Translations under genes and position numbers: made by a program | Source: Laetmonice hystrix | Lineage: Eukaryota | DNA length: 64,000 nucleotides | Direction: 5' to 3' | Assembly (NCBI GenBank): GCA_965235115.1 | Contig: OZ249436.1 | Span: forward strand, 14,386,001-14,450,000 | Notes under the pieces: generated by a model | Databases searched by the model: none | What the model saw: only the letters and a program-made list of their open reading frames with translations | Told to the model about the DNA's origin: nothing | Shown here: in pieces, positions 1-64,000 of the stretch | Numbering within the stretch: the stretch's first letter is position 1 | Layout of the letters: each line of letters starts with the position of its first letter

Positions 1-618
1 CTCCCCTTGCCTTTATAATTTATTGCTCTCCTGTTATTTTCAAAACAGAAGCATTGTTGTGCTGAATACAGTTGATGTTGCTATTTGCCTACCTAATTCA
101 GAATTTCAACCAATGCACATACACATCACTGTTCGGATGACATTTGTAAATCTTGAACATACAGTGTAACGTGCAAGAGCAATAAGGGTCTCTTTTGGCT
201 ACATGTCATTTCTGATTGCATGTATCCACTGCAGGGCTCAAACACACTTTGGCAAATTATACAAGTAGAGTTTTTAGAAAAGGTGTGTGTCAGATGTAAT
301 CTGGTTCAAATCATTACTATTAATAGCAGTCTGTGAAAAGACAATTTTTGACCCAGGGTAGCCATTGTTCTTTTAGGAATTTGTTTAGTAAGATGGGTCC
401 TGCATCCAATCGTAGTGATGCTCTAGTGTGCAAAGTGTGGTACACGCTCTGATTGCATATCAAAAGTTTCTGAATCAGGAAGTAACGCTGTATGGATTAT
501 TCATCAACGTCTGCTAAATCAGTTGATATTAATACAATTGCAATTTACCTACCTGCAGTTCAAAATTTCAAACAATGAAGTACTTGGAAGTAATGGATTT
601 GCTTGACTTTTTATTCAG

Positions 619-3600
619 AGACCGACAGAGGCAACTGCGCAAATGGCAGAAGCAATTTGGAAAGCAACTGCAGGATCAAAACAAGAACAGGGTATGAGGA
701 TTTTACTTTTTTAATTATTTCACTGAGTCTTTTTGAGGTGAGAACCTTTTACTTTGGATACTGAAAGTACAATCTACAAGATCTTCTCTATCCACAGATT
801 CAGCAGAAACACAGGGAAGCCTCTGTGCAGGTTTTGGAGACTTGGATAGCTGTGGAGGAGATGGACTTCCCTCGTCTTGCCAAGCTCACCCTACCAAATG
901 TCGAAGAGCCAGTTGACTTGTAAGTTTGCCTGTCCTTGCTTTGAACCGCTGATTGTAAAGATTATTTTTTTGTTTTTTTGTCCTTTTTTTGAAAAACTTC
1001 TAGATTTAATTGCAATTTAAGAACAATAGGTCAAAACTTTTTTAACAGTATGTATACATCTGGCAGACAATCAATTTTAAAAGATTTTGAAAAATCAAAT
1101 TTTGAAAGCTGTGCTTATATTATAACCACAAAAAAATGGTTTGCTTGATTGCTTACAGGATGATGTGTGGATCTGTAGAGTACTATGACAAGCAATATGA
1201 TCGTGTTACAACAAAGAATGAGAAGAAATTGAAGAGAATCAATCGTGTGTTCCATAAAGTTACAACCACTGATGATCCAATAATCCGCCAGGTAGGATTT
1301 CGAAATATCTGTACCGGAATCTGGGGCCGGTTTTACTACTTTACTGAATGGGTTGCTAGGTCGAAAATAATGACCTAGCAACCATTCACTTCTATGTTAA
1401 ATTAGCGACATCGTTTAATAAGGACCTTTAGTAAAACCTGCCCCTGTACAAGAAGCCACAAATTGAAATGGAAGCAATTTAAAGATACTTTACCCTAATC
1501 CTGAATACCTTGGTTGGCTTAGAAATAATCAAACATATGACAGTCAGTAAAGAAATCATGAATAAATTCTGGCTTATTTCCAGTTGGCAAAAACACAGGG
1601 TAATGTGTTTGCTACAGATGCCATTATATCAACTCTGATGTGCTGCTGCCGGTCTTCCTACTCCTGGGATGTAGTTGTTCAGAGAGTTGGGAACAAACTC
1701 TTCTTTGACAAGCGAGATGACTCAGAATTTGGTAACTATGAGTGCTTTTTATTGATTTCATTCCGTTCACTGTATTCTTGAAGTGGTTAAGAATGCATAA
1801 GAGTTCTGATAAACCTTTCATTCGCTGTCAACATACAGAAATTGCTCAAACAGAGGAAGAATGCTGTACTAGCAATGCGAGTGTCTTAATAATGTTTTGA
1901 CCTTCCCTAGATCTGCTGACTGTGAGTGAGACTGCGACTGACCCCCCACAGGATGAAGGCAACAGTATAAATTCACCGCGCAACCTTGCCTTGGAAGCCA
2001 CCTTCATTAACCATAACTTCTCACAGCAGGTTTTGAAAATGGTGAGCTTTGATGGTGACAGCTGTTTTACAACATATAAAGGGCCTTGCCCTTGTTTCCA
2101 TTTGCCTTGTGATGTCCTTGAGATTTTGGGTTTAAAGAATGTAATCTGCGCTGTACATAGTATTTGCTTGCTGTTCTGAAAACAGGTTTTCGAATGGAAA
2201 TTGGAATAGAATGAGGCGAGAGGATTGGGAGTTGATAAGAAGCACGTTGATCATTAGAAATATTGTTGTGAATTCAACCCCAGAGATAGGCGCTTTCACA
2301 AGTTGTAGTTTTTGATAAATGATTTCTTTGTTACAGGGAGAGGACCGTCATGACTTTGACAATCCAAACCCATTCATCCAAGAAGAAGAGGAGTCAGACA
2401 TAGCTTCGGTAGCCTACAGGTATGACTTATCTGTAATCAGTTTGTAACTTACTTTTAATTTTTTTTTAAATCCAAACATTTGAGTGTATGTATTTCTTGT
2501 GAGAACAGTTGTAGACATTAATGCATATTCCTGTTTTGCTGTCAAGGTACCGAAAATTTAAGCTGGGCAATGATATAGAGCTGATTGTACGGTGTGAGCA
2601 TGATGCTGTAACAGTAGGACCAGCGGGTGAAATGCAGTTCATGAATATCAAGTCCTTGAATGAATGGGATCCTAAGGTATGTGCAGTGTCTTATCTGTCT
2701 CTTGTAATATAACAATTAAAACAAGTTTTATTGTTAAAACGTGAACTTCGAATGAAATACTATGCTGTAAAGCCATTGTGGAGATTTATATCAACATTAT
2801 TGATTGTTTTTTAATTTTTTATGATCAGCTCTCAGGTGGGGTTGATTGGCGTACAAAACTTGACAACCAAAGAGGAGCAGTACTGGCCACAGAATTGAAA
2901 AACAATTCAGTCAAACTTGCAAAGTGGACAGTTAATGCTCTTTTGGCAGGCTCTGACCAGCTCAAGTTCGGGTAAGTGATTCTCAGTATTAGTCCTCTTA
3001 CTCACACAATAAATAACTGCGGAAAACCTGCTCATACACTGAGTCATAGGTCCGTGTTCCAGTGTAGATTTTTTTCTTTGTGTACTGAAGTATTTTAAAA
3101 CGATTCATTATTTATTGACATGCTGAGATTTGCATATACATGTACAAGCATTGTTTAATCGTCTTTATGTTTGAGGTAATATATAAGGCTTGTGTTAAGT
3201 GACTCTCTTCTTAACTACAGCTATGTCTCACGTGTACACGTCCGCGACTCGGCCAAGCATGTCATTCTGGGAACACAACAATTCAAGCCAAATGAATTTG
3301 CCAACCAGATTAATCTGAACATGGAAAATGCATGGGGCATTCTGAGATGTGTTATTGATATCTGTATGAAACTCAGCGAGGGCAAATACCTGATCATGAA
3401 GGATCCAAACCGAGTAAGTAGTAATTAGATATGTACCAGATTTGTTTACTTCTCATAAAGAATTTTTTTAAGCAGAAATAAAGAAAGTACCATAGAAAGA
3501 GGCCACATTTTGAAAAAGATCACCCTCCCCAGCCAGCAGGCTGCAGTTGGCCCATCCTAAAGTGGCAGATGAAATATAATTTCTTTCATGGTATGGTAAG

Positions 3601-4055
3601 GAATGCCATTTGTTTTCAACATTATATAATTTTTCAAACAGTAAATCATATTCCATTGTGTTCCATATTAGGGTGTGATTCATATCTATGACATCCCCAA
3701 CAACACGTTTGAGAGTGATGATGATTCCGATTCTGAGACAAGTGAAGAGGAGGAGGAAGAAGAACGTAAGATTTTATGTTGATCTCCAATCAGTCAACTT
3801 TTAAACAAACAATTTTGTGTGTCAAGCGATAAAAGCATAAAGTCAACTAGTGTTAAACTTGTGAGTGGGGGAAAAAGTCATCGCTTTTACCGTAACCCTT
3901 ACATACCCAAGTGACCCTACTGGAGGCCATTGGCCTCCACTGCCAGGTCAATGCCCCCAAACATTGGCACTTGGTATTTTTCCCCCAGAATTGATACCTG
4001 TATACTGAACTGATCATTACGTTTTGCAATTGTTCCTCCAGGTGGTGAGAAGTAA
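619..4055 (+). CDS. EIF3D: Eukaryotic translation initiation factor 3 subunit D (5' exons lie upstream of the window)
   Basis: GT-AG exons 619-691, 798-919, 1159-1291, 1584-1731, 1911-2041, 2337-2419, 2547-2676, 2829-2971, 3221-3413, 3672-3765 and 4042-4055 (TAA) join in frame. Peptides match eIF3d: [124 protein letters not shown], then an acidic tail. Confidence 0.96.
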
Positions 4056-4399
4056 AAACCCCAAGGAATAGATGGATCCATGACGACAGTATTTGTATCA
4101 CTACTGGATGGACATTTCCTGGTCGGAGGTGACAACAGCCAGGAGATACTCGTCATTTTTATTATCACAAGTTTCCCTCATTGGCCTGTTCAGTACTGGA
4201 TACATACTTTAATCTGCCTCGAGTATCAACAAAAATATATATGCAGAATTATGTTATAAAACCTCAATGCTTTAGAATTTCTTTGTTAGCTACCAGTATG
4301 AACTGATGTATCGTACATGATTTACCCATTGAAATATTTAGACACAGAATATGGAAGTGTACTGGAAGAAAAATTTCAAATGCTCTTCGTCATGGTGTC

Positions 4400-4405
4400 A
4401 ATAAA
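4400..4405 (+). terminator. Probable polyadenylation signal of eIF3d
   Basis: AATAAA about 345 nt after the stop codon, followed by T-rich sequence. Confidence 0.5.
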
Positions 4406-4966
4406 AGTATGCTTAAAACCCCATTTTATATTCTTTTGAATATCTCTGTCAGTTTTTGCCATACAGTACATGGGTACTCTGGTTCAGCTTCAAGCTTAGT
4501 GGACATTAACTGGGACTAACTTAACCAAATGCACTGGTATGTAAATTTTTTGGACATTGGGGACTAATTTGATGAACCGAGAGTAAATGTGACCTTATAC
4601 AATGTCCTTGAGACATAGATCATACCCTGGAAGAACAACCCTTTCTCGTCCGTATTGAAAAATCTGGAGGTATCTGTACGGCGGACTGGGATACTGACAC
4701 CCGTTCAAATTGAGCGACCCTAAATATTTTATTAACAGGTGTCGCTACCTATTTCCCAAAGCAACTAAAGAGACCTCTATTGGAAAGCTACGAAATCAAA
4801 ACCAGACGCATGGCTGTGTCATTTTTACCGAGAAGATATCCGTATTTGTTTTTCTGAGGTGTAAAAACTGAATTTTTAGACTTTTTAAAGATCACTTCAG
4901 TGCTAAGAATTACTAACTCTGTCAACCAAGACCATGTCCACATGACATGCACGCATACTGCCATCA

Positions 4967-5075
4967 TGGCTGATGTATGTGATGACAAACTGAGGCAGGT
5001 AGAGGCCCCCCCCCCCATCTTGGCTGATGTATCTGATGACAAACTGAGGCAGGTAGAGCCCCCCCCCCCCCTCCT
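4967..5075. repeat. Two-copy tandem duplication (period about 54 bp)
   Basis: tggctgatgtat(g/c)tgatgacaaactgaggcaggtagag followed by a C run occurs twice. Confidence 0.8.
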
Positions 5076-5261
5076 CCCCCATTTCGGTGCACATTGAACC
5101 ACTGGTTGATGACATCACCAATGTTGAGAGGGAGGAAATTATCATGTGTCTGCCAAATCCAATATACATTTGTATACTGGAAGACCAAGCGACTGGCTGC
5201 CATCATACACGTGCTGACCAGGTGCCCCCTGACCCGACTAGTCAGATTCGACCCACCCTTT

Positions 5262-5499
5262 CAGGCGCGTGTCCGGGGGTGGGGGGGGGGGGGGTCCACA
5301 GAGCATGGATTTTTTCTAAGCATTCCCGCCGTTTTGAACCCTGAGCGATTTTTTCTAAGCATTCCCGCCGTGATGAATCCACAAAATATAATGCCCTAAA
5401 ATGGCCCTTAAATGGCAGGGAATCGCGTCTGAGCTTCTAATTTTAAAAAAGTTCCTGAGACGCCCCCCCCCCCTGCTGAAAATCCTGGACACGCGCCTG
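5262..5499. mobile_element. Non-autonomous DNA transposon (MITE) with 5-bp TSD, hAT5-like
   Basis: Perfect 13-bp TIR caggcgcgtgtcc/ggacacgcgcctg, flanked by ccttt on both sides, with internal G and C runs. Confidence 0.75.
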
Positions 5500-8400
5500 C
5501 CTTTCGTAGGGACGCCTGTGAATTATGACATCATCGGGAGTCGCATCCACACCAGACTAGTTTCTTGTAGTGAAGTTTGCCGAAATAATCATCCCTGTAA
5601 TTCTTAATTGATGTTTATGCAAATTTTACCTTGTGAACGTGTATAATTTTTTATTATTGCAGCCAATATGACGGTCCATTGCGGTCCAATGTACCCCGGC
5701 CCCCGGCTCAATGTGCCCCGGAGATGGGGGGGGGGGGGGGGGGCATTGAGCCATCAAATTAATTTTTTTTTTAAATAAATTTTTTATACTCTCCAGTGAT
5801 TGTGGCGCCAAGTGATTAAAGTAGTTAAAATAGTTAAGAAGCTATACTTCTCTTGAGACGGACAAATCTTTCCTCTTAATACATGCTGTATGTAAAGTAA
5901 TGATTGAAGGTGTTTTTTTAAAGAGTTTATTGACAGAAGTCATAGGATACACATGTAGAGGTACAATTTCCAACATTAGGAGAAAACTTCCACAAAAGTT
6001 TCGCTCTGACAGTAGTTCAGCATATTTACAGGGAGTGTATCGGCTTGAAAGATAAGTGAATACTGTTTGGTATCTGTATGTGGCTCTCATTTTGTCAGAC
6101 GTGATACGTAACCCTTGAGCCCTTCAGTATCTCTGTCTCTATAGATATAAAACCACAGAATTTGGATTCAACCATTAAAACAAAATACTGCTAAATCTTT
6201 GAAAAATAATGCCATATGGCATGAAAAATTATATTTCCTGAGTAAGATAACATTTAAATGCGTTCTAAGATGATTCTGTGCTTACCTAATTCGAGGTCTT
6301 CTAATACACTTCGAGCAGTACATTACAATGTTTTGAATACTTTCAATTCACTGGTAGCATATACTTTGTGTGTATTTAAAAACCACCTCAAACATAAAAA
6401 CCCCTCTTTAAACTCTGCGAGAACGTTCAATGCTCAAAACTCGCTGGTTATTAAACCCAAATGACCAGGCAACGTCTGTTCTCTCAACATACCTGCATCT
6501 CAAGAACACCTTAACCCTTCAAACTTAGTCTTCACATTCATTCATTTCGGGTCAGTTTTCCTCTAACTACTGATGGTCACCATTGGTGAAACTGACAGAA
6601 CGCTGACTTGATTGAAGGGCAGGATTCTCCTTTAAAAGGTACCTTGAACTTTCTATCACAGCCACGGTGTAGGACTTGGTTAGCTTGCTGCGAAGTTCTA
6701 CTGGTAGAGCTACCTCTAGGAATTCGGAAAATATCGGATGAGCCCGCAATGAGCTTTCTCTTTCCATGGGAGTGTCTCAAGTGAAATGTCATTCCGACGA
6801 CAGCTTCTTGAATGGATTCATATCACCGTACATAGCCAGTTTATCTACTTCTATGTGCTAAACATCTGCTTTAGGTTTTAAGCTGGCTGACTACTGCCAT
6901 TACAAACGCGTACGTACCCCTAATAACACAACATCCTGATTCATGGCTTATGTAATAACTGGCTGCATTAAAACTACACATCCAGCATGATAGAAGCTTT
7001 TAAAACACCAGCGAACACGTACACGAATATACACACTATTGTTTTAATTACCAATAACTCTGGTATGTGTATTTGTACAGAACCTGTTTAGAGACTCGGA
7101 GTTATAACAACCACTAATAGCACGTTCTTCAAAGTGAAGGACTGTCTAATCTAACCGATCATCAGGACAATGTGAGTGAGATTCAAGTATTTTTAAAAAG
7201 AACCCGACTTTAGATAATTATGGAAGCTACGATAAATCACACGTGAAAAATATCAAAGATATGGGTGGTAGACAACAAGACTTATCTCAACTCCTGTGTG
7301 AATGGGTGGGTGGGGGGAGGAGATGCACCCGAAAGTCACGTGTCACCATATAATTAAACCAGAAACTGCTGAGCGAAACCCATGTTGACCAGACGAACTT
7401 TCTAGCTGGAAACATACATGTATGATTTTATACTAAAGCAAGACCCTGAATATGGCACTTTATAATTTATACTTTAAGAGGTCCATATAGCCTACACTTT
7501 TTGAGAAGAGAAGACTTGTAATTATTCTACTTATTTCCTTCGGGCGCTACAAAACTTTAAAATCTGAAAAACAATTTCTACGTCACATTGGTATAACCAA
7601 ATGCGTAACCAAATGGGTACATGTAACTTACCCTACATGATACTGGTTGTTATTTGAGTTTGTTTGGAATGCTTTAAGAGGTATTTAATCCCTGACATAC
7701 ATTAACGATATTCAGTTTAGTATTCTGAATAACGAATACGTTTGGATGCATTTTTATAACCAAATGCTAAATAGGCAAAATGAATTATTATTGCATACCA
7801 GATCGTTTGTAAAATAGGGTCTATAAATCATCTGACAGTGAGATCGAGTAAGTTACACTGAGTGGCTTTCTTTCCTGATGCAAATTCATTTCAAAATTTC
7901 TATCTGACACCCTCGCCATTCCTGGTCGATTTCAGCCATAAGAATCTTTTCGTCCGGACCTAGATACTGCAATAATGCATTATTAAGCAACAGTTGGCTA
8001 GCTCTGGTTTTGCTAAGGACGTTAACTACGTTTTTCACCTCTCAAAGGATGCATACAGTTTAGCATGCAAACTGTAGAGGTTATAGCTTGATTTAATCAA
8101 TTTTCCATCTTATGAAAAGTTCGCCACATTAATGAGTAGAGGTCAATAAGGAGACATGGTCCTATCCAATTCACAGATGTAAGGACCAAGCAGAAATATG
8201 ACAAGCATTGTTTCATTTTTCCAGTCAAGGTCTGATTTCCTTCTACTATGGCAATCGTATTCCGAGTACCAGAGCTATCTAAACAACCTAAAGTCCGATA
8301 GTCTACAAAGGAATTGCAAGGTTGACTTACAAACTAACAACTTTGATATCTTCATCCTCTTTCACGACTGAAGATATTTAATACATCAACAATATTTCAC

Positions 8401-11400
8401 ATCCACAAAATAATGTTTTTAAAACCATGATTTCTCATCAAAAGCTGCCTTTGATTAGTTTACTTGATTCTCACTTTCTTGAGATCTGGCCTTAACGTGT
8501 ACGGGTTAAACCCACTGTCTTGTGCCACATTCAACTGGGTCATAAAAGTTTTACCATGGGTGCTCCATCTCGTGTGCACAACCATTGCAGGGGGAGTTTC
8601 TTACAGTCTCAGGAGGCGAGTTCCTTCTATATTAATTGGTAGTTAATTAAAACTAATTAAACGATGATTGATGCAGCCTTAGTATAGTAATTCATCATTG
8701 TGTACCAGACTCGCACTACGGTAATACATGACTACGAGAAACTTATTCCATAATTCTACCGATATTATTATAGACTTTTTTTTAACGGAACACTACAAAC
8801 AACTGGACAGCTTATGTTATGACTACCAGTAAACAGTAGAATGACCAGTGGTTTACTTCCATTGATTTCAGCTAAGGTAGTGAACATTACATTACAAATG
8901 GTCGCATAACATAAAACATCGTCACAAATGTATTATTATGGGGTCACAGTCGACACATGTCGCAGGTAAGTGCCTGTAATCCTGTATGCTACTTTCTTCG
9001 ATCCTAACGACTGAGACAATGCAATACTAGCACATTTTTAGAACCACAAACGGTTATCCAAACACAACTAAATGCACAAACAAAGGTAAATATGGCACTG
9101 GTTCTACAACCGATTACAGAGGTTATGTAATAAACAATACATTCTTGACTTGACTGCTGACAACTGCATTTAGTAAATATCTAATAATCCAATACCGGTA
9201 ACACTTATTACGTTTTCTACCGTACTTTAATTATAAAAAAACTCAAAAGTCAGTATGTTTCACCAGCATCCAAATTAATATTAAAGTGCATCGAACCGCA
9301 CAGACTATCAATATCTGATATAAGATATAATAGAAGTATTCCACCTTTGGCAGATCTGCACCAAGGAAAAGTTGCCGATCCCAGAACTTTGCTAAGGATT
9401 TTATCAACTACTATTATTGTCTTACTAAAATACCGTTACGGCCAGCTTAGGCATCCTCATTAAAATAGTGCTTTTACCAATATCCAGGGCCCTAGCTATC
9501 TGATTAGCCAGCTTCATTGGCAATTCAATCCTGGTAGCCAACATAATTGTGTCCTTGCTGGAAGAGATCTCGATGTACAATTCGCCAAAACTATCGTCGT
9601 TCTGAAAACCAATTTAAGAAATTAATCGTCATTGGCGGCTGAGTAACTAGGGCCCTGAATATCCACAGAAACCTTCAAAAAACACTGCCAGTTATTTTTA
9701 CGCCAGAGTCATTACTGTAACCGCCCACGTGGTGTCACTTACAAAATTTAAACTCTTATTTACATCCTACCGTCGAGCCACATTACAGTTTACACCGTAT
9801 TTCGCTTCATGCGCTCAGTTCTGCCCTAGATCTCTCGTATATTTCCTTGTCAGAGAAAAGTCCACAATCAGGATGACATACAAACAGTCAATTTGAAAAG
9901 CTCATAACTACAACATTTGCCAATAGCTACAGCTACAGCAATAAAAGGCAACTATTGAGTTGTCATCTTAAAAGAATCACAAGCATAAAGAAATTTACCA
10001 AACAATTATGTAATATTCAGATAAGGAGGAACAGCATGCTGAAAGCACAAGACGGCCTCATAGCCCTCGTTACTGTACAACGAATGGCACCTATGTCCCG
10101 GTACATCACAGTATACCAAAGGTTCCCCTCTTACTCATAGTCCTCGTCCTACTCATAGTTTTTGTCCTCCTCCTTGTCCTCCTCAACATAATCTCTACAT
10201 CCACATTTTGATGTTACTCATAGGGGATTGGCTTTCCATTCGTGGATAAAGCACTTCACATCTTGTTTTCTTCTTGACATACCTTCATATCCAGCAGCAC
10301 ATTTCAACGCCAGCTTCCAGAACTTAATGTATGTCTTTCAAATAGTTTCAAGTGCTGGCACTTCAATAATACAGTTCCTTGCAGGTCTGCTCTATCAATC
10401 ATTTTTCAACTTCAACCTGAACTGGTCAGTAAGTTTTTCTCAGCATTGCACACTCCATCTCCATCCTGTAGTTCAGAACCTCCTAAGACGTTCTCCATTT
10501 AGTGCAGCGGAGTCCATCTTCCCATCTGACGGTGCGCCTTTTTTCAAGCAGCAAGAAGTAATCTTGTCCTAACAATAACAACCAGGCACTCAGGTCCTTC
10601 GCTTCAATAAAGGGCAAGATACTAGCTCCACTGAGGCAGTGTCCTCCATCCTGCCTATCCGGTACCATCATCCACTCTTCGTAGTTGGTCATGGTTCGTT
10701 TCCTATTTCTTCCAACTGCGGTTTCCACCAGAACATGGAGGCACTAAAACGTCAGTTTTGTAAAGCCATGGAACACGCACGTCACGTGTTCTGTGTCAGT
10801 GACTGCCTCAACATTATCATTCCTCGTCACAACCGTCTCATACTTCTCCTGTAACGTCACGCCCTTTTTTACATTGCTTACTTCAATGGGGCACAATATA
10901 CCACGTCGTCCTTTGATTAGTCTTGCAACCTGTCCAAAGTTTCATAGCAGCATACTAGTCTCAGTTCCTTGGATACAATTATAGTTTCCAAGCTTTATCA
11001 CTTTACCTCATGGTGTGGCAATGACATCACACATGATTTTGTCACATCTTTTACAACTTGTAAACTTAAGGGATAATGGCAACTTGCTATATATGCATAG
11101 GGCATAAATCACAAAATGCAATAATCCAACTACCCTGATATATGATATCAACACTACCACAATGCAATTCCAGTCAGGAAAAGTTTAGTCAGAATAAAAA
11201 AAAGGCAAACCACATGCAATTTAAAACGCTCTTCTTTGGTTTTCGTTTAAAGCGTCTCTGCAACATAAGTTTAAAGCAAGACAACTTTCTACTGGGATTA
11301 GAATAGTTGCACCAAACCTGCTTACACTTTCCTCAAGTACAGTTTTTGAGCAAATAACGGAGGTAATAATCATAGTGCATTCACAAAAAAGCACGGCAGA

Positions 11401-11563
11401 GCCAAAGCCCTAATAGTATTGCTGGACCACCTTTACAAGAAGGCAAAGCTTGGCGCCGGTAGCGACACCAACCGACGATGGTGGCGCCACCTACTAATAC
11501 TTCAGTGGGTCTACACGATTGTATGCTGGTGCACCCAGGCTGACGACATGGCCAGTTTAATTA

Positions 11564-11615
11564 CGATCTGCCAGTCCTGACTACAATCTCGATCTGCCAG
11601 TCCTGACTACAATCT
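11564..11615. repeat. Perfect 26-bp tandem duplication
   Basis: cgatctgccagtcctgactacaatct occurs twice in tandem. Confidence 0.85.
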
Positions 11616-13353
11616 AGCATCGATTATTCAATGTGCACAGCAAACAAAATATTCAATAAGCTTGTAAGTAATTATATACACTCACATCACTCAAACCTTG
11701 ACGTATGTCTATCACGTCCATCACACCTATGTTATGTCCTGCACTAAAGGATCTACCAGAAACCCCATCTACCCTAGTTACAATATCAGTGCTTTCCAAT
11801 ACCTCCAATCATCTCATGTGATTCCAATTGTTAAAGATACATGGAACCCACGAGACCATTAGACGTACATGTGTACATGCTAATTAAGTTTACGCAGTGG
11901 ATATATGATTAACATTTAGATTTGCCTCACCCAGTAGATCAACCACTCGGTCACCACGCAGACATAACACCTGTTGTGATAAAATACCTGCTTGATCTTT
12001 CTCCTGCACGGTCGTCTCCTAATCTCATCAAAAGCAATCACCAAACTGGTAACTGGCACCGGTACAGCATTTTATTCACCCTCCACCTTTTTTTAACCTT
12101 TTCAATAACTTTTTAACAACTAACTGTACAATTTCTAAGCATGAAACTAACGGCTACTTTGTCATCACATTAAGAAGAGAGATTCTATACGTCAATAATC
12201 CGTGCTGACACTGGCGGGTTACCCTGGATAAGCTCAGGGGTCGACATATGCACCACACATGATCACCATCACATTAGCACCACAAACTAGACCCAGATAA
12301 AACAACACCACCTTATCCAGTGTGGAGTTATAGTTCTACAATTAAACATCATTATCTGCATTTCTTAAACTATACCATTACCAAATAGATCCAACAAAGT
12401 TTCTGTTGGACTAAATGTTTCTTAAATCTTTCAACTATTTTTAGCAATTTTAATGCAAAAATTTCGGAAACTCCCGGCGATGCAGTCAATGTTGTTTGAT
12501 TGAACGTTGTCTATTCTGTAACTTCACATTAAATGTTGAGTCTTTATCAATATATTCCCTTTTCAACTCACCCAAGGCTAATCGTCACTTCTACCACTAA
12601 CCAATAGTGTTGATCTGCGTCAGCAGTAAATGATAAACATAATGTAGCCCTACATAAACAGCTAGACTAGGCTGTTAGCCTAATAACTAGCACACTAAGG
12701 TTAAACAAAAACGATGTACATGTATTTGTGTCTGCTCACTCCACAATCAAAGGTATACAGCCAAGTATATAACAAATATATACCACCATTACATAGACTT
12801 CATACATTAAGTCATGTAAAGTTGTGCGCTCTGTGCCTATATATCCCCTGTACAAATGTATGCTACAAATGTCTGTGCGATTATAGCAGCAAATGAATGC
12901 TTCTTGCTGTGCACTAGCCAAAAGGTCTACGAATTCAGTGCGCCACGACTTTATTAACGTCAAGGCCACTGACCCTGGATTCTCCGCACTACACTGTTCA
13001 TTTAACTTCATTATGTTTGCTGTGCTACCCAACTTAAAGCTTAACATAAGTCCAGGTACATATACTTTCTCTACTTTTCTGTTCTATCTCTCACTTAAAC
13101 CATGGCTGAATAAGATGATTTACCATACACTCCAATTTCCTTCCCCCACGCTTTATTACTGTAACCTAACTGGACTTTACAAGAGAACCTAAAACACTCA
13201 GAAGTTTAGAGAGGTTGAAGAGAGAATTTAAGACAGATACTATATTTGATAACCTAAGTTAGCTATCCCTCTCTCCCTATGATACAATGAGGTTAAACCA
13301 ATGAGGTTAACCGTGTTACGACCTGGGTGTGACGTATTCATACGGGGTGTCGT

Positions 13354-16300
13354 TCAGTCCTCCTCGACCAGCGCCCAGGCCTCCTCAGCCAGAGAGTAGT
13401 ACTTATTGGCCAAGCGTCCCTTCATGGCCTCCATGGCCCCCTCAGCTGCCGCAGTATACATCTCACCTGGTAACCATGACAACAGCATATATCACAACAT
13501 GGTTACAACTCATAAAACTACCATCACAGGGTCTACAGCCTGTTACCCTTACTTATGGCGACATCATACCTAGTGTGATAAGACTGTGGTGAAACAAAAT
13601 TAATAACTAGAGATACTCAAGGGTTTGTGTGGTTTTAGGAATGCCTAGTTATGCCTTACAGTAAAGAAAAAAGTCTTAATAGATTAAAAGTGTTATTAAC
13701 TTACCTGCATAATTAACATCTTTATCAAGGCAATACTCTCCGTTAAGGAACAGTTCGGCTACTTTTGCCTGAAGCATATAGACTGGGTGGTCCATGGTGG
13801 CATCAAACTCTCCACTTCCCTCCGACTTTGATGTTTCAATTGCCTTTTCGTACCACTTGGCAGCCAGATCATGGTTTCTCGATCTGGAGGGTAACATTTC
13901 TCCAATATTATATGCTAGCACCAACATATTACATCAACATTGTACAACCTAGATTCTCTGCACTATTGTCCTGAAGATGAAGACCTAGTATTGGATTTAG
14001 ATACAAGAACTCTCTTGTCTTCTCTCGCTATATTGCCATTTTCCTAATAACTTCAGATTTACTTCAGATATGAAACTTACACTAAGAGTAAATTCTAAAG
14101 CAAATAAGCACTACTCACTTCAGAGTACCAAGTCCAAGGCCAGTTTCGTAAGCTCCAGCTATGTATATCATGGATGCACGATCCCCAGCTTCTGCAGCTA
14201 GCTCCATATACATCACCCCTTTGTTGGTGTTTTCATTGTTTTCCTTAATTACAATCAAAGCCACATACTACATCCGCGATATTTTTACACAGTTAATTTA
14301 TCTTGTTGCACCAGTTGTGAAACATTACAGATGCTAGATCCTCTTTTATTAATTTCTACTAATAGAGAGTACATGTACACCAAACATATCCAATTAAATT
14401 TTGAAATGATTTTTATAGTTTCACTTATCTACTTATCAAGTTACCTCGATGTTGTAGCTTGTGAGCACTTCACGGTGCATGCCCAAGTACAGCCGTGCCA
14501 ATGTAAGCTGGGCCTCAATGACTCCAAGGTTTGCAGCTTGTTCTTCATGAAACAACGCGGCCTCATAGTCAATCTCATTGTCATCCTTGGCAAATCTTCC
14601 CAACTCATGATACTTAGCGATCTCATGGTGGATCTGTCAGAAATTAGAGACAATGCTTTTTTATCATATCATCACACAATTAACTGGTTAATACAAGGCA
14701 AATGTGAGTAGGAATGTTAATGGTTTGTTCATGGTTTTCTCACTGGGACAAATCCTTTTGTCCATTACTATAACAGGGTTAGGTGGCTGTTGGACTGTTT
14801 CACATTTGCCTTATATTAACCAGTAAATCACACAATTACTCCCCCCCCGGTAATACCATGATCACTTTTAACCAGTAAATCACACAATTAATACCACGAT
14901 CACGTTTAACCAGTAAATCACACAATTAATACCATGATCACTTTTAACCAGTAAATCAGACAATTAATACCACGATCACGTTTAACCAGTAAATCACACA
15001 ATTAATACCATGATTACTTTGAGATGGTAACTAACAGACAACATACCTGACCAAGTGTGGAGTCGACTCCCTGCTCTAAGTTGCGGAGGTTGAGGAGATT
15101 GATCTCCGCAGCGATACACGAAGGTCGGTGTGAACGGTTCAGAGCTTCCTGGAACCTGATCCTCTCCTCCTCCTAGAAAAACACATAACAAACCAACTGT
15201 TAGGAATTTCCCCTTCTCAGTGACAATCATACATTTCCATGTACATTTATTTGCAAATAAACATTTTGTAATTATCATTTCAATGCTGTGGTCTCCCAAT
15301 AAATCAGAGCAAAATAGTCAGAAATATTTCACTTGATAAATTGCTGTCTACGAGGGCTCTCAAAGCGCATGTGAAAATATACCAGTATGAAACTTTATGA
15401 CAACAGTAAGAAACTGTTCCTGGAAACTGATGAGGTAAGTTGATAAGGTTCTACTGACGTCTCTTTGAGATCTTAGTTATAACTAGAACTCTTGCTATCA
15501 CTAGACCGTCAGCCTAGTTAAAAGGGGAGGGGGATTTACACTATAACTGGTCAGCACCCAATCCATTAAAACCAGCAATGCAGTAATTATTAGGCAAGTT
15601 CTCAAACAATCAAGCATTTAATGTGAAGCCAAGCATGCACAAAAACAAGTAGGTTTTATGGGCTGAACCTATAATGTCATAGGAACAAATAATTGTAAAA
15701 ATCTCCTTTCTTTTTCACCTCCTTTATCCCCATCACTTACATTGAGCAAATCTGTGGTTCTTGAGAACCCAGTATCTCTAATTGTGCAAAACTTAATTCT
15801 AACAACTTGTACGACTTCTCGATCGTTTTTCTGTGTTCAGTTCGTGCTAGAATTTAGTTTTTTCTTGACACCCAACTAAATATTTCACACAGACGAAAGC
15901 TATTAACAAATAGTTCTTACAATTACATAAACGTTTCGCAGAGGCTCCAACCTCATGAAAGTCAATATCATAAGATCTCCCAACATTAGTTTGTAGGTGT
16001 CGTGAAGCTCTCGTGACCAGTGCATGTGAAGCCAAGGGCAGCCATCTATATATTAATTTATGAGTGTTCACCAAGCGAATAAAGAACAGACCATTCGAGT
16101 AATGGATGGTTAATAGCTACCACACTTCAAAGTGTGCAAATCATCTTGATTAAAAATCCGAGACAGCAGACAGCTAAGTTTTGGGATGTTAAGGGGCTTT
16201 TGAAAATACATTGTTATCTGGAGTTTTCTCCATTCACTGGAAAGGTTGGAGCCTCTAGTTTAGTACGGGGGACACAAACATCCATAGTGTCTTGAATTCA

Positions 16301-19300
16301 GCAGGTGTAACATTGAACATTAAGTAACATTACTCGGTACCTCAAACCTCATTAGAAAAACAGCCACTACATGTACTGTATATTCTTACACCTGGGCATA
16401 AATACTAGTTGCTGGAGCTCCATAAACCACTATGAGTATGTAAATATGGGATCAGCCACCTTTGTGTTATCCTATCCACTTTTATAAACTGTGGCACAAC
16501 ATATTTACAAATATCCAGTTGCAGGGGTCTATCCTGATGAATACTGGTGCACTGCTCAACAGAACCCTTAATGGTAGAAGAGTGAGCTTTTTATACAGAA
16601 CCCGACAGCTTACCATACTTCGGATTTTCTGTTTTTTCTCTCCTAGACACTGGTATTCTTCATCCAACTGGAACATGTGTCACCCTTAGTTATCAGTAAT
16701 AAATTCATGTCAAACCCATGTTACCAAGCTTCCTTGACAGACCCTTACTTCTTTAAAGGATATGCAACCGTTACTAAAAGCATTGTTTTCGTTGATCCCC
16801 TGCCTGAACACCCCAGAACAATGAAAAACTTTTTTTTCCTAACAAAACTGACAAGAACTGAGCCAAAGGTGACTGCGCAAAGTTTACCTGGTACTAAGAT
16901 ATATTGCCTTGCAGTGTGAGCTCTATTCTTGCTAGTATTACATCATAAAACACAAGCAAAGCAACTGATGAAGTTTTTAGACATTCCCAAAATGATTTTG
17001 TAGAAATATACAATGTAAATTGGCTGCAGAAAGTACTCATTTTTAAACCCCCTGTAGACAGAATGATGAAAGACGTACAGGCCTAGGGATGAGAGGACTT
17101 CCTTACCACCCTGATGCATAAGTGTGCTAATGAAGTATTGACATTTTACCGGCTAGACAATAATATTTAGAAAGAGACAAACAGGTTGTTGATCCAATGG
17201 CCTACTAAGCTGCCAAATTTTGGCAAGCCTACGACTAGAGGTAGCCCCTTTTGGCCTCTGTAAATGGCATGTAGGCTAGCAGATATGATGCTTCAATTTA
17301 GCGTCGTCCACAATACCGTCGTAACCAATGGAATAGATTATATACCACTATCTGAAATCCAATTCATTACACAAGTCTTAGGCTGATAAGTAAGTATAGT
17401 CAGTGGCGACCCTGTGGATACAATTAATAATTATCAGATGAGTTTTGGAGCATGGTCATCTTAGTACTCTACCAGCATTGCCACACCCTGTTAATACCTA
17501 GCCTGTTTTAAGAGATGCAGATAAATCAGGTACATCGCACTACTCACCTCTGTGAGATTCAAAGGCTAAACATGAAAATTACCAAATGGTTTCCATTCTT
17601 AATCAAATGTCAATTATCCAAGCTTTTACTCCCTATGCTACCTCAGGTGAAATGGTAATACATTATTTTATATTTTGCACTGTGGTAAAAAAATAAAAAT
17701 CACTGCCCAAAAAGTTAGCATGGTACTATTAGTACTGAATACAGTGGAGACCCGCATATCGACCAGCTCAACTTAACAAGGCTACAAACTCTTAGTTACG
17801 ACCAGTTTGGGTCAGTCCTAAATATACATGTAGGTCATTATTTATCCCATACAGTAACACCAAGTAACCAGGAAAGACTCTGTCCCATAGCTGGTCGGCT
17901 AAGAGGGTTTCCACTGCATATGCATGCTATGGGCATCTTGGGCGAAAGGGCGGAAGGTGTGCACATTAATTGTGGTGTGTGCAAGGCTCTTGTTCAAAAT
18001 CTCTTGGCTTCTTTGAATCAAAGGGAACAAATGTAAATTTTTGTCCAAGAACAAATAAGCAGAGGGCCAGGTACAATCACACTCATCATTCTAAGAAAGG
18101 AGATATGTACAACGGACAGTGAGCCCTCATCATTCTGTAAGCTGCCACATGTCATGGCCTGAAGGAGAGAAGAGTCCATAGTCACTGAGCAGTATAAGTC
18201 AAAGAGTCCATCATCAGAATCACTGTCCCCCACAGAATCTCTATCATTCAAGAACAGGAAAAATGCCTACATGTTCCCTTTATTTAATGTCTGAAGCACA
18301 AGTTTAATATTGTCGACCACAACATATTTGTAGGGACAGAGCCATGCACTTGCTGAAAAATAATTATGGACTGTGATAATCTATGTGAAAGCTTCTAAAA
18401 AGCAACATTCAACTGTCGCTGCTGCACTAGTTGCATTGAGAGGACATTACCACCTAGACTACAAAAAGGACACTGAACAAGACCAATCTACATCTACACA
18501 GCATTAGAGTACACTCAATTGATCTATGTCATAGAGCCTGTAAACACTCCTGGAAATCAACTTGACACTTCTACTCATGTGACCTGGTGTAATATTTGCC
18601 ATGTACCAGATATACTTACTGAAGGACTTCGGAAGGTCGATATGTACCACGACCCATTTGTAAATGGTTCAGTATGCATGCCTTACACTGCCTAACAAGT
18701 GAACTTATACTTCCCTAGGAGGCGCCAATGTATTCATTCTACATCTGACCATCACTGGCAGTTAAGAATTTTACTGACCTCCGTAATAGTGCTTGAGCTA
18801 TCGGATGACTCGCTCTGTAGACGTATGCGTGGTCTCCTGTAAGGTAGTGGAGAATCAGGCGTCACTGGTTCATCATCAAGATCCATATCATCAGCCATGT
18901 CAAAACTAACTGGTGACATCAGCTCTTCTGAGGAAGCTTGGGATGTCTGTGACGCCATCGATGTTGTACGAGAACGACTGCGCATCAGGAAGCCTGTTAG
19001 GTCAGCTCTTTCAATCGGCGACGCACTGTAGCAGTGTTGTTCACTGCCACGCACCTGAGTCACTGCATCTTTCTACAAAACATATTATGATACATTCAAG
19101 AATTTTGTAAAGATACACATACAAAAGCACTCCCTCAATAAAAGTAAAACACACTATAACTGTCCAGTCCATTTTACTGAGGTCAATAATGTGACTATGT
19201 TTCACTCGTAAAACAAAAAATAACTGCTTAAGAAAACTTCAAATCAGGTACCAGTTATCTACAGCATCAAGGTTTGTTGTTTCTCTGTTTACCTGTGCCT

Positions 19301-22300
19301 TGATGAAGGTCACTTGGTTTATTATTTCGGAGGTGGCCAGATCAAACTTGGACAGATGGAGCGACTTGCAGATGGAATTGCAGATGTGTGAATGAAAGAA
19401 GAGTGCCATGCCACGAGTTCCCAGATTGCCATCTCCGTAGCCCTCACCATCAGACGTGTGAATCTGTGGGTCAGTCCACAGGTCACCAACACCCTGCACG
19501 TCGACAACAATCAGGTTGTGACCTGACCTCTCAAAGGTGAAGTGACTGAAGGCCTGGGGTGTCAGACGCAGAGACTCCTCCACAAAGCCTGAGTTTGAAT
19601 TGTACTTGATGTACTTGCCCTCAATGAAGTGCTCAAGGTGATAGAGGGGAGCATCAGGCCGGTTCTTGAATTCCAATGCACACATCTGGAAGATGTCAAC
19701 CTGAAATACACAAATTAATGTCTTGATGTTTTTTTTATAAAACCAAATTGCATCTGACAGCACAAGATAAGCCATCCCAAATTCTAAAGAATTTATTATT
19801 AAAGATTTTTTGCTTCAAGTTTACCTAATGAAAGGCATTTTCTTGGGATGAGATTGGGATTTTTACAGCCAGGGTCGTGTCAAGGTGATCAGTTGGACTG
19901 GCAGACCCAGCAAAATAACTACACCCATTAACTGCAGTAAGTAACTGACACATAATTTTCTAAAAAGGCACAGCTTGTGGTGAGAGGCCACTTTGACTAG
20001 GAGCAAGATATTTTCACCATTGAACCATTGAAGCATGAGGGGAATTTTTGATCAGTCACACTAAACATTCCCTCGCGCAAGAGTAAAAGCACATGTGAAA
20101 TACTCAATTTGTAGCCGTAACGGAACTGCTTCACCTTTTATAACATCCCTGACCTACCAGGGATGTTGACAACACTGGGGTTACCCACCTTTTTTGGTGG
20201 GTTGTGCCTGCTGTATTCCTCCCCCCAAAGTTTGGCATCCATCTGCAGTTTCACATCCTCAAAGTACACATCACGCTCAACATTCTCCATGTATCGCTTT
20301 GCAACATAGTTTGATGCATGGCTCCAGTCCTTTGACCGTGAAAAAGTAGACAGCTTTTTCCTGAAAAAAAGGAGAAAGATGTGAATGATTTTATCACTCT
20401 TTGCATTGCTAGCAAAGGAATTTTATAAATGGGTTGAAATGTTTAGCAATATAATGTTCATTAATTATCCATTAAACCAATTTCACAGTTACGCCATCCA
20501 ACGTAGCATGTTAGCACCTATAAGCAAGAATGGTGGAGTGTAGGATATGCATCTTGGGCTTTGACAATGGTGAAGCAGAATACCGCATTGCCCTCTATGT
20601 GACACTGAGGTGGCCCCGTTGACAACTGCGGGGCGGCTCGGCAGTATCTGTGCGTCCAGAAATTGTGGGATTTGTGACCAAACCTGCCAGGGAATGAGTT
20701 TTGTCTCATTTCCTTGTTTCTTTAATACTAAATTCGGAATTATCTTGGCACTGAAGTCAAGCTGCCGCATTGCTTTGTTTACATCTCTACCTCAGTTGTT
20801 CATAAGGGGCTCTGCGTTTTGACGTCACAAAAAATAACTAACTTGCATATACTACACTCCACTATTCTTGCTATGAGCAGCTAACAATATCGAAGATTAA
20901 AAGTTTTAAAAAATCTAAAATTATTGCTTACAGACGGAAACATGATCTCATTGCTCCATGGTTAAAAGGCTGAAATGTAAATAGAAATAGTGTGATTCAG
21001 CTAAACAGAAGGCATATCTTGTATTGTATGTACTACATGTATAGGGCCTATACAACATTTAATAAATACTAAGTATGCTGGTATGTGGGCCTAAATCGTT
21101 TTGTATGTACATGTGAAACTATGATTGTATTTTAAGTAAAAGGAATAAGACAACATACTGCAGACTCCACTTTGACTTCAACTTCATCTATCACCCATTT
21201 CTTTCTGAGAGCATTGTACCGGTGGCGGGTTACCACCTCTGTGGGCAGTTCATCAATGTTGTAGCACTGCCACGGATCCTCCATGCTCTTCACCTTCTTT
21301 AGAATCCTCATCCAGTTCACCTGAACGGCAAGTTGCACATGTTCAATCAGAAACATAGATACATGTGATGTGTACTTCACACTCTTAGTCAATATCTTGA
21401 TGAAGAATTACTGTACAACATATCTAGTAATTATAACAAATCTTAGTTAGGTATTTAATTTTATTTAAAATTGTTAGCAACCATCAGAAACAACAAATAG
21501 AAGCATGGTGTTGAATGCAACAGCTAATGGGCCATGGCTCCTGCTGCAAAACTGCCGATTTAAGATTTTTTGGTTCATAGCATTTGACTGTCTGGTCTAG
21601 ATTTCATGGAAATTGCCATAAAGTATGAAGGGAGTTCATAAACAGGTCAGTTGGTCAACAAATGTGGTTGTTGACCGACCCAACGTCCTGTAGCAAGGGC
21701 TAGTTCCGCGATTGGTAGGTGCCTTGGACATGACCCAGATCTGCCACTCATGCCTGTCCCAGATATACACCTCCCTGCAGTGGACCGCTGTAAACAAGTT
21801 AGCCCTTTAAACCTGGTTAGGGCACCCTCCCTCCCAGACCGGCTCAGACACCCTCCCTCTCCCACCTACATTGGGCTACCCCTGTTGATGTCAGCACTGG
21901 CTGTCTGACACCATTTCAGCCTGTGGAGGACTAGGACAGAGGTGTACTGCCTGAATAGACCAGGTACATGGCCTCATTGCACTATATCAGCAAGTTAGGA
22001 AACTTTGGCACCATTACCTGCTTAGAGAATCATGCAGGGAGAGGGAACCAGGCTTATGTCAAATACCATGACCAATAACCTCTTAGCTGAAACTGAGTTC
22101 CAGTAATTCTAAACTCAAGGACTCTAATATGACAAATTTGCAGAAGTATTTTATTTCAGTCCTTTTTTCTATTAAACATGTGTTCATACTTTTATTTTTG
22201 CTTGTAAAGTGACAACTTCTCTCAACAATTCCATCTTACCATCTTACATCACATTGCAGTTTATTCTTTTACTCTGCTCTTTTTTTCCAATTAATCTTTC

Positions 22301-23672
22301 TTCCTCAATCTTGATAACCTGCTTAAAGGATCCATACATGCTTTGACATCAACAGTGAGACCATTTTTTTATAGTTTAATCTGTTGGTTATGTGGTATGA
22401 TAAACCTGGGCTTATCACTCTGTAAAAGATATCCTGGCCAAAGGACATCATCTTCATGACAAGTATCACGTATACAAAATCTTACATTTGCACATAGATC
22501 TGTATTATAGAGCTTTCTCTCTCCCTCAACCCCCCCCCCCCCACACACACACACACACTCCTTGATACTCCTCTCTGCCCCCGTTATAAATAGAAGCTAC
22601 TGTGCAGATGCAAGAAGTCTAGATTGATTTGTCCTGTCCTTGGAGTAGGGCTGAAACGATACGTCTTATGAAATATACAAATGATACGATACTTATCACG
22701 ATATTTCTCAATAAAACTAAAAGTGTACTTGCTGAAAGTGAATAAGAATAAAATCCATCCATTTAAATTTCAAACTAATAGCTGAGAGGGGGCATACAGT
22801 GCCTTATACGTGTATTCTTACATAGCCTTCAGGTTTTCCTCAAGAATGCAAGTTTGTCAACATTTTCCGCACTTAAGGCAGAAAGCTGGGCAGTAACAAT
22901 GTCCACAGCAGTGGAGCCCACTCTTTCAGAAGGCATACTAGTTGCAGGTATTCCCAGATATGTCATGACTCATGGCGTATCGTTTTGTATAAATACTTTG
23001 ACATTCATATCGATGTATCAAATATTGGACACAAAATAAGGCGATGCACCGTTATTTCGACAAATCGTTTCAGCCCTACCTTTGAGTATATTAGCAACTG
23101 AAACAAATAAACATACTCATCGTAAAACATGGTTCTAGAATGTTCTTGAGATTTATATAATCTAATGGACTGAACCCCCACACACACACACACACAATCT
23201 GTTTGATGATCTGCACTCATCCCCTCCCTGAGTTTCATCTCTAACTCTGCTGAAAGAGAGAGGATTCTGTCAGGTGACACACATGATGTACATTAAGATA
23301 AATATTCTTCATAACATTCCTTACCTTTACTTTTGGTGACATTGAGTAGCTGCAGTCCTCCTTTGTTGGACTCAGGGGACTTTTTGCCATTGGAATGGGC
23401 TTTGATGGTTTGAAGCCTGCATTGCTAATTGCCTCCAACTTGGATAACTGCGGCAGTGGTGTTCCTGTAAGCAGTGACCTCCGCCTCGCACGACGAGTGA
23501 GCAATGGCTTAAACTCAAACTTATTCTCCTTCTCTTCATTTTCGTCTTCTGTCTCATCATCGTCATCCTCGCCTTTGTTAAAAGCTGGCATGAAGTTGTT
23601 GTCAATATCAGTAAGAGGAATCATAAAGTCTTCCTCCATGTCGACATCGTCAGGGGAATCAGTGTCCGTCAT
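13354..23672 (-). CDS. EEF2K: Eukaryotic elongation factor 2 kinase (alpha-kinase domain plus C-terminal SEL1-like repeats)
   Basis: Minus-strand coding exons 23672-23325, 21320-21159, 20969-20932, 20360-20189, 19700-19293, 19072-18779, 15172-15047, 14633-14445, 14243-14119, 13883-13705 and 13466-13354 (TGA) have consistent phases. Motifs: DPW..RHRYNA, PFNHGAMRSCFR, YVAKRY, EHFIEGKYIKYNSNSGFV, TPQAFSHFTFERSGHNLIVVDVQGVGDLWTDPQIH, GDGNLGTRGMALFFHSHICNSIC, and C-terminal AAEGAMEAMKGRLANKYYSLAEEAW. Confidence 0.95.
14815..15020. repeat. 38-bp minisatellite, about 5 copies, in an eEF2K intron
   Basis: Unit ttaaccagtaaatcacacaattaatacca(c/t)gatcac(g/t)t; accag recurs at 14871, 14909, 14947 and 14985. 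Confidence 0.9.
17742..17916. mobile_element. Degenerate Tc1/mariner-pogo-like MITE
   Basis: Imperfect TIRs ta|cagtggagaccc..cgaccag and ctggtcgg..gggtttccactg. The TA TSD is intact on the left side only. Confidence 0.55.
20509..20886. mobile_element. Element bounded by about 40-bp imperfect inverted repeats (unclassified MITE)
   Basis: Left end tgttagcacctataagcaagaatggtggagtgtaggatatgca; reverse complement of right end tgttagctgctcatagcaagaatagtggagtgtagtatatgca. Confidence 0.65.
22646..23078. mobile_element. hAT-like MITE
   Basis: Perfect TIR tagggctgaaacgat/atcgtttcagcccta, subterminal cgata repeats, and 8-bp TSD ccttggag/cctttgag (7 of 8 match). Confidence 0.8.
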
Positions 23673-25359
23673 CTTGGTGCAGTGGGTGGTGCTGCTGCCG
23701 GCACACTCACTCTATATCAGAGAAACTTGTGCCACAGGCGATGAACATAGGTTTTTCTAAGTTCTCCTTCCACTCACCTGAAATGAAACACCAATTTTGT
23801 AAAAATGGCAAGGGAATTCAATCATGGACTGAAAGTGAAGCAGTATCAGTAAGGTTTTACTTTATATCTGAATGTGTGTACATGTATATCCTCATAACCT
23901 AACTTATGAACCTTGATTTCAGTTTGATGCAAATAAAAGTTAGATTGTGCCCAACCTTTCATTTAAAAAATAAATAATTAAATGAATGAATAGATAAATA
24001 AATGCTGTTCTGATAATAAGGAATACATGTAGTAATGAATGCCACTCTTATATGACGTTTTAACTTGATCCAGTTAACCTTTAACTCAGCCAATTGTTCA
24101 TTGTCAGAGTGCCCCTTTTTTCACAGGCACTCAGTGGCTTCAAGTTCTATAGACTAGCTCACCCTCATCTACAGAAGCTCTCACAATGTAGATCCAATGC
24201 TAATCACACATTTGTGCGCAGTTCCATTATTTTTAGCTATGTAATTATTTACGAGTTGAGGTTCTGTATTACCCAGGGAACCATCACCTGTGATGACAAA
24301 CTAGTCACCAGGAACCGAGACAGTAACATCATTGATTATCTACACCTGCATGTTTGCATGTGAAACCTGGCTTCATTGTGAACTGAACATGCCAAATCCC
24401 CAATCTAAAGTCACATGGAGGAATCCCAGGCACGGACAGCCTGGATCTGGGAGGCTGGAACATCAACTTGATCAAGCTATGCCACCTTATTATCATGCAG
24501 CAAATTTTCGACACTTTCCCAAAGCACTGTTATACACTATGCTTCACATCATGGTTGCAGAGGGTCCATGTGTTCGAGATTGACCGACACTGACAGGTAT
24601 ACCATGGCAGACCTGCAAAAACTGTATACCACATCCCTCTTTATCGTACAGTGCTCAATCTTTTTTCATCCTATTATCCCTTCAGTGTAGTTATTATCCC
24701 AACCATAAAACATATACCAGTAAGTTTAAAAAAAATATATGTAATGCAATTTTTTATTTGCAAACAAGAAGAGACTCTTGCAACAGTAGGCCTACACCCA
24801 CTTTTAAACTGAAGATGATCACTGTACGTTATCACGAGAAATTCATGTCAACCTGATTACCAACATAAATATCTATTATCTCTTGAACATGAAATTATCC
24901 CAATGAGGATTTAAAGATCTATATACATCATTTTGGGAGCACTGCATCACACAATGTAATCTAAGTCTGGTTTCTTCTTTTACTGTGTACAGGAGTGCTG
25001 TATTAAAACCTTCAGTGTTGTAGAAAATACAACCTTCCATACAATGAACGGCAGTATGACATCTTAATGCACGTACGGTACATGTACCTACATTTAGGCT
25101 GCCCTGGATACTAAGTTTCACTCAATGTTTACACAACCTCACGTGATAGCAAAGACTAAAGTCTGGTTTCTTCGTGAGATGACCTTTTAACATCCATTGA
25201 CAAGCACAAATTTCACCATTTGAAATCATCTGTCCCCATTAGGTAATTAACACTGTCTTTTCAGTGAATGTGCTGTCATTCGGATATGGCAGTGGTTATT
25301 GAGCCGGCGTATGGATAGGTCACGAGATGACAATACTGGATTCTTACTGGATGGTGTCT

Positions 25360-25511
25360 GACGGCAGAATAGTGGATTATCTAATAAGTGCCTAATTAAC
25401 AACAATTCTGGGACTAAATTAACACTAACCCTAGGCCTAACCTTAACTCTAACCCAAACTTATTGTTTTGTGTCGGTAATAAGTCAAACTAATTTACTTA
25501 TTCTGCCGTCT
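25360..25511. mobile_element. Small inverted-repeat element with an internal cctaac-type microsatellite
   Basis: Inverted ends gacggcagaata...tattctgccgtc surround ccctaggcctaaccttaactctaacccaaac. Similar ggttag/cctaac cores occur near 37075 and 39670. Confidence 0.5.
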
Positions 25512-26595
25512 GACGGCAGAATTACCACTGCGTTCTGATAGGCCTATGCTGTATAAGAAGATTGTGCAATTCGCAAAATATCTTAGTTTAAACCAGTGAG
25601 GCAAAATTTAAATAAAAAGTGCTATCAGTACAGCTGTATCACGTTGGTTCTCAGTGTGGATGATTACCAGAATTGGATATTAGGACATGGGATAGGACAC
25701 TTTTGCAGTAATGCAACTGACTTTCACGGGCGTTTTTAAATATCTGTGGTCAGCATAGAGTGGTGGAAAGATATTATATAAGCGTCCAGTTGGTGAAAAT
25801 TTGCGTCAGAATTTGGTTAGATGAATGCTGGATTCAGAAAAAAAAGGTAATTGGATCTTTGCGGACCTGATTCTATTGACAACTGCCTAGATCCTAGATC
25901 CAATTAGGTTGTAGAGAAAGTCTACTAGGTTAATATTCCAAACACACTGGTGGCCCATCCTACTTCTGAGAATTTGTTGACAATGCATGCTCCAGCCAAC
26001 AAGCCCAGCCGAATGACTTCCACTCTCTCTAACCAAATCATTCACGTCGGTGACCTGCCAATGTAGCGGCAACAAATCAGTGGCAAGGTAACCGACAGGC
26101 ACATACTTTTCTTCGACTCTGGCTGGTCCCCTCTCCCCCCCCCCCTTTTTTTTCTTTTCTTGCATAACCTAGATATACATTATGCATGTCCTCAAGTCAG
26201 ACTTTTGGTAACAGCACCGGGAGATGTGGAGATACCCCAGACGTCTGTAGTCGTCACGGTGGTGATGGCTGAGGACGATCATCAGGTCACTTGTCGCCTG
26301 AGGCAGTACGTTTACAGCTCACTGATCTCTGCACCCAGCACCTATAGAGCTTACAACCGCTTCACCACGACCACTGCCAGCACAGGATATAATATATATG
26401 GTGCAGTGTAAACCAATATAACAACCCTGTCTTCCATTTACCTGCTTTCTTGCAGGAAGCCCAGCCCTACAAGCCGATACGTTTGTTTTCTGGTAAGGGG
26501 CATTCCTAACCCTGAATATGATTGAGAAATGCACGATATATATATTGTCAGAGTCTCTACAACTTTTCCTTCATTTTATAACCAAATCTTCTACA

Positions 26596-26805
26596 CAGTG
26601 GCGGCGCCAGACCTAAAAATTCATGGGGGCAAAGTGGGGGCAAAGAGAAAATCGGGGGCCAAGGAAATACATGGAGTCGTACACTTTGATCTTTATAATG
26701 GCAGATATAAACTGGAGGGGGCAAACAGGGGGCAGACTAAATTTTTGGGGGAAGTAGGGCATTTGCCCCCCCCCCCCCCCGTGCCCCTCCCCAGCGCCGC
26801 CACTG
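26596..26805. mobile_element. hAT-like MITE
   Basis: TIR cagtggcggcgc/gcgccgccactg and perfect 8-bp TSD cttctaca (26588-26595 and 26806-26813). Confidence 0.85.
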
Positions 26806-29800
26806 CTTCTACAGAAAAAAAAAACGCAAAAGTCATATTGAATGTTTACTAAGCACTTGAAGACTTGAAGGTCAGATGTGTTGATGAGGCACAGGTTTCA
26901 TTAATCAACTCTACTGCTAATTTGGTGAGGTTCATTTCAACACTCTCAGTCTAATGAGCCTCTGGCAGAGGCAAACACGGATGCATGCCGTTTCCTTTGA
27001 GAAAATGTGATCGCCTAGGCATCCTTAATGAAAACCATCAACATAACAAGACAAATGTCAACAAATATTTTTATTACAATGCACAAAAATAGAATCTGGA
27101 TTTAACAGTAACTTGGCTGTGGCTTTTTGTCTTGAAAGTTGAATTTAATATGCTCCATTAGCAGCAGAACCAAGAAGAGAGTCTGTATTATTATTATAAA
27201 CTGGGCCGAGAGTAGGCCCGCCTACATACATGATGCATTTAAAAGCTTCATGAACACTGTGTGCAGTCAACCTCCTCCATTAACTAGATTGCCCTGGGGT
27301 GTTTCTTTATTGGACTCCAGCTGTAAGATTTTTTAGAGATCAAGGACACTCTATACCCCCATTTCTACATGGAAACTCAATCAAACCTCGTCTGATGTAT
27401 TAATAGGCGTTAATTACCAGTAATGTCTTTACAATCTTGGTTACATCATGGATACTGGCATGTCCATTTTGAATAACTATGCTGTGAGCAAAATAGAATT
27501 ATTTTGGCTTCTTGAAAGGAAAGACTAATCAAATGGTACTGAGTGACCAGTTGAAATAAAAGAGAAAACATACAATATCTAAAAATCTTGAGTTATAATC
27601 TATAATTCTAATTTAAATCTGTGTAAATCTAAATAATATTCAGAAGTCATTTAAAAACATCAGAAATTTTATTCCTCTTCGTTTTGTACAGTAGTGAGCA
27701 AGGACTTCATCATTCTCTGAGTGTCAGTGTTTTAGGTTAAGGAGACGATAATATTTACCAGTAGTCGCTATTTTCAAGGACCTGTACTACATTGTGACTT
27801 GTCATTGATCTCATCTAAACATTTTCAGCCAACTGTCGTTACCTGATAGCTATACCTGGTGAGATGTCTGAGACACTGGCAGTGTTTTTCGTATTCCTAT
27901 GCACATGGCTATGCAAATTTTGGTTAGTGCAAATTAGAAGCTCTTCTGTCAGTATGCAGTATAGACGTTTGATTTATAGTTAGGGATTTTGAATATACTC
28001 TTAGTCTTAGTATTAGTCTTGGGGAAACCAAAAATATTTCACGAATTCCAGAACTACATAGTACATTTTGGACTGTTACCGAAGGTGTGCTCTACACAAC
28101 AGACAAGTAACGTTTATACGATTGCAAATGGCAGCATTCATCGTCTTGGCGAGCACTCCAGCTAGTTTTTGCATCCGGCGGAATTTTTACAGAGCTCTTT
28201 CCATTCATAGGATGTGCTACCAGAAAGGCAGAATCAATATGAAAAACACTCAATCCCATAAAGTATATCAGTGACAAGTAGGCTGGCCAAAATCTGAAGA
28301 TTCCGGTCGATACGGTGAATAATATACTCGGAGCAACTGCCTGAATAAATACCACCATCTTCATAAACCTGTGGGCTTTGACTGAAACGTTTGTTATATT
28401 CTGAATACAGATGTATATCACTAATATGTTCCTTTAATTACACCTCTGGATACATTCAACAATACAACATAATGTTATATAATGCCTCATATATTGAGGC
28501 ATTATATGACATAGGCCTATATAATATAGAAATTGTAATTAACTATACAAACACTGAAGTTGTTCTCCAGATGCTTCTCAAGTTACCTGTACTGTCAATC
28601 ATTAATTCATAAAGACATAATGATAAACACCCCACTGTATGGTAGCATGTGGTATGTGACTATATATTTGGACCATTCTTGGCAGGGATCAGCAGACACA
28701 TAATCGAGCCTAGAGCTGTAACAGGCCTTGCCTGACTGGGATGGATACTCTGTCTAAACATAATCCAGCTCAAGCTTTATTTCCTGGCACTGAACCTGTT
28801 TACCTATGGTCCACTTCCTCGCGGGACGGCCACCCCACAATCCTACCTGTTTCTCTACCCGCCCCCACTGAGAAATATCTGGAACACAACCATTCTTGCC
28901 CTGCCCGCTCTCCCATATAGGCCACAAACCCAGCCCACTTATATCTGCATGTACGTCATCTCTGTGTAATGCCCCAGAAACCCCTCTCCCCTCGCGCCAG
29001 GCTATACAACTATCCTCATGATGTAAACACTGCTACCCTTGGGCCCAGTCAGAGTGGTGGGTGACATCACTGCTCTCCCCGTCTAGCCACACTCAGAGCC
29101 CAACAAACACACTAAAATCTCCATGTGGCTGTTTGTCTTGCCGAGGCTCTCCTGGTCCTGGAGAGGGCAAGTTTGACAACAGTCTAGTCTCTACTTCTTA
29201 GGGCTCCCTGCTCTGCCAGCAACATGCTCAAGCCTGCTCACTCAAACCAGGCACAAAACAGATAAGCCACCAGCACGTACAAATTTCTCTGTCTCTAGCA
29301 TGTACAGGAGCCTATAAAAGATAACCTTGTCAATAACCACGTGTTCAGTATTGACCCAGTTGGGTGCAATTATGTTAATGTAGCCTGACCCATCTCTTGA
29401 TGGGTGGGTGTTCTGTGGCATGCCCTCAAATGACCTCACCATCAAATTCATATACGGTAACATGAAAGAATCGGTTATTCTTTGTTATTCAGTGAGAAAA
29501 AAAACTACCAGTACCATGAGGACCTGCTTGTTGTAGCAGACAATTAGTACAATACTGACTGTATTGTGTGATTTGGGGGGGGGGGGGGGTAGGGAAGAGG
29601 GTCAGTAAGGCATTCCCTGTCCAGTCAGCAGAGGACGGCCTGACCTATTTCACAGGTGCCTTGGAAACATTCACCTTGTTTGAACATGATGAGCATTACC
29701 AGGTGGGCTCAATTAGTTACACACCCAGTCCCTGTTGATGAACTCCTTATTTATTCCTGGGGAGGGGATGTCTTTTGTTTTTAGGTTGATGATCAATTTG

Positions 29801-30980
29801 ATAAGCTTGCAATACAGCTGTATTTTTTTTTAGTTTGCCCATGTACTTTCCATTTTGCCATGTACGTGGTACTGGTAAGTATATTTCAACATGTCTTGCC
29901 AGGGAAAGCACTATAACTCTGCACAGACATATCTTACCAAAATGGAATGAACAAATCATGCATGGTGTTTGGGTGTGAGGTACCGGCAGCTATTTTTTAA
30001 ACATACTGAGGCTGCTAAATTGGGCTGGGAGACATAATGTCCTGTGCCACTGTCACTGACATCATCTAAACCAACTCTAACAAAGTCTAATTTACTGTCT
30101 GATTCAGTCTTATCATGGCCTGGTACCAATGTACTGAATGAAGACTGTTCAGCATATTTTATACTAGTCTGCAGAAGATGGTATGACTTTGCTGTCATGA
30201 CACGCCAGTCAGGACGTGGCATGCACAATGATGTCACCATGATACGTGTACATGTCCAATACTTATCCATGATTATCTCTAAACCCTTCAGGGGATGGAT
30301 GCCTCTGGGTACTGGCAGTGACCCAGTCAAGCCATTGCCCCTCCAAGGTCAGGTGTACAAGTTTGAAACGAATCCAGCCATTACATACTGATAAATTATC
30401 CTTGAATCACAACTAAGTTACATTAACCAAATAGCAGCTGATAAACAGTGCCATGCTACCTCCAATTTATTTTATGACTTCCCTGATCATTCTTAACTTC
30501 ACCTTAATTGCTAATCATGATTTTTAACTTATATAATATGAATTCTCAGTGCAGTTGGTTGTCATCAAGCTTGTACTTCACATGTGCTGGATATGGGAAG
30601 ATGGAAAACCTTGTTCTCAATCCTCTTCTCTATGATTCATGAAAGTATCCCACATACTAACAGCTTGAACGACACACATCCCCACAAAGGTCAATCCTCT
30701 TTTTTTGTCAAATGGGGCACTGCATTGTTTTGCCATTTTACCTTCATTTTTAAAATTAAATTATCACTAGAGGGACTCTGCATTCTTTTTTTTTTTTTTT
30801 TTTTTTTTGTTGTTTAAATTCTTTATTTCATCATTTCAAAGTACATTATAACAGTGGTAAGAGAAGAAGCCAATAAGGGCTTATATATTCTCGCATCAAA
30901 TAAGGTTTTTAACATAGGACGGAAATATAGATACAACTATATAGCAACATATATACAAAGTTTGTTGGTAAAGATCAAAT

Positions 30981-33900
30981 TTATAAATTCAAAATATAAT
31001 ATTCTTTTAACTGTTTGGCATATGTGTGAATGGAACAGTTGATATTAATGTTGTTGAAAAAAGAATTATAAATTTTTGGTCCCTGTATGGCAATAGAATT
31101 TTCAAAAGTGGAACATGATGATTTAGGAACTTTAAAAAAATATCGCTGTCTGGTGACTTGGGCTTCGTTTCTTTCAAATAGGTCGTCTATGACATTAGGA
31201 ACTTTTCCATGGTGTACTTTATGCATGAGAAGGGCACATCTAAAAGAATAGAGTTGGTTAATAGGAAGAATCTTTAATTTTTTAAAGAGATATAAAGAAG
31301 GTGATCTACTTGGGGATAGAGTTATGGACCTAATACATCTCTTTTGAAGCTTAATAACAGATTGTAGGTGACATTTGCATGTAGATCCCCATACTGTGAT
31401 CCCGTTTATGAGATAACTTTGTACCAAGGCATAGTAAATTGATAATAGAGAATGCTGGCTTATGCTCCTGCGTATTTTTTGTATGACACCGCATGATTTT
31501 GCTATTTTATTTGATATATAGTTTAAATGGTCCATCCATGAAAGTTTTTCGTCTATTATATAACCAAGAAATTTGTATGTTCTAACTCGCTCAATCGGAA
31601 TACCGTTAATATTGAGAGAAGGACAGTTTTCACGGATTTTCTTCTTGGAGAATATCATGTATTTTGACTTTTTAATGTTTATAGATAATTTATTAGCATT
31701 AAGCCAGTCATATATTTTTTCTAACTCTCTATTTGCTTGATTAATAATACCATCTAGTGTCTTTCCTCGAAGAAGTCCACTTGTGTCATCCGCATATAAG
31801 ATTGGCATTAGTAAATTAGAAATATGCATAATGTCATTAATATAAATTAGGAACAGGAGGGGTCCAAGAATTGAGCCTTGAGGCACACCAGTGTTTAATT
31901 TTAAGGATGCGGACTTGTTACTATTGAAGATTATTGTTTGGTCCCTATCTTTTAAATAATTAGCAAACCACTGAAGTGCCGAACCCCTGATTCCATAATG
32001 GTTTAACTTATTGAGAAGTATATCAAAATTTACGGTGTCAAAGGCTTTGGAAAAATCTAGGAATATACCAATGGCAATATTATTTTGATCGAAGGCTTTT
32101 GTTATTATATCATTTAGGGTTATCAATGCTAATTCTGTTGAGTGGTTGGGACGAAAGCCATATTGATATGTATATAAAACATTATGCTTTTGAAGGAAAT
32201 TATAGAGTCTTTTATGCATAAGCTTTTCAAATATTTTGGATATGATAGGGAGAATCGATATGGGTCTGTAGTTTGTGAATAGATGAGGATCATCTGCTTT
32301 ATATAATGGTTTACATCTAGCCGTTTTGATCTCTGATGGGATAATTCCAGTTTCAAAAGATAAATTAATGATATGACATATGATCGGTATGATTAGATTT
32401 TGAATTCTTTTGATAATTTTCAGCGTATAACCATCCATACCTGGAGCAGTGTTTTTGAGATTACTTATAGTTCTTAGTACCTCTTGATGATCTGTAGGGA
32501 TTATAAATATTGAGTGCGTATTAGGGGACTTGAGATAATGCATATAAGTACCTTGTGAACGTGGAATTTTATCTGCTAGGCAAGGACCTACATTTACAAA
32601 AAATTGATTAAAGCAGTCAGCTATTTTCTTGTCCTCATATATCATCTCATCATTCAAAAGGAAATAATTCGGATACTCATCTGAAGTTTCAAGTCCCATA
32701 ATCTCTTTAATAACATTCCAGTAACGTTTAGGATCTTTGTTTTGCCTTTCAATTTTATTATCATAGTAATCGTTCTTTGCTCTCCACAATTTCTTAGTAA
32801 GTTTTTTCTTAGCTTCTTTGTATTTTACATTATTTATCTGAGACGGTACCCTAATTGACTTAGTGTACAACCAATTCTTATATTTTATTTCTTTCTTTAG
32901 TTCCGTTGATATCCAGGGAAGCCTGTTCATATAGGTTTTCTTTAATTCAACAATTGGAAATGACTTTTGAAAATTTTTATCAATTAAGTTGTGAAGTGAT
33001 GAGTAAGCACTCTGAGTGTCCGACATAAGCAGAATCTGTGTCCAATCTTCTTCATCACAATATGCTTTAAACTTAGTAATATTTTGTTCAGTAAATTTCC
33101 TTATATATTTGACACTTTCCTTTGTAACGATTGAGGGAATATATATATTAGCAATTATAGTATAATGATCAGAAATGTCTGTAGGTAAAATGAAGGACTC
33201 ATGTTTCACTGTTTGTTCATTAGTAAATATGTTGTCTATGATGGTAGCAGTTGTCGGGGTGACTCTAGTTGGTTTCGTTATTAAAGGTAGGAGTGTATAA
33301 GACGCCATTAAATCAATAAACATTCGGACGGTCTTGCTTTTGGTGGCCTGCAAAAGGTCAATGTTAAAGTCACCCGCAGTATAACATAGTAGCTGATCCA
33401 TTTGCATACTGTCATACACCTGTGTGACCTTCGCGAAAAAGTTATCGAGGTCACCATTCGGGGGTCTATATACCGCTCCGATAATAAGATCTTTGTGATA
33501 ATTAATTTGTTGTTTTTTCACCTTAATGAAAAGAAATTCATAATCCACATTCATGATATTTAACTTTTTGATTATGTTAAATGTTAAGGTATTTTTAACA
33601 AAAATAGAGACTCCACCGCCTTTTTTCCTTGTGCGGAAATTATGAACACCCTTAAAACCCGGAAGCTTATATATGTCAACATTAATCTCATTAAACCATG
33701 TTTCAGTCAGTATTATAAAACACATCTTCGATAACATAGGATTGATAAATTCAATAAAGGCATCATAATTTCGTGGCAGACTTCTGATATTCAAAAGAGT
33801 TATGTTTAGGTGACCGTCTAATAACTGGTTTACATCATTATCGGGCAACGCATAATCACACATGTTGCATCCGTTGTTATATATGTTCAAGTCGGGATCA

Positions 33901-34130
33901 ATTGCACAATTTTCGTAAAATATTTCATTCTCGTTTTCAATTATAGACAAGTTCATTTCAGTTTCATTAAGCATAATGGTAGATTCATCGGTGCAGGAAT
34001 TCCTTGCAAACAATTCAATAAATTCATTTTCGTCAAGTTGTATAAACGGTGGTACATAGTCAGAATCATTTAGTGCGTCTGCGAGATGTATATTTGTGGT
34101 TAGTAAATCAGACCGTGGCATTATTTCCAA
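30981..34130 (-). CDS. LINE ORF2: AP endonuclease plus reverse transcriptase (1049 aa as called; first ATG at 34121)
   Basis: APE motifs LNIRSL, LTETW, GGGVSIFV, YRPP, GDFNIDL, PTRVT..TIIDNIF and SDH. RT motifs APGMDG, NYRPISILPIISKIFEK, QYGFR..HSTELAL, FLDFSKAFDTV, GVPQGSILGPLLFLIYIND and YADD. No stops or frameshifts. Confidence 0.96.
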   Translation of the reverse strand: MEIMPRSDLLTTNIHLADALNDSDYVPPFIQLDENEFIELFARNSCTDESTIMLNETEMNLSIIENENEIFYENCAIDPDLNIYNNGCNMCDYALPDNDVNQLLDGHLNITLLNIRSLPRNYDAFIEFINPMLSKMCFIILTETWFNEINVDIYKLPGFKGVHNFRTRKKGGGVSIFVKNTLTFNIIKKLNIMNVDYEFLFIKVKKQQINYHKDLIIGAVYRPPNGDLDNFFAKVTQVYDSMQMDQLLCYTAGDFNIDLLQATKSKTVRMFIDLMASYTLLPLITKPTRVTPTTATIIDNIFTNEQTVKHESFILPTDISDHYTIIANIYIPSIVTKESVKYIRKFTEQNITKFKAYCDEEDWTQILLMSDTQSAYSSLHNLIDKNFQKSFPIVELKKTYMNRLPWISTELKKEIKYKNWLYTKSIRVPSQINNVKYKEAKKKLTKKLWRAKNDYYDNKIERQNKDPKRYWNVIKEIMGLETSDEYPNYFLLNDEMIYEDKKIADCFNQFFVNVGPCLADKIPRSQGTYMHYLKSPNTHSIFIIPTDHQEVLRTISNLKNTAPGMDGYTLKIIKRIQNLIIPIICHIINLSFETGIIPSEIKTARCKPLYKADDPHLFTNYRPISILPIISKIFEKLMHKRLYNFLQKHNVLYTYQYGFRPNHSTELALITLNDIITKAFDQNNIAIGIFLDFSKAFDTVNFDILLNKLNHYGIRGSALQWFANYLKDRDQTIIFNSNKSASLKLNTGVPQGSILGPLLFLIYINDIMHISNLLMPILYADDTSGLLRGKTLDGIINQANRELEKIYDWLNANKLSINIKKSKYMIFSKKKIRENCPSLNINGIPIERVRTYKFLGYIIDEKLSWMDHLNYISNKIAKSCGVIQKIRRSISQHSLLSIYYALVQSYLINGITVWGSTCKCHLQSVIKLQKRCIRSITLSPSRSPSLYLFKKLKILPINQLYSFRCALLMHKVHHGKVPNVIDDLFERNEAQVTRQRYFFKVPKSSCSTFENSIAIQGPKIYNSFFNNININCSIHTYAKQLKEYYILNL

Positions 34131-34952
34131 ACCACAAGCTTCGGTCTATATTCAGTGTATCTGTATCGTGCAGACTGAGCTGTATTATTACCATAACGGT
34201 CACCACATGAAACTTTACAATACACACATGAAACTTTACAATGCACACACACATTGTATGATGTACCAGCACAACTTCATCTTGCATATTTACTTCACAT
34301 TGCAAATAGATCAGTCTCATTACAAAAGTGTACCAGATAGAAGTAATCAGATTATCCACATCACACACATAAAAGGAAAACATGTTTTTCTTAGTCGTTA
34401 ACAGTGTCAAGGTGTACCAAACAAAAGAAAACAACTCGTGCAATAACATGTACACATACAATGAAAACGTGTTTGTAAACCAGGAGGAGCGTTAACGTGC
34501 AAGCAATAATGTAGGGCACCAGCGATCGGTCAGTCATGGTCACTGAGCACACAGTGAGCAAGTCGCTCCCTCGCCCCATGGACGCCGCCCACTGCCCTGG
34601 TCGCGTGCTGTACCTGGCACTGCTGCGAGCAGGGGGAGCGCGGAGCGTCCACTACACGCAGGAAACAGCGCCCCCGGACGCCCGCCCGCCCGCGAGACCC
34701 CTCTATACATTCATCGAACCTTATGAAAAATAAAGCAACTAGACCAATTTTAAGTGTATAACATATACATCGAATATTTCACACCTGTACTGAAGGCATA
34801 CCTTAACAATTACAGCAGTAAGTTTACTACATAGGTATGTAGCCTACATGAGGTAGTTGCACCAGGGGAAGGATCCGTGATTTCGGGAAACATGACCAGT
34901 ATATGAGAGCAGATTATATATGATAATCCAAGACGACGAGTATAATAGTTGC

Positions 34953-36284
34953 TTATGAAAGGTTCTCCCTAATATTCATTAACATTTTCCCTAACCGATT
35001 TTCACCGCTCCATGTGTTGTATCTGAGTTCACTCGATGTGAGAGTGGCACCTGCGCCCCAGAATCTGTCACGTGTTGCCTCCACCAGCAGTTTGCCCCCC
35101 GTACTCTTCAGCTTCTCCCGAAGGGATAGGTCATGGTCAAATTTGATGCAGAGTGCCCGCTTCATCACACCTTCCTTATGCCTGTTCCAGTTAGCATCTA
35201 GGGGTAGGTGAATGTGGTCACCCATGGCTTTAATTTTGAGTGGATCAGTTTCTTTCATGATATTTCGCGCTACATCCTGTCTGCCAGCTACATCTGCCTT
35301 TTTTGCCTGAAAATATTGTTCCACAGATGAAAACTGACGTCCATCTTCAATGATCGTGCAAGGGAACATGTTACTGAGGAATGAATGGTGACTATAAAAA
35401 CCAATAGTATCATCGTTCACTTGCACAGTTCTGGCAGCTTCCAGATTGAACTGTTTGGGGACATTTTGGAGCGTTTCGTGCGTATATGTAGCTTCGTTAA
35501 TGATGACTTTGTCCCCCTGTAGTTTAACGCGAGCCTTCTTGCTTTTAGCTAGGAGGTAGACAGCTCTAATTTCTGCACGTTGGCGCTTTATTTCTTGGGG
35601 TAGGTCCTCATTTATATATAGGCCCCTGGGTTTATTTCTGAGTTCACGGTAGGCGAGCAAGACTGCGTCTCTCTGTGAATGAGCAATGAATCGCGCTAGT
35701 ACTGGCCTGGGCCTACTATTTATAGCCCTCCCATATCTGTGCACCTTGTCAAGGTGTGCTGCATCTACTCGTATGCCACATTTTTCGTACAAACAAGATA
35801 TAAACTTTTCTTTAATTCTCTCGCTGTCCTCTTCATTAAGGCCATCTAGCACAAGGTTATGCCTTCTTGAGTAAAGTTCCTGTTGGACATGTTTGGCCTT
35901 TAGTTGGTTCACCTGAAGGGATAGGTCATGTTTGGCTTTTTGTTCTACTTCAAGTGCATGAGTAAGCGCAGATATTTCCTCTTTTTGATCCCGGAGGTCT
36001 TCTTTTAGTTTTTTTACTTCGTTATTGGAATATTCCAGTGCAGCTTGCATTTTCGTACATTCATTGTTAATACATTCAAGTGATGTCTTGATATTTGCGA
36101 CGTCATTTGGAAGGCCTTTCAATTGGCTCAGGCTACTCACCACAAAGGCCTGGTATTCCTCAGGTGTTAGGTCCGGAGATGTCGGTGCCGGGGTAGCTGT
36201 GTCAGCCTTGTCGTCGAAATCTACGACTTGTACCGGGGGTGTGCTTTTCGACGATCTTAGCGACTTATTAGACTTATTAGACAT
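34953..36284 (-). CDS. LINE ORF1 (coiled coil, RRM, CTD) fused to a C-terminal NADAR/YbiA (DUF1768)-like domain
   Basis: Heptad-rich region at about aa 45-135, then RRHNLVLDGLNE, VHRYG..RPRPVLARF and LYINEDLP, typical of L1/CR1-type ORF1p. Residues 293-443 (35408-34956) carry FYS..FLSN, SVEQYFQAKK, W...K..VM..A...KF, L..T....LVEA..DRFWG and GENRLGKMLM.IRE, the NADAR signature. Confidence 0.9.
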   Translation of the reverse strand: MSNKSNKSLRSSKSTPPVQVVDFDDKADTATPAPTSPDLTPEEYQAFVVSSLSQLKGLPNDVANIKTSLECINNECTKMQAALEYSNNEVKKLKEDLRDQKEEISALTHALEVEQKAKHDLSLQVNQLKAKHVQQELYSRRHNLVLDGLNEEDSERIKEKFISCLYEKCGIRVDAAHLDKVHRYGRAINSRPRPVLARFIAHSQRDAVLLAYRELRNKPRGLYINEDLPQEIKRQRAEIRAVYLLAKSKKARVKLQGDKVIINEATYTHETLQNVPKQFNLEAARTVQVNDDTIGFYSHHSFLSNMFPCTIIEDGRQFSSVEQYFQAKKADVAGRQDVARNIMKETDPLKIKAMGDHIHLPLDANWNRHKEGVMKRALCIKFDHDLSLREKLKSTGGKLLVEATRDRFWGAGATLTSSELRYNTWSGENRLGKMLMNIRENLS

Positions 36285-36748
36285 GTTTCATAGAACCAGA
36301 CTATCCACAAAGTCGAGCAACGTATATTCCAGGTGATGCACAGAAAAATTGTATGATTCACTGGGTCCCTTCAGGCAAGAATGAGGTAAAACACCGCTCC
36401 GTGGTTCACACACACACGTCTACATGTCCGCCATATTGAACTTCGGTAGTACATGTACATAGTTAAGGTAGTACATGTAGAAAAGCCCCTTTAGCTGTGG
36501 TGCAAGATCCCTTGGCCTTAGCCAAACAAACCTGTTTTAACATTTTATCCATGCCTGAGAGGGGGCACTGTCCACTGCCTTGACCCTCATTTTCTACCCA
36601 AAATGAAAGAAAACTGTCCCTTTTCGTTTACAAAAAACAGGGTGTCAAGTGCCAAAGACCCTAAAAAAATAGGAAAATAGGATTTTGCTGTGGCAAAAAA
36701 TAGGAATAAAATAGGAAAATCAAACAGAAAATATATAGAAATATATGG

Positions 36749-36822
36749 CTATAGGCCTGATAAAATTCCTGCTGGGTGGCACTTGAACCTTTTTAGTTTT
36801 GTGCCAAGTGGCTAAAATCGGC
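36749..36822. repeat. Dispersed repeat fragment; an inverted copy lies at about 43811-43884
   Basis: ataggcctgataaaattcctgctgggtggcacttgaacctttttagttttgtgccaagtggctaaaatcgg closely matches the reverse complement of 43811-43884. Confidence 0.7.
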
Positions 36823-36942
36823 CAGCCCGGCATGAAATAGTCTGGTGTCAATCTTTTGTACTTTATTGAAATTGAAAGATTTATCATACCATATTTCTAT
36901 TCACTACTGCGTACACTAGTATTGGTAAAAATAATTTTAAGG

Positions 36943-37400
36943 GAGTGTCTATTCGACCAGTGCTCAGCTAGCTGAATTGGCCGAACCAGTTGCACTATTT
37001 AACCAGCGGATATCATCCAATAGTAGTCAACATTTTAAACATGATTTGTTAGCAGTAGGCCTACTTCCCCTATGGGTTAGAGTTAAGGTTAGGTTTAGGG
37101 TTAGCCTAAAAGAACTTTATATTTGGTTTAATTTAGGCCAAAGTGGGATGTTCAGACTATTGGGCTGTCAGACTAACACAGACCACTATCCAGAGCTAAT
37201 TCAAAGATTTCGGAAATGGGGAAAACCGTACCCAAAGCACTTAACTTGAACCTGTTTTTATCTGTTGGTCAAATAAGCGACAAATGATTGGTTGGCTGAC
37301 CAGCTCCTGGTTCAAGTCCTACCCTGCTATCCATCCAGTGGCTGGTTAAATACGCGATAAATGACATTGGTTGACCAGCCACTGGTTGAATAAGACACTC
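36943..37400. mobile_element. MITE with TIRs and internal ggttag microsatellite
   Basis: TIR gagtgtctattcgaccagtg / cactggttgaataagacactc; internal gggttagagttaaggttaggtttagggttag. Confidence 0.6.
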
Positions 37401-37404
37401 ACAT

Positions 37405-37720
37405 CCTGCTATTCAACCAAATAAAGTGAAACCTGTCCCTCCTATTCAACCAGCCCCTGGTTACATAATGATAAGAATCAAGACATACCCTTATTCAAAC
37501 AGGGGCTGGTTAGATAAAGACTAAAGATAAAGTAACCTGGCCCTCTTATTCAACCAGCCCCTGGTTACATAATGATAAGAATCAGGACATACCCTTATTT
37601 AAACAGGGGCTGGTTAGATAAAGACTTTTGCCCTCCTATTCAACCAGCCCCTGGTTACATATTAAGTCTAGAAAAAAGACATCTAGATCTACCCTTATTC
37701 AAACAGCGGCTGGTCAAATA
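37405..37720. repeat. Tandem array (about 90-105 bp unit, 3 copies) of quasi-palindromic motifs
   Basis: Unit ccctcctattcaaccagcccctggttacat...acccttattcaaacaggggctggttag starts at about 37437, 37541 and 37631. Confidence 0.8.
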
Positions 37721-38165
37721 GCCTCTGCCAAAATAAAAAGGGACTCTTACAAAACCAGTGGGGCTTGTGCATAGAGATGTAAACATAGAAGCAGAATGGG
37801 GGCAATGTATGTGTACTTAATATGATAATGAGAATGATATCATCGACTGAGGCGTCCACGTGAGACTGCCATCGCGCATGGGACTAGACCGTCCAAGGCC
37901 GATTAGGGGCCTCACAATCGCGAGTACGTTGCTTTTACCGTGAAGGATACCCTTGCAGGCCGTGTTTACAAGGCATTAGTCGATTAGAATGGTCCCCAAG
38001 AAGTTGGAAAACACCATTTTGCCATTTAAATTGAAAATGCCCTCCATAATTGCTATAAAGTCGTAATATTTTCAGAGATTTTCAGAGTATTTATTATGAC
38101 AATCCACTGCCAGGCATTGGCACTGCTAGATCCATCTAAAATTAGACATAAATTGACGTGTTTAC

Positions 38166-38720
38166 CTCGTTGGTGCAGGTACGACCAGTATCCTCCTCCT
38201 ACGCCGATACGATGTCTACCTCTGCTCAAGCCGACAGTCGGAGGATAGGAGGAGCGGGCGTCCAAGTAGGAGGAGTGGCAACAACAACAGCCTGGCTCCG
38301 GGCACGCAAGATGGATTCCCTCTTTGGGTTATACATTGGCGAGACATGAACACTTGCGATTTACAAAACATGCGGGCGCCTGAACTGTCACCCGTAGTGG
38401 AACCTATAGCAGGTGCCTCGGCAACACTGAGCTTTCAATGCAACCGAACTGTACCGCAAATCGTAAGCCACTTGACTTGGCGCACGTTCGCAAATTTAGA
38501 CTCGGCGGTCGACCACAACGCTAACAGTTACAAGTACCGTAACCTCGACCCACTTCTCCCCGTGTCCTCACCGCGAATGCAAGCCAGGCAGCGACGACGG
38601 TGACCGAGTTATGTTCGTAGTTTCAGCAGAGTGTCAGACTGCTTTGTTGGTAAATGGTTTGTTCTACCGGCTGCTCCCCGGCAAATTTATCAACGCCCGC
38701 TAGCGCCTTCGGTGTTCTTC
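38166..38720 (-). promoter_or_regulatory. Putative CpG-rich promoter and non-coding first exon of eEF2K
   Basis: CpG-rich stretch ending in a minus-strand donor gag|gtaaac at 38166/38165. The exon carrying the eEF2K ATG begins at an acceptor (23777), so an upstream exon is required. Linking the two is inference. Confidence 0.4.
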
Positions 38721-40192
38721 TTGGCCAAATTCCCTCAAATTTACGGCCAAGCCGCATTGGCGGATCCGGGAGGGGGGGGGGGGCTAAGGGGGCTCCAGCC
38801 CCCCTAAATTCTGGACGATGTTATTTTTATCATCCAATTATGATGATCATATAGTTTTGATATATTTTTGGTCTTGGCCTAATATGGTTTTGCCCGATGG
38901 TTAGCACCCCCTCCCCCTAAAAAAAATCCTTGAACTGCCACTGCAGGTGTAGCCAAATTTACGGCAGGGGGGTTTCCGCGACTAATATTAGCCTAATTAG
39001 GCCTATGTTGGACCCCCCCCCCCTTATCTCAGTTCTGCCTACACCCCTGACGGCCTTAATTAATAAGAGTCTCTATGTATTGTAGGCCTACCCAGAGACA
39101 CGATAACACCGTTATATTAGGGGCGGATCCGGGGGGGGGGGGGTGAATTGGGTGGCTAGCCCCCATAGAGCCTCATATTTTTTAATTTGTTTTTTGCTGG
39201 TCACTTTTGTGGATTTGTTGCCAGTGTAGGCCTAACTGTGAGGACTGGAGGGTAGGCCTATGGACAAAAACCCACACCAAAACATGACGTCACAGAAGAC
39301 TGGAGACGTCTTGAAAAAGATATAGGCCTACATGTATATATATAAAAAGAAAGCCAATTCATTGTCTAAGGGCCGATTTATCCCCGTAATTCGGGGGGGG
39401 GGGGCTAGGGCCTGGGGACCTTAAGCCGCCCCCCCCCCCCAATATTTTTAGTGGTGCCTATGTGGCTATGATAAATTATCCAGCCCCCTCGATCATTTGA
39501 TTGAAATTACGGGACTCAAAAATACTGTCCCTTTTTTTAATTTTTAATTTAATTTTTTAAAGAGATCAAGGAGAATAATGACTATGACAAGTCTTTGAGG
39601 AGGGAAAATTTTGTTATACTAGGCCTACTGAAAGCCCAGACGTAATTTCAGGCATTCCCAAGGTTTTTGCTTGGGTTAAGGTTAGGGCCAGGCGTTAGTA
39701 TAGGGAAAGGTCACAAAATGCCCAATGCATTATGAATGGGAGCAGGGTCCCAAATGAACTCCCCCAAAATGATACTGATACTGATAGTAAATGGGCAATA
39801 TCTCGGCTAATAATTAACATAGAGTCAAAATTTAAACACCTCCTCAGTTCTTTTCTCGAGATGCATCCATTAGTATTATAATATTTGTTCTTTCATGGAA
39901 AAAAAATTTCATGAAAGTGCCTACCTTGGGGGGGGGGACGTGAATGTTCTTATAGAGCAGTTCGGAAAACAACGACTGGTCTACGATGAAGTCTGGCGTA
40001 AACAACAGCAAAGGTGGTGGTCTTCGAGTTCTTGTGGTTTACCAGGCAAATATGAGTCTCGAATCCATAGAGTCGTAAGTTGCACGTGTGTCTCAACTCA
40101 AATTTATTACAAATAATCGTGACAAATAACAAAATATACCTGTCTATACCGGATAGAAACTAAATACTGTTAGTGACACGTCATATAGTAAC

Positions 40193-40273
40193 GGTAGCGT
40201 GGCCGAGTGGTCTAAGGCGCTGGTTTTAGGCACCAGTCTCTCTGAGGCGTGGGTTCGAATCCCACCGCTGCCA
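40193..40273 (+). tRNA. tRNA-Leu, anticodon TAG
   Basis: Acceptor stem GGTAGCG/CGCTGCC plus discriminator A, A-box TGGCCGAGTGG, anticodon arm CTGGT-TTTAGGC-ACCAG, long variable arm, B-box GGTTCGAATCC, and downstream T runs as Pol III terminator. Confidence 0.95.
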
Positions 40274-42581
40274 CACGTTTTCTTTTTTCTTTCGAGGCAT
40301 ATTACACAACTAGATCTAGGGACATAGATCTATATATAAAAAATAATGCCTATGGAGGGGAGTCAAAAGTTTAGAGGCCAACAGTCACGATTTGAACGTT
40401 GGAGTCTTGATCTAGACATATTCTAGTTACCGTATGATGGCGTATCCTAGTAGAATTAGATTCTAAAATGAACGTGGATTTAAACTTAAAGGGCCTGCCA
40501 TAGCCAGGCATAGGCCTCTAAATCTAGTAATATATAGCCCTATTGGCTATAAAGGCTATATTATAGTTTTGCGTGAGAAAGCACTGGGCTGGCGGGAGTG
40601 CCGTCTATAAAATGGCATCACTAAAATACTGCACACAAGTTCACAACATTGAAAAAATACATTACTGGTACATCATATATCTATAATTATAAATTATAAT
40701 AGAAAGGCCCTGATCCACCACTGTGATTTCCTTAGGCAGCTTATGATCTGTCCCAGTCCCAGTAGGCCTACTGGGCAAGGTACTGGGAGGCTATAGCCTA
40801 AGACTAGGAGTAAGGTAACCAAGCCCAAAAACCCTGGTTGTAGTAAGTCTCGTCTCTAGATCTAATTACTTAGTTAATAATTTAATTGACCTCAACAAGA
40901 TGGTTGATAATTAATATTACATTGTGCCTGTGCTGAGTGTAGAACAGTTCAATTTTTCCTGGACACAGATCTACATCGATCAGTGTATGATAATATAATT
41001 AATTTCATATCATTGACAATAGACTGATAAGTTATAAAACAGACTGTTATTTAGATTAAAATTTATTATCTTTCTGCAAGTTTGTCATTGCACATAGACT
41101 ACTACTGTTACAATGTCAGTATATAGACCTCCCGAAATGCCAGTAGTGGCTAGTAGTACGGTATACCCTATTATTGTATTATGGCTTGCAAACATGGCCA
41201 CACTGATCTGCAAAGTCGGTAGATATTACAAATAAAGGACTGTCATTGTTTTCAATGGGCTACCCCCTTAACAATGGAAGGTGATAGTAAGACCCTCGCA
41301 TGGACAGAGACTTTTCACACTCTGGCCGTAAACATGGCTGGGGTGTAGGCCTGTACACCAAAAAATATGGTACTCATTTGATCACATAATTCTTCCATCT
41401 GTTCAATGTCAAACTCATCCACTGGATGTCTTACATAGTATCCTAGCCTTTCAAACGATAAACCCTCTCCAGATCAGTGCTACGTTACTTTCATGCATCC
41501 ATCAAATCTTGGTCATGGACATTATTATCAACTGATGGAAATATATGACATAATATGGAAATGTATACAGGAAGAAGAAAACTGCAATATGCCCTGTCTG
41601 CATCATATTCTATTTCACTAGTATAGTAGTCTATAAATGATGGTTTTTACATTATGTTAACTCATGACACTTGTCCTAATGCCCTATGTCATAGCATAGA
41701 ACTGTACTGAGATGGAAGGCTGACTCTCTTTCCTATTTTGATATAATTTGTGTATCCAGGGACACAATAGACGAGCCCTTGCCCATGTTTACACTCGGGC
41801 CAAGGGAGATGACATTACGTCTCTCCCAACCGGTTGGGGCGCTGCAAAAAACATGAGACTACTAGCGCCCCAATCTGAAATAAAGAGAGTCGGCCTTCCC
41901 TCTCAGTACAGTTCTATGGTCATAGAGACCTAAAAAAACATGAATCTCACAAAAAAACAATTACTTTAAAATCTGCCCTAACACTAATTGATAAATCCCT
42001 TGATGCAACTATAGATACTAACTTTTTATACAGAACAGTTAATTTTTCAGCCAGCCTGGGCTACATACAACATAAATCTGTTACTTTGAGAGGAGTACAA
42101 TCTCAATTAAAACTAGCAGAATCACAGGGTGCACATTATAGAACCATTAAGAAAATACATCTAATCTCTGCCAAACAATGAACTGATTTTTGTCCCTTTT
42201 TTTCCTCAAGTAATGATCAGATTAACATCACCCCACCTTTCTTTGACGTTACTATTATAAGGTCTTTGCTGTTGCCATGCCAGTATTATTAGACTCCCTT
42301 ATTCTTCTTTTCTGTACTATGGCTATGCAGGGGAAAGGGGATGACGGGGGAAAGGGGATGACATAGCAAGACTTTGTATTGTATATGATGACAAGAGCTT
42401 ATTATAAGCATGGCAGAGTAACTCTTCAGTGTAAACAGCGCTGATAAACAGGAGGATACAAATGGAGAGCTTGTTTTTAAAATCCCCACAAGGATTTTTA
42501 TCAGTAGTAGTTTGCAGGGTCTGAGATGGTATCTGGAAAGCCAGCGATGGATCGAGAAACTTGCCACTAAAGGGTGACATC

Positions 42582-59371
<16,790 letters not shown>

Positions 59372-59947
59372 TATTCCCCACATCGTAAGGTCTCCATAGA
59401 TATCTTTCTTTTAGCGAGATTCCTTAGTTTTGAATACAGCGAGCTTTGTTTGGAAATTTAAAAGTTCCCAAAACTTTGATAATGAGGTTAAATATCACAA
59501 TAGACAGCCAGGCTCCAATCTAAGCTGTGTAGGATCAGAGGCCTACAGTGATGTTTACGGAGGTATTATAATGCTATAATTTTCTGAGACTATCTACTCA
59601 GGGATGCCAGTTAGGTGTGTCTCAAAAATCGGAAAAATGATTTGCTTTGGGAGGGTGAACACATGGACGGCGAAGCCGTCTATTGCAAGCACCAAAGGCG
59701 CGCAGCCCCTGGCGGGGGGTCTTGGGGTCCTCCCCCAGAAAAAATTGAGAATTTGAAGCCTAAAATAAGCGATCCTGGTGCTTTCCCACTGAAAACTAGA
59801 CGGTCAAACAGACGCTATTTTATTCCACTCTCTATCCCCCTCCCTGGTGTCTCTACCATAATTTTATTGCTTCCTCCAGTGCTGCCTGTCTAGCAGTCAA
59901 CCCACAGAAAGGGGGATTCCTGCCCCATTGACCCTAATGACCAATGC

Positions 59948-60114
59948 CAGGCACGTACCCAGGATTGTGCTTAGGGGGGGTTCCATCAGGACAAGAGGGC
60001 TGCTCGGGGGCTACCTGTGTTTTTGCACCAGTCGACCTGGGGACCGGAGGGGGCGGGGGGGGGGGGTTCCGGAACCCCTGGAACCCCCCCCCCCCCCCCC
60101 CGGGTACGTGCCTG
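59948..60114. mobile_element. MITE with 5-bp TSD, hAT5-like
   Basis: Perfect TIR caggcacgtaccc/gggtacgtgcctg, TSD aatgc on both sides, and an internal G-run/C-run palindrome. Confidence 0.8.
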
Positions 60115-61794
60115 AATGCTAGTAGTCCCGTATAGTGGGTGATCTGATGCCGTACCATGGCGGGAAACCAAGCCGAGCCGGCGAGACAGCATGCAGCTGG
60201 TGTGGGGAGCACTATAAATTTGAATACAGACTGACGGCTTTTACATGAACCGCCAGTCCTCCCTATTGTTACTATGCACAACTGGCTGTGTGGAAGGGGT
60301 GGGTGTTTACCTATCTCAACAGCCACCCCACGCTCGGAGCCGCGGAAAACAGTTTATTTCCTGGTCTTGCCAGAAGTTACTCTTTACTCCTCGTTTCATA
60401 ATTGGTTTAGATATCTATTTGAAAGTACAAGAGGTTTGTTTCTATGACTGTGACATAATTTCACAATGTTCAGTTTATGGAGATTGATAGTGCTATTTGG
60501 AGCACGGTAAAAACCCCACGGCGTCTCATGCAAATATTTTACTTCTAGCTTGACATGGGCCAAGGGTCCCTACTGATTATCAACCAATGAGAGAGCAGAT
60601 CTTTATTTGGTGCCCAACAAAGGTTCCGATATCGGAAATGTTGGAAGAAATGTAGGAACTCAAGCTGCATCATGCAGACGGTGAATACAACATCTCATCG
60701 GAACGGAATAAACGGGATATGACAGGAAATAAGAGAAATCAAAGGAAACATTAGGAATTTCCCACTAGCCCCTGAAAAAAACGGATTTCCGATTATTCCA
60801 GGAAGACTGGCATCCCTGTCTACTGACCTCCGAAGTCTCTGCTTCTGTAGTATTTTAATCCATCTTTTAATAAAACGAGAGCTAGACAGCAAAATAGTGC
60901 AGTCTACGTTAGACGTCACGACTGTGCCGCACGTCCTATCTATGACGTCACAGCCACAGTTGACTTAACAAGGCACGCACTGTCTTTTTGTCAGTGAAAC
61001 ATTGTAATATTATGTATCAAAATACGTAGTTAACTATTCTATGATGTCACAAGTGACAATGAAAGCACAAACAAATCAAACCCAGGCAATAAAATTGTAG
61101 CCAATGCAGATTATGAGGACGTTATCGCCGGCCAGTCTCTGGCCCAAGTGATGACAACGAACGTGTTGACGGCTCTACCAGCCCAAGACACCCGGCCAGT
61201 ACACTGGTTTTTGAGCAGCAGCGCTCTAAAATAACACTTTCTAACTATAAAATAATGATTTATTTTTATAACATTCGGGTTTGCATAAATATTAAGACTA
61301 ATTGCCCACACTATTATCACCTAGAACGATATAATAACATGTTCTGGGGTTTCAAGTGGGGGTTGAACTGGATGACCTCCCAAGTTCCCAATTTACGGTG
61401 CAGGACTATAGTGATCACAGTGGGACCCTCAAGTACGTTGAAGTAACATTTCTTAAAAGTTTGGGAACATTGTTGGAATGTACCCAGATTGGAGATCATG
61501 ACACTGTGGGAAGGACAATTTGACTATCTTATGTTGATGACTGTCAATGTACTGACTCTCAAACATGTGTTTGGGCCCTTATTCTTAGTGGGACTGGGTG
61601 GGAGGCAGGCCGGTTTTCGGCAGGGGGTGGCTGCGGCGGGGCCGTGATGGTCGGGAGCCCGGTAGGGACAGCCGTGCACAGCCCGCCCCTCACCAGAATG
61701 CCGCCTGTTCAAACCGTTCTCTCCCTCCCTTCCCTACCTCCCCGCGGAACACCGACCAGTGGATCAGCGGCAGCTGGTTAACCTCTGAGTTGTC

Positions 61795-62540
61795 TGGACT
61801 GGGGCGAAATGACTTTCCGAGTGGGGCGAAACGACTTTCCGAGTGGGGCGAACCTGCCTACACAGCACCGCCGGTAGTCAGCGGCTCGCTACCCGGCCAC
61901 CTGGCTGCGGGGCCGTGGAGGTCGGGAGTCCGGTGTCGTGGTCTGTTTTCTCCGCCGGTCTGTAATCTCCGGGTGCATGGTTTCTTATTGTTTAGAGGCC
62001 GACCCAGACGGGGTGAGCACGCGCGTGTCGCAGTTTGGGCTCACACCTCCGGTCGTCTGCTAGCTGATGGGCGGTGGAGTTTTCTTCCAAACAGTAATAA
62101 ACGACAGCCTGGATAGGCAAATTGTGGACCAAAACTGACGGAGAAGAAAGGGGTTATTACGTGAGACTCAATTCAGACCTGATATTTCAGATAGTTTACC
62201 GATAACGATACCAATACACACGACTCTGCAGCCCTCCTCCCGGAGATTTCAGACCGCGAAGAAAACAGACCGCGACACCGGTAGGGCTCCCGGTCAGACG
62301 GGCGGCCTTGATTGGTTCACAAAACGACTTGTTTATTGGACTGGATACTATCAAGACTCGAGAGACAATGAAATTGAAAACGTAGATTCTGATAGAATGA
62401 TTGATAGAGTCAGTTAGTTAGCGTCCAGTCTGGACTGGGGCGAAACTACTTCTGAGTGGGGCGAATGGTCTTCTACCAGTGGGGCGAATCGTGTTTCCGA
62501 GTGGGGCGAATCGGGAATGGGGCGAATCGACTATCTACCC
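61795..62540. repeat. Composite repeat with clustered ggggcgaa motifs (probably TE-derived)
   Basis: ggactggggcgaaa..gagtggggcgaa arrays at about 61795-61852 and 62431-62530. An internal inverted pair is also present: cggtgtcgtggtctgttttct (about 61931) and agaaaacagaccgcgacaccg (about 62260). Confidence 0.6.
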
Positions 62541-62739
62541 ATGGATGATGGAGGGTGGGGGACGGACGGGGTAACTTACTACTAACCATGCTAACTGCAG
62601 ATCATCAAAAACATTCCATATCTACCTGCTATCTCTTGTCATTTTTGTCTTGAACGCTTGCTCCGTCTATTTATTTAAGCAACGAGCTTATTTCAAGCGG
62701 GAGCACTACTGAAAGTACGATACCGACGCTGAAATTCCG

Positions 62740-63097
62740 TACGATTGTCCTACTTCGCCGACCACAGCATTTAAAATGGCGGAAGTAGCGTATAACGTCA
62801 ATGCCCACTTTTGGCATCAATGTTTCAAAATCCCCTTTTGAATCGTCAATTTTTTTGTACAAAGATTAAATATCTTATATCATCTTATAAAAATATCGTT
62901 TTAAAGATATCATAATTCAATCATTCTCAAAATTAAAAGCTGACATTGTCGAAAAACGCACATGGCGCTTCATTTCCGGTCAGCGAAGAATCCATGCCGA
63001 AACGTTCAGTAGCGTACCGCGTGGACGAAAAGGAGTGTGGGGTTCTGAGGGAGACCGACTTTGTAAAATACAATTAATATTTGGCTTTATTCACCAA
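62740..63097 (+). promoter_or_regulatory. Putative housekeeping promoter and non-coding first exon of a gene continuing beyond the window
   Basis: YY1/ETS-like aaaatggcggaagt (about 62773) and atggcg..ttccgg (about 62961-62978), followed by a consensus donor caa|gtaagt at about 63097. No coding evidence was found. Confidence 0.35.
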
Positions 63098-63780
63098 GTA
63101 AGTACCTTAATAGTTCAATATTTAGTCTGTTTGGAAGTGTATGATTGAAACAAAGCTACCCTCGACCCTTTAAAAGTACGTATTATTGCAAACTTTGTGT
63201 AAACCCGCGGTCACCGGGTGGTGACCGGGTCGGCGGGTGTCGCGGCGGGCTCAAGTGACGTGATGAAACCGACGTGATACCTGCCAGAGGAGTGGGACAT
63301 GGGTTCTGCACCACGTTGACTCGGCCGGGGAGTCGGCCGCGTTGACCGACAGGAAGAGGGGGACCGGGTAGCCGGTGGCCCGTCGGCCCGCGCTCCCCCT
63401 CCCCGGCCCGGGGCCCGCCGTCCGCCGCCCCCAGTCCCCACTCCGCCCGGTAGCCTCCGCCCCCCCCCCCCAAACCCGATGACCAACGGGTCGACACCCA
63501 TGGCCCGACTCGGCACAGGTGGCGTGGCACACTCCTCGCATGTCCCACTCCTCTGGACACCCTCACATCTCCGCGGTCTCAGATCTCCGGGAGGTTTTTA
63601 CTTCGTATAAAGCGGGCCTCACATGGTGCGACTTTCTCTATGATACAATACAATAAAACATCCTGCCATATCTTGGCTATTGTATCATAGAGAATTGCAC
63701 ACTGCATCCCCTCACACGCTGTGGTTTTTCTGTGATATATTATTCGTGAACGCGCATGCGCTGCAATCATTACGTGTTAA

Positions 63781-64000
63781 GCTGGTGCTACACTAGGCGA
63801 CGCAACAAGCGATTTCCTTGCAACAACCCATCGCAACTGGGGGGATGCCAGTCGTTTGTCTCTCACTCGTTTACACTTGGCAACCGAAGCTGCAACCGTC
63901 GTCGCAAAGAATGAACATGTTCATTCTTTGCGATTTCACGTTCCTACGGTCGCAACGAGTTTGCGACGGGCGACGGAGCCTGCTACACTTCCATGCGACC
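63781..64000. mobile_element. Possible left end of a PIF/Harbinger-like MITE, truncated by the window edge
   Basis: taa|gctggtgctacact followed by repeated gtcgc/gcgac/gcaac motifs. The partner TIR is not visible. Confidence 0.35.

Follow-up and report, generated by a model that had tools for sequence, protein, structure and literature searches.

The window, that is, the whole stretch of 64,000 nucleotides from contig OZ249436.1 of Laetmonice hystrix that we analyzed, contains a LINE on its minus strand (30786..36440). The element has two reading frames: ORF1 encodes a predicted L1-type RNA-binding protein (ORF1p) that is continued in frame by a NADAR (YbiA-type) domain, and ORF2 encodes an AP-endonuclease and a reverse transcriptase. 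Its features, in window coordinates and in the order in which they would be transcribed, are:

30786..36440, minus strand: whole LINE, ~5.65 kb, from the 5′ end to the last nucleotide of the poly(A) tail
36285..36440, minus strand: 5′ UTR, ~156 nt, from the 5′ boundary shared with copy L031 to the ORF1 ATG
34953..36284, minus strand: ORF1, 443 aa plus TAA stop; predicted L1-type ORF1p fused to NADAR
35868..36164, minus strand: long helix and predicted coiled coil, ORF1p aa 41–139 (helices 41–56 and 58–139 in the AlphaFold2 model)
35430..35867, minus strand: predicted RRM and C-terminal domain (CTD), ORF1p aa 140–285 (profile matches and structural alignment)
34956..35429, minus strand: NADAR domain (YbiA-type), ORF1p aa 286–443 (Pfam PF08719 and fold match to 8BAU)
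35319..35321, minus strand: codon of E322, aligned with E43 of the Phytophthora nicotianae NADAR
35298..35300, minus strand: codon of K329, aligned with K50, the phosphate-binding Lys
35079..35081, minus strand: codon of E402, aligned with E125, the subfamily-defining Glu of YbiA-type NADARs
34122..34952, minus strand: spacer between ORF1 and ORF2, 831 nt beyond the ORF1 stop
34506..34731, minus strand: GC-rich island inside the spacer, reaching 74% GC per 100 nt
30981..34121, minus strand: ORF2, 1046 aa and a stop codon; AP-endonuclease at aa 111–319, reverse transcriptase at aa 616–856
30809..30980, minus strand: 3′ UTR; an AATAAA signal can be read off the sequence at 30828..30823
30786..30808, minus strand: poly(A) tail, 23 A

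With both of its reading frames open, the locus is a non-LTR retrotransposon that was inserted recently. Its 5′ boundary was placed at 36440, where similarity to a 98% copy (L031) begins; the frame of ORF1 is unbroken from ATG to TAA (36284..34953), and the AP-endonuclease/reverse transcriptase ORF2, the AATAAA signal, and the 23-nt poly(A) tail are features of an APE-type LINE. Two full-length copies are flanked by different sequences, in which no convincing target-site duplication was found (possible identity of only 3–4 nt). Two Rfam matches in the element (E 0.2–0.7) are far under the gathering scores, so no credible Rfam family was found there. ORF1 is contained in three sequencing runs, all from one study and of unrecorded type; no RNA dataset is listed as containing it. 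The spacer is longer here (831 nt) than in 11 other families (284–592 nt); its GC-rich island occurs at only four places in the genome, each a copy of the family of the window LINE, and has a predicted fold energy of −94.8 kcal/mol, calculated without a shuffle control.

As the earlier note had anticipated, an APE-RT ORF2 follows the fusion: ORF2 matches RVT_1 (9.9e-36) and Exo_endo_phos (3.4e-7) in Pfam, as do 13 of 13 other ORF2s that were scanned, and the closest solved proteins are human L1 ORF2p (~1e-17) and R2 (~1e-13). None of 14 ORF2s, 947–1097 aa in length, matches zf-RVT or RNase H; the 3′ tails across families are poly(A) or short microsatellites; and in two families the N-terminus of ORF2 gives PHD matches that are weak (under the Pfam cut-off) and that we liken to L2 subgroup 5 as described in the available portion of PMC4120745. 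From these indirect ORF2 and 3′-end features, compared with the descriptions in that source, a CR1/L2 assignment is plausible, with Tx1 as the alternative.

The body of ORF1p is of the L1 type (Type II), that is, a coiled coil, one RRM, and a CTD, as judged from sequence profiles and the predicted fold. The profile of 28 aligned family members matches human L1 ORF1p (2YKP, E 4.2e-12), the mouse/human RRM-CTD (2LDY, 2.6e-8), and the RRM (2W7A, 1.5e-6) among solved structures. In the AlphaFold2 model (mean pLDDT 87.5), residues 96–287 superpose on the L1 ORF1p trimer structures 2YKO/2YKP with Z 10.4–10.8, the match starting at residue 96–100, and residues 139–227 superpose on the L1 RRM 2W7A with Z 10.0. 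The "normal ORF1 layout" of the earlier note is thus borne out, by profile and fold only: Pfam Transposase_22 (PF02994) does not match the window ORF1p at E ≤ 1, nor does it appear in the list of the 25 families that the 28 aligned members hit most frequently. The N-terminus is disordered. The helical region (aa 41–139) is predicted with pLDDT ~77–94 per 10-residue block, and coiled-coil-type Pfam matches in ORF1p are weak; from the long helix and the homology, the coiled coil probably forms trimers as in L1 ORF1p.

The identity of the C-terminal part and its in-frame fusion to ORF1 are confirmed both by profile and by fold. Residues 298–442 match Pfam NADAR (PF08719) with E 4e-35 and 121.9 bits (cut-off 35.1), covering positions 4–162 of the 163 in the profile, and 28 of the 28 aligned family members match the same family. 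In sequence searches, the NADAR part identifies 8BAU (E 1.3e-16) and E. coli YbiA (2B3W, E 4.4e-14). Model residues 284–443 superpose on 8BAU with Z 19.6 (rmsd 2.3 Å over 157 residues), and superposition on YbiA gives Z 16.7; the corresponding Foldseek E values are 3.7e-11 and 1.5e-9. The predicted model has the YbiA fold, that is, a helical core with small flanking sheets.

The three motifs quoted in the earlier note (SVEQYFQAKK, VEATRDRFWG, and GENRLG) are all present in the translation, and its emphasis on the Glu and Lys of the first is upheld. The Asp that it stressed in VEATRDRFWG is not the main residue there: the catalytic residue that defines the subfamily is a Glu, E402. By alignment with 8BAU, the Phytophthora nicotianae NADAR described in the available text of PMC11543638, E322 is the equivalent of E43, K329 of K50, and E402 of E125 (PMC11543638; for the subfamily Glu also PMC11125620, in part). 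Published mutagenesis ties these three Glu/Lys/Glu positions to hydrolysis of guanine-ADP-ribose (ADPr) and showed that E43 and K50 (E88 and K95 in the E. coli C7 NADAR) are needed for it. The subfamily-defining position is occupied by Glu in the YbiA type, by Asp in DarT1-linked NADARs, and by His in phage NADARs (PMC11543638 and PMC11125620, as far as available); because it is Glu here, the window domain is placed in the YbiA subfamily. Membership in the DarT1-NADAR (DarTG1) antitoxins was considered and rejected: the residue is Glu instead of Asp, and the neighboring gene is the APE-RT ORF2 instead of DarT1. By analogy, the NADAR of ORF1 may nonetheless work like a DarT1-linked eraser from outside that family.

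These residues are retained well beyond the window. Both E322 and E402 are Glu in 27 of 27 local sequences and in 100 and 99, respectively, of 100 public representatives fused to ORF1; the K329 position is Lys in 22, Arg in four, and Cys in one of the local sequences (n = 27), and Lys in 86 and Arg in 10 of the public ones; W409 is kept in all 27 local sequences. The complete triad (E-K/R-E) is present in 95 of the 100 ORF1-fused public representatives (five are without it), whereas of 54 domains in multi-NADAR proteins only 13 have it.

The fusion is common to at least 100 public protein clusters and, in this genome, to many LINE families that have diverged deeply from one another. A genome search with ORF1 gave 927 first-look candidates, 95 of which were scored; all 95 have E ≤ 8.2e-57, with identities from 100% down to 31%. 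Most of them (87/95) extend to query aa 440 or further and so cover the end of NADAR, and 80 are without a stop codon. An ORF2-type frame of at least 250 aa lies downstream on the same strand in all 20 loci sampled across the identity range; in 14 of these 20, ORF2 is one uninterrupted frame that reaches 900 aa or more. The NADAR-bearing ORF1 is paired with two ORF2 lineages or more that have diverged deeply (the window group, and the group of loci L037, L049, and L047). Among the 150 best NADAR matches in public sequences (representatives of 50%-identity clusters), 100 have the ORF1 body directly upstream of NADAR; no further Pfam domain was found in 12 longer fused proteins (533–912 aa).

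Comparison of dN/dS across copies argues for constraint on the NADAR part: between families, omega is 0.10–0.13 with dN ~0.26 in the seven pairs with computable dS, although 19 of 31 pairs show saturation of dS and the seven that can be used represent no more than about two independent comparisons of lineages. Within one family, comparisons with copy L028 give omega 0.76–0.80 in the NADAR part, as expected for decay after insertion; individual copies, therefore, do degrade. That the fusion is an accident of the window copy, that is, an exon captured from the host or a read-through by chance, devoid of function, has next to no probability and is refuted by these observations together: of the 95 genomic matches, which go down to 31% identity, 87 have the fusion, as do all 28 aligned members and 100 of the 150 public representatives that match best; the active site is conserved, and omega between families is ~0.1. 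The fusion is very probably real, maintained by selection, and catalytically competent. The number of captures is a separate matter: in a FastTree phylogeny of 196 NADAR domains, the label "fused" needs 24 changes, nine of them forced by supported branches, but the tree is poorly resolved (73 of 190 inner branches are open) and short "single" entries may be fragments of fused proteins, so we claim neither one capture nor several.

What the domain would act on is read across solely from other NADARs. NADARs, including eukaryotic and YbiA-type members, hydrolyze guanine-N2-ADP-ribose in DNA (PMC11543638 and PMC11125620, available sections); they act also on RNA (PMC11833690, available sections) and on cytidine-ADPr (PMC12945103, available sections), and YbiA-type enzymes also use riboflavin-pathway intermediates (PMC11125620). 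Our preferred reading is that each ORF1p molecule coating the RNA of the element would carry an active base-ADP-ribose glycohydrolase that removes ADP-ribose from guanine, and possibly from cytosine, in the LINE RNA, the nascent cDNA, or the nicked single-stranded target DNA. Such removal would undo a base-ADP-ribosylating restriction imposed by the host. The mechanism as a whole, a ribonucleoprotein (RNP)-tethered eraser of base ADP-ribose that counters nucleic-acid ADP-ribosylation, has in our judgment about an even chance of being correct; the specific counter-defense mechanism fits the published biochemistry of NADARs, and we put it a shade below even.

The fusion of NADAR to an RNA-binding protein could also reflect RNA processing or repair, with NADAR handling ADPr derivatives or marks that arise in processing of the RNA intermediate of the element. 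The available text of PMC12477816 proposes the same for elements of oyster and Ectocarpus; that of PMC9503650 ties NADAR to RNA-repair contexts and low-molecular-weight ADPr derivatives; such a role had been suggested earlier for the NADARs of RNA viruses; and SNA-3 of C. elegans, with three NADAR domains, acts in trans-splicing (PMC11125620, in part). However, NADARs are reported to be inactive on ADPr at RNA phosphate ends, the product class of Tpt1/KptA-type enzymes (PMC11833690, in part), and the triad is kept in the LINE domains but mostly lost in the nearest multi-NADAR proteins. This difference points to catalysis on a steadily selected substrate, and we regard a role in RNA processing as unlikely, though credible. 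A module that merely binds ADP-ribose, NAD, or nucleic acid by its NADAR fold, or that serves RNP assembly, could be likened to the many domains of multi-NADAR proteins that are without the triad, but pure binding would not require the Glu pair to be invariant (27/27), the Lys to be K/R in 26 of 27, or the triad to be kept in 95 of 100; a non-catalytic role is thus very unlikely.

Target-primed reverse transcription makes nicks, and nicks activate PARPs; the domain might then strip PARP-laid mono- or poly-ADP-ribose from ORF1p, ORF2p, or the chromatin at the integration nick, in analogy with the macrodomains of RNA viruses. That animal RNA viruses have Macro or NADAR, rarely both (PMC9503650, available text), is in line with such a role in protein de-ADP-ribosylation. 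Against it, the reported activities of NADARs are all on nucleobases and none is on protein-linked ADP-ribose (in the available parts of PMC11543638, PMC11125620, PMC11833690, and PMC12945103), and we consider it quite unlikely. The Glu at the subfamily-defining position would also suit an enzyme that, like E. coli YbiA, is an N-glycosidase of metabolites and acts on riboflavin intermediates or small ribosyl compounds without a link to nucleic acids. We see no rationale for hundreds of retrotransposon copies to keep a metabolite-repair enzyme on a protein that coats RNA, and YbiA-type proteins are themselves reported to remove ADPr from G and C (PMC11125620 and PMC12945103, in part); this explanation is scarcely credible.

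Returning to removal of ADP-ribose from bases, a host partner can be proposed. In the available parts of the literature cited here, the only eukaryotic writers of base ADPr that are named are the CARP-1/pierisin-type transferases, and the link to bivalve CARP-1 as a host factor is circumstantial. Searches of this genome with the Pfam ART families PF01375, PF03496, and PF01129 gave no candidate writer, but neither did the control genomes, so this result carries no weight for or against a host writer. One can envisage an arms race in which such LINEs, together with RNA viruses that carry NADAR and share their invertebrate hosts, are pitted against CARP-1/pierisin-type nucleobase ADP-ribosyltransferases: the host would ADP-ribosylate guanine or cytosine in parasite RNA, cDNA, and nicked target DNA as an innate restriction, and the retrotransposon would escape by means of an RNA-coating ORF1p that carries the eraser. 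We offer this scenario as a speculation that is more probably wrong than right by a wide measure. If it were true, CARP-1-type enzymes, so far viewed as toxins, would gain a role in genome defense, and base ADP-ribosylation would be a eukaryotic anti-transposon mechanism.

To our knowledge, few LINE ORF1 proteins carry accessory enzymes, and little is understood of what these do. According to the available text of PMC11833690, no hydrolase family other than NADAR is reported to remove ADP-ribose from guanine in RNA; in DNA, NADARs clear both guanine and cytosine marks (PMC11543638 and PMC12945103). The presence of a conserved fusion with an intact triad, in hundreds of copies and on an RNA-coating protein, hints strongly that base ADP-ribosylation has a bearing on retrotransposition in some animals, and comparison of the wild type with Glu/Lys mutants provides a simple experimental handle on the fusion.

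The earlier note knew of no described NADAR-ORF1 fusion; this no longer holds. PMC12477816 (2025) already mentions, in its available text, that, in several LINE families of Crassostrea gigas classed as "Tx1" in Repbase, the ORF1s appear to include a YbiA-family NADAR; a curated ORF1-NADAR family therefore exists, and the novelty is lower than first thought. Our search of the available literature on NADAR/YbiA/DUF1768 in LINEs and transposons gave PMC12477816 alone; the available text of PMC9503650 contains neither "retrotranspos" nor "retroelement". The oyster elements share with the window LINE an invertebrate ORF1 with a YbiA-type NADAR. Their account, as available, consists of two sentences and one supplementary alignment, without copy numbers, active site, selection, or structure; what is new here relative to this passing mention in print is the scale, the conservation of the active site, the selection test, and the structural model, as well as the finding that the fusion accompanies at least two deeply diverged ORF2 lineages. 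The oyster elements are labeled Tx1, and the ORF2 and 3′-end features of the elements here fit the CR1/L2 type; the two are set side by side by description and may be one group or two.

A second retrotransposon-borne NADAR is described in the same source: the Ectocarpus Gypsy LTR retrotransposons of lineage IV have the domain at the N-terminus of Pol, and its nearest relatives are reported to be bacterial (PMC12477816, available text). It, too, is of the YbiA type and conserved within its lineage, but the element is an LTR retrotransposon, the host is a brown alga, and the domain is carried on Pol instead of on an RNA-binding ORF1p. The proteins of known structure, 8BAU and 2B3W, have the same fold, 35–38% identity over the aligned part, and the equivalent Glu/Lys/Glu; the P. 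nicotianae NADAR and E. coli YbiA are stand-alone proteins (168–189 aa), whereas the domain of the window LINE makes up the C-terminal third of a protein that would form an RNP. The ORF1s of the CR1/L2/Jockey superfamily acquire accessory modules (esterase, PHD, CCHC) that are exchanged modularly (PMC4120745, as available). The window LINE resembles them in joining an extra module to a predicted Type II ORF1 that is swapped between ORF2 lineages (as with loci L037 and L049 here); NADAR is not among the accessory domains named in the available portion of that survey.

The closest functional parallels may be found among viruses. Phage NADARs act against DarTG1 (PMC11825919, available text), and the polyproteins of invertebrate RNA viruses contain Macro or NADAR domains, with NADAR in picornaviruses of annelids and bivalves (PMC9503650, available text). 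In both cases, as would be the case here, a genetic parasite carries an ADP-ribose eraser that is embedded in, or delivered with, its replication machinery. The phage case differs in that the host writer enzyme is established and the residue at the subfamily position is His, compared with Glu in the window NADAR. By our preferred reading, ORF1-NADAR would be the LINE counterpart of viral macrodomains, of the NADARs in RNA-virus polyproteins, and of the phage NADARs that neutralize DarT1.

The LINE on the minus strand at window 30786..36440 contains the following features:

36284..34953, minus strand: ORF1, 443 aa from ATG to TAA, an open frame read in the sequence
34506-34731, minus strand: GC-rich island of 226 nt, up to 74% GC, within the ORF1-ORF2 spacer
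34121..30981, minus strand: ORF2, 1046 aa, with Exo_endo_phos (AP-endonuclease, 3.4e-7) and RVT_1 (reverse transcriptase, 9.9e-36)
30808..30786, minus strand: poly(A) of 23 A, terminating a 3′ UTR that bears an AATAAA signal

Residues 298–442 of ORF1 match the Pfam family NADAR (PF08719) with an E-value of 4e-35 and 121.9 bits (the curated cut-off is 35.1 bits), and the match covers profile positions 4–162 of 163; matches to solved NADARs are obtained from sequence alone (Phytophthora nicotianae 8BAU, 1.3e-16; E. coli YbiA 2B3W, 4.4e-14). We modeled ORF1 with AlphaFold2 using an alignment of 28 relatives (A1) as input; the model has a mean pLDDT of 87.5 and a pTM of 0.68, with disorder confined to residues 1–37. 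Residues 284–443 of the model superpose on 8BAU with Z 19.6 (rmsd 2.3 Å, 157 residues, 35% identity) and on YbiA with Z 16.7; Foldseek with the ORF1 model gives E-values of 3.7e-11 (8BAU) and 1.5e-9 (YbiA). The match is far beyond chance, and the identity of the domain and its in-frame fusion to ORF1 are established.

Upstream of NADAR, across its N-terminal two thirds, ORF1 is an L1-type ORF1p. Transposase_22 is absent from the Pfam output for the window ORF1, even at E ≤ 1; the A1 profile matches the human L1 ORF1p trimer (2YKP/2YKO, 4.2e-12, profile positions 88–243), the RRM-CTD solution structure (2LDY, 2.6e-8), and the RRM (2W7A, 1.5e-6). The L1 ORF1p trimer chains align to model residues 96–287 (Z 10.4–10.8), and the model contains, in order, a long helix (residues 58–139), an RRM-like α/β unit, a second small domain, and NADAR, with high confidence through the junction between the ORF1p body and NADAR. 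The profile matches, the fold alignment, and this order bear out the layout that the earlier note had read from the sequence (coiled coil, RRM, CTD, then NADAR). An ORF1 of this layout is Type II in the scheme quoted in PMC4120745, a type reported from the L1, CR1, L2, and R1 clades.

The ORF1-NADAR fusion is shared across the family. When the 443-aa ORF1 was searched against all six frames of the 627-Mb assembly, 927 first-look candidates were obtained; 95 were scored, all with E ≤ 8.2e-57 and with identities from 100% down to 31%. The NADAR end is present (that is, query residue 440 or beyond is reached) in 87 of the 95 and 80 are stop-free, although the scored matches are the best-matching part of the candidates, which biases these counts to intact copies. 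We fetched 8.5–9 kb around each of 20 matches picked over the whole identity range: at least one same-strand ORF of at least 250 aa lies 3′ of ORF1-NADAR in all 20 loci, and 14 of them have one ORF2 that reaches 900 aa or more. RVT_1 and Exo_endo_phos occur in all 13 of the scanned ORF2s and Exo_endo_phos_2 in 12; RNase H and zf-RVT occur in none of the 13. The linkage to APE-RT, for which the earlier note had proposed a genome search, is established, and the fusion is not restricted to the single copy that the note had considered as an outcome against a functional system.

In PMC11543638, residues E43, K50, and E125 of the Phytophthora NADAR correspond to E88, K95, and D171 of the E. coli C7 NADAR, and mutants at the latter positions lost guanine de-ADP-ribosylation and toxin rescue wholly or in part. 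A Glu at the last position is what defines the YbiA subfamily; DarT1-linked NADARs carry Asp there, and phage NADARs carry His (PMC11125620). Alignment to solved NADARs identifies E322, K329, and E402 as the equivalents in the window ORF1. For a wider sample, we compared the NADAR part alone, without a profile, with each of 1.84 billion cluster representatives; 13,454 matches were obtained at E ≤ 1e-3. The best 150 were examined, and an HMM built from aa 135-285 of A1 places the ORF1 body directly upstream of NADAR in 100 of them.

Residues at active-site positions in 27 distinct local ORF1 proteins (400 aa or longer) and in 100 ORF1-fused public representatives
E322: local 27/27; public 100/100
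K329: local K 22, R 4, C 1; public K 86, R 10, other 4
E402: local 27/27; public 99/100
D406: local 25/27
W409: local 27/27

The full triad (K or R at the second position) is present in 95 of the 100 public representatives and in 27 of 30 single-domain rows, whereas it is present in only 13 of 54 domains of multi-NADAR proteins; its retention in the LINE domains and its predominant loss in multi-NADAR proteins argue that LINE-borne NADARs are retained as enzymes. The multi-NADAR proteins among the best matches to the LINE NADAR (public representatives P0206, P0207, P0208, P0211, and P0217) are very large predicted proteins with 3–7 NADAR domains, spaced at 642 aa in the 4240-aa P0206; they may be authentic genes of the host, or tandem repeats wrongly predicted as proteins.

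The dN/dS comparison that the earlier note had proposed was made by the Nei-Gojobori method on 31 local ORF1 gene pairs (50–97% amino acid identity). In the NADAR part, dS is saturated in 19 of the 31 pairs; seven between-family pairs give ω values of 0.10–0.13 (dN ~0.26, dS ~2.0–2.6), which are rough because of the high dS and represent about two independent comparisons. Three within-family pairs with the copy L028 give ω values of 0.76–0.80; because the L028 match ends at residue 426, these are consistent with a dead copy in decay. Of the two remaining pairs, one, near-identical, has ω 0.18, and the other has dS = 0. The ω values and the invariance of the catalytic residues down to 31% identity show purifying selection on the NADAR domain along active lineages.

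Aligned with L031, a 98% copy, the window element begins at 36440 and has a 5′ UTR of 156 nt; the closest solved proteins to its ORF2 are human L1 ORF2p (~1e-17) and R2 proteins (~1e-13). The flanks of two full-length copies gave no convincing sign of a target-site duplication, nor did the copies share an insertion site. The family is small and young, with three ORF1 copies in the genome at 98–100% identity: both ORFs are open in the window copy, the ORF2 frame of L031 stops early (884 aa), and L032 is 5′-truncated inside ORF1. At L032 (G000:C20:5636811-5643649), a diverged ORF1-NADAR copy (40% identity, 2 stops) is located on the opposite strand ~4.5 kb from the family's 99% copy; the copies may be clustered or nested. 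No other ORF of at least 200 aa (ATG starts, standard code) occurs anywhere in the 64-kb window besides the two of the LINE. The ORF1-ORF2 spacer is 831 nt in the window element vs 284–592 nt in 11 other families, whose spacers have no counterpart of the GC-rich island; genome-wide, 4 places carry the island (98–100% identity), all in copies of the window family. The raw fold energy predicted for it is strong (−94.8 kcal/mol); it might have been captured as a fragment, or it might form a structure that aids ORF2 translation.

Two or more ORF2 lineages carry the fusion. Pairwise identity is 38–56% among most ORF2s and falls to 27–32% between this first group and a second one (loci L037, L049, and L047). 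The ORF2s of L037 (1103-5912) and L049 (2756-7383) are 96% identical, whereas their ORF1-NADARs are 35% identical, and the L037 ORF1 is 42–48% identical to most first-group ORF1s; this looks like a recent swap of the whole ORF1 module across LINE lineages, an exchange of the kind termed reticulate evolution of ORF1 in PMC4120745. In all 12 elements compared (window plus 11 families, L035-L049), G+C is higher in ORF1 than in its own ORF2 (0.43–0.46 vs 0.30–0.36), as is GC3 (0.42–0.49 vs 0.26–0.36); differing translational demands on the two frames may be responsible.

The ORF2s (947–1097 aa) contain APE and RT only. The 3′ ends are poly(A) in six inspected families and short microsatellites, namely (CAA)n, (AAT)n, (ATT)n, (CTTCAA)n, or (CCA)n in others, with an AATAAA-like signal preceding the tail in all inspected families. 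Two loci, L048 (2334-5624) and L050 (2620-5460), have a Cys-rich ORF2 N-terminus with weak PHD matches (E 0.005–0.008, below the Pfam cut-off); a PHD after the ORF1 stop has been described for L2 subgroup 5 (PMC4120745). ORF2 size and domains, tails, and the weak PHD fit a CR1/L2 label better than Tx1, although they are not proof; for reference, the Repbase LINEs of C. gigas are 14 L1-Tx1, 12 CR1-Zenon, 27 RTE-X, two CR1, and one R2 (PMC10294476). The elements described here may be the same as the ‘Tx1’ families of PMC12477816. Tails differ among the related families L033, L035, L036, L039, L040, L042, and L048, which suggests that the reverse transcriptase recognizes 3′ ends in a family-specific way. 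Immediately after the L037 poly(A) comes a long tandem array of AGACCAAG/AGAGCAAG-like units, and after the L040 tail a ~41-nt unit repeated at least four times; target-site preference or chance may account for these repeats.

Bacterial, phage, and eukaryotic NADARs strip ADP-ribose from guanine N2 in ssDNA (PMC11543638). NADARs act on RNA as well (PMC11833690), and cytidine is likewise cleared of ADP-ribose by NADAR and YbiA-type enzymes, a sponge enzyme among them (PMC12945103). From these assays and the anatomy of ORF1, we infer that each ORF1p on the LINE RNP carries an eraser of base-linked ADP-ribose; this eraser would act catalytically on the element's RNA, cDNA, or nicked target DNA, and erasure would protect retrotransposition from a host base-ADP-ribosylating activity. 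Three Pfam ART families yielded no candidate for a host writer in this genome, with the controls equally silent. As to the identity of the presumed host writer, the known eukaryotic guanine-N2-ADPr writers are pierisins and CARP-1, with CARP-1 homologues ‘mainly distributed among the Bivalvia’ (PMC12945103).

The main rival to an RNP-borne eraser is a role in RNA processing, suggested for the LINE NADAR in PMC12477816 and weakened by the inactivity of NADAR on phosphate-end ADPr (PMC11833690). Antagonism of protein ADP-ribosylation is without biochemical precedent for NADAR in the literature covered. Conservation of the triad speaks against a non-catalytic module, and there would be no reason to maintain a metabolite glycosidase, in hundreds of copies, on a protein that coats RNA. 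Accidental fusion is refuted by recurrence, both in the scored genomic matches (87/95) and, as the ORF1 body, in 100 of the best 150 public representatives.

The finding is real and biologically attractive. The earlier note was wrong to consider the fusion undescribed: PMC12477816 (Genome Biology 2025, on Ectocarpus transposable elements) names it in a two-sentence mention, for ORF1 proteins of several Repbase ‘Tx1’ LINE families of Crassostrea gigas in which a YbiA-family NADAR appears to be present, with a Fig. S2 legend that agrees on a role in processing RNA intermediates, and curated ORF1-NADAR LINE families therefore exist. The paper also reports NADAR in Ectocarpus Gypsy Pol. Beyond it, we found nothing relevant in the literature searched on NADAR/YbiA/DUF1768/PF08719 with LINE, ORF1, or transposons. 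A survey of NAD/ADPr systems in viruses (PMC9503650) lists nidoviruses, hepe-like viruses, and annelid/bivalve picornaviruses as carrying NADAR in their polyproteins and makes no mention of retroelements. For a barely described fusion, this analysis supplies the scale, the conservation of the active site, a test of selection, a modeled structure, and linkage to two ORF2 lineages; the fusion is of a known kind, not a new kind, and its function is directly testable.
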